DNA from: Acidobacteriota bacterium
GTDB taxonomy: Bacteria; Acidobacteriota; Vicinamibacteria; Vicinamibacterales; JAKQTR01
Assembly: GCA_029562975.1 (NCBI GenBank)
Contig: JAKQTR010000040.1
Coordinates: 64,683 to 128,682 of the forward strand
Reading direction: 5' to 3'
Length of the DNA: 64,000 bases
In this document: positions 1 to 64,000 of the stretch, in pieces
Position numbering within the stretch: the first letter of the stretch is position 1
Layout of the letters: the number at the start of each line of letters is the position of its first letter
The notes under the pieces: model-generated
Databases searched by the model: none
What the model was told of the DNA's origin: nothing
What the model saw: the letters and a program-made list of their open reading frames with translations, nothing else
Made by a program: the position numbers and the translations under genes

Positions 1-175
1 CCCGCAGCCGGATCCCAGCGCCGGGCCGCGCGGACGCCGCGGGCGAGGTACGCGGCGATCTCCTTCGAGCCATATCAGCGTGCAGAATCCCTTGACAGCG
101 CGGCAGGACGCGACATGCAGGGTTTCCGGCGCGCCGGGCCAGGCCGGGTGATATAGTCCGCGGCCTGGGCCAGGC

Positions 176-2515
176 ATGCCGACGGCGCTCTCGATGCTCG
201 TCGTGCTCGTTGCCGCGCAGGCACCCGCCGCGCAGACGCCCGCCGCGCCGGCGCCGTCGCCTCGCTTCGTGCCGGCCTGCCACGTCGGCGGCACGGTCGT
301 GGACGAGCGGACCCGCGCGGGCGTGTCGCGGGCGGTCGTCGTGCTGCGGGCCTTCTCGCCGGAGCGCCTCCAGGACGCAGCTTCACCGCCGTCGTGCCGC
401 GGAGGATGCCAGACCGTCGCGGACGGCGACGGCCGGTTCGCCTTCGCGGATCTCCTGCCTGGGGACTACGCCCTGACAGCGTCGATCGAAGGGTTCGCCG
501 AGTCGGCGCCCCTGGAGGTCCGGCTGGACGGCCAGCCCTGCGCCGTCACGGCGGACATCCCGTTCCGTTTCCAGATGCTGGCCGAGGCGCGGGCCGGCCT
601 GCCGCGGGCCCTGGGCGCGACGCCGATCCCCGCCGCCATCGCGCCCGTGCTGACCGGCGCGGCGATTGCGGAGACGCCGGGCGCCCTCGAGGACCTGTCG
701 CGCGCCTTCCAGTCGCTGCCCGGCGTGGCCGGGTCGCAGGACAACCGGAACGATCTGCTCGTGCGCGGCGGAGGCGCGCTCGAGAACCAGATGCGCATCG
801 ACGGGTTCGACCTGCCCAACGTGAACCACTTCGGCGCGCAAGGCGGGAGCGGCGGGGCGCTGTCGATTCTGCCGCCCTGGCTCATCGAGCGCGGCTCGCT
901 GGAAGTCGGCGGCTTCTCGGTGGCCTTCGGCGACCGCATGTCGTCGGTGGCCGACGTCAGCATCCGCCCGGGGCGGCGCGACCGCGTGCACGCGGCGGTG
1001 GGCGCGGGGATCGGCGGGCTGACGGCCATCGGGGAGGGCGCCCTCGGCGCGCGCGGCTCCTGGCTGGTGTCCGCCCGCCGGAGCCTCCTCGACGCGGTCT
1101 TCAGCAAGCTGACCGACGAGATCGTCCCGGCCTACGCCGACGTGCTCGTGAAAGCCGAGCATCGGGCGGGCGAGAAACACCGCCTGACCGTGCTCGGCCT
1201 CGGCTCCCGCGACGAGGCCAGCGGGCACGACGAGAAGGCCGGAGACGACGAGCTCTCCGGCAGCGAAACGACGGCTCTTGCGGGCGTCCGTTTCGACTCC
1301 TCGTGGTCGGCGCGGGCCTTCTCGTCCGTGGTCGCCAGTCTGAGCTCCATCGACGTGGACGCCAGGGCCGTCGATGGGGCGGTGGTGGACGCCATCGACG
1401 CGGGCAAGGAGACCGAGGTCCGGATCCGGGCCGACGTGCGCCGCAAGAGGACGTTCGTCGGCGACATTCTGGTGGGCGGGGCCGTCAAGACCTACCGCTA
1501 CGACTACGAGCTGTTCGTCAACGATCTCTGGACGCCATACAACGCGCTGAACCGGGACCTGTCGTCGCGTCAGCGCCGCTCCTTCACCGATCTTGCCGCC
1601 TACGCGGAGGCGGAACGCGCGATCGCGGGGCGCGGGAGGCTGCTCGCGGGCGTCAGGATCGACCGCTGGGGCGCGGCGTCTCTGACCGCAGGCAGCCCGA
1701 GGGTGAAGGCGGAGATCGTGGCCGGGCGGTCCGTGCGCCTCGTCGGCCACTGGGGCATCTACCGGCAGGGCGTGCCGTTCATCTGGATGGCCAGCGCGCC
1801 AGACAACATCGGCCTGGCGCCGATGGCGTCGCGCCAGTTCGGCGGCGGGCTCGACTTCGAGCCGCGCCCCTGGCTGCGCCTGGCCGTCGAAGCCTTCGGC
1901 AAGCGGTACCGGAACTACCCGGTCGATCCCGCCGTGCCGAGCCGCGTGCTCGTCAGTTCGGCGGCGGACTTCGAGCCGCCCTACGTCGGCCCGCTCGTTG
2001 GCGCTGGGCGCGTCCGGGCGTCGGGCATCGACTCGCTGGCCCAGCTCTCGCTGCTGCCGGGACTCGAGGTTGCGACGAACTACTCCTACTGGAAGGTTTC
2101 GCAGTCCGGCCTCGACCGGGCCTGGAGGCCTGCGGAGCACGAGCTGCGGCACCAGGCGCGCCTGGAAGTGCGCTACCGGCCGGACGGCCCGTGGAGCGCC
2201 GGGTTCCGCCTGCGCCACGCGAGCGGCCGCCCGTACACCCCGTTCAGCGTGCCGCTGTCCGTGAAGCGGGGACGGGCCGCCTACGACCTGACGCAGATCA
2301 ACGCGCTGAACTACCCGTACTACCGGCGGCTGGACGTGCGCGTCGATCGCAGCGTCCGCACCAGGTTCGCCTCGGCCGCCGCGTACCTCGAGGTGGACAA
2401 CCTCCTGAACCGGCGCAACGTGCTCACCTACCGCTGGAACCGCGCGCTCAAGGGGCCGAAGCCCGTTCACCAGTGGGGGCGGACGCTGGTCGCAGGCGTG
2501 CGCATCGAGTTCTGA
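176..2515 (+). CDS. TonB-dependent receptor-like outer-membrane protein with N-terminal carboxypeptidase-regulatory-like domain
   Basis: 779-aa ORF with ATG at 176. Signal-like N-terminus (MPTALSMLVVLVAAQAPAAQ). 'GGTVVDERTRAGV..AVVVL' beta-sandwich-like start, plug-like 'DNRNDLLVRGG', and a long beta-rich C-terminus ending in an aromatic residue (..VAGVRIEF). Confidence 0.75.
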   Translation: MPTALSMLVVLVAAQAPAAQTPAAPAPSPRFVPACHVGGTVVDERTRAGVSRAVVVLRAFSPERLQDAASPPSCRGGCQTVADGDGRFAFADLLPGDYALTASIEGFAESAPLEVRLDGQPCAVTADIPFRFQMLAEARAGLPRALGATPIPAAIAPVLTGAAIAETPGALEDLSRAFQSLPGVAGSQDNRNDLLVRGGGALENQMRIDGFDLPNVNHFGAQGGSGGALSILPPWLIERGSLEVGGFSVAFGDRMSSVADVSIRPGRRDRVHAAVGAGIGGLTAIGEGALGARGSWLVSARRSLLDAVFSKLTDEIVPAYADVLVKAEHRAGEKHRLTVLGLGSRDEASGHDEKAGDDELSGSETTALAGVRFDSSWSARAFSSVVASLSSIDVDARAVDGAVVDAIDAGKETEVRIRADVRRKRTFVGDILVGGAVKTYRYDYELFVNDLWTPYNALNRDLSSRQRRSFTDLAAYAEAERAIAGRGRLLAGVRIDRWGAASLTAGSPRVKAEIVAGRSVRLVGHWGIYRQGVPFIWMASAPDNIGLAPMASRQFGGGLDFEPRPWLRLAVEAFGKRYRNYPVDPAVPSRVLVSSAADFEPPYVGPLVGAGRVRASGIDSLAQLSLLPGLEVATNYSYWKVSQSGLDRAWRPAEHELRHQARLEVRYRPDGPWSAGFRLRHASGRPYTPFSVPLSVKRGRAAYDLTQINALNYPYYRRLDVRVDRSVRTRFASAAAYLEVDNLLNRRNVLTYRWNRALKGPKPVHQWGRTLVAGVRIEF

Positions 2516-5081
2516 AGAATCCAGGATTCCGACTTCTGGCTCCTTCTGGCTCCTGCCGTCCGTGCGCTGACAGGTACTCCTCCGCCCACTTCCTCATCGC
2601 GCCCGAGATGACGCCCACCGAGTCGGCTTCCGCGACGGCGCGGCTCCTCGGCCAGCCGTCCACCATCACGCGCCGCACGGCCCAGATCGCAGCGGCCCGG
2701 TTCCCCCCGCCGCAATGGAAGAACAGCGGCTGGTTCGAGCTGTCCTTCGTGGCCGCCAGGAACGCGTCAACGGCCGCGTCGGCGGCCGGGTCGGTGCGCA
2801 CGAAGGGGATGTGGATGTACTTCATCCCCGCCGCCTCGACGGCGGCCTTCGCCGCCTCGACGTCGGCGCCGGGCTCGCTGGCGGCGCGCAGGTTGAGCAC
2901 CGCCTTGAATCCCTGGCGCTTCAGCTCGGCGGCCGCCTCGCGCTTCATCGCCCCGCCCGTGGCGAAGCGGTCGTCGATCCGCGCGAAGTTGAGGACGCCG
3001 AGGAACGGCTCGACGCGGGCGGCCTGCCGGGCTTGGGCGGGCGGCGCCTCGCCGAAGATGTAGCGCCCAAACCACTCGAGGTTGTGCTCCATCGCCGCGC
3101 GGTGCGCCTTCGGCTTCGTCAGCCCGTGACCGAAGCCCTTGTAGACGATGAGCTTCGCCGGCACGCCGTGATCGAGCAGGCCACGCAGGAGCTCGTAGGC
3201 GTTCGGGATGGGCACGCGCCGATCGAGTTCGCCGTGCTGGATGAGCGTCGGCGCCGACGCCCGCTTGATGTAGGTGATGGGCGACGTGTCCGCGTAGATC
3301 TTCGGGTCGTCCCAGGGCGTCGCCTTCAGGTACTGGCGCGTGAACGGGTAGATGTCCGTGTTGACGTAGTACGTCATCCAGTCCGAGATGCCCGCCCCGA
3401 CCGACACCGCCTTGAACCGCGCGCTGTCGTGCGTCGCCAGGAACGCCGAGATGTAGCCCCCCTGGCTCCAGCCCATCACGCCGACGCGGTCGGTGTCGGC
3501 CAGGCCCTGCGCCACGAGGTGGTCGATGCCCGAGAGGACGTCCCAGGCGTCGCCGATCCCGAGGTTGCGGACGTTGAGCGATCGGAACGCCTCGCCGTAG
3601 CCGGCGCTGCCGCGGTAGTTGGGCTCGAGGACGATCGCGCCCCTGCTGAGCCAGATGTCGATGGGATAGGCGGACGTCGAGCCGTACGGAACCGGCCGCG
3701 AGACGCCCGTCGGCCCGCCGTGGATGACGACGAGCAGGGGGTGGCGCGTGCCGGCCTTGAAGTCCGCGGGCTTGTGGAGCACGCCTTCGATGAGCGTGCC
3801 GTCCAGGCTCTTCCAGGCGATGACCTCCTGCGACGGCTGAGGCCACGACGCCGCTTGAGCGCCCAGGCTGGTGAGCTTCTTCAGGCTGCTGTCGGATCCC
3901 GACAGCGTGAGGACGCACACCTCCGGGAACTCTCCGGGTCCGGAACGGATGAAGGCCATCGCCGAGCCGTCGCGGGTGGCACTGAAGCCGGAATAGGCCT
4001 GCTGCGCGCCTGCCGTGACCTGCCGCAGTTCGCCCGACGACGGATGCAGGAGGAAGACGTGCGCGCCCGTGCGCTGGGCGGCGCTGAAGAGGAGGAAGCC
4101 TTTCGCCGCCCACATGAGCGGGCTCGCGTTCTCGTCGAAGCCTGCCGTGGCATTCGTGATGGCGCCGCCCGCCGCCGGGATCACGGCGATCCGGCTGTTC
4201 GTGTAGTAGTAGAAGGGCCGCGCCATCGCCGACGCGAACGCGACGTGCGACCCGTCGGGCGACCAGAGCGGCCGCGTGTCGGGGCCCTCCTGCCTCACGA
4301 GCGGCGTGATCGCGCCGCCGGCGACGTCGACGATCGAGATGTCGGACGTGCCGCTGCTGGCCGGATCCGCGTTGACCGTGTGATCGAACGCGATCCGCGT
4401 GCCGTCCGGGGACCAGTCGAAGCTGCCGACGGTGAAGTCGCCCTTGGTGAGCCGCCTGGTCTTCTTCGACTCGACGTCGATGACCCACAGGTGCGACATC
4501 CGGTGATCGGCGCCCACGATTTCGAACTCCCCGTACTTCTTGTCGCGCTCCCGCCAGGCCTCGCTCTTCGGATCCAGCTGCGTGAACGCGATCTGCCGTC
4601 CGTCGGGCGACCACGCGAAGCGTTCCACGCCCTCGCGCTCGTGCGTGAGCTGCTCCGCCTCGCCGAACGACGGGCGGATGAGCCATATCTGCCGCTTGTC
4701 GGAGCGGGTCGACGCGAACGCCAGGCGCGAGCCGTCGGGCGCCCACGCCGGCGCGTCGCTGGACTTCCTGCCGTTGGTCAACTGGCGCACCGCGCCGGAC
4801 GCGACGTCGGCGATCCAGATCTCGGTCTCGTACGCGTCCTCCTCCCAGTTGGCTTCGCGGACCGTGTACGCGACCATAGTGCCGTCGGGCGAGATCGCCG
4901 GGGAGCCGGCGCGCTTCAGGGAGACGAGCTGATCGACGGTCGGCGCAACGGGCGCGGGCGTCAGCGCCGCGGCGGGCGCAGACGCCTGGGCGGCCGCCTG
5001 CGGCGCGGCCAGGCCCGCTGCAGGCAGCGGGGCGCCGACAGTCAGCATGGCGACGATGGCAACGGAAGCAGCAGGTTTCAT
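2448..5081 (-). CDS. S9 family serine peptidase (prolyl oligopeptidase/acylaminoacyl-peptidase type) fused to a C-terminal DUF442/PTP-like domain
   Basis: In-frame ATG at 5081 (MKPAASVAIVAMLTVGAPL.. signal peptide) inside ORF 2448..6644. Repeated SPDG/APDG/WSPDG propeller motifs. Catalytic GWSQGG (Ser), GELDRRVP (Asp) and GFGHGL (His). After ..LEWFGRYIFGE the frame continues without a stop into ~140 aa containing 'FHCGGGNRA'. Confidence 0.85.
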   Translation of the reverse strand: MKPAASVAIVAMLTVGAPLPAAGLAAPQAAAQASAPAAALTPAPVAPTVDQLVSLKRAGSPAISPDGTMVAYTVREANWEEDAYETEIWIADVASGAVRQLTNGRKSSDAPAWAPDGSRLAFASTRSDKRQIWLIRPSFGEAEQLTHEREGVERFAWSPDGRQIAFTQLDPKSEAWRERDKKYGEFEIVGADHRMSHLWVIDVESKKTRRLTKGDFTVGSFDWSPDGTRIAFDHTVNADPASSGTSDISIVDVAGGAITPLVRQEGPDTRPLWSPDGSHVAFASAMARPFYYYTNSRIAVIPAAGGAITNATAGFDENASPLMWAAKGFLLFSAAQRTGAHVFLLHPSSGELRQVTAGAQQAYSGFSATRDGSAMAFIRSGPGEFPEVCVLTLSGSDSSLKKLTSLGAQAASWPQPSQEVIAWKSLDGTLIEGVLHKPADFKAGTRHPLLVVIHGGPTGVSRPVPYGSTSAYPIDIWLSRGAIVLEPNYRGSAGYGEAFRSLNVRNLGIGDAWDVLSGIDHLVAQGLADTDRVGVMGWSQGGYISAFLATHDSARFKAVSVGAGISDWMTYYVNTDIYPFTRQYLKATPWDDPKIYADTSPITYIKRASAPTLIQHGELDRRVPIPNAYELLRGLLDHGVPAKLIVYKGFGHGLTKPKAHRAAMEHNLEWFGRYIFGEAPPAQARQAARVEPFLGVLNFARIDDRFATGGAMKREAAAELKRQGFKAVLNLRAASEPGADVEAAKAAVEAAGMKYIHIPFVRTDPAADAAVDAFLAATKDSSNQPLFFHCGGGNRAAAIWAVRRVMVDGWPRSRAVAEADSVGVISGAMRKWAEEYLSAHGRQEPEGARSRNPGFFRTRCARLRPASAPTGERASAP

Positions 5082-5114
5082 CGGTTCCCTCGTGTGGCCC
5101 GGAAGCAGAGACGC

Positions 5115-6815
5115 ATGATGATAGACCCGCGCGAACCGGCAGGCGCGCCCGCCTGCACGAATTGTCTCGATGGCCCCCTCCAGGGCGGCCCGGGTCCCGC
5201 GCGAGGCCCGGCGGCCGTGCGGGCCGTTGCTGCGGCCCTCATGATGATCGCGATCGCCGCCGTCGGGGCCACGGCGCAGGACGGGCCGGGGCTGCCCGAG
5301 CTGCGCGCGGTGTGGGTGGACGCCTTCCACCACGGCATCCGCTCGCCGGCGGAAGCCGCGCAACTCGTCGCCGACGCGCAGCGGACGCACGTCAACACGC
5401 TCTTCGTCCAGGTGCGCCGGCGGGCCGACGCCTTGTACACAGGCGGTCTCGAGCCGCCGCTCGACGATCCGTCCTACGACCCTTCGTTCGACGCTCTCGC
5501 CCACATCGTTTCGGCCGCCCACGCCGCCGGCCTGCAGGTGCACGCCTGGGTCAACGCGATGCCCGTCTGGCGCGACGAGGCGCCGCCGAAAGACGCACGC
5601 CATCTCTTCAACCAGCACGGGCCCGCGGCCGCGGGAGAGCGCTGCTGGCTGACGCGCATGCGCGATGGCACGAGGCGGTTTCCAGTCGGGTACTTCCTCG
5701 ATCCCGGCCATCCCGCCGCTTGCGACCACCTCGTCGCGGTCTGCCTGGACATCGTCAGGCGCTACGACGTGGACGGCCTCCACTTCGACTACATCCGCTA
5801 CCCCGAAACCGAAGGAGCGCCGCTGCCGCGCGGAGCGGACGTCGGATACAACCAGGTGAGCGTCGCGAGGTTCCAGCGGGCGTACAAGCGCGCGAGGGCG
5901 CCCCTGCCGGATGACGAGGCGTGGACCCGGTGGAGGCGCGAACAGATCACCAGCCTCGTCCGGCGCATCTCGATCGAGGCGCGCGCCATCAAGCCGCGGC
6001 TCAAGGTGAGCGCGGCGGTCGTCGCCTGGGGGCCGCCGCCGGCGTCGGCGCGCGACTTCGAGAACGCGTCGCCCATGCAGCGGGTCTTTCAGGACTGGCG
6101 GGGCTGGCTGGAGGAGGGGCTCATCGACCTGGCCGTGCCGATGAACTACGCGCGCGAGCACGACGAACGCGGGCGCGAATGGTTCGACGGCTGGATCGCA
6201 TGGGAGGCGAAGCACAAAGGCGATCGCCAGCTGGCCGTCGGCGTCGGCGGCTACCTGAGCGCGCCCGAAGGCGTGCTGGCGCAGATCTCGCGCGTACGGA
6301 GCGCCGCGCGCGAGGCGCGGGCGGACGGCGTCTCGCTGTTCTCGTACTATCAGCCGTCCATGGAGCCCGTCATGCCGGAGCAGCCCGCGGCGGCGCAGGG
6401 CGCCGCGTCCGCCTCCCAGGCTCAGCCCGCCGGCGCGCCGCCGCCGCCCGCTCCCGACAGGCTCGACTACCTCGTGCGGGGCGCCGCTGGCGCGCCCGCG
6501 GCCTTCACAGGGCCGGCGCCGGTTCCCGCCATGGCGTGGATCGACGCGCCGGCGCACGGCGCGCTCGCAGGCTCGATCGCGGGCGGCGCCGGCGCGCTCG
6601 CGGACCGCCGGACCGTCCGCATCCGCCAGGCCGGGCCGCCCCACGAGACGCGCACGATCACCAGCGACGCCTCTGGCTGGTTCGGCGCGGCGCGCCTGCC
6701 GCCGGGCACGTATCAGGTGCAGCTGGAAGATGCCCGGGGAAAGCCGATCGGGCCTCGAAAGCTCGTCAGGGTGGCGGCTGGCGCCGTCGCCCGCGTCACG
6801 CTGGCGGCCAGGTAG
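5115..6815 (+). CDS. GHL10 (DUF187) family glycoside-hydrolase-like protein with C-terminal carboxypeptidase-regulatory-like domain
   Basis: In-frame ATG at 5115 (alternative ATG at 5241) within ORF 2715..6815. 'LRAVWVDAF..VNTLFVQVRRRADALY..AAGLQVHAWVN..DGLHFDYIRYP' matches the family-10-like glycosylhydrolase pattern. The tail '..SDASGWFGAARLPPGTYQVQL' looks like CarboxypepD_reg. Confidence 0.7.
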   Translation: MMIDPREPAGAPACTNCLDGPLQGGPGPARGPAAVRAVAAALMMIAIAAVGATAQDGPGLPELRAVWVDAFHHGIRSPAEAAQLVADAQRTHVNTLFVQVRRRADALYTGGLEPPLDDPSYDPSFDALAHIVSAAHAAGLQVHAWVNAMPVWRDEAPPKDARHLFNQHGPAAAGERCWLTRMRDGTRRFPVGYFLDPGHPAACDHLVAVCLDIVRRYDVDGLHFDYIRYPETEGAPLPRGADVGYNQVSVARFQRAYKRARAPLPDDEAWTRWRREQITSLVRRISIEARAIKPRLKVSAAVVAWGPPPASARDFENASPMQRVFQDWRGWLEEGLIDLAVPMNYAREHDERGREWFDGWIAWEAKHKGDRQLAVGVGGYLSAPEGVLAQISRVRSAAREARADGVSLFSYYQPSMEPVMPEQPAAAQGAASASQAQPAGAPPPPAPDRLDYLVRGAAGAPAAFTGPAPVPAMAWIDAPAHGALAGSIAGGAGALADRRTVRIRQAGPPHETRTITSDASGWFGAARLPPGTYQVQLEDARGKPIGPRKLVRVAAGAVARVTLAAR

Positions 6816-6849
6816 GCGCCGGCCTGCCCGTCCCCCAGCCTGCCAGCCC

Positions 6850-7866
6850 CTAGATCGTCAGCACCACCTTTCCCACGTTCGCACGGTCCTGCAGGCAGGC
6901 GTGGGCGCTGACCGCCGCCGCCAGGGGAAACGTCTTCGACACGACGGCCCGCAGGCGCTTGCCCGCGAAATCGGTGAGCAGCGCCTCCATCGCCCAGGCC
7001 GCGTAGCGGCGCTCCTTCCACAGATGCCCGAGGTTGAGGCCGAACACGCCCTTGTTGGCGCGCATCAGATCGAGCGGATCGAAGCGCGGGCGGCTGTCGA
7101 GGACGCGCTGCACGCGCGCGTCGTCGCGCTCGAAGCCGTCCACGCAGCTCTGCGTGCCATAGCTGATCAGCCGGCCGAGAGGGGCGAGCAGGCGGTAACT
7201 CTGCTCCAGGGACGCGCCGCCCAGCGGGTCCAGGACCACGTCCACGCCGCGCCCGTTCGTGATGCGGGCGATCTCCGCCTCCAGGTCCGCGCGCCGATCG
7301 TCGATCACGTGGTCGATGCCCAGGCTGCGCAGGGCGCTGTGCTTGGCCGAAGAGGCCGTGCCGATGACCGTCGCCCTCCGCAGCCGCGCCAGCTGCACGG
7401 CGGCCACGCCAACGCCCCCGCCGGCGCTTCGAACGAGCACGCTCTCGCCCGACCGCAAGTTGGCCATCCGGTAGAGCGCGACCGAGCCGGTCAGGAACGT
7501 GACGGGCATGGCGGCCGCCTCGTTGTGGCTGAGCGGCGGAGGCACGTTCCACACGAAGTCCGACGCGGCGACGGCGTACTCGGCGTACCCGCCGAAGGGG
7601 GTGAGCGCCACGACGTGGCGGCCCCGCTCGTGGCGCGACGGCCCGGGGCCCAGCGCGTCGATGTAGCCGGATACCTCGTAGCCCGGGACGAAAGGAAGCG
7701 GCGGGGCGTCTCCATACAAGCCCATCCGCGCCAGCACGTCGGCGAAGTTCACGCCCGCGGCCTTCACTCGAATGCGGACGTCGCCAGGCCCGGGTTCGGG
7801 GATCGGGCGTTCCCGAATCTCCATCACCTCGGGGGCGCCGTGGCGGGTGACGACAATTTCTCGCAT
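6850..7866 (-). CDS. zinc-type alcohol dehydrogenase / NADPH:quinone oxidoreductase (MDR superfamily)
   Basis: ATG at 7866 (MREIVVTRHGAPEVMEI..). 'VRIRVKAAGVNFADVLARMGLY', the nucleotide-binding motif 'VLVRSAGGGVGVAAVQLA', and 'GKVVLTI' at the C-terminus. Confidence 0.85.
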   Translation of the reverse strand: MREIVVTRHGAPEVMEIRERPIPEPGPGDVRIRVKAAGVNFADVLARMGLYGDAPPLPFVPGYEVSGYIDALGPGPSRHERGRHVVALTPFGGYAEYAVAASDFVWNVPPPLSHNEAAAMPVTFLTGSVALYRMANLRSGESVLVRSAGGGVGVAAVQLARLRRATVIGTASSAKHSALRSLGIDHVIDDRRADLEAEIARITNGRGVDVVLDPLGGASLEQSYRLLAPLGRLISYGTQSCVDGFERDDARVQRVLDSRPRFDPLDLMRANKGVFGLNLGHLWKERRYAAWAMEALLTDFAGKRLRAVVSKTFPLAAAVSAHACLQDRANVGKVVLTI

Positions 7867-8021
7867 GATGGCAGCCTTGCGCGAACGCTGCATCATAGAA
7901 GGGGCAAGGGGCAGGCGACAAGTGGCAACGCTCGCCCGCCGAAGCTGGCTGGCCGGCTTGCCGGCAGGCCCTCTTGATTCGGGCTCCGCGGCCCGGGGTT
8001 CAGGGCTAGACTGTCGGCAGC

Positions 8022-9371
8022 ATGAACTGTCGCACGGCCGTCCGGACGGCCGCTTCGGCCGCACTCGCGATGGGCGCGATTCTGGCGGGTCAGCAGCCGC
8101 CGCCGGCGCCCGTCGTGCTGGTGACAGGCGCGCGGATCCTGGACGCGGCGCGCGGCCGCTACCTGGCTCCCGCCGCCATCCTCGTTGAGGGCGACCGCAT
8201 CGCGGCCGTGACGCCGGGCCCGCCGTCGCCGATGCCCGCCGTCACGGCGCACGTCAAGGCGGACGGGGCCGTGGTCGTGCCCGGGCTGCTGGACGCGCAC
8301 GCATGGGGCGCGCCGGCGCCCGATCTCGACGCGGACTACTTCTACCTGATGGGCCTCGCCCACGGCGTGACCGGGTATCGCGTCCTGAACGCGCGCACGA
8401 GCTGGGCCGTGGCGCAGCGGGCGAGGGCCGCCGCGGGCGATGTGCTGGCGCCGCGGCTTTGGACGAGCGGGCGGGGCATCAACCAGGGCGCAAGCCCCGA
8501 CCGCTGGCTGTTCGACGCGCCGGACGCCCGGGCCGCCGCCGCCGAGGCCGCGCGGCAGGTCGCCGCGAAGGTCGACTGGATCGCGGGCTACGAGGCGCTG
8601 GGGCCAGAGTCGTACCAGGCCCTGGCAGCAGCCGCCCGGCAGGCCGGCGTGCGAGTCAGCGGGCGCCCGGGAGCCGCGTCGATGGCGGACCTGGCTGCGG
8701 CGGGCGTCGCGTCGATCGAGACGCTCGCGTTCCCGCTGAAGGCTTCCGCGGGTCCGACAGACGATTCGTGGCCGGAGGTCGGCGCCAGGGATCTCGCGGC
8801 GCTGCAGGCGGGCCTGCTGCGGCGACGGGTCACGCTCGTGCCCCTGATGGCGGCCGCTGCCGCCAGAGCGTTCCCGGAAGAGGCGCTGAAGGACCCGTCG
8901 ATGGCGCTCCTTCCGGCTGCGCGCCGCGCCGCCCTGGAGGCGCGCCTGAGCCGGACGGCGGCCGACGCCCCGAAGAGGCGGCGAGCGTGGGCGAGCCAGG
9001 CGGCGTTCCTCGTGCGCTTCGTCAGGGCCGGAGGCCGCGTAGCCGCCGGCACCGGTTTCGAATTCGACGGCTATCCCGTTCCCGGCGGCGGCGTGCACCG
9101 CGAACTTGCCGCCTTCGTGCGCGCCGGGCTGACGCCGGCCGAGGCAATTCGCGCGGCGACGGCGGCAGGCTCGGCGCTCGTCGGCGCACAGACGGGAGGC
9201 GCCGGGCTCTCGGCGGGAGCGCCGGCCGACTTCTTCGTCGTGACGGGCGACCCGCTGACGCGCATCGAGGACCTCTCGGCCATCACGCACGTTGTCCGGG
9301 CCGGCGAACTCCTGGATCCGAAGGCCCTGCTCGCGCTGGCCAGGCGCGGCGCCGAGCCGAAGGCGAAGTAG
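8022..9371 (+). CDS. amidohydrolase-family protein (secreted), metal-binding HxH motif degenerate
   Basis: ATG at 8022 with a signal-like N-terminus. 'VVVPGLLDAHAWG' sits where the family has 'DxHxH'. The C-terminal 'ADFFVVTGDPLTRIEDLSAITHVVRAGELL' is typical of the family. Confidence 0.7.
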   Translation: MNCRTAVRTAASAALAMGAILAGQQPPPAPVVLVTGARILDAARGRYLAPAAILVEGDRIAAVTPGPPSPMPAVTAHVKADGAVVVPGLLDAHAWGAPAPDLDADYFYLMGLAHGVTGYRVLNARTSWAVAQRARAAAGDVLAPRLWTSGRGINQGASPDRWLFDAPDARAAAAEAARQVAAKVDWIAGYEALGPESYQALAAAARQAGVRVSGRPGAASMADLAAAGVASIETLAFPLKASAGPTDDSWPEVGARDLAALQAGLLRRRVTLVPLMAAAAARAFPEEALKDPSMALLPAARRAALEARLSRTAADAPKRRRAWASQAAFLVRFVRAGGRVAAGTGFEFDGYPVPGGGVHRELAAFVRAGLTPAEAIRAATAAGSALVGAQTGGAGLSAGAPADFFVVTGDPLTRIEDLSAITHVVRAGELLDPKALLALARRGAEPKAK

Positions 9372-10168
9372 TGGCCGGGCCTGACCCCGGGTGGATCCCC
9401 GTCAACGCGCCGCCGCTCGCGCAGGGGCGCGCGCGGCCGCTCGTGGCGACGTTCCTCGAGCGGCCGCACCGGTTCGCCGCGATCTGCCGGAGGCGAGATG
9501 GCGAGGTGGTCGCGGCCCACGTGCCCAACCCCGGCCGGCTGACCGGCGTGCTGGCGCCCCGGTGCACCGTGCTGCTGGACGGGCCCTTCCCGCCGCCGCG
9601 CTCGCTGCTCTACACGATGCTGGCCGCCAGGCCTGCCGACGGGTGGATCGGCACGAACACCCTCTACGCCAACCGGGTCTTTCCCGCGCTCGTCTCGCAC
9701 GGGCTTTTCCCGGAGCTCGGGTCTCGTCTCGGCGCTGTGCGCGCGGAGGTCGCGCACGGCCGATCGCGGTTCGACTTCCAGCTTGGGAAGACGCTGGTCG
9801 AAGTGAAGTCGGTCACGCTCGCCGCGACCCGTTCGGCGGCGCGCGCAGGGCGACGGAGTGCCGCCGCCGGCTCGGATCGTGGAGCCGCCACGGCGCGCGT
9901 CGGCGCGTTTCCCGACGCCGTGAGCGCGCGGGCGGCGCGGCACTGCGACGAGCTGGCCGCGCTCGCGCGCGCGCGCCGCCGCGCGGCCATCGTCTTCGTG
10001 GCCCAGCGCGGCGATGTCGCGTCAGTGGCGCCGGCCGACGACATCGACCCGGATTTTGGCGCGGCCATCCGCGCGGCGTCGGCGGCCGGCGTCCTCGTCC
10101 TGGCCTGCGCCCTCGACATGACGCCGGCGGGCGCCACCCGCGCGCGCCGCATTCCGGTCCATCTGTAG
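9371..10168 (+). CDS. sfsA: sugar fermentation stimulation protein SfsA homolog
   Basis: The in-frame GTG at 9371 shares its G with the TAG stop of the upstream gene. 'FLERPHRFAA..AHVPNPGRL', 'GRSRFDF', 'VEVKSVTL', 'FPDAVSARAARHCDEL' and 'IVFVAQR' follow the SfsA pattern. Confidence 0.7.
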   Translation: MAGPDPGWIPVNAPPLAQGRARPLVATFLERPHRFAAICRRRDGEVVAAHVPNPGRLTGVLAPRCTVLLDGPFPPPRSLLYTMLAARPADGWIGTNTLYANRVFPALVSHGLFPELGSRLGAVRAEVAHGRSRFDFQLGKTLVEVKSVTLAATRSAARAGRRSAAAGSDRGAATARVGAFPDAVSARAARHCDELAALARARRRAAIVFVAQRGDVASVAPADDIDPDFGAAIRAASAAGVLVLACALDMTPAGATRARRIPVHL

Positions 10169-10213
10169 AGACGCGGTTCGCGACAGGTGGCACCGCCGTC
10201 CCGAGCGCCCGAG

Positions 10214-11665
10214 TCAGGCCAGCTCCGCGTCGAGCGCCTCCTGCACGAGCTCCCATGCCCGCGCCACGTGCCGCTCGGTCGTCTGCAGGTTGCCGATCGC
10301 GGCGCGCAGCGCGAAGCGGCCGTGAAGCGCCGTGTGCGAGATGAAGACCTCGCCCGAGGCGTTCACCCGCGCCAGGATCGCTTCGTTCAAGCGCGCGAGG
10401 CCGGCCTCGCTCCACTCGCGCCCGCGCGGCCGCGCGCGGAAGCAGACGACGCTGAAGGGCGCCGGCGCGAGGCGCTCGAAATCCGGGTGCGCGTCCACCC
10501 AGCGCGCCAGCTGCCGGCCGAGGCCGACGTGATGCCGGATCCGGCCGCGCAGGCCGTCGGCACCGAAGTAGCGGAGCAGCATCCAGAGCTTCAGCGCGCG
10601 GAACCGGCGGCCGAGCTGCACCCCGGTGTCCATCAGGTTGGCGGCGGCCTCCGGCGTCCTCAGGTACTCCGGCACGAGCGAGAAGGCCTGGCGCAGGACG
10701 TCCATGCGCCGGCAGAAAAACGCGCTCAGGTCGAACGGCGTGAACAGCCACTTGTGCGGGTTCACGACGAGCGAGTCGGCGCGCTCCGCGCCCGCCAGAA
10801 TGTGCGCGTGCTCGGGCAGCATCGCCGCCGCGCCGGCGTACGCCGCATCGACGTGCAGCCACAGACCCTCGGCTTCGCAGATGCCGGCGACTTCCGCCAC
10901 CGGGTCCACGCTCGTCGTCGAGGTCGTGCCCACCGTGGCGACGACGGCGACCGGCAGCACGCCCGCCGACCGGTCCTCGGCGATGGCGGCGCCGAGCGCG
11001 TCGGGCGGCAGGCGGAACTCCGCGTCGCAGGGAATGCGGCGCAGCGCCTCGTGGCCGAAGCCCGCAAGGATGACGCCCTTGTCAATCGAGGAATGCGCCT
11101 GGTCGGAGCAGTAGACGCGCAGCCGGGGCACGTCGGCGCGGCCAGCGAGGCCGAGGCGGCGGACGTGCGGCACCGCGGCTTCGCGCGCGGCGGCGAGGGC
11201 GTGCAGGCTCGACATGGAGGCCGTGTCGTAGATGACGCCCGCGAAGGAGTCCGGCAGGCCGAGCAGCCGCCTCAGCCAGCCGAGGGCGACGGCCTCGAGC
11301 TCCGTCGCCGAGGGCGACGTGCGCCAGAGCATCGCCTGCTGGTTCAGGGCCGCGGAGAGGAACTCGGCCAGGACGCCGGGCCCGCTCGCCGACGTGGCGA
11401 AGTACGCCATGAAGCCTGGATGATTCCAGTGCGTCATGCCCGGCATCAGGATGCGATCGAAGTCGGCGAGGATGCCGTCGAATGGTTCGGGCGAGTCCGG
11501 AGCCTCCGCGGGCAGGGCACGCCTGATATCCCCCGGCGCCACCCGGGCCAGCACGGGGTAGCGCTCCGGGTGCTCCATGTAGCGCGCGATCCACTCGACG
11601 ATGGCGTGGCCGTGCGCGCGAAACTCGTCGGCGCTCATGTCGCCGAGCGAAGCGGCGGTGGACAT
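10214..11665 (-). CDS. PLP-dependent aromatic-L-amino-acid decarboxylase (group II decarboxylase)
   Basis: 483-aa ORF with ATG at 11665, and AGGAGG 6 nt upstream. 'HWNHPGFMAYF', 'SDQAHSSIDKG', 'LHVDAAYAG', and the PLP-lysine motif 'NPHKW'. Confidence 0.85.
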   Translation of the reverse strand: MSTAASLGDMSADEFRAHGHAIVEWIARYMEHPERYPVLARVAPGDIRRALPAEAPDSPEPFDGILADFDRILMPGMTHWNHPGFMAYFATSASGPGVLAEFLSAALNQQAMLWRTSPSATELEAVALGWLRRLLGLPDSFAGVIYDTASMSSLHALAAAREAAVPHVRRLGLAGRADVPRLRVYCSDQAHSSIDKGVILAGFGHEALRRIPCDAEFRLPPDALGAAIAEDRSAGVLPVAVVATVGTTSTTSVDPVAEVAGICEAEGLWLHVDAAYAGAAAMLPEHAHILAGAERADSLVVNPHKWLFTPFDLSAFFCRRMDVLRQAFSLVPEYLRTPEAAANLMDTGVQLGRRFRALKLWMLLRYFGADGLRGRIRHHVGLGRQLARWVDAHPDFERLAPAPFSVVCFRARPRGREWSEAGLARLNEAILARVNASGEVFISHTALHGRFALRAAIGNLQTTERHVARAWELVQEALDAELA

Positions 11666-11752
11666 CCCGGGCCTCCTGCGCCAGATTCTAGCGCGAGGAG
11701 GCGGGCGGCTTGTGCCTGTCTGAGTCGAAGCCGGCGCCCGGCCCCGTGCCTC

Positions 11753-12772
11753 CTATCTCTCGACGACCACCGTGGCCGGCTCTCGCAGCCTGATCGTGAG
11801 GACCGTGCCCGAGGCGAGCACCGCGGGGTTCCGGCCTCCTGCCGCCTGCGCCGCGGTGCCGCCGGCGGCCCCGGCCGCGCCGCCGATGAGCGCGCCCGTG
11901 CGTCCACCGACGACGCCGCCGAGAATCGCGCCGCCGATGGCGGCGCCGCCGACCTTGGCGGCCGTCTCCTTGCCTGGGGACTTGCCCTCACGCGACACCG
12001 ACGCCGTGTCGATCGCCACGCGCGTGCCGTCGCCGAGCACCAGCGTGTGGAACCGGACGCCGATCTTCGCGCTCGTCCGCAGTTTGCCGCCGCGCTCGAC
12101 AGCGATCACCGACCCGACGATCCGCGTGCCGGCTGGAATGGCGACGCTCGTGCCCACCAGGACGTCACGAATCACGCGCGCCTCGACCGGGTCTTCGACC
12201 CTCGCCACTTCGCTCGACACCGACGAGGCGAGCTGAATGCCGAGCACCGAGTCGGCTGGCACCACGAACTCTTCGAACGTCCGCGGCGCCGGCCCTTTCT
12301 CCTCTGGCGTCCCGACAGGCGCCTCGGCTGGCGTGTCAGGCGCCGCTGTCTGCCGAGGATCCGGCGCAGCCCACACCAGTGCCGCCGGGGCCTCCGAACC
12401 CGGCGTGTCCGCCGCCGACACGCCGGCCTCGCCTGACGGCTCGGCCGTCACGGAGGAGCCTGCCTGAACTGGCGAGGGGCGTGACGGGCCCGATGCCTGG
12501 GCTGCCGCGCCACGGGTCCCCGCGTCGCCGGTCAGGCCGCCAGCCGCAGTCAGCTGAGCCGTCGCGGTCCGGACGGTTTCCACATGCGCCTGCCGGTACT
12601 CCGGCGCCGGCCCAGCCGCGCCGGCGCCGGCTTCGTTCGCGGCGCCTGCCCGAGCCTGGAGACGCTCGCCGGCCGTGCCTGCCGGGTGTTCCCGCAGAGC
12701 CAGATACGCGCCCGCGGCGGCCCCCGCTGCGACCAGTGCCCCCGCCAGCGCGATCGTCGCCAGCTTGTTCAT
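11753..12772 (-). CDS. hypothetical membrane-anchored protein with Ala/Gly/Pro-rich linker and C-terminal glycine-zipper segment
   Basis: ATG at 12772 (GTG at 12775 is also possible). N-terminal TM segment (NKLATIALAGALVAAGAAAGAYLAL). The C-terminus 'GGAAIGGAILGGVVGGRTGALIGGAAGAAGG' is glycine-zipper-like. I recognised no specific family. Confidence 0.45.
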   Translation of the reverse strand: MNKLATIALAGALVAAGAAAGAYLALREHPAGTAGERLQARAGAANEAGAGAAGPAPEYRQAHVETVRTATAQLTAAGGLTGDAGTRGAAAQASGPSRPSPVQAGSSVTAEPSGEAGVSAADTPGSEAPAALVWAAPDPRQTAAPDTPAEAPVGTPEEKGPAPRTFEEFVVPADSVLGIQLASSVSSEVARVEDPVEARVIRDVLVGTSVAIPAGTRIVGSVIAVERGGKLRTSAKIGVRFHTLVLGDGTRVAIDTASVSREGKSPGKETAAKVGGAAIGGAILGGVVGGRTGALIGGAAGAAGGTAAQAAGGRNPAVLASGTVLTIRLREPATVVVER

Positions 12773-12979
12773 CACCGTCTCCCTGTTCCAGACAGACGAG
12801 AGAGCAACTCCCGTGCCGGAACGGCGGGCCGGGACCTTCCCGGAAACGGCTTCCTGCCGTGGAGTTTAGCTGAAGGGCAGCCGGGTGGTTCCCCGCCTCC
12901 GCTGCTGAATCGTCCACGTCCGAGCCCGGGGGGTGTCTCCATTTGCAAACAACCTGCTCAGGCGGCAGAATGGCCGACA

Positions 12980-13711
12980 ATGAGATTGCTCGATCGGCTC
13001 GTGCAGGACGGCGATCGCCTGTTTCGATGGCGCAGCTACCTGCCGCTGATTCTCGTGCCGGTCGTCATCGCCGGTGTGCTGGCGACGCCGCCACCGTTCT
13101 CGGCGCGCCGGACGGAGCGTCTATGGGAGCTGGGGAGCACCCTGCTGGCGCTGTTCGGCCTGGCGATTCGGGCGTGGGCCGTCGGGTCGGCGCCGGAGGG
13201 CACGTCCGAACGGAGCACCGTCAACCCGCGTGCGTCCCGGCTGCGCACCTCCGGGCCGTACTCACTGGTGCGCCACCCGCTCTATCTGGCGAACGGCCTC
13301 ATGGCGCTCGGCGTGGTTCTCTTTCCGGGCGTCTGGTACCTGCCGCTCGTGCTCGTTCCGGCATTCCTCCTCTACTACGAGCGGATCGCCGTGCGCGAGG
13401 AGGCATTCCTGCTCGAGCGGTTCGGACGCGAGTTCGAGGAGTGGGCGGACCGGGTTCCCGCCGCCGTGCCGTCGCGCGCAGCCTACGTCCGCGCGACGGA
13501 GCCGTTCTCGTGGAAGAAGGTTCTGCGGCACGAGTTCCACGGCCTCTTCGTGGTTGCGGCGAGCGTGTTCGCGATCGACGCGATGCAGGAGTCCTGGCGC
13601 GCGCGCGCCTGGCGGGCAGACGGGCCGTGGGCGTGGTTCGCGGGCGCGAGCGCGGTGCTCTTCGTGGTCTTCACCGCGTTGAAGCGGGGGACGCGCCTCT
13701 TCGACCACTGA
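12980..13711 (+). CDS. isoprenylcysteine carboxyl methyltransferase (ICMT)/PEMT-like membrane methyltransferase
   Basis: In-frame ATG at 12980 within ORF 12584..13711. Several TM segments. 'LRTSGPYSLVRHPLYLANGLMALG..YYERIAVREEAFLLERFG' matches the ICMT/PEMT signature. Confidence 0.65.
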   Translation: MRLLDRLVQDGDRLFRWRSYLPLILVPVVIAGVLATPPPFSARRTERLWELGSTLLALFGLAIRAWAVGSAPEGTSERSTVNPRASRLRTSGPYSLVRHPLYLANGLMALGVVLFPGVWYLPLVLVPAFLLYYERIAVREEAFLLERFGREFEEWADRVPAAVPSRAAYVRATEPFSWKKVLRHEFHGLFVVAASVFAIDAMQESWRARAWRADGPWAWFAGASAVLFVVFTALKRGTRLFDH

Positions 13712-13724
13712 GCGGGGGCGGCAC

Positions 13725-14204
13725 ATGCGCCTGAAGCGGTACTACAGCTCGCGGGACGTGACGGCGCTCACCGGCCTGAGCGCCGACCAGCTCCGGTGGT
13801 GGGAGCGGCAGGGGCTGGTGCAGCCGGCGATCGCCCCGCGCCGCACGGAGACCGGCGGCTACACCGAGCGCCGCTACACTCCCGTGGACCTGCTCGAGAT
13901 CATGGTGCTCGCCGATCTGCGGCGCCGCGGGTTCTCGCTGACCCGCCTGCGGGACCTCGTCGACAAGCTCAGCAGCCACTTCGGCGTGCGCCTTTACGAA
14001 GCCACCGGCCAGAGCGGGCCCGTCACGCTGCTTACCGATGGCGGCGATGTCTACGTGCGGACCCCGGACGGGCGCTTCTTCAACCTGCTGAAGAATCCGA
14101 CGCAGCCGCTCCTCGTCATTGGCGAGGAAGCCGGCTTCAAGGTCCTCGCCTCGCGGGCGCGCCCGCGGAAGAGGCGGCCGAAGAAGCCCGCCGCCGGGGC
14201 GTGA
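13725..14204 (+). CDS. MerR-family transcriptional regulator
   Basis: 159-aa ORF. The N-terminal HTH 'YYSSRDVTALTGLSADQLRWWERQGLVQP...RRYTPVDLLEIMVLADLRRRGFSL' is MerR-like. Confidence 0.7.
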   Translation: MRLKRYYSSRDVTALTGLSADQLRWWERQGLVQPAIAPRRTETGGYTERRYTPVDLLEIMVLADLRRRGFSLTRLRDLVDKLSSHFGVRLYEATGQSGPVTLLTDGGDVYVRTPDGRFFNLLKNPTQPLLVIGEEAGFKVLASRARPRKRRPKKPAAGA

Positions 14205-14206
14205 GC

Positions 14207-16306
14207 ATGCGGGCCGCGCTCGCAGCGGGCCGCGCCGCCTGCGCCTCGCTCGCGCTGGGCGCCGCGGCCGCGGTGGCCGCGGGCCTGGCCGCCGACGCGC
14301 GCCTCGCCGCCAGGGCCCGGCAGGGCCCGGTCTTCAAGTCCGGCGTCGAAGTGATCGCCATCGACGTCCGCGTCATCGACAAGGACGGCCGCCCAATCGG
14401 CGGCCTTCGCCCCGAGCAGTTCGAGGTGAGCATCGACGGCAGGCCCAGGCGCGTCGTGTCGGCCGACTTCGTCGAGTACGCGGCCGGCGACGGCGTCCGG
14501 GCGGCTGTGGGCAAGCCGGAAGACGTGAGGCGGCCGCGCTTCAGCTCGAGCGAAGAGGCCGCCGCGGCGCCTTCGCCGGGCCGGCTCATCTACCTCGCCG
14601 TCGATCAGGGCAGCTTCAAGCCCCTCGCCGCCCGCGGCGCGATGGAGGCCGCCAGGCGCTTCATCGACCGCTTGCAGCCCGGCGATCGCGTCGGCTTCGT
14701 GGCGTTTCCCGCGCCCGGCCCTCTCGTCGAGGCCTCGCGCGACCACGCAGCCGCGCGCGCAGCGACCGCGCAGATCGTCGGCCGAGCCCTGCCGTTGAAG
14801 TCCGACGGCCTGGACAAGAACGTCAGCCTTGGAGAGGCCATCGACATCCGGGCCGGGGACGCCATCGTGCTGGAGAAGGTCCTGGCCCGGGAGTGCGCGG
14901 GCCTCGGCCCTTCCGCCCGACCGGCGTGCGAACTCGCCGTGCGGGACACCGCGCTGGCTGTCGGCCACAGCGCCGAGATGCAGGCGACGCGCAGCCTGGC
15001 TGGCATGGAGTCAATCGTCCGCAGCCTCGCGCGGATCTCCGGGCGCAAGACGCTGGTCTTCCTCAGCGCCGGGCTTCCCGTGTCGGATCGGAGCGGCCGC
15101 GACCTGCAGTTCCTGCCCTGGATGACGTCACTGGGCCGCGAGGCGGCCGCGGCCAACCTCAATCTCTACGTGCTGCACGTCGACTCGGGCTTCCTGGACG
15201 CTTTTTCGGCCGAGAACCGGACGGTGAGCGACGCGCTCGACCGGGACCTCAGCCTGACGAGCGGAGGCCTTGAAGCCATCGCGGGGTCCGGCGGCGGAAC
15301 GCTGATTCGCGTTGTCGCGGGCGCCGACCACGCGTTTGACCGCGTCCAGCGAGAGACGGCAGCCGAGTATCTGCTGGGCGTGGAGCCCGCCCAGAGCGAC
15401 CGGGACGGCAGGCCGCACCGCATCGCCGTCAAGGTCGCCGTCGACGGGGCCGAGGTGCGCAGCCGCAGGGAGTTCGTGCTGGCCGCGGCCAGCCGGGTTT
15501 CCGGGAAGCCCATCGACCCGGTGCGGTCTCCGGCACCCGTCCGGCCCGTCGCCGCGGCCTTCGCCGGCCGGCCGTCCCTCGACTTGCCCGTGTCAGTCGC
15601 GACCTGGGTCATGACGGCCCGCTCGGGCAGGCACACGGTCTACGTCAGCGCGGACATCGGCGGCGACTTCGCCGGGCCGGCGGGCGTCGAAGTGATGTAC
15701 GCGTTCACGGATGCCGCGGGCCGCACCCACGCGCCCGTCGAGCGCTCGGACATCCTGCTCCCGCGCCGCACGGGCCGCCCTGGCTCGCTCGCCTTCGCGG
15801 TGCGGGACGAGCTCGAGCCGGGATCGTACACGCTCCGCTTCGCGGCCTCGGACGCGTCGGGCCGCAGCGGCTGGACCGATCACCGCTTCACCGTCGCTCC
15901 GAGGACGGCCGGCACGGTCGAGTTCTCGGACCTGATGCTGCTCGAGCCGCAGCAGGGCGGCGAGGCCATGCCCGCCATTGTCACGACCGGCGCGCTGCGC
16001 CTGCGCGCGGTGGAGGCGCACCTCGAGGTCGCGCCGTTGGCGCCGGAAGCCGCGGTGGCGGGGGTCACCATCGGCGTTGCCAGCGCGACGGACCCGGCCC
16101 TGCTCGTCTCCGAGAGCGCGTTCCTGTCCCGCGGCGCGGATCGCGCCGCGGCGTGGACCGCCGTCGCCTACCTCGACCTCGGGGAGCTTCCGCCGGGTGA
16201 CTACGTCGCGGTGGCCATCGTGTCGAACGGCGATCGGGAGCTCGGCCGGGTGGACCGGCCCTTTCGCATCGAGGGCGTTCCTCCGCAGGGACTGCCGTTC
16301 CCCTAG
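14207..16306 (+). CDS. VWA-domain protein (resembles the acidobacterial VWFA-related family)
   Basis: ATG at 14207 (or GTG at 14201), immediately after or overlapping the MerR stop at 14202-14204. Signal peptide. 'FKSGVEVIAIDVRVIDKDGRPIGGLRPEQFEVSIDG', then 'LIYLAVDQGS..PGDRVGFVAFP..KTLVFLSAG', a VWA-like fold pattern. Confidence 0.65.
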   Translation: MRAALAAGRAACASLALGAAAAVAAGLAADARLAARARQGPVFKSGVEVIAIDVRVIDKDGRPIGGLRPEQFEVSIDGRPRRVVSADFVEYAAGDGVRAAVGKPEDVRRPRFSSSEEAAAAPSPGRLIYLAVDQGSFKPLAARGAMEAARRFIDRLQPGDRVGFVAFPAPGPLVEASRDHAAARAATAQIVGRALPLKSDGLDKNVSLGEAIDIRAGDAIVLEKVLARECAGLGPSARPACELAVRDTALAVGHSAEMQATRSLAGMESIVRSLARISGRKTLVFLSAGLPVSDRSGRDLQFLPWMTSLGREAAAANLNLYVLHVDSGFLDAFSAENRTVSDALDRDLSLTSGGLEAIAGSGGGTLIRVVAGADHAFDRVQRETAAEYLLGVEPAQSDRDGRPHRIAVKVAVDGAEVRSRREFVLAAASRVSGKPIDPVRSPAPVRPVAAAFAGRPSLDLPVSVATWVMTARSGRHTVYVSADIGGDFAGPAGVEVMYAFTDAAGRTHAPVERSDILLPRRTGRPGSLAFAVRDELEPGSYTLRFAASDASGRSGWTDHRFTVAPRTAGTVEFSDLMLLEPQQGGEAMPAIVTTGALRLRAVEAHLEVAPLAPEAAVAGVTIGVASATDPALLVSESAFLSRGADRAAAWTAVAYLDLGELPPGDYVAVAIVSNGDRELGRVDRPFRIEGVPPQGLPFP

Positions 16307-16312
16307 GCCGCC

Positions 16313-16328
16313 CGGTCGCGGCCGACCG
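16313..16328 (+). terminator. GC-rich hairpin after the VWA gene stop (CGGTCG-cggc-CGACCG)
   Basis: A 6-bp perfect stem with a 4-nt loop starts 7 nt after the TAG at 16304-16306. There is no U-tract. Confidence 0.25.
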
Positions 16329-16481
16329 CGTCCGGCGGGGCCAGGGTCTTGCGCCCGACCATGCCGCAGGCCGCTGCGCCGATGGTATCGCCCGACCGTT
16401 CGTGCTATAACCTCGCGATTGCGTTCGGCCCGTCCGGCGCCGCATGGCCGACGGGCCGAGCGCGACAGGAGTCACGGCACC

Positions 16482-19436
16482 ATGAGCACACGCACGGTTG
16501 TTTCGGCCGGCACTCGCCTTCTGCTCGTCGTCCTCGCCGCGGCCGCGGCCGCGCCCGCGACGCACGCGCAGAAGGCGGCGCCCGCGCAGAAGCCGGACGA
16601 GGCCTACACCAGGCTGATCAAGGAGTACACGCAGGATCCCCGCATCAGCACCGAGCTCGTCGATCACATGCCGGCGAGCGACAAGGTCCCGTCGCCGCTG
16701 AAGTTCTTCGGGCGCATTCCGGGGACGCCCGGGGAGCTGACGTACGCGAAGGACATCCACCGCTACTACGAGGCGCTCGCGAAGGCGTCGCCGCGCTGCC
16801 GGTTCTGGACGATCGGGAAGTCGGAAGAAGGCCGCGACATGGTGCTGCTCGCGGTCGCAGACGAGGCGACGATCAGGAACCTCGACGCCTACAAGGCGCA
16901 CCTGAACGCGCTCACCGACCCGCGCAAGACCACCGAGGCCAGGGCGCGGCAGCTCATCAAGACCGCCAAGCCGGTCTATTGGATCACGGCCGGCCTGCAC
17001 TCGGGCGAGACCGGCGGCCCGGAGACGCTGATCGAGCTCGCGTACCGCCTCGCCGTGGAGGAGACGCCGTTCATCCAGCAGATCCGCAACAACGTCATCG
17101 TGCTCGTCACGCCCGTGCTCGAGGTGGACGGCAAAGAGAAGCACGTCGACACGTACTACTACGGCAAGAAGACCGGGAAACCGCGTCCGCCGATGGTCTA
17201 CTGGGGCAAGTACGTCGCGCACGACAACAACCGCGACGCCATGGGCCAGGTGCTGAAGCTCACCCAGAACGTCAACCGCGCGTTCCTCGAGTGGAAGCCG
17301 ACGATCCTGCACGACCTGCACGAGGCGTCGAACTACCTCTACACGTCCACCGGGACCGGGCCGTACAACGAGGCCCTCGACGCCATCACGATCAACGAGT
17401 GGTGGGCGCTCGCGAACACCGAGGTCATGGAGATGACCAAGCGCGGCGTGCCCGGCGTGTGGACCTACGGCTTCTACGACGGCTGGACCGCCAACTACCT
17501 GTTCTACGTCGCCCACGCGAAGAACGCCGTCGGCCGCTTCTACGAGGTGCAGAGCTACGGGCCGGACATCGTCGAGAACCTGCGGCTGGGGACGAACGCG
17601 ACGAGCCGCGAGTGGTATCGGCCGAACCCGCCTCTCCCGTCCATCAAGTGGGGGCCGCGCAACAACGTCAACATCCAGCAGTCGGCCCTGCTCATCGCGC
17701 TCAACTACGTGGGGAAGAACCGCGAGGTGTTCCTCGAGAACTACTGGCTCAAGAACCAGCGCGCCGTGACCCGGGGCCGGAGCGAGGCGCCCTTCGCGTG
17801 GGTGATCCCGGCCGCCCAGCGGCGCAAGGCCGAGGCGGCCGACCTGGTCAACAACCTGCGCCGGCAGGGCCTCGAGATCTCGCGCGCGGACGCGCCGTTC
17901 AAGGCCGGCGCCCTCGACGTCCGCGCCGGCGACTACATCGTCCGGGCCGACCAGCCGTACCGGACGATGGCGGAGATGTACTTCAGCGTGCAGAACTTCG
18001 CGCCCGGGAACCCCCGGCCCTACGACGACACCGGCTGGACGATGCCGCTCATGCGGAACGTCGAGCTCGTGCCCGTCGCCGAGAAGGAAGTGCTCGAGCG
18101 GCCGATGACCCTCGTGACGGCGGACGTCCTGGCGCCGGGCGGCATCGAGGGGTCGGGGCCCGTGCTGGTGGTCGATCACACGAGCGACAACGCCATCGTG
18201 ACGTTCCGGTTCAGGCACGCGGGCGTGAAGATGCTCGCGGCGGAGGAGGACTTTACGCTGGCGGGGCACCGCTTCCGGGCCGGGGCCATGATCGTGCCGG
18301 GAGCCGACCGGGCGGCGCTCGAGCCGACCCTCAAGGAACTCGGCTTGTCGGCCTGGGCCGTCCCCGCCGCGCCCGAGGTCAAGACCCACGACCTGGACGT
18401 GCCGCGCATCGGCTACGTGCATGCCTGGTCGAGCACGCAGAACGAGGGCTGGGTCCGGGCCGCCTTCGACCACTACGGCGTGCCCTACACGTACTTCGGG
18501 GACACGAAGCTGCGGGAGGGCAGGCTCCGGGCGGCGTACGACGTGATCGTGTTTCCGCACGTCGGCGGGACCGCGCAGGCGATGGTGAACGGGATCGCCA
18601 GAACGGGATCGGAACCGCTGCCCTACCGGAAGTCGGAGTTGACGCCGAACCTCGGCGCGCAGGACCAGGCCGACGACATCCGCGGCGGGATGGGCATCGA
18701 GGGCCTGATGAACCTCTACCAGTTCGTCAGGGACGGAGGCCTCCTGATTGTCGAGGGGGCGACCTCGACGATCTTCCCCGAGTACAAGCTCGTCAACGGC
18801 GTCACGGTGGAGAGCCCGCCGGGCCTGTTCGTGCGCGGGTCGATCGTCCGCGGCATGGTCGCCGACGCGAAGAGCCCGATCCTGTACGGCTACGACGGCG
18901 CGCAGATCCCCGTGTACTTCAATCAGGACCCCGTGCTGGCTGTCGGCGGATTCGGCCTGGGAGGCGGGCGCGGAGGCGCCGCTGGCGCGCAGATCCCGGG
19001 CGTCGGGATGACTGTGGCGCCCAACGCGGCCTCGACGCAGAAGCTGTCGCCGTGGAAGCTGGAGACCCGGCCGGAGGAGGAGCGTCGAGCCGACCAGGCC
19101 GCCTCCGCCGGCGGCGGGCGAAGCGCGGGGACCGGCCCGGCGGAAACCGGCCAGGCCGCCGGCCGCGGCGCGGCCGCGGCGTTCAGCGGAGCCGGGTCCG
19201 AGGCGCCTCGCGTGATCCTGCGCTTCCCGTCGAACCCGGACGAGATGCTGCTCTCGGGCGTCCTCGTCGGCGGCCAGGCCCTCGCGGGCCGCGCTCAGGT
19301 GGTGGATGCGCCCATCGGATCCGGGCACGTCGTGATGTTCGCGATCCGCCCCTACTGGCGGTGGCAGACCCAGGGCACGTTCTGCCTCGGCTTCAACGCG
19401 ATTCTCAACTGGAATGACCTGGACGCGGGGAGGTAG
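16482..19436 (+). CDS. M14-family zinc metallopeptidase (carboxypeptidase-like), secreted, large
   Basis: In-frame ATG at 16482 (MSTRTVVSAGTRLLLVVLAAAAAAPATHAQ signal peptide). 'WITAGLHSGETGGPE' (HxxE zinc motif). 'HDNNRD' and 'LHDLHE' further downstream. Confidence 0.8.
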   Translation: MSTRTVVSAGTRLLLVVLAAAAAAPATHAQKAAPAQKPDEAYTRLIKEYTQDPRISTELVDHMPASDKVPSPLKFFGRIPGTPGELTYAKDIHRYYEALAKASPRCRFWTIGKSEEGRDMVLLAVADEATIRNLDAYKAHLNALTDPRKTTEARARQLIKTAKPVYWITAGLHSGETGGPETLIELAYRLAVEETPFIQQIRNNVIVLVTPVLEVDGKEKHVDTYYYGKKTGKPRPPMVYWGKYVAHDNNRDAMGQVLKLTQNVNRAFLEWKPTILHDLHEASNYLYTSTGTGPYNEALDAITINEWWALANTEVMEMTKRGVPGVWTYGFYDGWTANYLFYVAHAKNAVGRFYEVQSYGPDIVENLRLGTNATSREWYRPNPPLPSIKWGPRNNVNIQQSALLIALNYVGKNREVFLENYWLKNQRAVTRGRSEAPFAWVIPAAQRRKAEAADLVNNLRRQGLEISRADAPFKAGALDVRAGDYIVRADQPYRTMAEMYFSVQNFAPGNPRPYDDTGWTMPLMRNVELVPVAEKEVLERPMTLVTADVLAPGGIEGSGPVLVVDHTSDNAIVTFRFRHAGVKMLAAEEDFTLAGHRFRAGAMIVPGADRAALEPTLKELGLSAWAVPAAPEVKTHDLDVPRIGYVHAWSSTQNEGWVRAAFDHYGVPYTYFGDTKLREGRLRAAYDVIVFPHVGGTAQAMVNGIARTGSEPLPYRKSELTPNLGAQDQADDIRGGMGIEGLMNLYQFVRDGGLLIVEGATSTIFPEYKLVNGVTVESPPGLFVRGSIVRGMVADAKSPILYGYDGAQIPVYFNQDPVLAVGGFGLGGGRGGAAGAQIPGVGMTVAPNAASTQKLSPWKLETRPEEERRADQAASAGGGRSAGTGPAETGQAAGRGAAAAFSGAGSEAPRVILRFPSNPDEMLLSGVLVGGQALAGRAQVVDAPIGSGHVVMFAIRPYWRWQTQGTFCLGFNAILNWNDLDAGR

Positions 19437-19587
19437 AGGAGGAATCCGGAATTCGGCATGAAGATGGAGCCCCGGGTCTTCAGAGCTCTGGGGAGTTGGT
19501 CCAGGGGGCAGGGGACGAACGTGACGGGGTGAGCCTTTACGACGTGAATTCCTGTGGGATGGCGGCGGGACCGCCGGAGGTGCTTGC

Positions 19588-21666
19588 ATGAAGCGAGCCG
19601 TGACTGCCGCCGTCGCAATCGCGCTCGCGTCCGCGTCCCTGGCCCTGCTGGCCGACGAGGGGATGTGGACGTTCGACAACGTGCCCCGGGCGCGCATCAA
19701 GCAGCAATACGGCTTTGAGATCACCGACGGGTGGCTCGAGCACGTCAGGCTGGCGTCGGTGCGCGTCGGCGACGGCGGGTCGGGATCGTTCGTGTCGCCG
19801 GAGGGCCTGCTCTTCACCAACCAGCACGTCGGCCGCGGGCAGGTGGCGAAGCTGTCTCTCCCGGATCGCGACCTCGTCCGGGACGGCTTCTACGCGCCGT
19901 CGCGGGAGGCGGAGATCGCCTGCCCGGATCTCGAGTTGAACGTCGTCGTGTCGTACGAGGACGTGACGGCGCGCGTGCAGGGCGCCGTGACGGCCGGCGC
20001 AACCGACGCGGACGCCAACGCCCAGCGCAAGGCCGAGATGGCCGTCATCGAGAAGGCGTGCGCGGCCGGGACGGGCCTCAAGTGCGAAGTCGTCACGCTC
20101 TACAGCGGCGGCGAGTACTGGCTCTACCGCAACAAGAAGTACACCGACGTCCGGCTCGTCTTCGCGCCGGAGGAGCAGATCGCGTACTTCGGCGGGGACT
20201 ACGACAACTTCACCTACCCGCGCTGGAACTTCGACATCGCGTTCTTCCGCGCGTACGAGGGCGGGGCGCCGGCGAAGACCCCGCAGTACTTGAAGTGGTC
20301 GAAAGCTGGCGCGGCCGAGGGCGAGCTGATCTTCACGCCGGGCTACCCGGGATCGACCGCCCGCCTGCTGACGGTCGCGCAGCTGAGGTACCACCGAGAC
20401 GTCGGCAATCCGCTCCAGCTGCGCGTGTGGCGATCCCGGCGCGACGCGCTCGTGCGGTACGCCTCGACTGGCGCCGAGCAGGCGCGGCGCGCGTCGGCCG
20501 CCAGGCTCGGCCTCGAGAATTCGCTCAAGCGCCTCGTCGGGCAGCAGGACGGCCTGCTCAATCCCCGCATCTTCGGCAGGAAGGAAGCCGACGAGGCGGA
20601 CCTGCGCGCGAAGGTGGCCGCCAGGGCGGAGTGGCGGCGGGCGTTCGCGCCCGCGTGGGAAGAGATCGAGCATGCGTACGCGGGCCTGCCGGCCACGGCG
20701 GCCCGTCTCGCGTTCTCCACGCTCTCGGCATCGCGCCTCGCGAACATGGCGTCCACGATCGTCCGCTACGGCGACGAGATGAAGAAGCCGAGCGGGCAGC
20801 GCTATCCGGAGTACGCCGACGCGCGCCTGGAAGGGCTGAGGTTCGGCCTCTACTCGCCGGCGCCGGTGTACGCCGACCTGGAGGAGGCGCAGCTCGCCGC
20901 TTGGCTCGAGGAGGCGCGGGACGCGCTCGGCGCCGAGGATCCCTTCGTGAAAGCCGCGCTCGGGAGCCTGACGCCGGCCGAGGCGGCGCGGCAGGCCGTC
21001 GGCGGGACCGCGCTCGCCGCGCCCGCGGCCAGGAAGGCGCTCGTCGAGGCCGGCCCCTCGGCCATCGAGGCCTCGGCCGACCCGCTCATCGCGCTGGCGA
21101 GGCGGGTCGAGCCGGTCATTCGCGAGCTGCGCGCCTGGCAGGAGGAGCGCATCCAGAGCGTGGAGGCGCGCGCGGGCCAGAAGATCGCCGAGGCGCGGTT
21201 CGCCGTCTACGGCAAGACCGCCTATCCCGACGCCAACTTCAACCTCCGGCTGGAGTACGGGCGGGTGCTCGGGTACGAGGAAGGCACGACACTCGTGCCG
21301 CCGCACACGACGTTCTACGGCCTGTTCGAGCGCGCGGCGGCCTTCGGCGGGAAGCCGCCGTTCAACGTGCCCGCGCGCTGGAGGGACGGGCGCGCGAAGC
21401 TCGATCTCGCCACGCCATTCAACTTCGTCTACACCGCCGATACCATCGGCGGCAATTCGGGCAGCCCGGTGATCAACCGCGATGCCGAGATTTGCGGCAT
21501 CAACTTCGACAGCAACCTGCAGAAGCTGCCGAACCGGTACCTCTACATCGACGAGGCGGAAGGCTCGCGCGCGGTGGGCGTGCACTCGGCCGGCATCCTC
21601 GAGGGGCTGAAGAAGCTGTACGCCGCCGACGCGCTCGTGGCGGAGCTGACGGCACCGCGACAGTAA
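19588..21666 (+). CDS. S46-family dipeptidyl-peptidase (DPP7/DPP11-like serine peptidase)
   Basis: ATG at 19588 with GGAGG 7 nt upstream. Signal peptide followed by the family hallmark 'DEGMW'. 'LLFTNQHV' (His) and '[21 protein letters not shown]' (Ser). Confidence 0.85.
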
Positions 21667-21682
21667 GGGGCGGCAGCGCCCC
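21667..21682 (+). terminator. GC hairpin immediately after the S46 stop (GGGGCG-gcag-CGCCCC)
   Basis: A 6-bp G/C stem with a 4-nt loop directly follows the TAA at 21664-21666. There is no U-tract. Confidence 0.3.
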
Positions 21683-21779
21683 GATGCGGCGGCCACCTGC
21701 CGCAGGCGCCCGCCAGCGGTCGGCGGCTCGGCGGCACGGCGAAGCCCGGCGGCGGCGCGAGTGACCAGGGAGGTCGCCC

Positions 21780-22010
21780 GTGAGCAGGAACGACGAAGCG
21801 GCACCGCGATCGGTCCGGGGCCGGCAGCTGGCGTGCCCTGTCTGCCGGCACACGCAGTTCTACTCGCGCTCCTACTTGCTGAACACGAGGGTCGCGAGCT
21901 TCTTCAACTTCGACTGGGCGAACCGCTCCGCCCTGACCTACGTGTGCGAGCAGTGCGGCCACATCCTGTGGTTTGCCGCGGACCCGGACCACCCGGACCA
22001 CCAGGAGTAG
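21780..22010 (+). CDS. small zinc-ribbon protein (two CxxC pairs), function unknown
   Basis: GTG at 21780 with GGGAGG 6 nt upstream. 76 aa with 'CPVC' and 'CEQC' about 40 aa apart. Confidence 0.5.
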   Translation: MSRNDEAAPRSVRGRQLACPVCRHTQFYSRSYLLNTRVASFFNFDWANRSALTYVCEQCGHILWFAADPDHPDHQE

Positions 22011-22134
22011 GACGGCGTCCCGCGCGGCGCCCCCGGTGAGGCGGCTCGACGCGCGCCGGGCCCGGCGCTCGCCAATCGGCGGCGTCCGAGGGCCTTCTTC
22101 GAGGCGCAGCAGGAGCCGCATCCCGGGGCCAGCG

Positions 22135-22551
22135 TCAGGGCTGCTTCTCGAAACACCGGAAGGCCCCGGCCGCCGCGATCTCCCGGTACGGGCGGGTCGA
22201 GATGAAGGCGAGCGCCTGGGAGTTTCGCGCGTCAATCCGCGCAAGCAGCACGTAGCCCTGCCTCGAGCAAAGCCCTTCGAAGTGCTCGTGCAGGAAGGAC
22301 CCGAGGCCCCGACGCCGGTGGCTGGCGGCCACGCTGAGCCCGCCTTCGGCCTTGCCCAGGCCCCGGATGACCAGGTTCGCGGCAGCGACCATGACCGGGC
22401 CGTCGAACACGCCGTAGTTGAGGCGAGCGGGGTCGTTGAAGGCCGCTTCGTTCGGGACCAGCGCGAGACGAACGTCGCGCTCGGACAGGCCCGACTGGAA
22501 GTACGCCGCGGCAACGGGGAAGTCGGCCCGGGACAGCCCGCGCAGGACCAT
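22135..22551 (-). CDS. GNAT-family N-acetyltransferase (small)
   Basis: In-frame ATG at 22551 (MVLRGLSRADF..); an upstream GTG near 22711 is possible. 'VAASHRRRGLGSFL' matches the acetyl-CoA-binding R/Q-x-x-G-x-G/A motif. Confidence 0.6.
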   Translation of the reverse strand: MVLRGLSRADFPVAAAYFQSGLSERDVRLALVPNEAAFNDPARLNYGVFDGPVMVAAANLVIRGLGKAEGGLSVAASHRRRGLGSFLHEHFEGLCSRQGYVLLARIDARNSQALAFISTRPYREIAAAGAFRCFEKQP

Positions 22552-22745
22552 GGTCGTGCCCGGGACCGGAATTGACGCCGAGAAGGCAGGGTCGCGCCTC
22601 CTGAACCGGCGGGCAATCGCGCTGAGGCCGGCCTCTCTGAGGCGATGGTACAGGCGCTTCGGCAAGAGGCGGCTGGCTGCGGCAATCACCGGAGGCTTCC
22701 CGGGAGTCACGAGCGTCGATGCCCCATCGGCAGGCCGACGCGCGC

Positions 22746-23804
22746 CTACCGGTAGTCCCGGAACGGCAGCTGGCAGTCGTGCTTGCGCAGGAAGTTCAGG
22801 AAGCGCTTGTAGTCGCCCGGGTCCATGTTGAAGAGCTTCGTGACGATCTTGTAGTTGCCCTTGGCCTCCTCGAGGCCTTTCGACACGAGCTCGCGGAGGT
22901 TCCCGCGCGTGATCTCCCGCTGCATGTAGAGGGGGTAGACTGCCGTCCAGAAGGACTCGCGGTTGACCGTCATGCGCTTGTACAGCTCGTCGGCCACCGA
23001 GCGCCGGCGCTCGCGCTTCGGGCGCAGGCTGATGCCGCGCTGCGACCGGACTTCGACGGGCACGTCGGCCAGCCCGATCTCGGGGCCGCAGCCCGAGACC
23101 ACGATGCGCTCGATGACGTTGGCAAGCTCGCGGACGTTGCCGGGCCACGAGTACTCGGCGAGCGCGGCGTACGCCTCGGGCGTGATCCGCAGCTTCCGGT
23201 CGTTGTCCAGGCTCTCGAGAAAGGCCTCGACGAGCATCGGGATGTCCTCGCGCCGCTCGCGGAGCGGCGGCACCTGGATGTTGATGACGTTGATCCGGTA
23301 GTAGAGGTCCTCCCGGAACGAGCCCTGGGACACCATGTCCGCGATCAAGCGGTTCGTGGCCGCGATGACGCGGACATCGACGTGGCGCCCGACGCGATCC
23401 GCGCCGACCTTCTGCAGCTCGCCGGTCTCGAGGAAGCGGAGCAGCATGCCCTGCATGCGCAGGCTCATCTCGCCGATCTCGTCCAGGAAGATCGTGCCTT
23501 CGTCGGCTTTCTCGAGCATGCCGGCCTTGTCCCGGTACGCGCCCGTGAAGCTCCCCTTCACGTGGCCGAACAGCTCCGATTCCAGGAGCGTCTCGGGCAG
23601 TCCCGCGCAGTTCACCGTGACGAAAGGGCGGTCGGCGCGCAGGCTGTGCGAATGGATGCTCAGCGCGACCAGCTCCTTGCCGACGCCGCTCTCGCCCGTG
23701 ATCAGGATCTTGGCGTCGCTGAGAGCGACGCGGCGGATCTCCTCCTGGAGCGCGAGGATCGCGGGGCTCCGGCCCACGAGCTGCCCGAAGTCGTTCCTAG
23801 GCAC
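22746..23804 (-). CDS. sigma54-dependent transcriptional activator (bacterial enhancer-binding protein) lacking any N-terminal sensory/receiver domain
   Basis: GTG at 23804. The AAA+ core starts at residue ~8 ('LVGRSPAILAL'). Walker A 'GESGVGKE', 'ESELFGHVKGSFTGA' (GAFTGA-type loop), 'IFLDEIGE' (Walker B), 'RVIAATN', 'REDLYYRINV', 'WPGNVREL'. C-terminal HTH-like 'AKGNYKIVTKLFNM..YKRFLNFLRKH'. Confidence 0.9.
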   Translation of the reverse strand: MPRNDFGQLVGRSPAILALQEEIRRVALSDAKILITGESGVGKELVALSIHSHSLRADRPFVTVNCAGLPETLLESELFGHVKGSFTGAYRDKAGMLEKADEGTIFLDEIGEMSLRMQGMLLRFLETGELQKVGADRVGRHVDVRVIAATNRLIADMVSQGSFREDLYYRINVINIQVPPLRERREDIPMLVEAFLESLDNDRKLRITPEAYAALAEYSWPGNVRELANVIERIVVSGCGPEIGLADVPVEVRSQRGISLRPKRERRRSVADELYKRMTVNRESFWTAVYPLYMQREITRGNLRELVSKGLEEAKGNYKIVTKLFNMDPGDYKRFLNFLRKHDCQLPFRDYR

Positions 23805-24138
23805 CGTGGTCGCTTCCCCTCAGCAGGCAGTCGACGGCCGTTCTCGCCTCGGGGGCGAGGTCGAGGAACCGTCCTCCGACCCGGTAGCCGCCGGAGCGCT
23901 GGTCCCACTGCCTGGACACGTGCCGGACGTCCAGCCTGGCATCGAGCGCACGGTCGCCGAGCCTGGCGATCACCCGCGGGCCGGCCTCCGCCGCGATCGG
24001 ATCCGGGCAGGCCAGGAGGACGCCGTCCGAGCTCACGTCGAGCACCCTGACGGCCATCGAAACCGGCCGGATCATGACGGCGGCGCCCCCCAGCGGCACG
24101 CGCGGCGACCGGCGCCGCTCGACCAGGCCACGATCCAT
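23797..24138 (-). CDS. stand-alone PilZ-domain protein (canonical c-di-GMP motifs)
   Basis: ATG at 24138; 113 aa. 'RRSPR' (RxxxR) and 'DVSSDG' (DxSxxG). Its TAG stop at 23797-23799 overlaps the activator start by 8 nt. Confidence 0.75.
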   Translation of the reverse strand: MDRGLVERRRSPRVPLGGAAVMIRPVSMAVRVLDVSSDGVLLACPDPIAAEAGPRVIARLGDRALDARLDVRHVSRQWDQRSGGYRVGGRFLDLAPEARTAVDCLLRGSDHGA

Positions 24139-24139
24139 G

Positions 24140-24493
24140 TCAGTCCTCGTTCGCCGGTGGCGGCTCCCGGCACTCGTCCATGAGGGCGCCGATGCTCTCG
24201 GCGGCCCGCTTGCCGATGTCGATAAACTCGAGGCCGACCCTGTACCGCCGGCCGCCATCCTGCAGATGGATCGGCGACAGGTGGCGGACAATCGCCCGCA
24301 TGTCGATCGCCTGGCCGTCTCGCACGACCCTGATCGGCTGCACCGACCCCACCGGCAGGGGCGCGACCGATTCGACGAGCGCGCCTTCTGGGGCGAGGTT
24401 GAAAACGTGCAGGGGCTCGAGGGCCTGGACCGAGCCCCACAGCTCGCCGACGATCTCGAAGCGCGTGGCCGCCCGCCGGTCAGCTAGTCGCAT
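24140..24493 (-). CDS. stand-alone PilZ-domain protein (second motif degenerate)
   Basis: ATG at 24493; 117 aa. 'RAATR' (RxxxR), but 'NLAPEG' where (D/N)xSxxG is expected. The stop lies 1 nt before the next PilZ start. Confidence 0.65.
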   Translation of the reverse strand: MRLADRRAATRFEIVGELWGSVQALEPLHVFNLAPEGALVESVAPLPVGSVQPIRVVRDGQAIDMRAIVRHLSPIHLQDGGRRYRVGLEFIDIGKRAAESIGALMDECREPPPANED

Positions 24494-24586
24494 ACCTGCT
24501 CCCGTCGCCTGCGCATGGCCAGGCCAGGAGTCGGAGGCGCGCGGGCGCGCGAACAGCCGCGGCCGCAAAGACCCCCGCCCGATCCG

Positions 24587-24603
24587 AAGCAAGGACGACG
24601 CCA
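24587..24603 (-). promoter_or_regulatory. candidate sigma54 (-24/-12) promoter of the PilZ-PilZ-activator operon
   Basis: The minus strand reads TGGCGT-CGTCC-TTGCTT against consensus TGGCAC-N5-TTGCW, with exact GG-N10-GC spacing. It is intergenic, correctly oriented, and ~95 nt upstream of the ATG at 24493. Confidence 0.5.
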
Positions 24604-24845
24604 ACGTTAGTGTCAGGCGTTGGCTGGCTCGGCCGACAGGCGCACGCGGAAATCCGGCCTGAAAACCACCGCGTTCCTTGTTGAGGCCCACGAAGTCACC
24701 CGCGGGGTGGTCAGAAGTCTGACAACGGCGCGACAAGATTCTGCCAAGAAGCGCCTCTTCAGTCAACCGCGGCCAGGACCTCCGACGCGTCCAATCGCCT
24801 TCCGAATCCTCGAATGCCGGCAAGCGCGCGGATCCCCAGCCCGAA

Positions 24846-24874
24846 TTGACGCTCCCGACGGCGGTATCGATAAT
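24846..24874 (+). promoter_or_regulatory. candidate sigma70-type promoter TTGACG-N17-GATAAT, 7 nt before ATG 24882 (predicts a leaderless mRNA)
   Basis: TTGACG at 24846-24851, a 17-nt spacer, then GATAAT at 24869-24874. The ATG at 24882 sits at the expected +1 position. Confidence 0.4.
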
Positions 24875-24881
24875 GGCGGCG

Positions 24882-26096
24882 ATGTCGCAGCCGTGGACGA
24901 GCCGGCTTCTCGCGGCGTACCGCCTCGTGATCGGCCGCTTCTGGATCGACCCTCTGGAGACGCTGCTGGAGGAGATGATCGGTCTGCCTCGCGCCTCGTT
25001 CTGGGTCCCGGTGCGGCGGGCGGCCGAGTTTGCCCGGGACCTGGGCCGCCTGGTCTACGGCGGCCCGCGCGTCAGCGTGCGCCGGTGGGTCGGTCCTGAC
25101 TGGACCATCGTCCTGGTCAGCCAGGATGACGCCATCTGGGACAACGAGCTCCGGCACGTGCTCTTTGGCGTTTCTCCGGCCGAGCATTCCGGCGTTCGCC
25201 TCTGGCTGTGGCAGGTGCCGGCCCTCGTTCGGGCAGAGGCGGCGGCAGACCGCCTCGTTGTGCTCCACCTCAACCGACTGCTCAAGTGGCGGTTCCCCGA
25301 TCTCTGGTGCGTGAGGGTCCCTCCGTCGTTGCGAGCCATCATGGACATCTCGGCGCCCCTGGAGGCCGTAAAGGCGGGTATGACCAGACGCCGCCGGCAG
25401 GAACTGACGCGGCTCGCCGGGCTCGGCCTCGGAAGCGCCGTCAGCCGCGATCCGGCCGAGTTCACGCGGTTCTACCAGGACATGCATGCCCCGTTCGTGA
25501 CCGAGCGGTACCGCGACCGGATCCGGATGCGGCCGCTTGAGGCCCAGAAGCGGGTCTTCGAACGACGGGGCGTCCTCCTCTGGCTCACGCGCGGCCGGCA
25601 TACGGTGGCCGGCGTGTTCGGCGTGCGCCGGAAGTTCGGAAGGACCTTCTGCGCCATACACCTGGGCATCGACCAGTCACAAGACGAGGCGATCCGGCGC
25701 CACGCGATCACGGCCCTCTACTGGCGCCTCATCACCTGGTCGCACGATGCGGGATGTCGATCCATCGATTTCGGACTCGCGCCCGCGCAACTCGCCGACG
25801 GCTTGTTCCTCTACAAACACCGCTGGGGCATGCGGTTCGACCGCGACCGCACGCTCCACTCGGTCTGGACGTTCGCCGGGCGGAGCCTGCCCTCGGCACT
25901 GGTTCGCCGGCTGAACGAGCTGGGTCTCGTGGCCGAGGCCGTCGGCGGATACCGATGCGCGATCTTCCCCGGGGAGGACGGGACTGGCCTCTCGGCGTCG
26001 GAGCAGGCTCAGCGCGTGAAGATCATGGCTCAGGCCCGGCTGGATGGATTCCTGCCGGTGGGCACCGCCGGCGCCTTCGTCAGTCCGAGTAGATGA
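24882..26096 (+). CDS. CelD/FemAB-like GNAT-fold protein (Acetyltransf_6-like), paralog 1 of 3 modules
   Basis: I chose ATG 24882 (MSQPW..) over the track's TTG at 24846. With this start the 'VGPDW' motif lies at residues 70-74, the same offset as 'VGPQW' in the paralog at 54671. '..TRRRRQELTRL..FYQDMHAPFVTERY..LYKHRWG' fits the CelD-like pattern. Confidence 0.6.
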   Translation: MSQPWTSRLLAAYRLVIGRFWIDPLETLLEEMIGLPRASFWVPVRRAAEFARDLGRLVYGGPRVSVRRWVGPDWTIVLVSQDDAIWDNELRHVLFGVSPAEHSGVRLWLWQVPALVRAEAAADRLVVLHLNRLLKWRFPDLWCVRVPPSLRAIMDISAPLEAVKAGMTRRRRQELTRLAGLGLGSAVSRDPAEFTRFYQDMHAPFVTERYRDRIRMRPLEAQKRVFERRGVLLWLTRGRHTVAGVFGVRRKFGRTFCAIHLGIDQSQDEAIRRHAITALYWRLITWSHDAGCRSIDFGLAPAQLADGLFLYKHRWGMRFDRDRTLHSVWTFAGRSLPSALVRRLNELGLVAEAVGGYRCAIFPGEDGTGLSASEQAQRVKIMAQARLDGFLPVGTAGAFVSPSR

Positions 26097-27063
26097 TCTT
26101 GCTCCCGTCCGGCTCGAAGCCGATGGGGAACTCGCGGAAGCCGAGGCGCCTGGCCGTCGCCCGGATCGAGGCGTGTGCCGATCGCGGAGCGTAGAGCAAC
26201 AGGCAGCCGCCCCCTCCCGCCCCGGTGATCTTCCCGCCCTCGGCGCCGGCCCGGCGCGCGAGCCGGTAGTATCGATCGAGGTCGCCGTTCGTGACCTTCG
26301 ACCCCATCTGTTTCTTGAGTTCCCAGCCTTCGTGCAGGAGAGACCCGAACCGGGAGAGCCGGCCCCCCGCGACCTCGCGGGCCACTCGGGCCGCCAGGTC
26401 GCTCAGGCCGTCCAGGGCGCTCCTGGACGCGCCGGGCACTCGCATGCGCTGCCTGGCCTCGGCGAGCACGCTGTGGCTCTCCCGGGACACGCCGGTGTAG
26501 AAGAGCAGCAGGCTGTTCACCAGGCGCCGCCTCGTCGCGTCCGTGCAGACGATTGGCTCGACCGACACGGACTCGTCGGCGTTGAAATGCAGGAACCTGA
26601 ACCCGCCGTGGGCCGCGATGTACTGGTCCTGCTTGCCAATCGGTCTGCCGAGGACTCCAATCTCGATCTGGCACGCCTGTTCGGCAAGCATGCCGGGCGG
26701 CAAGTACCGCCCCTGGAACGCGTACAGCGCGTTGAGGGCGCCCACCGTCAGGCTCGACGATGAGCCAAGCCCGCTGCCCGCCGGCACGTCCGCGATCGTC
26801 GTGACCTCGATGCTTCGGGTCACGCCCGCCATCTTCATGGCTTCGCGGATCAGGTCGTGCTGCAGGTCCCCGATGTGGCGGACGATTTCCGTCTTCGTGT
26901 AGGCCACCCGAATGGCATCGTCCCACCGTTTGTTGACCGTCACGTACACGTGCCGACGGATGGCCATCGACACGACACGGCCCTGCCTGGCACGGTAGTA
27001 GTCGCGGAAATCGGTGCCTCCGCCCGCGAAGCTGATCCGAAGAGGCGTCTTCGAAATGACCAT
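26080..27063 (-). CDS. hddA: GHMP-family sugar kinase, D-glycero-alpha-D-manno-heptose-7-phosphate kinase (HddA)-like
   Basis: ATG at 27063. 'MVISKTPLRISFAGGGTDFRDYY' is the HddA-type N-terminus. GHMP motif 'PAGSGLGSSSS', then 'GKITGAGGGGCLLL'. Confidence 0.7.
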   Translation of the reverse strand: MVISKTPLRISFAGGGTDFRDYYRARQGRVVSMAIRRHVYVTVNKRWDDAIRVAYTKTEIVRHIGDLQHDLIREAMKMAGVTRSIEVTTIADVPAGSGLGSSSSLTVGALNALYAFQGRYLPPGMLAEQACQIEIGVLGRPIGKQDQYIAAHGGFRFLHFNADESVSVEPIVCTDATRRRLVNSLLLFYTGVSRESHSVLAEARQRMRVPGASRSALDGLSDLAARVAREVAGGRLSRFGSLLHEGWELKKQMGSKVTNGDLDRYYRLARRAGAEGGKITGAGGGGCLLLYAPRSAHASIRATARRLGFREFPIGFEPDGSKIIYSD

Positions 27064-27071
27064 GGGACCCT

Positions 27072-27770
27072 TCAGAAGCCCGGCCAGTCGGCGTTGGCCT
27101 GCTCGAGGCGCTCCGGTGTGCCGATGTCAATCAGGTAGCCGTCGACTTCGTACCCGTACATCCGCCCGACCATGCGCGGGAACACGTCGTGCCCGAAGTC
27201 CGTGACCCCCTGGCCGGCCGGTATCCAGTCGAAAATCGCCTGCCGCGCCAGGTAGATTCCGGCGTTGGCGAGGTTTCCCTCCGGATGGTCGGGCTTCTCG
27301 CGGAAGCGCACGATGCGTCCGTCAGGCTCGACCCCGACGATGCCCGACGAGCGCGGCGACGGCGTCCTGAACAGCGCCAGCGTCGCCACGCCGTCGTTCG
27401 CGCGGTGCGCGGCCAGCAGCCGGCTGAGCGACGCGTTCGTCAGGTTGTCCGCGTACACGATCCAGAAGCTCTCCTCGCCGTCCACGAACGCACGGTGGGC
27501 GGCGACAGTGCCTGCGCTGCCCGCGGGCGACCGCTCGCGCACGAGCCGGACGACAGGCTGCCGGGCCGCCCGCGAGTCGAGGAAGGCCTCGACGAGCTCC
27601 GGGAAGCGCGACACGTTCACGAGCGCCTCGTCCACGCCCTCCCGGGCCAGCAGGTCGAGCCAGATCCCAAGCAGGGGTACCCCTCGTATCGGCACGAGGC
27701 ACTTCGGCATGCGGTCGGTGATTGGGCGGAGGCGCTCGCCCAGTCCGCCGGCCATCAGGAAGGCCTTCAT
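27072..27770 (-). CDS. sugar-1-phosphate nucleotidyltransferase (HddC/ManC-like guanylyltransferase)
   Basis: In-frame ATG at 27770 ('MKAFLMAGGLGERLRPITDRMPKCLVPI'). The ATGA overlaps the upstream Wzy stop. It lies 8 nt upstream of the kinase gene. Confidence 0.75.
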   Translation of the reverse strand: MKAFLMAGGLGERLRPITDRMPKCLVPIRGVPLLGIWLDLLAREGVDEALVNVSRFPELVEAFLDSRAARQPVVRLVRERSPAGSAGTVAAHRAFVDGEESFWIVYADNLTNASLSRLLAAHRANDGVATLALFRTPSPRSSGIVGVEPDGRIVRFREKPDHPEGNLANAGIYLARQAIFDWIPAGQGVTDFGHDVFPRMVGRMYGYEVDGYLIDIGTPERLEQANADWPGF

Positions 27771-29068
27771 GCGCCGTCCCCGCCGCCGGCCGACGCTGCG
27801 ACGACCAGGCCAAGGAGCACCCACTGGAAATAGTAGGCCGAGAAGAGCAGCAGCCCGCCGTTGCGCACGCTGTGGAAGATGTAGTCCCCGGTCAGGCCGC
27901 TTGCGATCATCCCGATGAAGAGCGCCAGCCAGCCGATGACGAGATTCCTGGCGGGCCCGTCCCGGGCGCGCCTGAGCGCGTCCCGCCCCGTCTTCAGCGC
28001 CGCGGCGAGGAACCAGACGAAGCAGGCCAGTCCGACCGCCCCGAACTCGAGCAGGACGTTGAGGTACTGGTTATGCGGCGTGTCGAGCGTCGAGTAGCGG
28101 TGCATGTACGGCCAGCTGTTGCCGGGGCCGACCCCGAGCAGCGGGTGCCGGGACCAGATCTCGACCGCGTCGGCCGCGAGCGCGAGCCTTCCTGCCTGTC
28201 CGCCCCAGCTCTGCTGCCGGCGTTCGACGTCCAGCAGATCGCGCAGCGGCCCAGGAGTGAGAGACCCGGTGGCGGCCACGAGCAGGAGATAGATCCCTGC
28301 CGCGCCCAGCATGCCGACGCCGACGGTCTTTCGGGCTCGGATGAACACCACCGCCGCCACTGCGACGAGGGTCGTGAGGTACAGGAAGGCCTTGCCGATG
28401 ACCAGGCCGTACAGGAGCGGTGAAAGCGCGACGATCCAGAGCCCGAGGCGCCTGGCCAGCGTTCGCTCCTCGAACGCCTCGGCAACCAGCCACGGGCCGG
28501 CCGCGAGCGCGAAGTAGGCGCTCCACGTGATGTGCGAACGCCATTCGGCGGGCACCAGGGGCAGCGCCACCGAGGGCGCGGCCATGATCGTCAGGGCCGT
28601 TCGGACCCGCCGGATCGCAGCGGCATCCCAGGCGGTGTTCGCGACCACGAAGTAGAGGCCAACGGGCCAGGCGATGAGCAGGATCTGGCCCAGCGAGACG
28701 GCAAGCTTGACGTTGGCGGCGGGGACGGCCGGATCGAGATCTCCGAAGCTCCACAGCAGCGCGAGCGCCGAGGCGGGCACCATCAGGAGCAGCGGGCGGT
28801 TGACCGGGGCGGGCACGAGCGGCGGCGCAGGCCCGCGCGCGCGGCGAAGCCACCAGATGGCGATCATCACCGTCGGCAGGGCTTCCGCCAGAAGCAGCGG
28901 CTGCTGGATCTGCGAGCCGTGGAACGTGAACACGCGAACGAACGGCACCCAGCCCGTGACAAGGAAGACCAGGGTTGCGCGGCGCATGTCCCGCGCCGCC
29001 AGCCATGAGAACGCTCCCGTGATGGCTAGGCCCAGAGCCGTCGCGATCCAGGCGGGCGTCAGCGGCAC
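27767..29068 (-). CDS. O-antigen ligase/Wzy-family polysaccharide polymerase (polytopic membrane protein)
   Basis: GTG at 29068 with GGAGGG upstream. About 10 TM segments. 'HPLLGVGPGNSWPYMHRYSTLDTPHNQYLNVLLEFG' matches the Wzy_C/O-antigen ligase signature. Confidence 0.75.
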   Translation of the reverse strand: MPLTPAWIATALGLAITGAFSWLAARDMRRATLVFLVTGWVPFVRVFTFHGSQIQQPLLLAEALPTVMIAIWWLRRARGPAPPLVPAPVNRPLLLMVPASALALLWSFGDLDPAVPAANVKLAVSLGQILLIAWPVGLYFVVANTAWDAAAIRRVRTALTIMAAPSVALPLVPAEWRSHITWSAYFALAAGPWLVAEAFEERTLARRLGLWIVALSPLLYGLVIGKAFLYLTTLVAVAAVVFIRARKTVGVGMLGAAGIYLLLVAATGSLTPGPLRDLLDVERRQQSWGGQAGRLALAADAVEIWSRHPLLGVGPGNSWPYMHRYSTLDTPHNQYLNVLLEFGAVGLACFVWFLAAALKTGRDALRRARDGPARNLVIGWLALFIGMIASGLTGDYIFHSVRNGGLLLFSAYYFQWVLLGLVVAASAGGGDGA

Positions 29069-29273
29069 AGGCCGCCCTCCGGGCGCCGGGAGTGCCCCGA
29101 CCCGGCCATACTGACTGCGGCCGCGCGACGGAACGGCAGGGGCAGGGCTGACTTTAGTCGTCCTCCTGGAGGGTTTCTCGGCTGGCTGCCTTCGCCGCCG
29201 CAGTCTGTCTTTGAGTCGGTCAACATGCTGATTAGAAACGAGTTGTACGACGAAGACAAGGCCGTGTCAATCA

Positions 29274-29290
29274 TGGCCCACACCATGCTT
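29274..29290 (+). promoter_or_regulatory. weaker sigma54-type promoter match upstream of the priming-transferase operon
   Basis: TGGCCC-ACACC-ATGCTT with exact GG-N10-GC spacing, in the low-GC divergent intergenic region. The GC lies only 16 nt before ATG 29304. Confidence 0.3.
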
Positions 29291-29303
29291 ATCTCCATGC
29301 AAT

Positions 29304-29981
29304 ATGCCATTCGTATCATCGGCTCTGCTTCGCGAAAACCGTATACCGATTCGCGGCGGAGTCCTGCCCCTGGACCGGCGGCTCAATCAGAACATCAAGG
29401 CCATCTCCGACCGCCTGCTGGGCGCCGCCGCCGCGCTCCTCGCCGCGCCCCTGATGCTCGTGGTCGCGGCCCTCGTGAAGCTCACAAGCGAAGGCCCGAT
29501 CATCCACCGGCGGCGCGTGGTCGGCAGGGGCGGCGTTGAGTTCGACGCGTTCAAGTTCCGCACGATGGTCGCCAACGCCGACCAGATCCTCGCGGCCGAC
29601 CCGGCGCTCAGGCGCGGGTTCCTGCAGAAACACAAGATCGAGGACGATCCCAGGGTCACTCCAGTCGGACGCTTCCTTCGGAAGCTGAGCCTTGACGAGC
29701 TTCCGCAGTTCTTCAACGTGCTCGCAGGGCAGATGTCGGTCGTGGGGCCGCGCATGCTGTCACCCGAGGAGATCGACCGCTACGGCGCCCACGTCGCGGC
29801 GCTCCTGTCGGTGAAGCCCGGCCTGACAGGGCTCTGGCAGGTGTCGGGCCGGCAGCGCACGACGTACGAGCGCCGCATCCAGCTCGACATGCAGTATGTC
29901 AGAACATGGAGCCTGTGGCTCGACCTGCGCATCCTGGCCAGGACGCCCATCGAGGTCTTCAGAGGCACAGGAGCGTTCTAG
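29304..29981 (+). CDS. polyprenyl-phosphate sugar-phosphate transferase (bacterial sugar transferase family; priming enzyme)
   Basis: ATG at 29304. 'KAISDRLLGAAAALLAAPLMLVVALV', 'GPIIHRRRVVGRGGVEFDAFKFRTM', 'DELPQFFNVLAGQMSVVGPR' and 'KPGLTGLWQVSGR'. Confidence 0.85.
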   Translation: MPFVSSALLRENRIPIRGGVLPLDRRLNQNIKAISDRLLGAAAALLAAPLMLVVAALVKLTSEGPIIHRRRVVGRGGVEFDAFKFRTMVANADQILAADPALRRGFLQKHKIEDDPRVTPVGRFLRKLSLDELPQFFNVLAGQMSVVGPRMLSPEEIDRYGAHVAALLSVKPGLTGLWQVSGRQRTTYERRIQLDMQYVRTWSLWLDLRILARTPIEVFRGTGAF

Positions 29982-30014
29982 CCGGGCCTGCCGGCTGTCG
30001 GGAGAACTTGTCGC

Positions 30015-30668
30015 ATGATGTGGAGAGACTCCAGGACATATCTGGCTGAGCTGGTGCAGGCGCTCCGCCTGATCGACACGCGGACGATCGAGCGCTTCGG
30101 ACGCCTGCTCCACCGCACGTACGTCCTCAACCGGACGGTGTTCTGCATCGGGAACGGCGGGAGCGCGGCGCTGGCGTCGCACCTGGCAGCCGACCTCGCC
30201 AAGCTGACCACGACGCCGGGCCAGCCGCGCCTGAAGGCGATGTCGCTGGCGGACAGCATGGCGGCCGTCACGGCCGCGGCCAACGACATCGGGTACGAGG
30301 ACGTGTTTGTCGAGCAGCTTCGCACCTACCTCGAGCCCGGCGACGTCGTCATCGCGTTCAGCACGAGCGGCCGGTCCCGGAACGTGCTCAGAGCCCTGGA
30401 GTACGCAAACGGCAGGGGCGCCGTGACCATCGGCATCACCGGCGCCGACGGCGAGCCGCTGCGCGCCGCGTCGGCCGAGTCGCTGAGCATCGCGTCGCTG
30501 AGCGTGCAGCAGATCGAGGACGCGAGCACGGTGGCCGCCCATCTGGTCTGCCTGGTGACGCGCGAGCTCTGCCTGGCCGAGATCCGGCCGGATTCCACTG
30601 ATCTGCTGGACACGCCGGTACCCGTGGAGCAGCTCCGCCTGACGCTCGACACGAACCCGTCGGCCTGA
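30015..30668 (+). CDS. gmhA: SIS-domain D-sedoheptulose-7-phosphate isomerase
   Basis: ATG at 30015. 'VFCIGNGGSAALASHLAADL' and 'GDVVIAFSTSGRSRNVLRALEYA' are typical of GmhA. Confidence 0.7.
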   Translation: MMWRDSRTYLAELVQALRLIDTRTIERFGRLLHRTYVLNRTVFCIGNGGSAALASHLAADLAKLTTTPGQPRLKAMSLADSMAAVTAAANDIGYEDVFVEQLRTYLEPGDVVIAFSTSGRSRNVLRALEYANGRGAVTIGITGADGEPLRAASAESLSIASLSVQQIEDASTVAAHLVCLVTRELCLAEIRPDSTDLLDTPVPVEQLRLTLDTNPSA

Positions 30669-30812
30669 CGCCCGATTCCCCTGCTTCGGACCGTATTCCG
30701 CGGCTCGCGGGGTTCCGATACATCCGACGATCGGCCCGGCCCGCGCGCCGCCTCGCCCGCGCCGGCCCGTCGCGCCCAGGGGCAGGCCCTCGAGGCAGCT
30801 TGTCTTCAGTGA

Positions 30813-31721
30813 ATGTGCGAGATGCCCACGCCCGATGTCACGGTGTCGCTCGTGTCGTTCAACACCCGCGACCTCCTCAGGGCCGCCCTGCAGGCGGTGG
30901 AGGCGAGCCGCGGGGTGTCCTGCGAGGTTTTCGTCGTCGACAACGGCTCGGCCGACGGAAGCGCCGACATGGTCCAGGCGGAGTTCCCCGCCGCCCGGCT
31001 CATCCGGAACCCCGACAACCGGGGCTTCGCGGCGGCGAACAACCTCGCCATCCGGCGGGCGGCGGGCCGGTACGTGCTCCTGCTGAACCCGGACACGGAG
31101 GTGAGCCCCGACGCCATCCGAACGTTGGCCGACTACCTCGACAGGCACCCCGACACAGGCATCTGCGGCCCGAGGATCGTCTTCCCTGACGGGACCTTCC
31201 AGTCGTGCGGCTACCGGTTCCCGACGGTGTGGTCCGAAATCCGCCAGTCGAAGAACGTCAATCGCCTCGTCAAGGCGCTCGTCGGCCCGGAGACCTTCCC
31301 CGCTGACTGGCCCGAGGCCCGTGACGTGGACTGGGTGGACGGCGCATGCCTGATGATCCGGCGCGAGGTCATCGATCGGATTGGGCCGCTCGACGAGCAG
31401 TACTTCCTGTACGCCGAGGAACTCGACTGGTGTTTCAACGCCCGGAAGGCCGGCTGGCGCGTGGCCGCGGTGCCAGCCGCCGGGATCGTCCATCACCAGG
31501 GGAAGAGCAGCGCCCAGGTGAGCGACCGTTCGCTCGAGTACTTCATGGACACGCGGCTCAGGTACTACCGCAAGAACCGTGGCCTGGCCGTGGCGCTCTT
31601 CGTGAGCGCGGTCTACGGCGCCGGCTGCCTGAAGCAGTGGCGCAGCGAGCCCCGCAAGTCGAGGGTGAAACTGCGGGCCGTCTCGAGGTGGTGGGCGGGC
31701 CTCTTCGGCCGCGCCCGGTGA
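30813..31721 (+). CDS. GT2-family glycosyltransferase (rhamnosyltransferase-like)
   Basis: ATG at 30813 (or 30822). 'VSLVSFNTRDLL..VFVVDNGSADGS', 'NRGFAAANNLA', 'LLLNPDTEV' and 'DWVDGACLMIRREV'. Confidence 0.8.
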   Translation: MCEMPTPDVTVSLVSFNTRDLLRAALQAVEASRGVSCEVFVVDNGSADGSADMVQAEFPAARLIRNPDNRGFAAANNLAIRRAAGRYVLLLNPDTEVSPDAIRTLADYLDRHPDTGICGPRIVFPDGTFQSCGYRFPTVWSEIRQSKNVNRLVKALVGPETFPADWPEARDVDWVDGACLMIRREVIDRIGPLDEQYFLYAEELDWCFNARKAGWRVAAVPAAGIVHHQGKSSAQVSDRSLEYFMDTRLRYYRKNRGLAVALFVSAVYGAGCLKQWRSEPRKSRVKLRAVSRWWAGLFGRAR

Positions 31722-31725
31722 CGCC

Positions 31726-32946
31726 ATGCGGATCCTCTTCGTCGCGCCCTACGTGCCGTCGCGGGTCCGCGCCCGATCGTACGAGTTCGTCCGTGCGCTG
31801 ACGGGGCTCGGACACCGGGTTCACGTCGTCGCGCTTCGCCCGCCCGAGGACCGCTGGGCCGACGACACGCCCGTGAGGGAGGCGTGCGAGCGAATGGACG
31901 TGTTTCCCTTGTCGCGGGTTCGGACCCTCGCTAATGCCGGGCTCGCGCTGGCGGGACCCGGCCCGCTCCAGGAAGCCTATTCCCGGCATCCCGCCGCGCG
32001 CGCCCACGTGGCGAGGCTGGCTGCCTCGCGCCTCTACGACATCGCGCACGTCGAGCACCTCCGGGGCGCGACGCTCATGAGAGGCGTGGCCGGCCTTCCG
32101 GTGGTCTTCGACGCGGTCGATTCCATCAGCTACCTGTTCGAGCAGGCCGCCAGGCTCGCCGTCCGGCGCCTGCAGCGGGTTCTGGCGAGGCTCGAACTCG
32201 CGCGCACGGCGCGCTTCGAGCGGCAGGCCCCTCACCGCTTCGCGCGCACCGTCGTGACGTCGCCGGTCGATCGTGACGCGCTCATCCGGCTCGCAGGGCC
32301 GGACGCCGCGCGCCGCGTCGCCGTCGTCCCGAGCATCGTGGACGGGTCGTACTTCACGCCAGGCCGATCGGGCGCCGGCCAGGCGACCGTGCTCTTCACC
32401 GGCAAGATGAGCTATCACGCCAACGAGGCGGCGGCACGGCACCTCGTCCTGCGCGTCATGCCGGAGGTGTGGCGCAGCCGGCCCGACGCCAGGGTGATCG
32501 TGGCAGGCAAAGACCCCTCCCCGCGAATCCTCGCGCTCGCAGACGACCCGAGGGTCCAGGTCACGGGCTACGTCGCCGACCTCCGGCCGCTCTTCGCCAG
32601 GGCCACCGTGGCGGTCTCGCCGCTGCTGTACGGCGCCGGGCTGCAGTTCAAGATCCTTGAGGCCATGGCGTCGGGTGTGCCGGTCGTGACCTCCCTGAAG
32701 GCGTGCGCGAGCCTGACGGCCCGGCCCGAACACGAACTGCTGGCGGGCGAGACGCCCGAGGAGATCGCCAGCCAGGCCCTTCGTGTCATGCGCGACAGGG
32801 AGTTGGCCGGGCGGCTGGGCGAAGCGGGCCGCGAGTACGTCGTGCGGGAGCACAACGCGACGGTCATCGGCCGGCGCCTGACGGAGATCTACGGCGCCGC
32901 GCGCGAGGACTCCGTTCCGCGTCCGGTTCGGCGCGCCTCGCGGTAG
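31726..32946 (+). CDS. GT4-family glycosyltransferase
   Basis: ATG at 31726 ('MRILFVAPYVP..'). The C-terminal 'PLLYGAGLQFKILEAMASGVPVVTS' is an EX7E-type GT-B motif. Confidence 0.8.
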   Translation: MRILFVAPYVPSRVRARSYEFVRALTGLGHRVHVVALRPPEDRWADDTPVREACERMDVFPLSRVRTLANAGLALAGPGPLQEAYSRHPAARAHVARLAASRLYDIAHVEHLRGATLMRGVAGLPVVFDAVDSISYLFEQAARLAVRRLQRVLARLELARTARFERQAPHRFARTVVTSPVDRDALIRLAGPDAARRVAVVPSIVDGSYFTPGRSGAGQATVLFTGKMSYHANEAAARHLVLRVMPEVWRSRPDARVIVAGKDPSPRILALADDPRVQVTGYVADLRPLFARATVAVSPLLYGAGLQFKILEAMASGVPVVTSLKACASLTARPEHELLAGETPEEIASQALRVMRDRELAGRLGEAGREYVVREHNATVIGRRLTEIYGAAREDSVPRPVRRASR

Positions 32947-34082
32947 ATCTGCTCCATCTCCGCGAGGTGTCGGTCGAGGGTGAATCGGTCCTCGACGCGC
33001 CCGCGGCCGGCCGTTCCGAGCCTGCGCATCCGCGCCGGGTTCAGCAGTAGCGAGACGATGGAGCCTGCGACGGCGCCGGCGTTCCCGGGCTCGACGATCA
33101 CGCCCGTCTCGCCGTCCCTCACGATCTCCGGCGTGCCGCCCGTTCGGGTGGCCACAACCGGCCTGCCGGCTGCCATGGCCTCCATGAGGCCCAGCGCGGC
33201 GGGCTCGGGGGTCGTCGTGAGCACCGTGACCAGGTCCATCGCGCGGAGGACTGCCGGAACGTCCGGCCGCCAGCCGGTGAAGAGGAAGGCCCTCCCCAGC
33301 CCGGCCCCGGCAATCAGGCCCCGCAGCTCCTCCTGATAGGGAGGGTTCTCGAGCGCGCCTACGAAGCAGAACCTGGCTGCCGGGAAGTCGCGCAGGACGG
33401 CAGGCGCGGCTTCGATGAGCGTGCGATGGCCCTTGTAGGGGAGCATCTGCCCGAACAGCCCGATCGCCGGCGCGTCCGGGGGGATCCCGAGCTCGCTGCG
33501 CACAGCGGCTGCGTCGGTGTCGCCCACGTCGAACCGGCGAAGGTCGATGCCGTTGTACACCGTTCGCAGTTTCCGACGGGGTATGCCTGCGCGCGCCAGG
33601 TTGGTGGTCACGGCATCGGACGGGCCGATCACCGCATGGCAGGAGCCGGCCGCGAAGCGATAGAGCCGCCGGTTCACGCGGTGAAGGCGCTTGATGTTGT
33701 GCTCGTGCCAGATCTGGGGGACGCGGCACCACCGGCACGCGAGCGCCGCATACAGTGACGCGGGGTACGAGATGGCGTGGACGAGATCGACGGCTTCGGC
33801 GCGAATCACCCGGCGGATCTCGCGTGCGACCCGGGAGAACGACAATGCGTAGTGCGCGAGCACGAGGGGATGGGTCCTCGTCTCGAGCAGGATCCGGCTG
33901 TAGTGCTCCGTGGCCAGGTACGGGACGCCCCGCTCGTCCAGCGCGTCGGCGAGGCGCCGGTTCAGCCGGTGCAGGTAAACGCGAGCCCGGCGGTCCGGCG
34001 GCGCACGGCGATCCAGGTAGCCCAGCAGCACGATCTCGGCTCCGCTGAGCGTGGTCGAATCGCTGACGTACAGGATGTTCAT
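32889..34082 (-). CDS. GT4-family glycosyltransferase
   Basis: In-frame ATG at 34082 (MNILYVSDS..), overlapping the upstream stop as ATGA. 'GQMLPYKGH' and 'EPAALGLMEAMAAGRPVVATRTGGTPEIV'. Confidence 0.8.
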   Translation of the reverse strand: MNILYVSDSTTLSGAEIVLLGYLDRRAPPDRRARVYLHRLNRRLADALDERGVPYLATEHYSRILLETRTHPLVLAHYALSFSRVAREIRRVIRAEAVDLVHAISYPASLYAALACRWCRVPQIWHEHNIKRLHRVNRRLYRFAAGSCHAVIGPSDAVTTNLARAGIPRRKLRTVYNGIDLRRFDVGDTDAAAVRSELGIPPDAPAIGLFGQMLPYKGHRTLIEAAPAVLRDFPAARFCFVGALENPPYQEELRGLIAGAGLGRAFLFTGWRPDVPAVLRAMDLVTVLTTTPEPAALGLMEAMAAGRPVVATRTGGTPEIVRDGETGVIVEPGNAGAVAGSIVSLLLNPARMRRLGTAGRGRVEDRFTLDRHLAEMEQIYREARRTGRGTESSRAAP

Positions 34083-35224
34083 GGCCGTCCAGCCGACAGT
34101 CTCGCCTCGACGGCCGCCCGGTAGGCTTCGAGCGTCTTCCTGGCGGTCGTGTGCCACGAAAAGGCCTTCGCGCGGGCAAGGCTCCGGGCCCTCAAGTCCG
34201 ATCTGACAGCCTCCGACTCCAGGACCCGCTCGAGATGGCGGGCGAGTTCCGCCGGACGCTCGACGTCGAAGAGCAAGCCGGCGCCTGCGACCACCTCGGG
34301 GATCGCGCCCCGCGTCGACGCGACGACCGGCGCGCCGCAGCTCATCGCTTCGACGAGCGGGATGCCGAAGCCCTCGTACCACGAGGGAAACACGAAGACG
34401 GCGGCCAGGTTCATCAGCAACGCGAGGTCGGCGGTGGACGGGCGCGCCAGGAAGCGCACGGCCGGATCGGCCATCGCGGCGGCGACCGGTGGGCGGGGCC
34501 CCGTCTCGCGGCTGAAGAAGACGATCTCGGTTCGCGCGCGGATCGCGTCCGGGAGCAAGCCGTACGCTTCGATCAGCGCCTCGGGGTTCTTGATGCCGTC
34601 GGCAAGGACCATCAGTGGTCGCCGCTGGAAGCGCGCGCGGCCGGACTCGAGGGCGGCCGGGTCCGTGACGGGCGTGAACTCCTCGCCCGCGGCCTCGTGA
34701 ATGGCCACGATTCGGTCGGGCCGCCGCCCGCCCAGCCGCGCGATCTCGCCCCGCGCATGCTCGCTGGTGGTCAGGACCGAATCGGCGTCGGCCAGGGCCC
34801 TCCGCGTCTGCCAGCCCAGGTACGCCATCATCGCGACCTGGCGGGGCTTTCTGCCGAAGCCGCGGCGGTGCTCGGACATGCGGAACAGGTTCAGCGCATC
34901 GTGCACCGTCACGACGAGCGCGTAGGCCCCGCGCGGCCCGTAGTTGCCGGGGAAGTGAGCGACGTCCACTAGGTCCCTCGCCATCCAGCGCGCGATTCGC
35001 ACGTCGTTCGCCAGGGTGCTCAGCGGAGAGATCCATGGGAGCGTCCGCACCGAGACATTCGACGGACAACGCCCCAGTTCGAACGGCGCCTTGGCGTCGA
35101 TGTAGTAGACGAACTCGTCGTCGGGGGCCAGCCCCGGAAGCGTTCGCGCCAGGTGGAACACGTACGTGCGGACCCCCCCGACCAGGCCGCGCGAAAGGTA
35201 CCGGGCGTCGAAGCCGATGCGCAT
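34079..35224 (-). CDS. GT4-family glycosyltransferase
   Basis: ATG at 35224 ('MRIGFDARYL..GGVRTYV'). 'VFPSWYEGFGIPLVEAMSCGAPVVAS'. Confidence 0.8.
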   Translation of the reverse strand: MRIGFDARYLSRGLVGGVRTYVFHLARTLPGLAPDDEFVYYIDAKAPFELGRCPSNVSVRTLPWISPLSTLANDVRIARWMARDLVDVAHFPGNYGPRGAYALVVTVHDALNLFRMSEHRRGFGRKPRQVAMMAYLGWQTRRALADADSVLTTSEHARGEIARLGGRRPDRIVAIHEAAGEEFTPVTDPAALESGRARFQRRPLMVLADGIKNPEALIEAYGLLPDAIRARTEIVFFSRETGPRPPVAAAMADPAVRFLARPSTADLALLMNLAAVFVFPSWYEGFGIPLVEAMSCGAPVVASTRGAIPEVVAGAGLLFDVERPAELARHLERVLESEAVRSDLRARSLARAKAFSWHTTARKTLEAYRAAVEARLSAGRP

Positions 35225-35236
35225 CCCGACCTTCCC

Positions 35237-36799
35237 TCAAGGCGACGTCGTCAGGAAGGGAATCCGGTGCCGCTGGGGAACGTGAGCGAGGAGCTCCGCT
35301 CGCTCCGCCTTCGAGAGCGAGCGCGTCCAGAAGAGCACCGCGTACAGGAGGCTGCACGCAGCCGCAGCGACCAGCAGCAGCGCTGACCGGTGATCGATTC
35401 GCCAGTAGGCGAGGGCCAGGGGCGCGAACGCCACGGCCGCCGGCGCCGCCGCTGGCACGACGACCTCGCGCGCGAACGCGCCCCACCCCACCGACAGCTC
35501 GCGCTTCACAAGGTGCAGCCACACGAACTCGAGGGCGACCGCCGGGATCATGGTGCCGAGCGCGACGCCGAGGATGCCCAGCTCAGTCACGAGCCAGACG
35601 CTGAGCGCCACGTTCAAGAGGGCCTGCGGCACCTTGTACCACCAGATGATCGGGGCGATTCGCCGCATGCCCAGGAGCACGGAGTAGCCGACGTGGTTGT
35701 GGCTGGTCACCGCGAACGCCACGAGTAGGACCTGCAGGATGGCGGCGTGGCGGGCGAACTCCGGCCCCATCCAGACGTCGAGCACGAGCGCGCCGCAGAA
35801 GCCGAGCGAGAGGACGAGCGGCCACGCGACGGCGACGGTGTACTTCGTCATCCGAAGGTAGAGCTGACGGAGCTTCTCCCGGTCGCCTCGTCCGTGGAGA
35901 TCGCCGGCCAGGGGAGCCACGGCCTGGACGAGCGTCGTGGGCAGAGTGTACGCGAAGGCGTACAGCTTCCACGCCGCCGCGTAGTAGGTCACCATCGAGA
36001 TCGGCAGGAACGCGCTGATCACGATCTTGTCGCTCTGCTCGATCAGCAGGCTGCACAGGGACCCGACCAGGAGCGAGCTGCCGAAGCCGACGAGCGCGCG
36101 GGCCTCCGGCCTGTCGAGCGCTCCGACGCGCACGGCCAACCCCGGCACTTCCTGCCGAATCCACCGGTATTGCAGCAGCCCGGCGGCGAGGTGGACCAGC
36201 GCCTCCATCGTCACGATGGCGACGAGGCGAAAGCCCAGCCAGAGGAGCAGCACGGCCAGCACGAACTTCGCCAGCACGATCAGGATCCAGAGCTGGTTCG
36301 TGCGGTCCTGCCGCTGGGTGCCGAGCAGGACGGCCTGGAAGGCCGCCAGGGGCATGCGCGCCGCGAAGCCCGCGATGGCGATCGCAAACACCGCGCGGGC
36401 CTGTCCGGTAAGGGCCGGAGGCACTCTCAGCGCCTCGACCATCCAGGGAACGGCCGCGACCAGCATCAGGGGGATCGCCGCCAGGAGCGTGAGCAGCGTG
36501 ATCGCCGTCGAGGCCGAGCGGTTCAGGCCGGCGGTGTCGCCGCGGGCGCGGCAAACGGCGACCGACTGCGACAGGGCCGGGACGAGCCCGAGTTCGAGCA
36601 GCCCCATGTAGCCGGTGACCGAGCCGAGCAGCAGCCAGATCCCGGCGGCGGAGTCGCCAATCTCGCGGACCACGTAGGGGAAGAGCAGCAGGTTCGTGAG
36701 CAGGTTGACCGCGAACCCGGTGTAGTTCCAGGCGGTGTTGCGCGTCAGCGTCCTGCGGACGTCCACGCGCCAGCCGGGCTGTCCGGTGTCAGTAGGCAT
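35237..36799 (-). CDS. Wzx-type oligosaccharide flippase (MOP superfamily polysaccharide biosynthesis protein)
   Basis: ATG at 36799; 520 aa with ~12-14 TM segments. 'NTAWNYTGFAVNLLTNLLLFPYVVREIG' is typical of polysaccharide-biosynthesis/flippase proteins. Confidence 0.75.
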   Translation of the reverse strand: MPTDTGQPGWRVDVRRTLTRNTAWNYTGFAVNLLTNLLLFPYVVREIGDSAAGIWLLLGSVTGYMGLLELGLVPALSQSVAVCRARGDTAGLNRSASTAITLLTLLAAIPLMLVAAVPWMVEALRVPPALTGQARAVFAIAIAGFAARMPLAAFQAVLLGTQRQDRTNQLWILIVLAKFVLAVLLLWLGFRLVAIVTMEALVHLAAGLLQYRWIRQEVPGLAVRVGALDRPEARALVGFGSSLLVGSLCSLLIEQSDKIVISAFLPISMVTYYAAAWKLYAFAYTLPTTLVQAVAPLAGDLHGRGDREKLRQLYLRMTKYTVAVAWPLVLSLGFCGALVLDVWMGPEFARHAAILQVLLVAFAVTSHNHVGYSVLLGMRRIAPIIWWYKVPQALLNVALSVWLVTELGILGVALGTMIPAVALEFVWLHLVKRELSVGWGAFAREVVVPAAAPAAVAFAPLALAYWRIDHRSALLLVAAAACSLLYAVLFWTRSLSKAERAELLAHVPQRHRIPFLTTSP

Positions 36800-36940
36800 C
36801 TGCGGCCCTTCTCGAGATCGTTGCGCTGCGCCAGCCGGGTACCACTGGATTCGGCCAGCGGCCGGCCGGCGATAGGTATGATAGTCTCACGCCGGCCGGT
36901 TCCGAGACGCCAGCCAGGCGCGCTGCTCCGTGGAGGTTCG

Positions 36941-38833
36941 GTGAGCGGAATCTTCGGGGTCCTGGGTCGGCCCGGCGGCGATCGCAGCCGCGACATCGTG
37001 GGCGCCATGGCGGACACCCTCAGGCGGCGCCCCTGGCACCTCACCGAGACATCCCTTCCCGAGGCCGACGCGGCCCTCGGCCGGCAGTCCATCGGGGTCT
37101 TCAACCGGCTCCCGCAGCCCGTTCAGCACGCAGCCGGCGTCAGCCTGTGGCTCTGCGGGGAGTTCTACCACCAGCGGGAGCGCCGCGGACGCCTCGCGTC
37201 CGAGGGCCGGCTCGACGGGGAGGCGCCTGATGAGGCCCTCGCCCTGGCCGTCTACGAGCGCGACGGCATCGAGGGGCTCACCGCGCTCGAGGGCGCGTTC
37301 GCTATCGCCGTCTGGGACCGCCGAACGCGCACGTTCGTGTTCGTCAACGACCGCTTCGGGTCGTACCCCCATCTTTACGCGCACACGGGCGGCGGCCTGA
37401 CCCTCGCTCCGGACCTCGAGACCGTCTGCTGCAACCCGGCGGTGAGCCGAGCGCTCGACCGGACGACCGTGGCGCAGTTCGTGCGCTTCCAGCAGGCGCT
37501 CGGCGATCGGACGTGGCTGCAGGGCGTCCGCCTGCTTCCGCCCGCGTCGCAACTGGTGTACCGGCCCGATGACGACGCGCTGGACATCCGGGCGTACTGG
37601 GATTGGGATCGGATTGGCCGGCAGCCCTCGATCACCTTCGACGACGCCGTGGACGGATGCATCGGCGTCTTTCAGCGGGCCGTCGATGCGATGACCGCCC
37701 CTCCGGCCCGGCCCGGCATCTTCCTGAGCGGCGGCCTGGACGGCCGCGCCATTCTCGGGTTCGCGCGGCCCGACGCGGCCCTTGCGACGATCACCTACGG
37801 CGCGGCGGGATGCCGGGATGTCGTGCTGGCCGAGCGGCTGTCGCGGGCGGCCGGGCGCCCGCACCACTGGTTTCCGTTCCGCGACGGCTCGTGGGTCGAA
37901 GCGTGCGCGCCGCTGCACGTGGCCATCACGAGCGGCCTCCACGGGTGGTACAACGCGCATGGGCTCAGCGTGCTCCCGCAGATCCGCGGCCTCATGGACG
38001 TGAACCTCTCCGGCTACGACGGCGGCACCGTGCTGGGCGGCAGCCTGAACTTCTACCGCGACCGGCCCTACCGGGAGGCGCCCGATCCGGCCGCGCTCGC
38101 CGCGAGCTTCTTCGACGCGTTCTGCACGAAATTCACCTGGCCCGGCCTCACCGACGACGAGGCGCGCGCGCTGTTTGCCGGCGAAAGCCGGGACCTGTTC
38201 AGGCGGGCCCCGGCCTCGCTCCGCGACGAGCTGGCGCGCGTCTCGGACTTCCCTCCCGGCCGCCAGGCGGACTTCTTCTACCACCGTCACGCGCTGGCGC
38301 GCGCGCTGCAATACCAGGTCGTCGTGCAGCGGTCGGCGATCGAGGTGCGCTGTCCCTTCTTCGACTACGCGGTGATCGACTTCGTCTACTCGCTGCCGGA
38401 CCGCATCCGCACGACGCCGATGTTCCGGCGCACCGTGCTGACGCGCCGCATGCCGAAGCTGGCGCGGATTCCCCACGAGAAGACCAACCTGCTGCCGCAC
38501 GCGAGCCCGTGGGTCTACTACCCCCACGCGTTCCTGCGGAAGCTCGGGAACCGGATCAACAGGCACGTCGCGCCGGTGTTCGCGGACAGGCCCCGCCTGT
38601 ACGCGGACTACGAGAACTACCTCCGCCGCGAACTGCGTCCGTGGGCGGAAGACCTGCTGCTCGGCCCCAGGGCCGCGGCGCGCGGGCTCTTCGATCCCGC
38701 AGTGGTCCGGTCGCTCTGGGAGCGGCACCTGGCCGCTGAAGAGCTCTGGACAATCGGCAAGGTCGGGCCGCTCATTTCGATCGAACTCGCCCTCAGGCGC
38801 TTCATCGACAGCGAAAGCCGGCCGGCCGCATGA
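36941..38833 (+). CDS. asparagine synthetase B-like amidotransferase with Ser replacing the N-terminal nucleophile Cys
   Basis: GTG at 36941 with GGAGG 5 nt upstream. The N-terminus reads (M)SGIFGVLG where the family has MCGI. The PP-loop 'FLSGGLDG' is intact. Confidence 0.75.
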   Translation: MSGIFGVLGRPGGDRSRDIVGAMADTLRRRPWHLTETSLPEADAALGRQSIGVFNRLPQPVQHAAGVSLWLCGEFYHQRERRGRLASEGRLDGEAPDEALALAVYERDGIEGLTALEGAFAIAVWDRRTRTFVFVNDRFGSYPHLYAHTGGGLTLAPDLETVCCNPAVSRALDRTTVAQFVRFQQALGDRTWLQGVRLLPPASQLVYRPDDDALDIRAYWDWDRIGRQPSITFDDAVDGCIGVFQRAVDAMTAPPARPGIFLSGGLDGRAILGFARPDAALATITYGAAGCRDVVLAERLSRAAGRPHHWFPFRDGSWVEACAPLHVAITSGLHGWYNAHGLSVLPQIRGLMDVNLSGYDGGTVLGGSLNFYRDRPYREAPDPAALAASFFDAFCTKFTWPGLTDDEARALFAGESRDLFRRAPASLRDELARVSDFPPGRQADFFYHRHALARALQYQVVVQRSAIEVRCPFFDYAVIDFVYSLPDRIRTTPMFRRTVLTRRMPKLARIPHEKTNLLPHASPWVYYPHAFLRKLGNRINRHVAPVFADRPRLYADYENYLRRELRPWAEDLLLGPRAAARGLFDPAVVRSLWERHLAAEELWTIGKVGPLISIELALRRFIDSESRPAA

Positions 38834-40140
38834 ATCCGCGCATCCTGATCGCCGTCCACGGGTACCCGCCGGCCGCCGGCGGCGGCGCGGAGCTGCGCGC
38901 GGCGCGGCTGGCCACCCTACTCGCGCGCAGGGGGCTCGAGATGCGCGCCTTCGCCTTCGGATCGCATGCCGCGGGACCGCTGCGCTGGGACGACGCCGAC
39001 GAGGACGGCATCGTGGTGAGAAGGCTGTACGGCGATCCCGCGGCCGGCCAGGACCCTTTCGAAGCCTCCTACGACAGCCAGGAGATCGGGCGGGCGCTGC
39101 AACTCGCGCTGCGGGAGTGGCGGCCGCACCTAGTGTACCTCTTCAGCGGCTATCTGATGTCGTCGAGCGTGGTGCGAGCGGCGCATGAGGCGGGCATCCC
39201 CGTCGCCCTGAACCTGACCGACTACTGGTGGTTCTGCCACCGCATCAATCTGATGCTGGGCGACGGCTCCCCGTGCCCCGCACCGTCACTGGCGGGCTGC
39301 GCGCGCTGCCTGGCGGAATCGCGGCGCCGCTGGAGGCTGCCCGCCGCCGTCTGGCCCGCCGCGGCCCGCGCGTTCTGGGCCGCGGCGCCACGCGTCCGCG
39401 TCCTCGACCGGCCCCTCGGCATCGACCGGATCCGCCGCCGCGCCGAAGTCCTGTCGCAGACGATTCGGGAGGTCCGCGCCTTGATCTCGCCGTCGCGGCA
39501 CCTCGCCGACTTCTACGCTCGCCAGGGAATCGACCCGGGGCGACTCCACGTGATCAGACAGGGAGTCCAGATCGAGCAGCGCGTGCCTCGCGTGGCCGCG
39601 GCCGAGCTGCGGTTCGTGTTCGCCGGCCAGGTCAAGGCGCACAAGGGAATCCAGACGCTGCTTGACGCCTGGTCGATGCTGACCGGGCCGAGACCAAGGC
39701 GGCTGACCATCTATGGCTCGGCGGCGGGAGAGGAAGCCTTCGGCGCGCGGATTCGGAAGCGCGTGGCGGACGCCGATGACGTCGAGTGGCCCGGGGTCTA
39801 CGGTCCTGGCGGCGTCTGGCAGGTCCTGGCGGAGGCGGACGCCGTCGTCGTGCCGTCGCTGTGCCTGGAGAACAGCCCGAACATCGTGCTCGAGGCGCAG
39901 GCGACTGGAGTCCCGGTCGTTGGCTCGAACCACGGGGGCGTCGCGGAACTCGTGCGCCACGACCACGACGGCCTCCTGTTCCCCGCCGGAAGTGCCGTCG
40001 GCCTGGCGCGCGCGCTCCAGCGCCTGCTCGACGAACCGGGCCTGGCGCCGCGATTGTCCCGCGATGGCCCGCCGCCACGATCGACCGAGGCTGAGGTGGA
40101 TGAGACGCTGCGCGTCCTGGGCCGGTTCCTGCCCGGCTGA
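38830..40140 (+). CDS. GT4-family glycosyltransferase
   Basis: The ATG at 38830 overlaps the upstream TGA as ATGA. 'ILIAVHGYPPAAGGGAE' and 'ENSPNIVLEAQATGVPVVGSNHGGVAELV'. Confidence 0.8.
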   Translation: MNPRILIAVHGYPPAAGGGAELRAARLATLLARRGLEMRAFAFGSHAAGPLRWDDADEDGIVVRRLYGDPAAGQDPFEASYDSQEIGRALQLALREWRPHLVYLFSGYLMSSSVVRAAHEAGIPVALNLTDYWWFCHRINLMLGDGSPCPAPSLAGCARCLAESRRRWRLPAAVWPAAARAFWAAAPRVRVLDRPLGIDRIRRRAEVLSQTIREVRALISPSRHLADFYARQGIDPGRLHVIRQGVQIEQRVPRVAAAELRFVFAGQVKAHKGIQTLLDAWSMLTGPRPRRLTIYGSAAGEEAFGARIRKRVADADDVEWPGVYGPGGVWQVLAEADAVVVPSLCLENSPNIVLEAQATGVPVVGSNHGGVAELVRHDHDGLLFPAGSAVGLARALQRLLDEPGLAPRLSRDGPPPRSTEAEVDETLRVLGRFLPG

Positions 40141-40164
40141 TCGCGGGCCAGCGTGCAGGCTGCC

Positions 40165-41364
40165 ATGAGGCTGCTCGTCGTTTCAACCTGGTTCCCGCTG
40201 CCGCCGGACAACGGCAGCCGCCTTCGCGCGTACCACCTGCTGCGCGAGCTGGGCCGGCGCCACGACGTCACGCTCCTGTCCTTCCGCGGCGAGGGCAGGC
40301 CGACAGCCGGGCAGGAGGCCGCTCTCCGGGAAAGCTGCCGCGCGATCGACACCGTGCCCGACGGGGCGTTCGCAGAGCGGCGCCTGACGGCGCGCGGGCT
40401 GCTCTCGCCCGTGCCCCGCTCGTACGCGCAGGCGTTCTCGGCCGACATGGCCGCGCGCATCCGCGCCGCCGCCCCCGGGCACGACGCGGTCGTGGCCCTC
40501 CAGGTGACGGCGGCGTTCCACGCGCGAGCCGCCGCGAAGCGCCTCCCCGGCGTGTTCGAAGAAGCCGAGCTGGCCGTCATCCGGGACGCGGCTGGCATGG
40601 AGACGAGCGCGGCCAGGCGGCTCCGGCGTAGAGCGACCTGGCTGAAATACTCGAGGTTCGTGCGCAGCCTCTGCCGCCGATTTGCCGTCACGACCGTCGT
40701 CTCGGAGGCCGAGCGGGAGATTCTGGCGGGAATCGGATGCGACCCCCGCGCGCTGAAGGTCGTGCCAAACGGCGTGGCTGCGGCAGACCTCGAATGGCCG
40801 GCCTCTCGACGCTGCGAGCGCCTCATCTACCCGGGCTCGCTGACCTACGCCGCAAACGCGGATGCCGTCCGATGGTTCCTCGCTTCGATCCTGCCTCTCA
40901 TCGACGCTGCCCGGCCCGGCGTCGAGTTCTTGGTCACCGGGAGCAGCGACGGCGTTGAGGCCGCTGACTGGCAGGGCCATGGCCGCATGACGCTGACCGG
41001 GCATCTGCCCGACGTGCGTCCGGCCGTCGCCGAAAGCGCGGTCTGCGTCGTGCCCCTGAGGATCGGCGGCGGGACGCGGCTGAAAATCCTCCAGGCGATG
41101 GCTCTCGGAACGCCGGTCGTGTCAACGTCCAAGGGCGCCGAAGGCCTGGCGGTGACCCCCGGCCGCGACATCCTGATTGGAGACTCCCCGGATCAGTTCG
41201 CGGCGCACGTCCTCCGGCTGCTGGCGGACGCCGAGCTCGGCACCCGTCTCGCAGCCGCGGCGCGCGACCTCGTCCGCGAGCGGTATACGTGGGAAAGGAG
41301 CGGCGAACGGCTGCACGAGGCCGTCGCCGAGGCGGTGTCGGCATGGAGAGTGGCAGGACGATGA
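40165..41364 (+). CDS. GT4-family glycosyltransferase
   Basis: I chose ATG 40165 (MRLLVVSTWFPLPPDNGSRLR) over the track's GTG at 40153. 'GGTRLKILQAMALGTPVVSTSKGAEGL'. Confidence 0.8.
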   Translation: MRLLVVSTWFPLPPDNGSRLRAYHLLRELGRRHDVTLLSFRGEGRPTAGQEAALRESCRAIDTVPDGAFAERRLTARGLLSPVPRSYAQAFSADMAARIRAAAPGHDAVVALQVTAAFHARAAAKRLPGVFEEAELAVIRDAAGMETSAARRLRRRATWLKYSRFVRSLCRRFAVTTVVSEAEREILAGIGCDPRALKVVPNGVAAADLEWPASRRCERLIYPGSLTYAANADAVRWFLASILPLIDAARPGVEFLVTGSSDGVEAADWQGHGRMTLTGHLPDVRPAVAESAVCVVPLRIGGGTRLKILQAMALGTPVVSTSKGAEGLAVTPGRDILIGDSPDQFAAHVLRLLADAELGTRLAAAARDLVRERYTWERSGERLHEAVAEAVSAWRVAGR

Positions 41365-43046
41365 ACCACGCGCAAGGACGCGTCGGCACGGCGGCCAGGT
41401 TCGCGCTCGTCAGCGCGGCCGTGATCCTCGTGACCGGGCTCCCGTACCTGTACGGGTTCGCGGCCGCAGGGCCAGACCGCGTGTTCACGGGGCTGATGTA
41501 CGACGTGCCGGACCACGCGCAGTATTGGTCGTGGGTCACCGCCTCGCGCGAGAGCCTCTTCATCAGCAACACGATGACGCCCGAGGCGAATCCGCCGATC
41601 TTCACCAACCCGATGATGTGGGCTCTCGCCCAGGTGCAGCGGGCTTTCGGGCTCTCGTTCCCGGCGCTGTTCCAGGTCTGGCGCTTCGCCGCGGTCTTCT
41701 CGCTGGTGGCGGCGCTCTGGTGGTTTGTCAGCGTCATGGTCCCCGAGCGCGCCCGGCGGAGAACCGCCTTCTGGCTCTCGCTGGCAGGCTCGGGCCTGGG
41801 CTGGGCCCTCATCGTCGGGAAAGTCGCGCTGCGACTGCCGGACGCCCCCTATCCGGTTGACATCTACACGATCGAGCCGAACACCTTCTGGGGCCTGCTG
41901 GCCTATCCCTACCTGCCCCTGGCCCAGTCGCTACTGCTCGCGAGCGTCGTCTGTGTGTGGCGGGCGCACAAGCGCCCGAGCGTGCCGGCCTTCGTTCTGG
42001 CCGGCCTGGCGTCGCTGGCCCTGGCCCTCGTGCATGCGTACGACCTGATCGTCCTGTACGCCGTGATCGGAGCGTTTGGCCTCGCCCTGCTCGCGCGTGA
42101 CCGGAGGCTCCCGCTGGCTCTCGCGGGCGCCGGCCTGACGGTGGCAGCGTGCTCGGCGCCGATGGCGTGGTACTTCCAGTCGCTGACGTCCAGCAATCCG
42201 CTCTGGAGATCGATTCTCGCCCAGTACTCGGGCGCCGGCGTGTGGACGCCGCGCCATGTCCACCTGATCGTCCTGATGGGACTGCCCCTGATCCTGGCGG
42301 TTCCGGGCTTCTTTCGCCGGGGCCCGCGGACCGACGAGCGGCTTCTGGTGTCGGCCTGGGCGGCCGTCGGGCTGGTGCTGATCTACCTGCCCGTTGTGTT
42401 CCAGATCAAGATGCTCGGGGGCTGGCAGTTCCCGATCGCGGCCCTCGCGGCTGGCGCGTGGCACGAGTCCGTCGAGCCGTGGATCTCCAGGAAGTTCCCT
42501 CGGCGCGTGGGCGGTGTGAGCGCCGTGACCGCCGCCCGCGCGCTCCTCCTGCTGGCCGTCCTGCCGACCAACGTCTACCTGTACGCCTGGCGGTTCGTCG
42601 AGCTGCGGCGTCAGGCCCCGCCCTACTACCTGCATCGGGACGAGGCGGCCGCGCTGGACTGGCTGAGGCACCACGCCGCGCCGGAAGACGTCGTGCTCGC
42701 GCCGGAGGCGATCGGCCAGTTCGTGCCAAACTACGGGGAGTCTCGCGCCTACCTTGCCCACTGGGCCATGACGAACCGCTACCATGAGCGCGTGGCGCGC
42801 GTGCGGGCGTTCTTCGACCCGGACGTGGTCGATGCGTGGCGGGCCCAGCTCCTGAGGCAGGAAGGCGTGACGCTGGTGCTGCGGGCCGGCAGCGTGCCGG
42901 GCCTGCCGCGCCTGTACGACCCAGGCGGTTCGCCCTTGTGGGACGCGCTGTTCCAGAGCCCGCGCGCGCAGATCTACCGGCTGCGGCCGGCGCCGCCGGT
43001 GGAGGTGGCGGACCAGGGATCGCCGGGTGGAAGGGGCGTTCGATGA
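41361..43046 (+). CDS. large polytopic membrane protein, GT-C-like (putative polyprenyl-phosphate-sugar-dependent glycosyltransferase)
   Basis: The ATG at 41361 overlaps the upstream TGA as ATGA. About 12 TM segments are followed by a soluble C-terminal domain. I recognised no specific family; the GT-C call rests on topology and context. Confidence 0.45.
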   Translation: MNHAQGRVGTAARFALVSAAVILVTGLPYLYGFAAAGPDRVFTGLMYDVPDHAQYWSWVTASRESLFISNTMTPEANPPIFTNPMMWALAQVQRAFGLSFPALFQVWRFAAVFSLVAALWWFVSVMVPERARRRTAFWLSLAGSGLGWALIVGKVALRLPDAPYPVDIYTIEPNTFWGLLAYPYLPLAQSLLLASVVCVWRAHKRPSVPAFVLAGLASLALALVHAYDLIVLYAVIGAFGLALLARDRRLPLALAGAGLTVAACSAPMAWYFQSLTSSNPLWRSILAQYSGAGVWTPRHVHLIVLMGLPLILAVPGFFRRGPRTDERLLVSAWAAVGLVLIYLPVVFQIKMLGGWQFPIAALAAGAWHESVEPWISRKFPRRVGGVSAVTAARALLLLAVLPTNVYLYAWRFVELRRQAPPYYLHRDEAAALDWLRHHAAPEDVVLAPEAIGQFVPNYGESRAYLAHWAMTNRYHERVARVRAFFDPDVVDAWRAQLLRQEGVTLVLRAGSVPGLPRLYDPGGSPLWDALFQSPRAQIYRLRPAPPVEVADQGSPGGRGVR

Positions 43047-43801
43047 GCGCTGTGAATCAGCTCGGCTTCTACCTCCGCAGCAAGACCAGGAGCCCCTGGC
43101 GCTACGCGCTCGGCGAGACGCTCCAGGCGCTGCTCGCCTGGGTCCCGGGCATCGTGGGCATCGGCCTCCGCGCCATCGCCTACAAGGTGGTGCTGAAGGC
43201 GGACGGGCTTCCTGCCATCGAGGACCACGTGCGCCTCGTTCGCTGCGAGGACATCCGCATCGGCCGATCCGTGTACATCGACCACGGGGTGTACCTTCAC
43301 GGCGGGCAGGGCGGCCTGGAGATCGGCGACGGTTCCTGGCTGATGGCCGGCTGCCGCCTTCACGTGTTCAACTTCCGGGGCATCTCGCACGCCGGTATCC
43401 GGATCGGCCGGCGGACCTTCCTAGGGGAGGAGACGCTCATGCGCGGACAGGGCGGGATCACGGTTGGCGACAACGTGCTGTTCGCGCCGCGCGTCCAGGT
43501 GCTCGCCGTCGATCACGTCATGGCGGATCCCGCAAGGCCCATCATGGATCAGGGCATCACCGCCCGCGGCATCGTCATCGAGGACGGCTGCTGGATCGGG
43601 GCGGGCGCGGTGGTGCTCGACGGCGTGACCATCGGGCGCGGCTCCTGCGTGGGCGCCGGCGCCGTCGTGACGGCGTCGGTTCCGCCGCACAGCCTCGCCG
43701 TGGGCGTGCCGGCGCGCGTCATCCGGAACCTGCGCGACAATCCGCTCGCGGCCCCCGATGCGGCCGTCTACTTCGGGGGCATGGACGAACTGCGGGCGTA
43801 G
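43043..43801 (+). CDS. hexapeptide-repeat (left-handed beta-helix) acyl/acetyltransferase
   Basis: The ATG at 43043 overlaps the upstream TGA as ATGA. 'IEDGCWIGAGAVVLDGVTIGRGSCVGAGAVV' hexapeptide repeats. Confidence 0.8.
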   Translation: MSAVNQLGFYLRSKTRSPWRYALGETLQALLAWVPGIVGIGLRAIAYKVVLKADGLPAIEDHVRLVRCEDIRIGRSVYIDHGVYLHGGQGGLEIGDGSWLMAGCRLHVFNFRGISHAGIRIGRRTFLGEETLMRGQGGITVGDNVLFAPRVQVLAVDHVMADPARPIMDQGITARGIVIEDGCWIGAGAVVLDGVTIGRGSCVGAGAVVTASVPPHSLAVGVPARVIRNLRDNPLAAPDAAVYFGGMDELRA

Positions 43802-43843
43802 GCGCGTCGGGACGCCGCCCGGCGCGGGCCCACGGAGCCGCCG

Positions 43844-45100
43844 ATGCGGATCCTCTTCCTGACCGAGACCATTCCGTTTCCGCTCGATAGCGGCGGGCGG
43901 GTCAAGACGTACCACACGCTCCAGTCGCTGGCGGACGAGCACGAGATCCACTGCCATGCCTTCATCCGGTCGGCAGCGGAACGGCGCCACGCGGGCGAGC
44001 TGGAGCGGCACTGCGCGTCGCTGACCCTCCACCTGCGTCCGCCCAGGCCCGCGCGGGAGGCCGGGGCGCTCGCCCTGAGCCTGGCGACGCGAACGCCCTT
44101 CACCGTGGCGCGGCACTACTTCCGCGGCGTGCTCCGCCGCCTCGTGAGGTCCTGCGCCGAGCGCCGCTTCGACGCGGCGTACTACGACCACCTCAGCATG
44201 CTCGCGTACGCGCGGCGCGTCGGGCTGCCCGCCATCCACGACGCGCACAACGTCGAGTACGACCTGGTCAGGCGCCACGCCGCCACGCTGCCCTGGTCTC
44301 CCGTCCGGCTGTTCGTCGAGCGGGAGTGGCGGTTGCTGAGACGGTACGAACGGGCGCGGTACGCGCGATGCGGCCTCATCTTCGCCGTGAGCGAACGGGA
44401 CGCCGCGGCGATTCGGTCGCTCGCAGGCGGCGAGCCCGAGGTGCGCGTCGTGCCGATCTCGATTGACGCGCGCGCCATGCCGGCCGGCGGCCCTCGCCCG
44501 CGCCGCCCGGACCTGCTGTTTGTGGGCGGCCTGCACTGGCCGCCGAACGCCGACGCCGTGGCCCACTTCGCCCGCGACATCTGGCCCCTCGTCCGACACG
44601 AGGCGCCGGATGCGACCCTGACCGTCGTGGGCCGAGACGACGCGCCGGTGGCCCGAACCCTCCGGCGGATCGACGGCATCCGCCTCGCCGGGCGCGTGCC
44701 TGACGTGGCGCCCTATTTCGAGAGGGCCCGCGCCTTCGTCGTTCCGCTTCGAGCCGGGGGCGGCATGAGGGTCAAGATCCTCGAAGCGCTGGCGCGCGGT
44801 CTGCCGGTTGTCAGCACCGCGATCGGCGTCGAGGGCATCGATGCCGCGCATGGGGTCCACCTGCTGGTGGCCGATGACCCGGGATCGTTCGCGCGGGCGG
44901 TGAGCCAGGTCGTCGGCAACGACGGCCTGGCTGCGGAACTCGCCGCCGCCGGGAGGAGGCTGGTGCTGGAGCGTTATGATCGCTCGGTGGTCGGAGAGAA
45001 GCTGCGCCGGGACCTGAGGGAGTGCGGCGACCGTCTGGGACGACCGACCGATGCCGTAGAGGGCAGACAAAAGTCGGCTAGCAAGGCGAGTTTTGATTGA
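43844..45100 (+). CDS. GT4-family glycosyltransferase
   Basis: ATG at 43844 ('MRILFLTETIPFPLDSGGRVKTYH'). 'GGMRVKILEALARGLPVVSTAIGVEGI'. Confidence 0.8.
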   Translation: MRILFLTETIPFPLDSGGRVKTYHTLQSLADEHEIHCHAFIRSAAERRHAGELERHCASLTLHLRPPRPAREAGALALSLATRTPFTVARHYFRGVLRRLVRSCAERRFDAAYYDHLSMLAYARRVGLPAIHDAHNVEYDLVRRHAATLPWSPVRLFVEREWRLLRRYERARYARCGLIFAVSERDAAAIRSLAGGEPEVRVVPISIDARAMPAGGPRPRRPDLLFVGGLHWPPNADAVAHFARDIWPLVRHEAPDATLTVVGRDDAPVARTLRRIDGIRLAGRVPDVAPYFERARAFVVPLRAGGGMRVKILEALARGLPVVSTAIGVEGIDAAHGVHLLVADDPGSFARAVSQVVGNDGLAAELAAAGRRLVLERYDRSVVGEKLRRDLRECGDRLGRPTDAVEGRQKSASKASFD

Positions 45101-45246
45101 CAGGGAACTCCCCATGCCCCGCTCCCGGGCGCGCCGTCAACCCCGCTCTCTGCCGCAAGGCCCGCTGGCGGCTGAAACAGCCGGTGAGCGGCCCACAGCG
45201 CAATCAGGCCCCGTGGGCGCCCGCGACGCTGGCGCCACGCTGACAC

Positions 45247-45263
45247 GGGCACGAGTCTTGCTG
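45247..45263 (+). promoter_or_regulatory. candidate sigma54 (-24/-12) promoter inside the long plus-strand EPS operon
   Basis: GGGCACG-AGTC-TTGCTG, i.e. GGCAC-N5-TTGCT with exact GG-N10-GC spacing. It lies in the only sizeable (223 nt) gap of the operon, ~60 nt upstream of ATG 45324. Confidence 0.5.
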
Positions 45264-45323
45264 TTCGACCAGAGGAACTCATCCGAGTCAGGACGGGCGC
45301 CCGCAACCTCTCTCGAGGCACGC

Positions 45324-46577
45324 ATGGCCAGCACACCAGATTCCGCCGCCCCACCGGAACCAGACATGGCCGGCAGTCGAACCGCCAACGGGTTGTCGAT
45401 CTGTATCCCGGTGCTCAACGAAGAGGGCTCCATCGGGGAGACCCTCGAGCGGTGCCTGGCGCTCGCCCCGGCCCTCGGCGCCATCGGCCTCGACGGCCTC
45501 GAGATCATCGCCGTCGACGACGGATCGACCGACCGGACGGCCGAACGGGTGCGCGAGCACCCCGGGGTGCGCCTCATTCAGCACCCGGTGAATCGAGGCT
45601 ACGGGGCGGCCTTGAAGACCGGGTTCGCCGCGGCCCGCTACGACGTGATTGCCTTCCTCGATGCCGACGCGACCTACCCGCCTGAGGAGTTCCCGGCCCT
45701 CTGCCAACCGATCGTCGACAGGAAGGCCGACCTCGTGATCGGCTCCCGCATGCTGGGCGCCGACTCGGAGATGCCGCTCGTCCGGCGGATCGGCAACGCC
45801 TTTTTTGCGTCGCTCCTGAGCCTCGTCGGCCGCTCGTCGGTCACGGACAGCGCCAGCGGCATGCGCGTGTTCCGCCGGGAGGCCCTCGGACTGCTCTCGC
45901 CGCTGCCGGACGGCCTCAACCTGACGCCGGTCATGAGCACGCGGGCGGTGCACGAGCGCCTGAACGTCGTCGAGGTGCCGATCACCTACCGCGAGCGCGT
46001 CGGGCGGTCGAAGCTGAGCGTCACGAAGGACGGCCTGCGCTTCCTGAAGACCATCGTCTGGACGACGCTCACCTACAACCCCGTCCGGATCTTCGGCGCC
46101 GCGGGGCTGGCCGGGATCGGCCTTGCCGCCGTCATCGGCCTCGCGCTGACCGCCATGCGCCTCAGCGGCGTCACCTCGCTCGGCCCGATCGGCGCCTTCA
46201 GCGTGTTCGCGGCCGTCGTCTGCGCCGTTGCCGGCGTGAGCGTCTTCGCGCTCGGCGCGTCGTTCAACTACCTCGTGTCGCTCTTCTACAAGCGGCCGAT
46301 CCGCCAGGGCCTGTTCCGCAAGCCGCTGTTCGAAGTGCCGATCGAACGCTGGTTCCTGCCGATTGGCCTGGCGGCGTTTGCCGCAGGCGCCGCGATGTCG
46401 GTCGCGAGCCTGGCGCTCGCCGTCGGCGGCTGGGCCATCGAACGCTTGTGGCTGTACCTGTCCGCGTCGTCGCTGCTCATCCTGGTCGGGCTGCACCTGA
46501 CGGCCTGGTGGCTCGTCATGTCGGTCTTGCACGAGCTGAGCGCGGGCGGGCGCACCGAGGAGGCCTCCCGTGGGTGA
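45324..46577 (+). CDS. GT2-family polyprenyl-phosphate glycosyltransferase (DPM1/GtrB/ArnC-like) with C-terminal TM segments
   Basis: ATG at 45324 (alternative 45366). 'LSICIPVLNEEGSI', 'IIAVDDGSTDRT', 'NRGYGAALKTG', 'FLDADATYPPEE', then 4 or more C-terminal TM helices. Confidence 0.8.
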   Translation: MASTPDSAAPPEPDMAGSRTANGLSICIPVLNEEGSIGETLERCLALAPALGAIGLDGLEIIAVDDGSTDRTAERVREHPGVRLIQHPVNRGYGAALKTGFAAARYDVIAFLDADATYPPEEFPALCQPIVDRKADLVIGSRMLGADSEMPLVRRIGNAFFASLLSLVGRSSVTDSASGMRVFRREALGLLSPLPDGLNLTPVMSTRAVHERLNVVEVPITYRERVGRSKLSVTKDGLRFLKTIVWTTLTYNPVRIFGAAGLAGIGLAAVIGLALTAMRLSGVTSLGPIGAFSVFAAVVCAVAGVSVFALGASFNYLVSLFYKRPIRQGLFRKPLFEVPIERWFLPIGLAAFAAGAAMSVASLALAVGGWAIERLWLYLSASSLLILVGLHLTAWWLVMSVLHELSAGGRTEEASRG

Positions 46578-48222
46578 GCGGCAGCCGGAAGCCGCGTCCG
46601 AGGCGCGGAACGTCGGGCGCAAGACGCGCCTGATCGTGCTCCCGCCGGCGCATCCGAACACCGACGCGATTGCGCGGGACAGCGCGATCGCCCGCGGCGA
46701 GGCGAGCAAGGTGGACGTCCTGCTGGTCAACCCTCCCTCGCCCGACGGCGCGGTCTGGATCCGCTCGCAGCACCGGGTCGGCCGCCGCTCGCGCGAGAAC
46801 ATGCTGTGGCCGCAGGTTTCGCTCGCCCAGATGGCGGCCCTGCTCCAGCCGACCTACTCGATCAGGATCATCGATGCGATTGCCGAGCGGATGGACTACC
46901 GGGCCTTCGAGGACATCCTGCGCCGCGAGCGCCCGCGCTACTACGTGACGCAGCTCACCGGACCGACGCTCCAGTCCGACATGTACGGCGCGTTCCTCGC
47001 CAAGGCGAACGGCGCGACGACGATCGCGTTCGGGACGCACATCACGCCGATGCCGACCGAGACGCTCCGCCCGTTTCCCGCGCTGGACTACGGCCTGCGC
47101 GGCGAGCCGGACCTGACGCTCTGCGACCTCATCGACCACCTCGAGGGCCGGCAGTTCGATCGCCCGGCGCTCCTCGAGCCCCTCTTCCGGAAGCACGACC
47201 CGCTGTACCAGCCGAGGGCGCTCGCGACGCTCCCGGACGGAAGCCCGGACCTCTCCGGCGTGCGGGGGCTCGTCTGGCGGCGGGGCCAGGAGATCGTGGT
47301 CAACCCGGATCGGCCGTTCATCGCCGACCTGGACGACCTTCCGATGCCGCTGCATCACCTGCTGCCGTTCAACCGCTACCTGATGCCGCTGCTCAAGGGG
47401 CCGTTCACGTTCATCGTCACGAGCCGTGGGTGCCCCGCCGGATGCACGTTCTGCATCAAGCACGTGAGCTACGGGCCCACCATGCGGATGCGGTCGCCCT
47501 CGAAACTGGTCGAGGAACTGCAGGTGCTCGACACGCTCGGCGTGCACAACATCCATATGTACGCCGACCTGTTCACCGTCAACCGCGACCAGGTCGTCGG
47601 GCTGTGCCGCGGCATCCTCGAGGCGGGCCTGCGGATTCGCTGGACCTGCAACAGCCGGGTGGATTTCGTCGACCGCGAGATGCTCGAGCTGATGGCTCGA
47701 TCGGGGTGCCATTTCATCTCGTGGGGGCTGGAGTCCGGCAACGCGAAGATCCTGGCCCACGCGCGGAAGGGCGTCGATCCCGACCGCGCGCGCCAGTCGC
47801 TGACGCTCGCCCACGAAGCGGGCATCAGGAACTGGGGCTACTTCATCATCGGCCTGCCGGGCGAGACCGAAGAGACGATCCGCCAGACCATCGCCTTCTC
47901 CAAGAGCCTTCCGCTGGACATCGCCCTCTTCCACATCGCGGCGCCGCATCCGGGCACCCCGTTCTTCCACGAGGTCGTCAGGAACGGGTGGTTCCGCAAG
48001 GGCGTCCGGTGGGAGGAGGTCGACATGGACGAGTCGACGGTGCTGGACTACCCGGGCCTTCCGGCCGAGCGGCTGGAGTACTGGCAGAAACGGGCGTTCC
48101 GCGAATGGGCCATGCGTCCTGGTCCGATGCTGACGTACCTCAGGATGGTGCTGTCCGACACGCGGACGGTCAAGTCCGCCCTGAGCGTCGGGCTGCAGCA
48201 CCTGGGCTGGGCGAAGCGGTGA
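46570..48222 (+). CDS. B12-binding-domain radical SAM protein (class B radical SAM)
   Basis: The GTG at 46570 overlaps the upstream stop by 8 nt. The N-terminal 'VLLVNPPSP..' is a B12-binding-like Rossmann region. CX3CX2C motif 'CPAGCTFC' at nt 47431-47454. 'GLESGN' further downstream. Confidence 0.8.
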   Translation: MGERQPEAASEARNVGRKTRLIVLPPAHPNTDAIARDSAIARGEASKVDVLLVNPPSPDGAVWIRSQHRVGRRSRENMLWPQVSLAQMAALLQPTYSIRIIDAIAERMDYRAFEDILRRERPRYYVTQLTGPTLQSDMYGAFLAKANGATTIAFGTHITPMPTETLRPFPALDYGLRGEPDLTLCDLIDHLEGRQFDRPALLEPLFRKHDPLYQPRALATLPDGSPDLSGVRGLVWRRGQEIVVNPDRPFIADLDDLPMPLHHLLPFNRYLMPLLKGPFTFIVTSRGCPAGCTFCIKHVSYGPTMRMRSPSKLVEELQVLDTLGVHNIHMYADLFTVNRDQVVGLCRGILEAGLRIRWTCNSRVDFVDREMLELMARSGCHFISWGLESGNAKILAHARKGVDPDRARQSLTLAHEAGIRNWGYFIIGLPGETEETIRQTIAFSKSLPLDIALFHIAAPHPGTPFFHEVVRNGWFRKGVRWEEVDMDESTVLDYPGLPAERLEYWQKRAFREWAMRPGPMLTYLRMVLSDTRTVKSALSVGLQHLGWAKR

Positions 48223-49895
48223 TCGGGCGCCGCGCCCCTGCCCTTGCGCCCACCGACCTTCCCGTCCTGTTCCTGCTCTGCAGTGCTCTTGCGGCCGTCT
48301 GGCCGGCCTTCGACCGCGCCTCGGGCTGGCGCGGCGCCGCGGCGGTGGCCGCCGGGGCCCTGGTGTATGCCGCCGCGTCGCGCCTGAGGGCGGCGGGGCC
48401 GGCCTGGCGGGCCCTCGGCGGAGCGAGCGTCGTGGCCGGTGCGGCGCTTGGAGCGTACTTCATCTTCCAGTTCCCGCGCCTCGGCTACGCAGAGAAGTCC
48501 GCCGTCGTCGAGCGCGCGGCGGCATGGCTGGGCTCGGGTGCGCCCGCGTTCGGCCACTGGGCGCCGGATCGCAACTCTGTCGCGACCTGCCTCGAAGGCC
48601 TCGTGTTCCTCGGTGTGGCGCTGGCCTCGACGCGCAAAGGCCGGCTCGCGCGTGTCCTCTGGGGTGCGGCGGTCGCGATCGCGGCGGCCGCGATCGCGCT
48701 CTCGGCGTCCCGCGGCGCAGCGCTCGCCGTTGCCGCCGCCGGGACGGTCTGGGCCGCCATCCGCCTGAAGCCCGTCGCGGCTCGGCCCGCGCTGGCGAGC
48801 TTCCTGGTCGCGCTGCCGCTCCTCTCCGGCCTGGTGTGGCTTGCCGCCGTCGTGTGGGAGCCGGGCGCGGCGGCAGGCCTCGAGACGGTGTCGCCGGCGC
48901 TGGACAGGCCGGACCGCGTCGCGCTCTATCAGCAGAGCGCCTGGCTCATCCGGGACGCTCCCTTCACGGGGATCGGGATCGGCAGCCAGTTCGCCATGAG
49001 CCTGTCGCGCTACGCGCTCCTCATCCAGGTGCCGTTCCTCACCTACTCGCACAACCTCTACCTGGAGACCTGGCTCGAACTCGGGCTCGCCGGCGCCGCC
49101 GCGCTCGTCTGGCTGGTCGCCGCGTACGCCGCCGGATTCAAGGCAATCCCCCAGATCAGGCATGGCGCGCTCGCCCAGGGCGCCGGGTGCGGGGTGCTCG
49201 CCGTGCTGCTCCACGGACTGGTCGACGCGAGGCCCTTCGTCGATTCGTGGAGCGGTCTTCCGGTGTTCGTGCTGCTCGGCCTCTTCGCGTCAGCCGTCTC
49301 GGCGGCGGAGACCCCTCCGATGCGGCGGCGGCGGCGCCGGGTTTCGGCCGCAGCCGTGTGCGGGTTCGTCCTGTGCGCGCTGATCGCCGTCCGGCCGGCG
49401 GCGTCGTCGTGGCACGCCAACCTGGGTGCGGTGGCGCAGGCGACGGCCGAGTTGAGCGCGGACGCCTCGGACGCGGAACGCCGGACCGCCCTGCAGGAGG
49501 CCGAACGCCGTTTCCATCAGGCGCTGGGCGGCGCCCCGGAGCAGGTCACGGCGAACCTGAGGCTCGCACTCATCGACATGGACGACGGCCGCTTCGGCCT
49601 GGCCGTGACGCGGGCCGAAACGGCCTGGCGCGGCGCGCCGAACACCCTGCGCACGCGGAAGGCCTTCGGCCTCGCCAGCATGTGGACTGGGGACCTTGAC
49701 CGCGCGCGCGTCCTGCTCGAATCCGTGCCCGGCATCGTCGCCGAACTCAACGCGTGGGGCTGGTGGAGGCAGGACCGACAAGAGCCGTCGCTTGCCCTGC
49801 GCGCCTACCGGACCTCCCTGCTCCTCGACCCCGGCCAGACCGACGTGCGCCGTGCCGCGGAGTCCCTGGCCCGGGCCGGCTCGGGCGACAGGTGA
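48219..49895 (+). CDS. second O-antigen ligase/Wzy-like membrane protein with C-terminal TPR-like soluble domain
   Basis: The GTG at 48219 overlaps the upstream TGA as GTGA. Multiple TM segments. 'FTGIGIGSQF..SHNLYLETWLELGLAG' (Wzy_C-like). Helical repeats follow after the final TM segment. Confidence 0.65.
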   Translation: MIGRRAPALAPTDLPVLFLLCSALAAVWPAFDRASGWRGAAAVAAGALVYAAASRLRAAGPAWRALGGASVVAGAALGAYFIFQFPRLGYAEKSAVVERAAAWLGSGAPAFGHWAPDRNSVATCLEGLVFLGVALASTRKGRLARVLWGAAVAIAAAAIALSASRGAALAVAAAGTVWAAIRLKPVAARPALASFLVALPLLSGLVWLAAVVWEPGAAAGLETVSPALDRPDRVALYQQSAWLIRDAPFTGIGIGSQFAMSLSRYALLIQVPFLTYSHNLYLETWLELGLAGAAALVWLVAAYAAGFKAIPQIRHGALAQGAGCGVLAVLLHGLVDARPFVDSWSGLPVFVLLGLFASAVSAAETPPMRRRRRRVSAAAVCGFVLCALIAVRPAASSWHANLGAVAQATAELSADASDAERRTALQEAERRFHQALGGAPEQVTANLRLALIDMDDGRFGLAVTRAETAWRGAPNTLRTRKAFGLASMWTGDLDRARVLLESVPGIVAELNAWGWWRQDRQEPSLALRAYRTSLLLDPGQTDVRRAAESLARAGSGDR

Positions 49896-49904
49896 CCGGC
49901 GTCG

Positions 49905-49926
49905 CCGGCTGGCGGGAGCCAGCCGG
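49905..49926. terminator. hairpin between convergent operons (CCGGCTGG-cgggag-CCAGCCGG)
   Basis: An 8-bp perfect stem with a 6-nt loop lies between the stops at 49895 (+) and 49953 (-). There is no U-tract. Confidence 0.35.
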
Positions 49927-49952
49927 CCGCTCGGTATCGAACGGCCCGGGCG

Positions 49953-52220
49953 CTAGCCCTGACGGTAGTACCTCTCGTACTCCGGATTGTAGTAGCGCGC
50001 GTAGTAGTAGCGGTTGCGCCTGAGCTGGACCCGGTTCAGGACGGCCCCGAGGATCTTCCCGTCCGACGAGTCCAGCTCGCCCAGCGCGGCCTGCGCCGCG
50101 CCGCGCGCCGTGGCATCGGCCCCCACGACGAACACCACGCCCGACACGGCATCGGCGATCAGCGTGGCGTCGGTCACGGCCATGACGGGCGGGCAGTCGA
50201 TGATGACGTAGTCATAGTCCGAGCCGGCGCGTTCGATCAACTGGCGGAAGAGCGGAAGGATCAGGAGTTCGGCCGGGTTGGGCGGCGCCTCCCCGGATGG
50301 GAGGACGTCGAGGCCGCGCTCGACGCCGCGGCAGATGCTCTGGCCCGGGTGCGCCCGCGACGCCAGCACCTCCGACAGGCCAGGCTGCTGTCTGAGCCCG
50401 AAGATCTCGTGAACCTGGGGGCGCCGCATGTCCGCGTCGACGAGCAGGACGTGCCGATCGGCCTGGGCGAGCACCACCGCGAGGTTGCACGCCATGGCCG
50501 TCTTCCCTTCCTGCGGGCTCGTGCTCGTGATGGCGATCGACGTGGCGCCCCGCTTGGCGGCGGCAAGCATGAGGCCCGTGCGAAGACGGCGCATCGACTC
50601 GTTGAAGTCGGCCGACGATCGCTTGCCGACCAGCGGCATCTCGTGGTCGAGAACCTTCGACTCGACCGCGGGGATGAGGCCGAGAGACGGCAGATCGAGG
50701 TAGGCGCGGATTTCCTCCGGGGACTTCAGCCTAGTGTCCGCGAGTTCGGCCCCGAACACGAGGCCGAGCGCCAGCACGGCGGCGCCGAGCAGGCTCAGGA
50801 ACAGGCTCCTGCCGCGCTGGGGCCTCACCGGGGCCGTCGGCCGGACGGCCGCTTCGACAACCCGGAGGTTGCTGCTGCTCACAGCGGCCACGAGCCCGGT
50901 TTGCTTCGCCTGCTGCAGCAGGGAGTCCAGCACCTGCCGGTTGGAAGCGGCATCCCGCTCCAGGCTGCCGTACTCGATCCCGACGCGGCCCAGGTCGAGC
51001 GCCTGGCGCTTCTGGGCCTCGAGCGCGGCGGTCAGGCTTCGCTCCTGCGCCTGCGCGGCCAGGTAGTCGTTCCGGACGGCCTCGACCGTCTTCGCAATCT
51101 CGCTTTGCAGCCGGCTTTCGGCCGCCTGCAGCGCCATGCGCACGCGGACCATCTCGGGATACCGCTCGCCGTAACGCTCCGCCAGCTGGCTGTGCTCCTT
51201 CTGCAAGTCGGCGACCTGGGCCTTCAGCTGCTGGATGTAGGGGTTCGACAAGATCAGAGGAAAGGTGTCAAGGGCCGCCTGGCTGCCCTGAAGGGCCGCG
51301 AGCTGGGTGTACAGGCCCTCTTTTGCGAGGCGATCGGTCTTGGCGCGCGTCAAGGCGGCGTTCAGGTCCGCCAGCTTCTGCACGACGATGTTCTGGCGGT
51401 CGTCGAGAGCGACCGCTCCATGCTCTTCCCGGTACTTCTGGAGCGCCGCCTCGCTCGCGTCCACTGCAGCCCGCTGCTCCGAGAGGCGCTTCTCCAGCCA
51501 CTCGGAGGCGTGCCGGGCCGACTGGTATCGGGACTCCAGGTCCTGGTCGATGGCGAGCCGCGCCAGCGCGTTGGCGACCTTCGCGGCCAGGGCCGGGTCC
51601 TGCGACTGGAACGCGATGTCCACGAGGCGGCTGTTCTCGATCGGCCTGACGGACAGGCGCGCGAGCAGCGCATCGACGAGGGGCGACGCCTGGTCCGCGG
51701 GCGCAGCCTGGGCGGCCGCCGGAGGGGCCGAGCCGCCGAGGAGACGCCGCACGGCGGTCTGGGCCCGCCGGAACGCCCCGCCCGGCGACAGCGGGTCGTC
51801 CGGTCTCGTGAACGCCGGCTCCTGCCAGAGCTTCAGCTCCTCGATCGTGCGCTGCGCCAGGGCGCGGTTCCGCAAGACCTCGTACTGCGTCTCGAGCGCG
51901 CGCGGGCTCAACGCGTCGGATGCCGTCCGGCTGTCGCCGAACGCGATTGGCGTCGAGGCCGTCGGCTCGATCATCAAACGCGCGCGCGCCTCGTAGATGC
52001 TCGGCGACGCGAGCACCCACAGCAGCGCCGGGAGCACGACGGCCAGAAATGCCCCGGCCGCCAGCCACCGCCGCTTCTGGACGACGCCAAGATAGGCAAC
52101 GAGGCTGTCATCGCCGCTTCTCGGAGCGCGGCTTCGGACGCGCGCGCGGAAATCGTCCGCGGGCCGTCCGGTCGCGGGGGAAGCCGCGCCTTGCGCGTCA
52201 GCGGGTTCGAGTGGTGGCAT
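49953..52220 (-). CDS. polysaccharide co-polymerase / BY-type tyrosine autokinase (Wzc/GumC/EpsG-like, PCP-2a)
   Basis: ATG at 52220. An N-terminal Wzz-like TM plus coiled-coil region. Walker A 'SPQEGKT', A' 'LLVDADMRRP', B 'VIIDCPP'. Tyr-rich tail 'RYYYARYYNPEYERYYRQG'. Confidence 0.85.
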   Translation of the reverse strand: MPPLEPADAQGAASPATGRPADDFRARVRSRAPRSGDDSLVAYLGVVQKRRWLAAGAFLAVVLPALLWVLASPSIYEARARLMIEPTASTPIAFGDSRTASDALSPRALETQYEVLRNRALAQRTIEELKLWQEPAFTRPDDPLSPGGAFRRAQTAVRRLLGGSAPPAAAQAAPADQASPLVDALLARLSVRPIENSRLVDIAFQSQDPALAAKVANALARLAIDQDLESRYQSARHASEWLEKRLSEQRAAVDASEAALQKYREEHGAVALDDRQNIVVQKLADLNAALTRAKTDRLAKEGLYTQLAALQGSQAALDTFPLILSNPYIQQLKAQVADLQKEHSQLAERYGERYPEMVRVRMALQAAESRLQSEIAKTVEAVRNDYLAAQAQERSLTAALEAQKRQALDLGRVGIEYGSLERDAASNRQVLDSLLQQAKQTGLVAAVSSSNLRVVEAAVRPTAPVRPQRGRSLFLSLLGAAVLALGLVFGAELADTRLKSPEEIRAYLDLPSLGLIPAVESKVLDHEMPLVGKRSSADFNESMRRLRTGLMLAAAKRGATSIAITSTSPQEGKTAMACNLAVVLAQADRHVLLVDADMRRPQVHEIFGLRQQPGLSEVLASRAHPGQSICRGVERGLDVLPSGEAPPNPAELLILPLFRQLIERAGSDYDYVIIDCPPVMAVTDATLIADAVSGVVFVVGADATARGAAQAALGELDSSDGKILGAVLNRVQLRRNRYYYARYYNPEYERYYRQG

Positions 52221-53059
52221 CAGAACAACCTCGTGAGGACCATGACCGTGTCGCCGGCCCTGACGCGGTCGTCGAGCTTGGCGGAGCGCTCGGTCTTCTT
52301 GCCGTTGTCGATCCGGATGATCCTGACTCGCTTCGTCGAGCCGAGCCGCGTCACGCCTCCCGCGAGGGAGATCGCCCGCAGGACGGTCATGTCCTTCTCC
52401 ATCCCGTACCGGCCCGGGCTGTTGACCTGGCCGAGGACGTCGATCGTCTCGGCCCGGGGCACGAAGACCGTGTCGCCGTCGCGAAGCTCGATGTTGTCAG
52501 AGACCGCGCCGACCTGGAGCTCCTGGATGTTCACCCGGCGGATCTCGGTCGTGCCTGGCGCGCCGGGCAGCAGGGGCCCTGCGTCCTGGCCCGGGCGCGC
52601 CGGTCTCAGCAGCAGCAGATCTCCGCCCGCCCGGTCGGTCATCGATCCGGCCCGGGCGAGCGCTTCGAGCAGGGTGGTCGTTCCCGTCAGCGCGACAGGC
52701 CCCGGCGTGCCGACCTCCCCGATCACGAACACCCGCTGGCTGCGGTACTCGACGACCTCGACCGTCACTTGGGGGTTCTTCAGCAATCCGTCCGACAGTC
52801 GCGAGCGGAGCTCCGCCTCGATGGCGCGGACGGTCAGGCCCGCGACGCGCACGCGCCCGACCAGCGGGAACTGGATGTCGCCGTCCGCTCCGACGACGTA
52901 CTTGCCGGACATCGCGGCCTCTCCCCAGACCGAGACGGACAGCACGTCGGGCGGCCCGACCGTGTATTCCGCCTGCTGGAAGGCCGCCGCAGGGGATGCG
53001 TACGCCAGCATCGCTGCCAGCGCGAACAGCAGGTGACGCTTCATGGTTCGGTTCTTCAT
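52220..53059 (-). CDS. short outer-membrane polysaccharide export (OPX/Wza-like) protein without a lipobox and without a C-terminal membrane helix
   Basis: ATG at 53059 (or 53044) with a signal peptide containing no Cys. Poly_export motif 'PPDVLSVSVWGE..YVVGADGDIQFPLVGRVRVAGLT' plus an SLBB-like 'LRDGDTVFVP'. Its stop shares 1 nt with the Wzc start. Confidence 0.8.
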   Translation of the reverse strand: MKNRTMKRHLLFALAAMLAYASPAAAFQQAEYTVGPPDVLSVSVWGEAAMSGKYVVGADGDIQFPLVGRVRVAGLTVRAIEAELRSRLSDGLLKNPQVTVEVVEYRSQRVFVIGEVGTPGPVALTGTTTLLEALARAGSMTDRAGGDLLLLRPARPGQDAGPLLPGAPGTTEIRRVNIQELQVGAVSDNIELRDGDTVFVPRAETIDVLGQVNSPGRYGMEKDMTVLRAISLAGGVTRLGSTKRVRIIRIDNGKKTERSAKLDDRVRAGDTVMVLTRLF

Positions 53060-53065
53060 GGGTAG

Positions 53066-54340
53066 TCAGCGCTCGTCGGGCAACGGCCGATCGAGCCGCT
53101 GGAGTCTGTCCGAGCCGTACGCCAGAAACGCGATGACACGCCACTTGTCGTAGGGGAGGCCGCCTCGAGAGACCGTGCGCGACGCGTTCACGCCAATCCG
53201 GGTGACCGCGCCGATGCGGCACGTCAGGCCGCCGCCGAAGTCGTGCCGCGTACGGTCCCAGCCGGCGTGCGACGGGAGCCCGGCCCGGCGGTAGTCGAGG
53301 CCGCTGATGCCGCCGAATGCGGCGATCTCCCAGTTGTCGAGCACCGTTTGCACGTACTTGGCGCTTGCCGAGTTCAGGAGATAGTACCCCAGGCTTTCGG
53401 CGTACGAAAAGTACGGCTGCCGCTCGACGGCGACAATGAACCGGGTGCGCGTCTCCCGGATGTAGGCCAGATGGGCCGCCGCCACGACGCCGTCGAAATC
53501 CAGGGAGTCCGAGTGCGGAGAATCGAACCGGCGGTACGCGACCAGCGCGGACCCCGAGATGAGGGCCGGGCTGGCGAAGGACACGCCCGCGCCGGCCTGG
53601 AGGCTGTTGCCGTCCCGCTCCGGGCTGAACTCGAACCGGTCGCGGCCCAGCTGCAGCGACAGCGAAACCGCCGTCAACGGAGTCAGGGCCATCGACACGC
53701 CCAGCTCGCCCGTGCCGACGGTGCGGTTCAGCGATTCGCGCAGGTTCGAGCCGCGGTACTGCGCCGCCGCGTCCCAGTTGATCCGCAGCCATCGGCCTTC
53801 GGCCAACAGGGCCGTGCGCTCGCTGAGCGACCAGGACAGGCTCCCGCGAATCTCGTCCTCGATCCGGCGCGAGCGCTCGCCGATCTCGAAGCCGGTCGGG
53901 CGGGCGAAATGGTTCCGGTGGGAGGCGCTGATCCTCGGCTCGAGGATGGCGCCGGGAAAGCGGAGCGACAGGCCGTTGAAATGGTTGAACGTGCGGATCG
54001 GCCGCTGCACGCGGTAGTTGATGAACTCGGCGGCGCTGACGCCGTTCAGCAGCAGCCTGCCCGCCCGGTACCAGGCTTCGACTTGCGGGACGGTCACGAG
54101 CTCGTAGTCGGCGATCGCGCCGGGCTCGCTCGTGACATTCGTGTCGTACCCGCCCGTGACGAAAAACGCGGGTGTGAACGAGAAGCTCCCGAGCTGGAAC
54201 CTGCCTTCCTCCGACGGGTCGAGGTACGCCCCCTGGCCGTACGCCGGAGACGGAGGGCCGAACACGACCGCAGCCGCAAGGGCGAGCGCGCCGAAACCGC
54301 GGCGCCGGGAGACAAGGCTCACTCGGGCGCGTTGATGCAT
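53066..54340 (-). CDS. EPS-associated outer-membrane beta-barrel protein
   Basis: I preferred ATG 54340 (MHQRARVSLVSRRRGFGALALAAAVVFG.. signal peptide); GTG 54322 is an alternative. The sequence is beta-strand-rich with alternating hydrophobicity. It lies 6 nt upstream of the OPX gene. Confidence 0.6.
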   Translation of the reverse strand: MHQRARVSLVSRRRGFGALALAAAVVFGPPSPAYGQGAYLDPSEEGRFQLGSFSFTPAFFVTGGYDTNVTSEPGAIADYELVTVPQVEAWYRAGRLLLNGVSAAEFINYRVQRPIRTFNHFNGLSLRFPGAILEPRISASHRNHFARPTGFEIGERSRRIEDEIRGSLSWSLSERTALLAEGRWLRINWDAAAQYRGSNLRESLNRTVGTGELGVSMALTPLTAVSLSLQLGRDRFEFSPERDGNSLQAGAGVSFASPALISGSALVAYRRFDSPHSDSLDFDGVVAAAHLAYIRETRTRFIVAVERQPYFSYAESLGYYLLNSASAKYVQTVLDNWEIAAFGGISGLDYRRAGLPSHAGWDRTRHDFGGGLTCRIGAVTRIGVNASRTVSRGGLPYDKWRVIAFLAYGSDRLQRLDRPLPDER

Positions 54341-54351
54341 GAAACGAGCCA
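54336..54351 (-). promoter_or_regulatory. weaker sigma54-type match upstream of the barrel-OPX-Wzc operon
   Basis: The minus strand reads TGGCTC-GTTTC-ATGCA with exact GG-N10-GC spacing. The -12 element overlaps ATG 54340, so it only makes sense if translation starts at GTG 54322. Confidence 0.25.
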
Positions 54352-54637
54352 GGCTGGGGAGAAACGCCCGGACTGTTCGATCTCGTTCATGGAGCGGCAT
54401 TTCATTCCTGCAGCGACGGGATCCTCTCCGATAACCCCGAGCTTGTACCGAGTTGCGGTGACTATTGTCTTCCCGATCGGGACATGTGCCGACAGCACAA
54501 GCCACCACGCGAAGTAATCTCGAAATCCGCTGGAAGCCCAGCCGAGGCGCCTCGCGGGGAGTCTGCTAGAGTTCTTTCGGGCGAAATGCCAGGCTCGTTC
54601 AGCCCAGGACCGGCGCCCAACCCTGGGGGATCCGGGC

Positions 54638-54653
54638 TGGCAGGCGCCTTGCG
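54638..54653 (+). promoter_or_regulatory. candidate sigma54 (-24/-12) promoter of the tandem CelD-like gene
   Basis: TGGCAG-GCGCC-TTGCG with exact GG-N10-GC spacing. It is intergenic and correctly oriented, with the GC 19 nt before ATG 54671. Confidence 0.5.
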
Positions 54654-54670
54654 ACGACTGGTTCCGAGAG

Positions 54671-57097
54671 ATGCCCGTGTTCGGACTCTATTACCGCGGC
54701 CGCGCCCTCCTCGTCCGAGCCTCCGACCGCTTCGGCGCCTGGTGCGACGCGAAAACCGCAGACGCCTACGCCCTCGCGTCTCCCGCGCGCCAACGCGCGG
54801 CGCGGGCGTTCTTCCAGTGGCTCGGAAGCCTGGCGCACACCGCCAAGCTCCTGCCAAGGCTCGACGCCGTCAGGCTGGTAGGGCCCCAATGGACCGCGGT
54901 CTGGGTGGGCGACCCGCTCCTGGCGCGGGAACTGGAGGTCCTGCTCTTCCCCGACGGCGCGGAGCGGCACCCGCTGCCGCGGGTGGCGGCATGGTCGCTT
55001 CCGCGGTTTGCGCGAAAGTGCCTGGACGAAGCGGATGTCGTCGTCTGCGCCCTGCCGCGCCGGTGGCCCCGGTTCTGGCGGCCTTCCGCGCCCGTGGCGT
55101 TCACGTGTCCGGTCTTCGTGAACGCGGTCATGGACATCCGGAGGCCGATCGAGGAGATCGTCAGCGGCACCCGCGGCGACTCGCTCAGGCGGCAACTGCG
55201 GATCGGGGGACAGGCTGGATTGGCCGTCCGCCTGACCGCGTCGCGAACCGACTGGGAACGCTTCTACCTGCAGATGTACCGCCCGCACGTGGAGCGGCGG
55301 CACGGCGACAGGGCGCTGGTCAGCCCGCCGGACGATCACTGGCGGGAGTGGATTGAACCCGGCGGCCACCTGCTCCTCCTCGAAGAAGACGGCAGCCCGC
55401 TGGCCGGCGCCCTCGTTCGAATCGTCGGCCGCGTGTGCTTCCTCGGGGAAGAGGGCGTCGCTCAGCTGCCCAGGGCCGTCGAGGTGGGATACGGGCTGCG
55501 CGCCCTGCTCAGGCGCTCCGCCGTCGAGTACGCGCGCTCGTCCGGCGCGGCGGCCTTCGTCATGGGCCGGAGCCTCGCCCGAACCAGCGACCCCGTGCTG
55601 GCGAGCAAGCTCCAGTGGGGGCCGGCGATCGTGCCGCCCGAACGCTGCCTGCATCCGGAGTGGACGTTCCTGGCGGCGGCGGTCGCGGATCCGCTGCGTA
55701 AGCATCTGAACAGCCAGGGCTTGATCGCGTTCACGGCGGGGCGAGCCGGCGTCGTGTCGATCGGCCCGCCGGACAAGGTGCAGCAGCACGCCGCGTCGAA
55801 GGTGGGGCACTCGCTGGTCGTCCAGGCCGGCTCGAGGAACGTGCTGGTTCCGACTGGCGCTGCCCCGGCGGAGCAGGAGCCTGGATTGCCGCACGCCTGG
55901 GGCGCGGGGCTCTACTACAGGACGCGCCGGCGGACGGTCGAGATCATCGACCGCCTGGGCCTGTGGTGCGATCTCCGCACGTCGGATGCGTTCCGGCTGC
56001 GAAGTCCCCGGCTCAGAAAGGCGGTTCAGGGCGCATGCCAGGGGGCGGGAAGACTCGCGCACGTCATCAAGCTCCTGCCCCGGCTGGACGCCGTGCGGCT
56101 GGAGGCGCCGGGCTGGAGCGTGGTCAGCGTCGGCGACACGAACCTCGACAAGGAGCTGGAGCACCTGCTGTGCCCGCACGGCGCGTCGAAGACGCCGCTG
56201 CCCAGAGTGGCGGCGTGGAGCCTTCCGCGATTCGTGCAGGAGCACCTCCGTGTGGCAGACCTCGTGGTCTGCTCCCTCCCGGGAGCGTGGCCCGGTGTCT
56301 GGCGCCCCCGCGGACCGCTTGTCGTCAGAGTACCGATTCTCGTCGAGGCCGAGCTGGACATTGCGGCGCCGGTCGGAGAGATCCTGCGGGGCTCGGCGCG
56401 AGAGGCGCTCCGGCGGCAGCTCAGGAAGAGCCAGGAGGCCGGCTTGCAGCCGCGGCTCACCCGCGAACGGGCCGATCTGGAGCGCTTCTACCGCGAGATG
56501 TACGTGCCGCACGTCCGCGCGCGGCACGGCTCTCGCGCCTTCGTCAGCGCCTTCAGCGACCACTGGGAGCGTTGGATCGTGCCTGGCGGCCGCCTGCTGC
56601 TCCTGGAACGGGACGGAAGACCGCTCGTCGGCGTCCTCCTCCGCGTTGTCGGCGCGGTCTGCTTCGCCGGAGAAGAGGGACTTGCGCAGACTGATGAGGC
56701 CAGGGATCACGGATACGGGCTCCGGACGGCGTTGAGGGTCGCCTCAATCGAGTACGCGCGCTCCGCCGGCGCGAGGCGCTTCGTCATGGGGCGCAGCCTG
56801 TCGAGGGGCAGCAGTCACGTGCTGATGAACAAGCTGCAGTGGGGGCCGGAGATCGTGGCGGCGCGGCGGTGCCTGCAGCCCGAATGGACGTTCGTGGCGT
56901 CGCGCCTGGAGGGCCCGCTGCGCGAGCGCCTCAACGAGCACGGGCTGATCGCGCTCGTCTCCGGGCGGCCCTGCACGGTGTCGTTCGGCGAGCCGACCGC
57001 GGCCGGGTTCCGCCACGCCGTGAAGACGGGGTCGGTGCTCGTCGTGGAGGCCGGCCGGCCCCACAGGCTGATCGCTGCCGGCGCCGGGCCGGCGTAA
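54671..57097 (+). CDS. tandem double CelD/FemAB-like GNAT-fold protein (two ~400-aa modules in one ORF)
   Basis: 808-aa ORF. Residues ~1-400 and ~409-808 align with each other at an offset of 408 aa. Examples are GLYYRG/GLYYRT, LPRLDAVRL in both, LPRVAAWSLPRF in both, and FVMGRSL in both. Both halves also align with the 404-aa protein at 24882..26096. Confidence 0.65.
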   Translation: MPVFGLYYRGRALLVRASDRFGAWCDAKTADAYALASPARQRAARAFFQWLGSLAHTAKLLPRLDAVRLVGPQWTAVWVGDPLLARELEVLLFPDGAERHPLPRVAAWSLPRFARKCLDEADVVVCALPRRWPRFWRPSAPVAFTCPVFVNAVMDIRRPIEEIVSGTRGDSLRRQLRIGGQAGLAVRLTASRTDWERFYLQMYRPHVERRHGDRALVSPPDDHWREWIEPGGHLLLLEEDGSPLAGALVRIVGRVCFLGEEGVAQLPRAVEVGYGLRALLRRSAVEYARSSGAAAFVMGRSLARTSDPVLASKLQWGPAIVPPERCLHPEWTFLAAAVADPLRKHLNSQGLIAFTAGRAGVVSIGPPDKVQQHAASKVGHSLVVQAGSRNVLVPTGAAPAEQEPGLPHAWGAGLYYRTRRRTVEIIDRLGLWCDLRTSDAFRLRSPRLRKAVQGACQGAGRLAHVIKLLPRLDAVRLEAPGWSVVSVGDTNLDKELEHLLCPHGASKTPLPRVAAWSLPRFVQEHLRVADLVVCSLPGAWPGVWRPRGPLVVRVPILVEAELDIAAPVGEILRGSAREALRRQLRKSQEAGLQPRLTRERADLERFYREMYVPHVRARHGSRAFVSAFSDHWERWIVPGGRLLLLERDGRPLVGVLLRVVGAVCFAGEEGLAQTDEARDHGYGLRTALRVASIEYARSAGARRFVMGRSLSRGSSHVLMNKLQWGPEIVAARRCLQPEWTFVASRLEGPLRERLNEHGLIALVSGRPCTVSFGEPTAAGFRHAVKTGSVLVVEAGRPHRLIAAGAGPA

Positions 57098-57160
57098 GGC
57101 GTCCCGGAGCTTTCCGGAGCGCGGGGCGAGGGACGAGACGGAGCCGGAGCGCCCGCCCCA

Positions 57161-58027
57161 TCAGGCCCGCGCGCGCCCCGCGAGGTAGTCGTCGAGGGCG
57201 GCGCGCCAGTCCCTCGGCGCGCGCGCAACGGAGCCGAGCTTCGCGCTCGACATGGCGCAGTGCTGCGGACGCGCGGCCCGGCCGGGGGCGTGCGCGAAGG
57301 GCACCGCCTCCAGCAGCTCGGGACGGCCGCAGGCGGCCAGGATGTGGCCGGCGATGTCGGCCCACGCGCACCAGTCCGACGAGCCGCAGTGGTAGAGGCC
57401 GAATGGCGCGCCCCGCCCGACGAGATCGAGCGTCGCCCTGACGACGTCCGGGACGTAGCTGGGGGAGACCGTGCGATCGGCGAACGCCCTGACGGGCCCG
57501 CCGGCCGAGGCCTGCCGCACGAACCAGTCGACGGTCGTCCTGCCCGTGTGCCCGCCGTAGAGGCTCGACAGGCGCAGCACGTAGTGCTTCGGCGCCGCGG
57601 CGGCGAAGCGCTCGCCGGCGAGCTTCGTCGCGCCGTACACGGACTGCGGCGCGGGCTCGTCGTCTTCGGCGTACGGGCGATCCAGCCGCCCGTCGAAGAC
57701 GAACTCGCTCGAGTAGTGCACCAGCACGGCGCCCAGATCGCGCGCGAGGCCGGCCAGGGTCCAGGCGGCCTCGGCGTTCACGCGGTACGCCTCCAGCGGG
57801 CGCGCCTCGGCGCCATCGACGTCGTTGAACGCGGCGCAGTTCAGAATCAGCGACGGCCCCGACGACCGCACCGCGTCGCGCACGCGAGCGGGCTCGGTGA
57901 GGTCGAGCTCGTCCAGATCGACGGCCGTGAGCTCGCCTTCACGGGAGAGCCGCGACACGAAGGCGGCACCGAGCTGGCCCTTCGACCCGGCGACGAAGAT
58001 GCGCCGCAGAAGCGCGGCGTCCCTCAC
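57161..58027 (-). CDS. rfbD: dTDP-4-dehydrorhamnose reductase
   Basis: The GTG at 58027 overlaps the rfbB stop as GTGA. 'IFVAGSKGQLG', 'ILNCAAFNDVDGAE' and 'SVYGATKLAGE' (YxxxK). Confidence 0.8.
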   Translation of the reverse strand: MRDAALLRRIFVAGSKGQLGAAFVSRLSREGELTAVDLDELDLTEPARVRDAVRSSGPSLILNCAAFNDVDGAEARPLEAYRVNAEAAWTLAGLARDLGAVLVHYSSEFVFDGRLDRPYAEDDEPAPQSVYGATKLAGERFAAAAPKHYVLRLSSLYGGHTGRTTVDWFVRQASAGGPVRAFADRTVSPSYVPDVVRATLDLVGRGAPFGLYHCGSSDWCAWADIAGHILAACGRPELLEAVPFAHAPGRAARPQHCAMSSAKLGSVARAPRDWRAALDDYLAGRARA

Positions 58028-59043
58028 GCAGGACCTCGCTCGGCGTAATGGGCCTTGTAGTACGCCCGGTAGGCGGGATCCTGGCGCTTGATCGGCTCCC
58101 ACCACCACGGGTTTGCCTTGTACCACTCGACGGTGGCGGCCAGCCCCGCGTCGAACTCGCAGCGCGGCGTCCAGCCGAGCGCCTGCAGCTTCGCCGTGTC
58201 CAGGGCATAGCGGCGGTCGTGGCCGGGGCGGTCGGCCACGGGGCGGATGAGCGTCTCGGGCTTTCCCAGCAGCGCGAGGATGCGCCGCGTCAAGTCGATG
58301 TTCGGCACCTCGTTGCCGCCGCCGATGTTGTACACCTGGCCGTCTAGGCCCTTCTCGATCACGAGGTCGAGGGCGCGGCAGTGGTCCTCGACGTGCAGCC
58401 AGTCGCGCACGTTCAGGCCGTCGCCGTAGAGCGGAAGCCCCTGATCCTCGAGGGCGTTCGTGATGAAGAGCGGAATCACCTTCTCGGGGAACTGGTACGG
58501 CCCGTAGTTGTTCGACGCGCGCGTGATGACGACGGGCACCTTGTAAGTGGCCCAGTAGCTGTAGGCCAGCCGATCGGCGGCGGCCTTGCTCGCCGAGTAC
58601 GGGTTGCGCGGCAGGAGCTCGTCCGTTTCCTTCGACGCGCCGGTCGGCACCGAGCCGTAGACCTCGTCGGTCGAGATCTGGACGAACCGCCGCAGGGCCT
58701 TCGCCCCCCGCGCCGCCTCGAGCAGGGCGAAGGTGCCGAGGACGTCGGTCTGGATGAACTCGTCGGCGCTCTGAATCGACCGGTCCACGTGCGTCTCGGC
58801 CGCGAAGTGCACGACGATGTGCGACTCGCGCACGAGCGGCGCGCTGACGGCGGCGTCGCGGATGTCGGCCTTCACGAAGCGGTGCCGCGGGTCGTCGGCG
58901 ACGTCGTGCAAGTTCTCCAGCCGCCCGCAGTAAGTCAGCTTGTCCAGCGTGGTGACGCGCCAGTCGGGGTGCTGGCGCAGGGCATAGCGGACGAAGTTGC
59001 TGCCGATGAACCCGGCGCCTCCGGTGACGAGTACCTTGGTCAT
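58024..59043 (-). CDS. rfbB: dTDP-glucose 4,6-dehydratase
   Basis: ATG at 59043 ('MTKVLVTGGAGFIGSNFV'). 'ISTDEVYG', 'PYSASKAAAD' and 'NNYGPYQFPEKVIPLFI'. Confidence 0.9.
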   Translation of the reverse strand: MTKVLVTGGAGFIGSNFVRYALRQHPDWRVTTLDKLTYCGRLENLHDVADDPRHRFVKADIRDAAVSAPLVRESHIVVHFAAETHVDRSIQSADEFIQTDVLGTFALLEAARGAKALRRFVQISTDEVYGSVPTGASKETDELLPRNPYSASKAAADRLAYSYWATYKVPVVITRASNNYGPYQFPEKVIPLFITNALEDQGLPLYGDGLNVRDWLHVEDHCRALDLVIEKGLDGQVYNIGGGNEVPNIDLTRRILALLGKPETLIRPVADRPGHDRRYALDTAKLQALGWTPRCEFDAGLAATVEWYKANPWWWEPIKRQDPAYRAYYKAHYAERGPA

Positions 59044-59591
59044 AGGGTGTCGAAGACCTCGCAGTCGGCCAGCCGCTTCCCGGCGAGATCCTTGGCCGAG
59101 AGCGTCGGCGGCGCCTCGAGCGGCCACGCGATGCCCACGTCGGGATCGTTCCAGAGCAGCGAGCGCTCGTTTTGTGGGGCGTAGTAGTCGGTCGTCTTGT
59201 AGATGGTCTCCGCGGCGTCCGACGTCACGAGGAAGCCGTGGGCGAACCCTTCGGGCACCCAGAGCTGCCGCTTGTTCTGGGCGGAGAGCGTCGTGCCGAC
59301 CCACCTGCCGAACGTCGGCGAGCTGCGGCGCAGATCCACGACGACATCGAAGACCTCGCCCGAGACAACGCGGACGAGCTTCCCCTGCGGCTGGCGGACC
59401 TGGTAGTGGAGCCCGCGCAGGACGTTGCGCACCGAGCGCGAGTGATTGTCCTGGACGAACGAGCGGACGCATCCCGTCGCCCGCCGGAACGCCTCCTCCC
59501 GGTAGCTCTCGAAGAAGAACCCGCGGTCGTCCCCGTGCACGACCGGCTCGAAGACGAGCACGCCGGGAATCGCCGTGTGAACGACGTTCAT
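59040..59591 (-). CDS. rfbC: dTDP-4-dehydrorhamnose 3,5-epimerase
   Basis: ATG at 59591 (the track's start at 59597 is a GTG). 'DDRGFFFESY', 'QDNHSRS..VLRGLHYQ' and 'VPEGFAHGF'. Its stop overlaps the rfbB start as ATGA. Confidence 0.9.
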   Translation of the reverse strand: MNVVHTAIPGVLVFEPVVHGDDRGFFFESYREEAFRRATGCVRSFVQDNHSRSVRNVLRGLHYQVRQPQGKLVRVVSGEVFDVVVDLRRSSPTFGRWVGTTLSAQNKRQLWVPEGFAHGFLVTSDAAETIYKTTDYYAPQNERSLLWNDPDVGIAWPLEAPPTLSAKDLAGKRLADCEVFDTL

Positions 59592-59663
59592 CTGCACCGT
59601 TCCTCTCGCGCTGCCTCGGCCGCCAGCCGGTCGCCCTTCACCCGCGGCGTCCGGCCGCTTCCA

Positions 59664-61466
59664 TCATCCGCCGATCTTCGCCCGCAGGGCCTTGACCTCG
59701 TCTCCGCTCTCGAGGTCGGGCTGGAGCCGGACGGCTTCCTTCAGCTCGGCCGCCGCCTCGTCGACTCGGCCGAGCGCGGCGTAGATCGCCGAGAGGTGCA
59801 GCCGGTGCATGGCGCTCGACGAGGCGGACCTGGCCGCCTGCTCCTGGATGGGCAGGGCCTCGGCGTCGCGTCCCAGGAGATGCAGCACCCAGGCGTATGT
59901 ATCCGCGATCTCCGGGCTCCGTCCGCCCGAGAGCCTGTACGCCCGTTCCGCGTGGGGAAGCGCTTCGGCGGCCTGGCCCTTCCGCACCGCCAGCGCGTAG
60001 GCGAGGTTGTTGAGCGCCAGCACGTTGCCCGCCTGCTCGGCCAGCACGAGCCGGTAGCGCTCGATGGCCTTGTCGGTGTCCTGGCCGGCCTCGTATTCAC
60101 CCGCAAGCTGAAGGTGCGCCCCGACGAGCGTCGCATCGAGGGCCGTCGCCTCTTCGAGCGCCTTCCGCGCCCCGGCCTTGTCGCCGCCGGAGGCGAGCGC
60201 CTCCGCCCGCAGGACCGCCCGGGCCGCGTCGGGACGCGTGCCGGCCGATGTCAGCACCTGCAGGCGCCGCTCGGCAAACCGCGCGGGCAGCCCCGACGCC
60301 GAGTCGAGGCCCGCGTCGATGTCGGACGAAGGCACCGCCCGGCGCGGGAAGGGCGCGCAGAGGGGATCGCCAACCACTACGGTCCGCCAGCTCACGTACG
60401 GCATCGCCAGGTAGAACGACTCGGCCAGGTTGAAGCCGGCCGCGTAGGCCGGAAAGAGGATGTCGGGACGGATCGTGGCGTCCAGGAACGGCTCGTCCAC
60501 GTGAGCGGCAATGCCGGTCACGCCTTCCCGGATGAGATCGCCGGCGAGCGACTGCGGAGAGCCGGCAAAGAAGCCGGCCCGGTCGGTCCACCTGCCGATC
60601 GTCCATCCGGCGGGCGGCTCCGTGAAGGTGCGGCCGTCCGTGCTGACGAACGTGCCGGCAATGGCGCCGGGCACGAAGCCGAGGTCGAGCCGGCGCTTGG
60701 TGATCGCCGCGTCGTTCGATCCCCAGGAGAAGTAGCCAAGGACGTCCTTTTCGCCCGTCAGGGCCTTGCCGGTGGGCTCGAGCACGACGCGATCCCCCAG
60801 GCCCGCTTCGCGAAGGCGCGCGGCCGCGGCGGCCAGCCACCGGTTGCCGGCGCTCTCCGCTGGCCCGGCTTCCTGGTCCAGCAGGAAGCGGCCCTCGCGC
60901 GACGGAGCTGCCCCCCGGTCGATGAGCCCGACGACATCCGCCGCCGTGAAGCCGTCGAGGCGGACGACGAGGTACAGCTCGGAAGTCGCGCGGCTGAACG
61001 GTCCTGCCTCCGCGATCGGCGCCGCGCCGAGGAAGTACGGATTGGGGATGCGCCCGGCCACCGCCGGCTCGCGTCCAAGCAGCCGCTGGTAGAGCAGCGT
61101 CAACTCCGAGTCCACGCTCGCGGCCGTGCCGTCGCGGCCGGGGGTGCCTTTGACCCGGAGCGGGACGCCTTTCGCCAGAACGATGTAGAGGATGCGATCC
61201 TGGGCGGCGTGCTGGCGCAGCCAGTTGGCGATGGGCGCCTGGATCTGGGTGTTGAATGCCGCCCGCTCGATCTCGTCTGCGACCTCCGCCTTGATGCGGA
61301 GCACCTGGTCGGCCGGCACGCTGCGGCTGTGGGCGTAGTACTCGGCGATCCGGACCGAATCTGGGTGCGCCTCGTTGGCGACCACGAGCACGTTGGCGCC
61401 GGTCTGGGCGAGAGCCGGCGCCGCGAGGACCAGCGCCGCGAGGACCGCGGACAGCAAGCGATGCAT
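59664..61466 (-). CDS. secreted protein: N-terminal domain resembling the TIGR03790 conserved-hypothetical family, fused to C-terminal TPR repeats
   Basis: ATG at 61466 with a signal peptide. 'VLVVANEAHPDSVRIAEYYAHSRSVPADQVL' and 'IAAHVDEPFLD..VVGDPLCAPF'. The last ~200 aa are TPR-like ('ALNNLAYALAV..', 'ADTYAWVLHLLG'). Confidence 0.55.
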   Translation of the reverse strand: MHRLLSAVLAALVLAAPALAQTGANVLVVANEAHPDSVRIAEYYAHSRSVPADQVLRIKAEVADEIERAAFNTQIQAPIANWLRQHAAQDRILYIVLAKGVPLRVKGTPGRDGTAASVDSELTLLYQRLLGREPAVAGRIPNPYFLGAAPIAEAGPFSRATSELYLVVRLDGFTAADVVGLIDRGAAPSREGRFLLDQEAGPAESAGNRWLAAAAARLREAGLGDRVVLEPTGKALTGEKDVLGYFSWGSNDAAITKRRLDLGFVPGAIAGTFVSTDGRTFTEPPAGWTIGRWTDRAGFFAGSPQSLAGDLIREGVTGIAAHVDEPFLDATIRPDILFPAYAAGFNLAESFYLAMPYVSWRTVVVGDPLCAPFPRRAVPSSDIDAGLDSASGLPARFAERRLQVLTSAGTRPDAARAVLRAEALASGGDKAGARKALEEATALDATLVGAHLQLAGEYEAGQDTDKAIERYRLVLAEQAGNVLALNNLAYALAVRKGQAAEALPHAERAYRLSGGRSPEIADTYAWVLHLLGRDAEALPIQEQAARSASSSAMHRLHLSAIYAALGRVDEAAAELKEAVRLQPDLESGDEVKALRAKIGG

Positions 61467-61728
61467 CGTTACGATTATCGACGGTTTTCACCGCGCGCGT
61501 GAGAGCCCGCCTCGACCAGGAGCGGCCGCGCAAGCGCGGAGCGGTCGTCGCCGATGCGAGGGTGGCGCCGGAGCGTCTCGAGCCCGCAAGCGGAATGTGC
61601 GAGGTGCCCGGGTCCCGGACGCGGCAATTCCTGCCGCCAGCTGCCGGCGGGATCAAGTTTCCGGCTGGGAAACCGGGCTTCGTTTCGCGGTGGGTCGCCG
61701 GCACGGGCCGTGCACACATGGAAGGCCG

Positions 61729-61764
61729 TTGACAGAGGCCAGCACGTACTACATTATGTAGTAC
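61729..61764 (+). promoter_or_regulatory. candidate sigma70-type promoter TTGACA-N17-CATTAT plus a 19-bp palindromic operator (GTACTACAT-t-ATGTAGTAC), 7 nt before the antitoxin ATG
   Basis: TTGACA at 61729-61734 and CATTAT at 61752-61757. The perfect inverted repeat at 61746-61764 overlaps the -10 element and the predicted +1. ATG is at 61765. Confidence 0.45.
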
Positions 61765-62016
61765 ATGAATCCCAGGGCCGTTTCCATGCGGGAGCTCCAG
61801 CAGAACCTGAAGAAGGTGGTCGCCCGCGTCGAGCGCGGCGAGACCGTCCAGTTGACGAAGCGCCGGCGCGTCGTGGCCAAGCTGGTGCCGGTCTGGCCGC
61901 AGAAGCCCGCCGAGCCGTGGCCCGACCTCGACGCGCGCATGCGGGCGATCTTCGGAGACCGGATGATCACGCCGTCGCCCTCCGAGGAGTTGATCAAGGA
62001 GCGCGGCGAGTGGTGA
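61765..62016 (+). CDS. type II antitoxin, Phd/YefM-like
   Basis: 83 aa. 'VSMRELQQNLKKVVARVERGETVQLTKRRRVVAKLVPV' is a typical Phd/YefM-type N-terminus. It overlaps the downstream PIN gene. Confidence 0.7.
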   Translation: MNPRAVSMRELQQNLKKVVARVERGETVQLTKRRRVVAKLVPVWPQKPAEPWPDLDARMRAIFGDRMITPSPSEELIKERGEW

Positions 62017-62459
62017 ACGCCTACTTCGACTCGAGCGTGCTTGTGGCGTTCTACCTCGTCGAATCGCACTCGTACGCGGCGCGCCGGGCGGTGACCGGCA
62101 CGCCGCGCGTGCCGTTCACGTCGCTCCATCGCCTGGAGGTGCGGAACACCTTCCGGGTGCAGGTGGGCCGGGAGCGAATGACCAGCGAGGAATCCGAGGG
62201 GGTGCTTCGGGTTCTGGAGGAAGACGTCGCCGCCGGGCGGCTCGCGCCGACGCCGCTGGATCTCTACGCGGTCTTCGCGCGGGCGGAGGGGCTGTCCGCC
62301 AAGTACACGAGACAGCTGCTCTCACGCAGCCTCGACGTCCTGCACGTGGCCGCGGCGCTCGAACTGGGCTGCACGCGCTTCGTGTCGTTCGATGCCCGCC
62401 AGGTGAAGCTCGCCGCGGCCGCCGGCCTGCGCGCCGCCGTCCCCCCGCCGGCAGCGTGA
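62013..62459 (+). CDS. vapC: type II toxin, PIN-domain ribonuclease VapC-like
   Basis: The in-frame GTG at 62013 (or 62010) overlaps the antitoxin TGA. 'AYFDSSVLVAFY' carries the first acidic residue. 'SLDVLHVAAALELGCTRFVSFDARQ' is typical of the VapC C-terminal region. Confidence 0.7.
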   Translation: MNAYFDSSVLVAFYLVESHSYAARRAVTGTPRVPFTSLHRLEVRNTFRVQVGRERMTSEESEGVLRVLEEDVAAGRLAPTPLDLYAVFARAEGLSAKYTRQLLSRSLDVLHVAAALELGCTRFVSFDARQVKLAAAAGLRAAVPPPAA

Positions 62460-62526
62460 CCCCGCCAGCGCAGCGAGCCTTGCCCCTTGTCCCGGTCTGT
62501 CTGGCGCCTGGCGCCCGGCCCCATGC

Positions 62527-63699
62527 CTAGAACACCGTAACGAGCCCCAGGCTGAACTTGGTGCCCTCGCGCTCGAACTCGCGGCCGATGTCCGCCGTCA
62601 GCCGCACGTTGCGCGCGAGCAGGCGCCCCACGTTGAGCGACAGGCTCTGGTACTTCGCGTTCGGATCGTCGGAGGCGACCTTGTTGTACAGGCCAGCCAC
62701 CGACCACGGCCCGTCCGCCCCGAGCGGCATGTAGACCAGTTCCGCGAACCCGCCGCGCGTCTTCCAGTCGGCCCCGCGCCTGCTCGGCAGGAACGTCGGA
62801 TTGTCGTCGCGCCGCTCCAGGTATTCCAGGTTCAGCTGAAAGCGATCGTTGACGTCCACCACCACGTCGGGGCCGAAATAGAACGTGCGGTTCCGGGCGC
62901 CGCCGGCCCCTTGCTCGCGCCCGTAGTAGCCGAACAGGCCGAGCCTGACCTTGTCGAGGGGCTTTGCCAGGCGGTACGCGAAGTTCTTCAGGTTGTCCCG
63001 GTCGAAGTTGCCGAAATCGTCGGCCATGCCGATGCCGTTGCCGTTCACGACCTGCAGCACCGACTCGACCCCGCCGGGGAAGTCCCAGCTGACGATGAGG
63101 CCGCGGTCGTAGGTGAGGTCCACGCCGGCCGTGCCGACGTGGGTCTTGAAGATCTGGTAGTCGTAGCGCTCGAGCTTGAGCTCGCGCTTGAACATCGGGT
63201 CGCAGACCTGGAACTGCCCGACCGCGACGTCGATGGGCAGCTTGAAGGGGTTGTTGATCTGCACCCACGCGTCCTCGAGGCCCGCCTCGCCGCCCTTCTC
63301 GATGATGTAGTAGAAGTAGTACGAGATCTTCTGGTTGATCTGCCCGCCCGACAGCAGTTTGAACACCCACGGGTACTGCACGTCGGCGCCGCGGCTGTTC
63401 TTCTCGCCGAAGGTCGCGTAGCCGTCCAGGCGGATGGCCAGCGGCAGCTCGCGCATGAGCTTCAGCGTCGGGTCGCCCACGTCGTACGTCGCCCGGGGCG
63501 GCTCCTGGCTCGGGTCCTCGAGCCTGAACCCGCGCGCCGCGAAGTCGTCGCCGAACGGCTTCAGGCGCGGCGCGGGCTGGTGGCACGTCGAGCACGAATA
63601 CTGGTACTTGCGGGCGAACGCCGGAATGGCGTCCGAGGGAACGGCGGAGAGCGCCAGCATCGACGCCGCCGCGAGCGCGAGCACGAATCGTCGGGACAT
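62527..63699 (-). CDS. outer-membrane beta-barrel protein with N-terminal c-type heme-binding motif (CxxCH)
   Basis: In-frame ATG at 63699 (MSRRFVLALAAASMLALSAVPSDA signal peptide). 'IPAFARKYQYSCSTCH', with CSTCH at nt 63580-63594. The remainder is beta-rich and ends in '..FSLGLVTVF'. Confidence 0.6.
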   Translation of the reverse strand: MSRRFVLALAAASMLALSAVPSDAIPAFARKYQYSCSTCHQPAPRLKPFGDDFAARGFRLEDPSQEPPRATYDVGDPTLKLMRELPLAIRLDGYATFGEKNSRGADVQYPWVFKLLSGGQINQKISYYFYYIIEKGGEAGLEDAWVQINNPFKLPIDVAVGQFQVCDPMFKRELKLERYDYQIFKTHVGTAGVDLTYDRGLIVSWDFPGGVESVLQVVNGNGIGMADDFGNFDRDNLKNFAYRLAKPLDKVRLGLFGYYGREQGAGGARNRTFYFGPDVVVDVNDRFQLNLEYLERRDDNPTFLPSRRGADWKTRGGFAELVYMPLGADGPWSVAGLYNKVASDDPNAKYQSLSLNVGRLLARNVRLTADIGREFEREGTKFSLGLVTVF

Positions 63700-63734
63700 A
63701 TCGGGCCTCACGGAACTCGTGCGGATCAGGTCCG

Positions 63735-64000
63735 TCACGGAAGGATGGTAAACGCCGTCGAGTGGCTGTTCACCTTCACGGGCTCCGATTCCTCGCGCGG
63801 CACCTTCATGAACTCGGCCACCGACGACACCAGGCGCGAGTAGTACACCTCGGCCGTGACGACCACCGGGCCCGCCGGCAGCGTGGCCGGCAGCCGCCAC
63901 GTGTAGGTCTCCGCGCGGGCCGAGAGCGGGGCGAGGCGGTAGTCGGGGCCGAAGCTCGCCGTGTTCCACTGCATGATGGTCATGCGGCCCTGCGGATCGA
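63735..64000 (-). CDS. 3' end of a gene truncated by the window edge (hypothetical)
   Basis: The frame stays open upstream of the listed Met (..DPQGR-MTIMQWNTASF..) to nt 64000. It ends 35 nt upstream of the CxxCH barrel gene on the same strand. No motif was recognised in the 88 visible residues. Confidence 0.4.
   Translation of the reverse strand, partial: DPQGRMTIMQWNTASFGPDYRLAPLSARAETYTWRLPATLPAGPVVVTAEVYYSRLVSSVAEFMKVPREESEPVKVNSHSTAFTILP

Follow-up and report, generated by a model that had tools for sequence, protein, structure and literature searches.

A sensor-less sigma-54 activator encoded with two PilZ proteins at the edge of an EPS locus: a plausible split c-di-GMP switch in Vicinamibacteria

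Considering that a sigma-54 activator (EBP) encoded beside an EPS locus of a soil acidobacterium (Vicinamibacterales) has no sensor domain, and that two small PilZ genes lie immediately upstream of it, the question arises whether the PilZ proteins supply c-di-GMP input to the activator in trans. We analyzed the operon within a window of 64 kb, the whole stretch of DNA under study. The operon consists of a sigma-54 promoter, PilZ-2, PilZ-1 and the sensor-less EBP, here followed by a GNAT gene:

24589..24603, minus strand: sigma-54-type promoter of the operon, TGGCGTCGTCCTTGC, with -24/-12 elements; the PilZ-2 ATG follows about 96 nt downstream
24493..24140, minus strand: PilZ-2, the distal PilZ, 117 aa; ATG start with GGAG 8 nt upstream
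24138..23797, minus strand: PilZ-1, the proximal PilZ, 113 aa
23804..22746, minus strand: sensor-less sigma-54 activator (EBP), 352 aa, GTG start; AAA+ core, lid and C-terminal domain
22710..22135, minus strand: GNAT acetyltransferase, 191 aa (Acetyltransf_1, 25.1 bits, E = 2.3e-5)

The coordinates confirmed the geometry originally described, that of three tightly packed minus-strand genes with a 1-nt gap and an 8-nt overlap. The PilZ-2 stop codon TGA (24142-24140) is followed by a single base (c) and then by the PilZ-1 ATG at 24138, and the TAG of PilZ-1 overlaps the GTG of the EBP (23804) in the 8-nt sequence GTGCCTAG. The range 22135-24493 does contain the three genes described, but it also holds a fourth, the GNAT gene, which had been left unmentioned. 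It begins 35 nt downstream of the EBP stop codon, has a GC3 of 0.87 and was found beside the triad in none of 86 related loci.

Pfam matched Sigma54_activat (PF00158) at residues 9-177 of the EBP (E = 2.8e-67; profile positions 1-168 of 168) and AAA_lid_14 at residues 182-256, with no domain N-terminal to Sigma54_activat. The protein carries Walker A (GESGVGKE) and FLDEIGE, in keeping with an AAA+ sigma-54 interaction domain, which is defined by Walker A, Walker B and arginine fingers. The GSFTGA loop (residues 84-89), the counterpart of the sigma-54-contacting GAFTGA loop, retains F and T and was invariant in 20 homologs, and alignments to ZraR, NtrC and FleQ all gave E <= 1e-70. Because an in-frame TGA (23822-23820) precedes the GTG by 18 nt, an N-terminal extension or sensor is impossible. 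No upstream in-frame start that would add a sensor, and no room for such a domain, was found in the window or in about 80 orthologous loci, and homologs at 70-100% identity were all 339-356 aa long. The in-frame stop codon, the Pfam matches and the ortholog lengths agree with the original prediction that the EBP begins at the AAA+ core without an input domain, and show that it combines a predicted intact sigma-54 activation core with the lack of any sensor domain. The 64-kb window contains no rpoN gene.

The helix-turn-helix (HTH) tail that had also been predicted was only partly borne out. The Pfam scan gave no HTH_8 match even at E <= 10, and the C-terminal domain had no PDB match by Foldseek and no Fis match by hhalign, although residues 300-343 can be aligned by position, with 3 residues inserted in the turn, to a Pfam-verified HTH_8 in an EBP of 44% identity. 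In an AF2 model, the domain of about 95 aa forms six helices (pLDDT 84), the helix-turn-helix-like ones reaching a pLDDT of about 90. We conclude that the C-terminal domain is family-specific and, as predicted from sequence and model, helical, probably ending in a divergent Fis-type HTH.

We compared the gene order of related genomes. About 300 species genomes contain the sensor-less EBP, including its distinctive C-terminal domain. Both PilZ genes lay directly upstream of the EBP in about 56 of the 80 EBP-anchored loci examined, PilZ genes occurred on either side of the deepest split in the EBP tree, and in all of the informative loci anchored on the distal PilZ (33/33) the EBP followed downstream, so that PilZ-PilZ-EBP synteny holds in related genomes. 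The FemAB-like gene and the remaining neighbours in the window, like the GNAT gene, are not conserved beside the triad, and more distant EBPs had no PilZ neighbour. The EPS locus does adjoin the operon, as had been claimed, occupying the stretch between about 24.8 kb and about 58-61 kb. Its XrtA-system-type genes encode stp1 glycosyltransferases, a Wza-like protein, a chain-length/tyrosine-kinase protein, an ExeA-like ATPase, a beta-barrel porin and a PrsT-like TPR protein. The operon is extended by Wza-like, ATPase and Wzz genes in most relatives. In the window's clade, 28 kb separate the triad, which is intact, from the export genes, which belong to a different transcription unit. The linkage of the PilZ pair is thus to the EBP and not to any EPS gene.

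This linkage has exceptions in both directions. About a quarter of the EBP orthologs (about 20 of 80), in at least 6 scattered clades, have no adjacent PilZ gene, which means that the EBP can function, or come under regulation, with no PilZ gene beside it. PilZ pairs about 50% identical to that of the window sit in a thioredoxin-like/PNPOx-like context without an EBP. Only in the window's own clade is the proximal PilZ tightly coupled in translation to the EBP; elsewhere their spacing ranged from -17 to +195 nt. No PilZ-EBP fusion was found among the best 150 representatives or among the close homologs of PilZ-1. Likewise, no EBP position was conserved in the PilZ-linked group alone; the sole hint of a group difference was an R at position 48, present in 4 of 48 PilZ-linked versus 11 of 19 PilZ-less EBPs.

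EBP-less PilZ pairs and PilZ-less EBPs are what one would expect if the PilZ pair were a self-contained c-di-GMP receptor that acts elsewhere, for example on the EPS assembly/export machinery or on another enzyme, and is merely co-transcribed with an EBP controlled by its amount only, whether by autoregulation, from basal promoters or through other factors. The usual action of PilZ receptors such as Alg44 and BcsA, a post-translational one on polysaccharide machines, also speaks for this explanation, as do the Wza-like, ATPase and Wzz genes into which the operon runs in most relatives and a sigma-70-like promoter match at 24766-24738. However, what is conserved beside the pair is the EBP, without exception in the informative PilZ-anchored loci, and the triad has stayed intact where the export genes are far away; moreover, we know of no PilZ partner in Wzx/Wzy-type pathways. 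We therefore consider an action elsewhere rather unlikely, though deserving of serious attention.

The original prediction assigned both c-di-GMP motifs to PilZ-1, and to PilZ-2 an intact RAATR followed by NLAPEG, and both assignments were correct. PilZ-1 has RRSPR and DVSSDG, the canonical RxxxR and [D/N]xSxxG, whereas in PilZ-2 RAATR conforms to RxxxR but NLAPEG, with Ser replaced by Ala, departs from the strict second motif. The HMM search supported the domain assignment for one protein of the two: on PF07238, where the cutoff is 22.5 bits, PilZ-1 passed with 25.3 bits and PilZ-2 fell short with 19.3 bits, although hhalign identified PilZ-2 as a homolog of PilZ-1 (probability 95.5%, E = 1.6e-8). 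Across 53 loci, the proximal PilZ had RRxxxR in 52, the D of the second motif in 52, the S in 50 and the G in 53; the distal PilZ had RRxxxR in 52-53, N (44) or D (9) at the first position of the second motif, G (28), S (14) or A (11) at the third and the final G in all 53. Close homologs of PilZ-1 were all stand-alone proteins of 109-113 aa. The junction between PilZ-2 and PilZ-1 in related loci almost always measured -8 to +20 nt, and fused PilZ-PilZ ORFs were present at 6 loci (L088, L108, L131, L136, L151 and L157), mostly of one clade, and beside an EBP also at P0261; two-domain proteins made up about one third of the best 150 representatives. These results show two paralogous PilZ proteins whose genes are invariably adjacent and, in some lineages, fused.

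One or both PilZ proteins might still fail to bind c-di-GMP and serve as nucleotide-independent adaptors or structural subunits, as does the non-binding Xanthomonas PilZ that bridges FimX and PilB. The low score of PilZ-2 and its missing Ser fit such a role, both Pfam scores are marginal, and the best PDB sequence match, the Alg44 PilZ domain, had an E of only about 0.5. By contrast, the c-di-GMP motifs are under strong conservation in both proteins, and with a nucleotide-free function it would be hard to explain why RRxxxR (52-53 of 53) and, in the second motif, D/N and G (52-53 of 53) have been retained. Moreover, Myxococcus xanthus PixB binds c-di-GMP with PilZ domains that do not have the Ser (PMC8316039). 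Non-binding PilZ proteins are thus improbable.

We also analyzed the promoter regions of the operon and of the EPS locus. The following features were identified in addition to the operon promoter:

24688..24745, minus strand: three upstream-activator-site (UAS)-like repeats of the operon, about -95 to -140 from the promoter
24741-24732, minus strand: UAS-like repeat GAATCTTGTC, upstream of PilZ-2
24723-24710, minus strand: UAS-like palindrome GTCAGACTTCTGAC, upstream of PilZ-2
24697-24688, minus strand: UAS-like repeat GACTTCGTGG, upstream of PilZ-2
29150-29159 and 29274-29289, plus strand: UAS GACTTTAGTC and sigma-54-like promoter TGGCCCACACCATGCT, directly upstream of the priming sugar transferase
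29304-29981, plus strand: priming sugar transferase (Bac_transf, E = 4e-60)
45066-45075 and 45247-45262, plus strand: UAS GACAAAAGTC and sigma-54-like promoter GGGCACGAGTCTTGCT, upstream of the GT2 gene
45324 (probable true ATG) to 46577, plus strand: GT2 gene, downstream of the candidate promoter
54460-54469, strand not assigned: UAS GACTATTGTC, flanked by two divergent sigma-54-like promoters (region 54336..54653)
54351-54336, minus strand: sigma-54-like promoter facing the beta-barrel porin, Wza-like and Wzc-like genes
54638-54653, plus strand: sigma-54-like promoter facing an 808-aa gene without assigned function

The operon promoter is the sole TGGC-N7-TTGC match adjoining the operon and one of two in the window. 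Among 79 related loci, 51 carried the motif upstream of the operon; of 94 motif matches, 60 lay in the zone upstream of the operon, and TGGC and TTGC were invariant across six diverged intergenic sequences. The UAS copies of the window operon are imperfect (offset -118); these blocks are conserved in the window's clade, and relatives have a strict GAC-W4-GTC at the equivalent positions. In related loci the conserved TGGC-N7-TTGC motif is accompanied by GAC-W4-GTC at about -130. The family consensus occurred at -95..-149 in 27 of 60 promoters, and 28 of 65 GAC-W4-GTC sites fell at -94..-149. Both UAS and promoter were retained in PilZ-less loci.

Within the window, each of the three strict UAS sites has a promoter 118-181 nt downstream, an arrangement that random placement matched in 2 of 100,000 trials. 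Judged by sequence pattern, the window contains four UAS-linked units with five promoter-like sites. The earlier claim that the EPS units carry sigma54-type promoters needs to be narrowed: the strict sigma-54 consensus showed no enrichment across the whole window, but the five UAS-paired sites are real candidates. What is new is a conserved putative sigma-54 promoter on the operon, together with three further predicted site-plus-promoter pairs at EPS units.

Several repeated sites in the promoter region could also be read as targets of the PilZ pair itself, acting as a DNA- or RNA-polymerase-binding co-activator, like the transcription factor MrkH in split form, beside rather than through the EBP. 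The pair matches the xPilZ-PilZ architecture of MrkH and YcgR-like proteins (bioRxiv 10.1101/814665), and fused di-PilZ forms are common. However, the repeats are spaced from a sigma-54 promoter as classic enhancers are, the highly conserved C-terminal domain of the EBP is the obvious candidate DNA binder, and UAS and promoter persist where the PilZ genes are missing, which leaves the co-activator very little probability.

Finally, the EBP might sense c-di-GMP itself through its AAA+ domain, in the manner of FleQ or as reported for Nla24/EpsI, with the PilZ proteins only buffering or delivering the nucleotide; no mechanism other than direct binding, as by FleQ, VpsR and Nla24/EpsI, has been established for EBPs that respond to c-di-GMP (PMC3424551, PMC6158489, PMC8316039) and the AAA+ core is 45-50% similar to that of FleQ, but this is highly unlikely, because the five FleQ contact residues are all replaced at positions that are not conserved in the EBP family. 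FleQ R144, R185, N186 (after Walker A), E330 and R334 correspond to G7, L48, S49, A194 and S198 of the EBP, positions at which the family consensus, too, departs from FleQ. We rejected an assignment as a FleQ-type c-di-GMP-binding EBP on this basis, and, judging from these residues, binding of c-di-GMP in the FleQ manner is unlikely.

Genomic linkage, the basis of our core claim, suggests that the PilZ pair may feed c-di-GMP input in trans to the sensor-less EBP. Because PilZ-less EBPs and EBP-less PilZ pairs both occur, we rate this split switch as plausible and no higher, with roughly even chances of being correct. In the proposed mechanism, PilZ-1 and PilZ-2 would form one heterodimeric, di-PilZ-like c-di-GMP receptor that contacts the AAA+ domain of the EBP and gates its oligomerisation or ATPase activity, so that c-di-GMP would stand in for the missing cis sensor, much as PspA acts on PspF and HrpV on HrpS in trans. 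The EBP's C-terminal domain would bind GAC-W4-GTC-type sites about 95-180 bp upstream of sigma-54 promoters. The EBP would thereby activate its own operon, creating positive feedback, and at least three EPS units, namely the priming sugar transferase, the GT2 gene and the porin-Wza-Wzc export genes. With EPS as the output, the favoured effect of high c-di-GMP would be activation or relief of inhibition. If a single autoregulated promoter drives both the PilZ proteins and the EBP, their ratio would stay fixed and a c-di-GMP-gated switch would result. More tentatively, and with chances somewhat short of even, the split di-PilZ heterodimer may be a dedicated c-di-GMP-sensing subunit gating a PspF-like EBP ring, in an autoregulated bistable EPS switch found across the class Vicinamibacteria.

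The original prediction knew of no characterised example of a PilZ-fed EBP, and our literature search likewise found neither a published precedent for a PilZ-EBP partnership nor a known PilZ adaptor with a sigma-54 EBP partner. If the proposal is true, this would be the first such partnership and a third c-di-GMP route to sigma-54 transcription, after direct binding and riboswitches, in which c-di-GMP sensing is outsourced to a separate receptor. It would merge two known principles, PilZ adaptors and PspF-type trans-regulated EBPs. Vicinamibacteria are abundant in soil and seldom cultured; the UAS consensus and the sigma-54 promoters, with the priming glycosyltransferase and export genes as targets, provide a testable candidate EPS regulon for them, and a module this compact, made up of three small proteins and a single DNA site, is suited to in vitro reconstitution.

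Among known systems, PrsK/PrsR of PEP-CTERM/XrtA EPS loci (TIGR02915) is similar in placing a sigma-54 EBP at an EPS locus with XrtA-system-type genes. We rejected PrsR as an assignment, since the EBP scored 273.6 against a cutoff of 502.6 and matched only profile positions 139-405, without a receiver domain; there is also no PrsK kinase gene beside the EBP. FleQ (P. aeruginosa), VpsR (V. cholerae) and Nla24/EpsI (M. xanthus) share a homologous AAA+ core (E of about 1e-71 to FleQ) and are EBP-family regulators tying c-di-GMP to EPS transcription, as proposed here. By contrast with the EBP of the window, they have N-terminal REC-like domains, and VpsR does not have an intact GAFTGA-type loop, whereas the GSFTGA loop here is intact. 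PspF-PspA of Escherichia coli and HrpR/S-HrpV of Pseudomonas syringae resemble the present system in that a sensor-less EBP is made up of nothing but an AAA+ core and a tail, here a putative DNA-binding one, with a small co-regulated protein as the candidate input. The whole-protein PspF model aligns over EBP residues 9-342, but PspF itself (TIGR02974) was rejected, the score being 262.1 against a cutoff of 443.55; the architecture is alike and no psp genes lie nearby. The candidate partner here is a PilZ pair rather than PspA/IM30 or HrpV, its genes lie upstream in the EBP operon, and the proposed output is EPS genes.

On the PilZ side, tandem PilZ-PilZ or xPilZ-PilZ proteins (Bll4394, SMc00999, YcgR, MrkH and PixB) likewise have two PilZ-type barrels in series, the upstream one being more degenerate, and fused versions occur among the relatives of the window's pair. 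M. xanthus PixB is a PilZ-PilZ-GNAT protein without the Ser, and in the window a GNAT gene follows the triad, with which it is not conserved. A single-polypeptide tandem PilZ was ruled out for the window, where two ORFs are joined by TGA-c-ATG; its domains are separate, translationally coupled genes, and both keep RxxxR. Small stand-alone PilZ proteins also act as adaptors in MapZ-CheR1, HapZ-SagS, YcgR-motor and Xanthomonas PilZ-FimX-PilB. Such adaptors pass the c-di-GMP state to a partner protein, of which PilB is an ATPase; the arrangement described here differs from them in that two paralogous PilZ proteins occur as a pair.

The genes between positions 22135 and 24493 all lie on the minus strand and were read as follows:

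24493..24140 (-), PilZ-2, the distal PilZ protein, 117 aa, ATG start with GGAG 8 nt 5′ of the ATG
24138..23797 (-), PilZ-1, the proximal PilZ protein, 113 aa
23804..22746 (-), sigma-54 activator (EBP), 352 aa, GTG start
22710..22135 (-), GNAT acetyltransferase, 191 aa, 35 nt 3′ of the EBP gene on the same strand

The original prediction assigned the interval 22135-24493 to a PilZ-PilZ-EBP triad; the triad stands, but the interval also includes the GNAT gene, on which the description was silent. Both predicted junctions were found, the PilZ-2 stop and PilZ-1 start being arranged as TGA-c-ATG and the PilZ-1 and EBP genes overlapping by 8 nt (GTGCCTAG). An in-frame TGA at 23822-23820, 18 nt 5′ of the GTG, makes a longer EBP N-terminus impossible, so that no upstream start adds a sensor domain. 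The G+C content of the window is about 70%, and a GC3 of 0.87-0.96 across the four genes backs all four ORFs as real. An NCBI protein from a Vicinamibacterales metagenome-assembled genome is 99% identical to the EBP. A public gene call for PilZ-1 (database protein P0121) describes the same protein as 92 aa starting at Met22, which cuts off the conserved RRSPR; because its homologs are annotated with 113 aa, the 92-aa call is probably a misannotation. The position of the GNAT gene 3′ of the EBP recalls PixB of M. xanthus (PilZ-PilZ-GNAT), but a PixB-like module was ruled out, since the GNAT gene was absent from all 86 related loci; the divergent FemAB-like gene was likewise found in none of them. 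A 76-aa zinc-ribbon-like ORF at 21780-22010 (+) adjoins a Dpp7-like peptidase gene and is kept in two related loci (L082 and L084).

Pfam searches agreed with the predicted sensor-less architecture, placing Sigma54_activat at EBP residues 9-177 (E = 2.8e-67) and AAA_lid_14 at 182-256, with nothing N-terminal. The cutoffs of the NCBIfam equivalogs NorR, NifA, PspF and PrsR were all unreached. The GSFTGA loop was unchanged in 20 of 20 EBP homologs, and all homologs at 70-100% identity were 339-356 aa long. The C-terminal ~95 aa (22749-23033) averaged 80% identity per column even when EBPs only 64-66% identical overall were included, with 45 invariant columns among 15 sequences and motifs including ESFW..VYPLYM.REI and DYKRFLNFLRKH.CQ.PF. 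The predicted HTH tail was only partly recovered: this domain had no match in Pfam, HTH_8 included, no Foldseek match in the PDB and no hhalign match to Fis, but residues 300-343 aligned positionally with the HTH_8 that Pfam verifies in an EBP of 44% identity, the sole difference being a 3-residue insert in the turn. AlphaFold2 modeled the C-terminal ~95 aa as six helices (pLDDT 84, confident); a full-length model was left aside, its AAA+ core being poor (mean pLDDT 64). On the basis of this alignment and the six-helix model, we take the tail to be a divergent Fis-type HTH following a family-specific helical segment, and the conserved motifs look like a family-specific predicted DNA-binding domain built on that HTH.

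Searching with the EBP C-terminal domain, at one genome per species, yielded 302 relatives, and 80 loci were fetched, 79 of them labelled Acidobacteriota or Vicinamibacteria. Two same-strand PilZ ORFs lay directly 5′ of the EBP gene in about 56 of the 80 loci, bearing out the synteny expected of a genuine triad, and none of the 80 had room for a sensor domain; about 20 had no PilZ ORFs 5′ of the EBP. For the reverse search we used a narrower alignment of the distal PilZ, the broader one being too divergent; it returned 35 loci, and the EBP gene was found 700-850 nt downstream in all 33 whose sequence was not truncated by the end of the contig. No PilZ genes were seen beside the more distant EBPs (loci L007-L080). 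In a neighbour-joining tree of the EBPs, PilZ-linked loci straddled the deepest split and PilZ-less loci fell in at least six scattered clades, a distribution indicating that the PilZ pair is ancestral and has been repeatedly lost or moved elsewhere.

The two PilZ genes were tightly paired, with a junction of nearly always -8 to +20 nt. In six loci (L088, L108, L131, L136, L151 and L157) they formed a single di-PilZ ORF of 220-260 aa directly 5′ of the EBP gene, and a further such fusion was found in locus L199 (protein P0261). Since four of the six loci fell in one clade of the EBP tree and a fifth on its sister branch, the fusions are probably real. The gap between the proximal PilZ and EBP genes ranged from -17 to +195 nt among relatives, and this variability marks the tight overlap as a feature of the window's own clade.

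In most relatives the EBP gene is immediately followed by Wza-like, beta-barrel, ExeA-like ATPase and Wzz genes. A conserved protein of 540-660 aa, absent from the window, is encoded 5′ of the PilZ pair in about 35 loci (e.g., L134:4405-6393, L093, L100, L107, L117, L121, L125 and L127). It had no Pfam match at 1e-3. About 10 copies carry RxxD-x5-G at I-site spacing, and the C-terminus resembles a degenerate GGDEF fold, so that the protein could be another c-di-GMP-related component. We did not rely on its being a diguanylate cyclase, as the C-terminal GGDEF_2 match was weak (E = 0.028) and RxxD was present in some copies only.

Of the two predicted PilZ domains, PilZ-1 (25.3 bits) exceeded the PF07238 cutoff of 22.5 bits and PilZ-2 (19.3 bits) fell short of it; PilZ-2 was nevertheless homologous to PilZ-1 by hhalign (probability 95.5%). 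The two c-di-GMP motifs were then compared between proximal and distal proteins.

Conservation of c-di-GMP motif positions in proximal and distal PilZ proteins of 53 loci
RRxxxR: proximal 52/53; distal 52-53/53
Second motif, first position: proximal D 52/53; distal N 44, D 9
Second motif, third position (canonical Ser): proximal S 50/53; distal G 28, S 14, A 11
Second motif, final G: proximal 53/53; distal 53/53

In both proteins the pattern looks like selection for nucleotide binding. The missing Ser of the distal protein is compatible with c-di-GMP binding, given that PixB binds c-di-GMP though its PilZ domains lack this residue (PMC8316039).

Searching 1.84 billion representative proteins with a PilZ profile gave 1560 relatives. 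Of the best 150, about one third were two-domain proteins of 190-280 aa, and none of these 150 had the length of a PilZ-EBP fusion, nor was such a fusion found among close PilZ-1 homologs. We inspected the genomic surroundings of four homologs, either fused or close: two lay directly 5′ of a sensor-less EBP gene, and the other two had the order thioredoxin-like / PNPOx-like / PilZ / PilZ, where no EBP was seen; one of the latter contigs stops just past the PilZ genes. The latter two loci (L196:2568-3296 and L197:2646-3699) carry, 3′ of thioredoxin/DsbA-like and PNPOx-like genes, either a PilZ pair or a di-PilZ sharing about 45-52% identity with the proteins of the window; L196 had no EBP within 4 kb 3′ of PilZ, and the L197 contig ends directly after the PilZ genes. 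Together with the fused forms, these contexts indicate that the PilZ pair forms a functional unit by itself and that its link to the EBP is not strict.

The EBP might instead sense c-di-GMP itself. FleQ residues R144, R185, N186, E330 and R334 align with G7, L48, S49, A194 and S198 of the EBP and are not conserved across the EBP family as a whole either, indicating that a FleQ-type binding site is absent; the EBP may bind the nucleotide directly in some other mode. The position after Walker A, corresponding to FleQ R185, is Arg in most EBPs. Here it is residue 48 (23663-23661), which is H, L or M in PilZ-linked EBPs, with Arg in 4 of 48, and Arg in 11 of 19 PilZ-less orthologs; residue identity and PilZ linkage appear correlated in these raw counts, which ignore kinship. 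A comparison of PilZ-linked and PilZ-less EBPs for specificity-determining residues gave no clear signal.

To examine the promoters, we scanned 1.11 Mb of related loci, counted on both strands, for TGGC-N7-TTGC[ATC]. Sixty of the 94 matches were on the operon strand within a 3.3-kb zone 5′ of the EBP; they came from 51 of 79 loci. The motif preceded the first gene of the operon, whether this encoded the distal PilZ, the 540-660-aa protein (where that protein leads the operon) or, in PilZ-less loci, the EBP itself. An inverted repeat, GAC-W4-GTC (consensus AGACTTTTGTCT), resembling an upstream activator site (UAS), was located 94-149 nt 5′ of 27 of the 60 promoters, with only 65 such sites in the whole 1.11 Mb. 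In the window the motif TGGCGTCGTCCTTGC lies at 24603-24589 (-), 96 nt 5′ of PilZ-2. Across this region and five related intergenic sequences, aligned at a mean identity of 51%, TGGC and TTGC were invariant at fixed spacing, and three UAS-like blocks were conserved at about -95, -118 and -140; the three sites of the window operon are imperfect. The divergent intergenic region also contains sigma-70-like matches at 24738-24766 (-) and 24846-24874 (+), with 0.1 expected by chance; the former, which overlaps the first UAS-like block, could provide basal expression of the PilZ-EBP operon.

The predicted EPS locus was recovered at ~24.8 to 58-61 kb, with XrtA/PEP-CTERM-type genes. A 600-aa protein encoded at 59664-61466 (-), with a TIGR03790-family domain and PrsT-like TPR repeats, is another link to such systems. 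The claim that EPS units carry sigma-54 promoters held for the units with a UAS (promoters 29274, 45247 and 54351/54638) and not as a window-wide enrichment: consensus counts did not exceed those of shuffles, a PWM at strict threshold found the 24603 site alone, and TGGC-N7-TTGC occurred only twice in 64 kb, at 24603 and at the EPS promoter 54638. It is the pairing with UAS sites, rather than motif counts, that supports the EPS promoters. Away from the operon the window contains three strict GAC-W4-GTC sites, and a sigma-54-like motif (≥9/11 consensus positions) lies 118-181 nt downstream of all three, a pairing matched by random placement in 2 of 100,000 trials:

UAS 29150, promoter 29274 (+), priming sugar transferase gene 29304-29981 (Bac_transf, E = 4e-60)
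UAS 45066, promoter 45247 (+), GT2 gene with probable start at 45324
UAS 54460, promoter 54351 (-), beta-barrel porin, Wza-like and Wzc-like genes
UAS 54460, promoter 54638 (+), gene for an 808-aa protein, function unassigned

At 54336-54653 the porin/Wza-like/Wzc-like genes and the divergent 808-aa gene thus share one UAS. The leaders of the EPS units would be very short (~5-60 nt from expected transcription start to start codon).

Comparative sequence analysis establishes that the EBP is conserved and sensor-less, that the PilZ duo upstream of it is ancestral, closely paired and in some loci fused, that c-di-GMP motifs are conserved in each of the two PilZ proteins, and that the operon and EPS genes carry a conserved arrangement of putative sigma-54 promoter and UAS. 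In the mechanism we propose, the EBP would bind the UAS and autoregulate its own operon, and the PilZ duo would bind c-di-GMP and modulate the EBP in trans. This last, novel step, based on gene linkage, we consider about evenly balanced; PilZ-less EBP orthologs, EBP-less PilZ pairs, and the lack of PilZ-EBP fusions and of PilZ-specific EBP residues weigh against it. We found no PilZ-EBP adaptor system in the literature. Trans control of a sensor-less EBP has its closest parallels in PspF-PspA and HrpS-HrpV, and the action of c-di-GMP on EPS genes via an EBP in FleQ, VpsR and Nla24; among PilZ adaptors the closest are MapZ, HapZ and PilZ-PilB, and for the PilZ pair they are tandem PilZ proteins and MrkH (bioRxiv 10.1101/814665). 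The PilZ-PilZ-EBP locus joins these known parts in a hitherto undescribed and readily testable combination.
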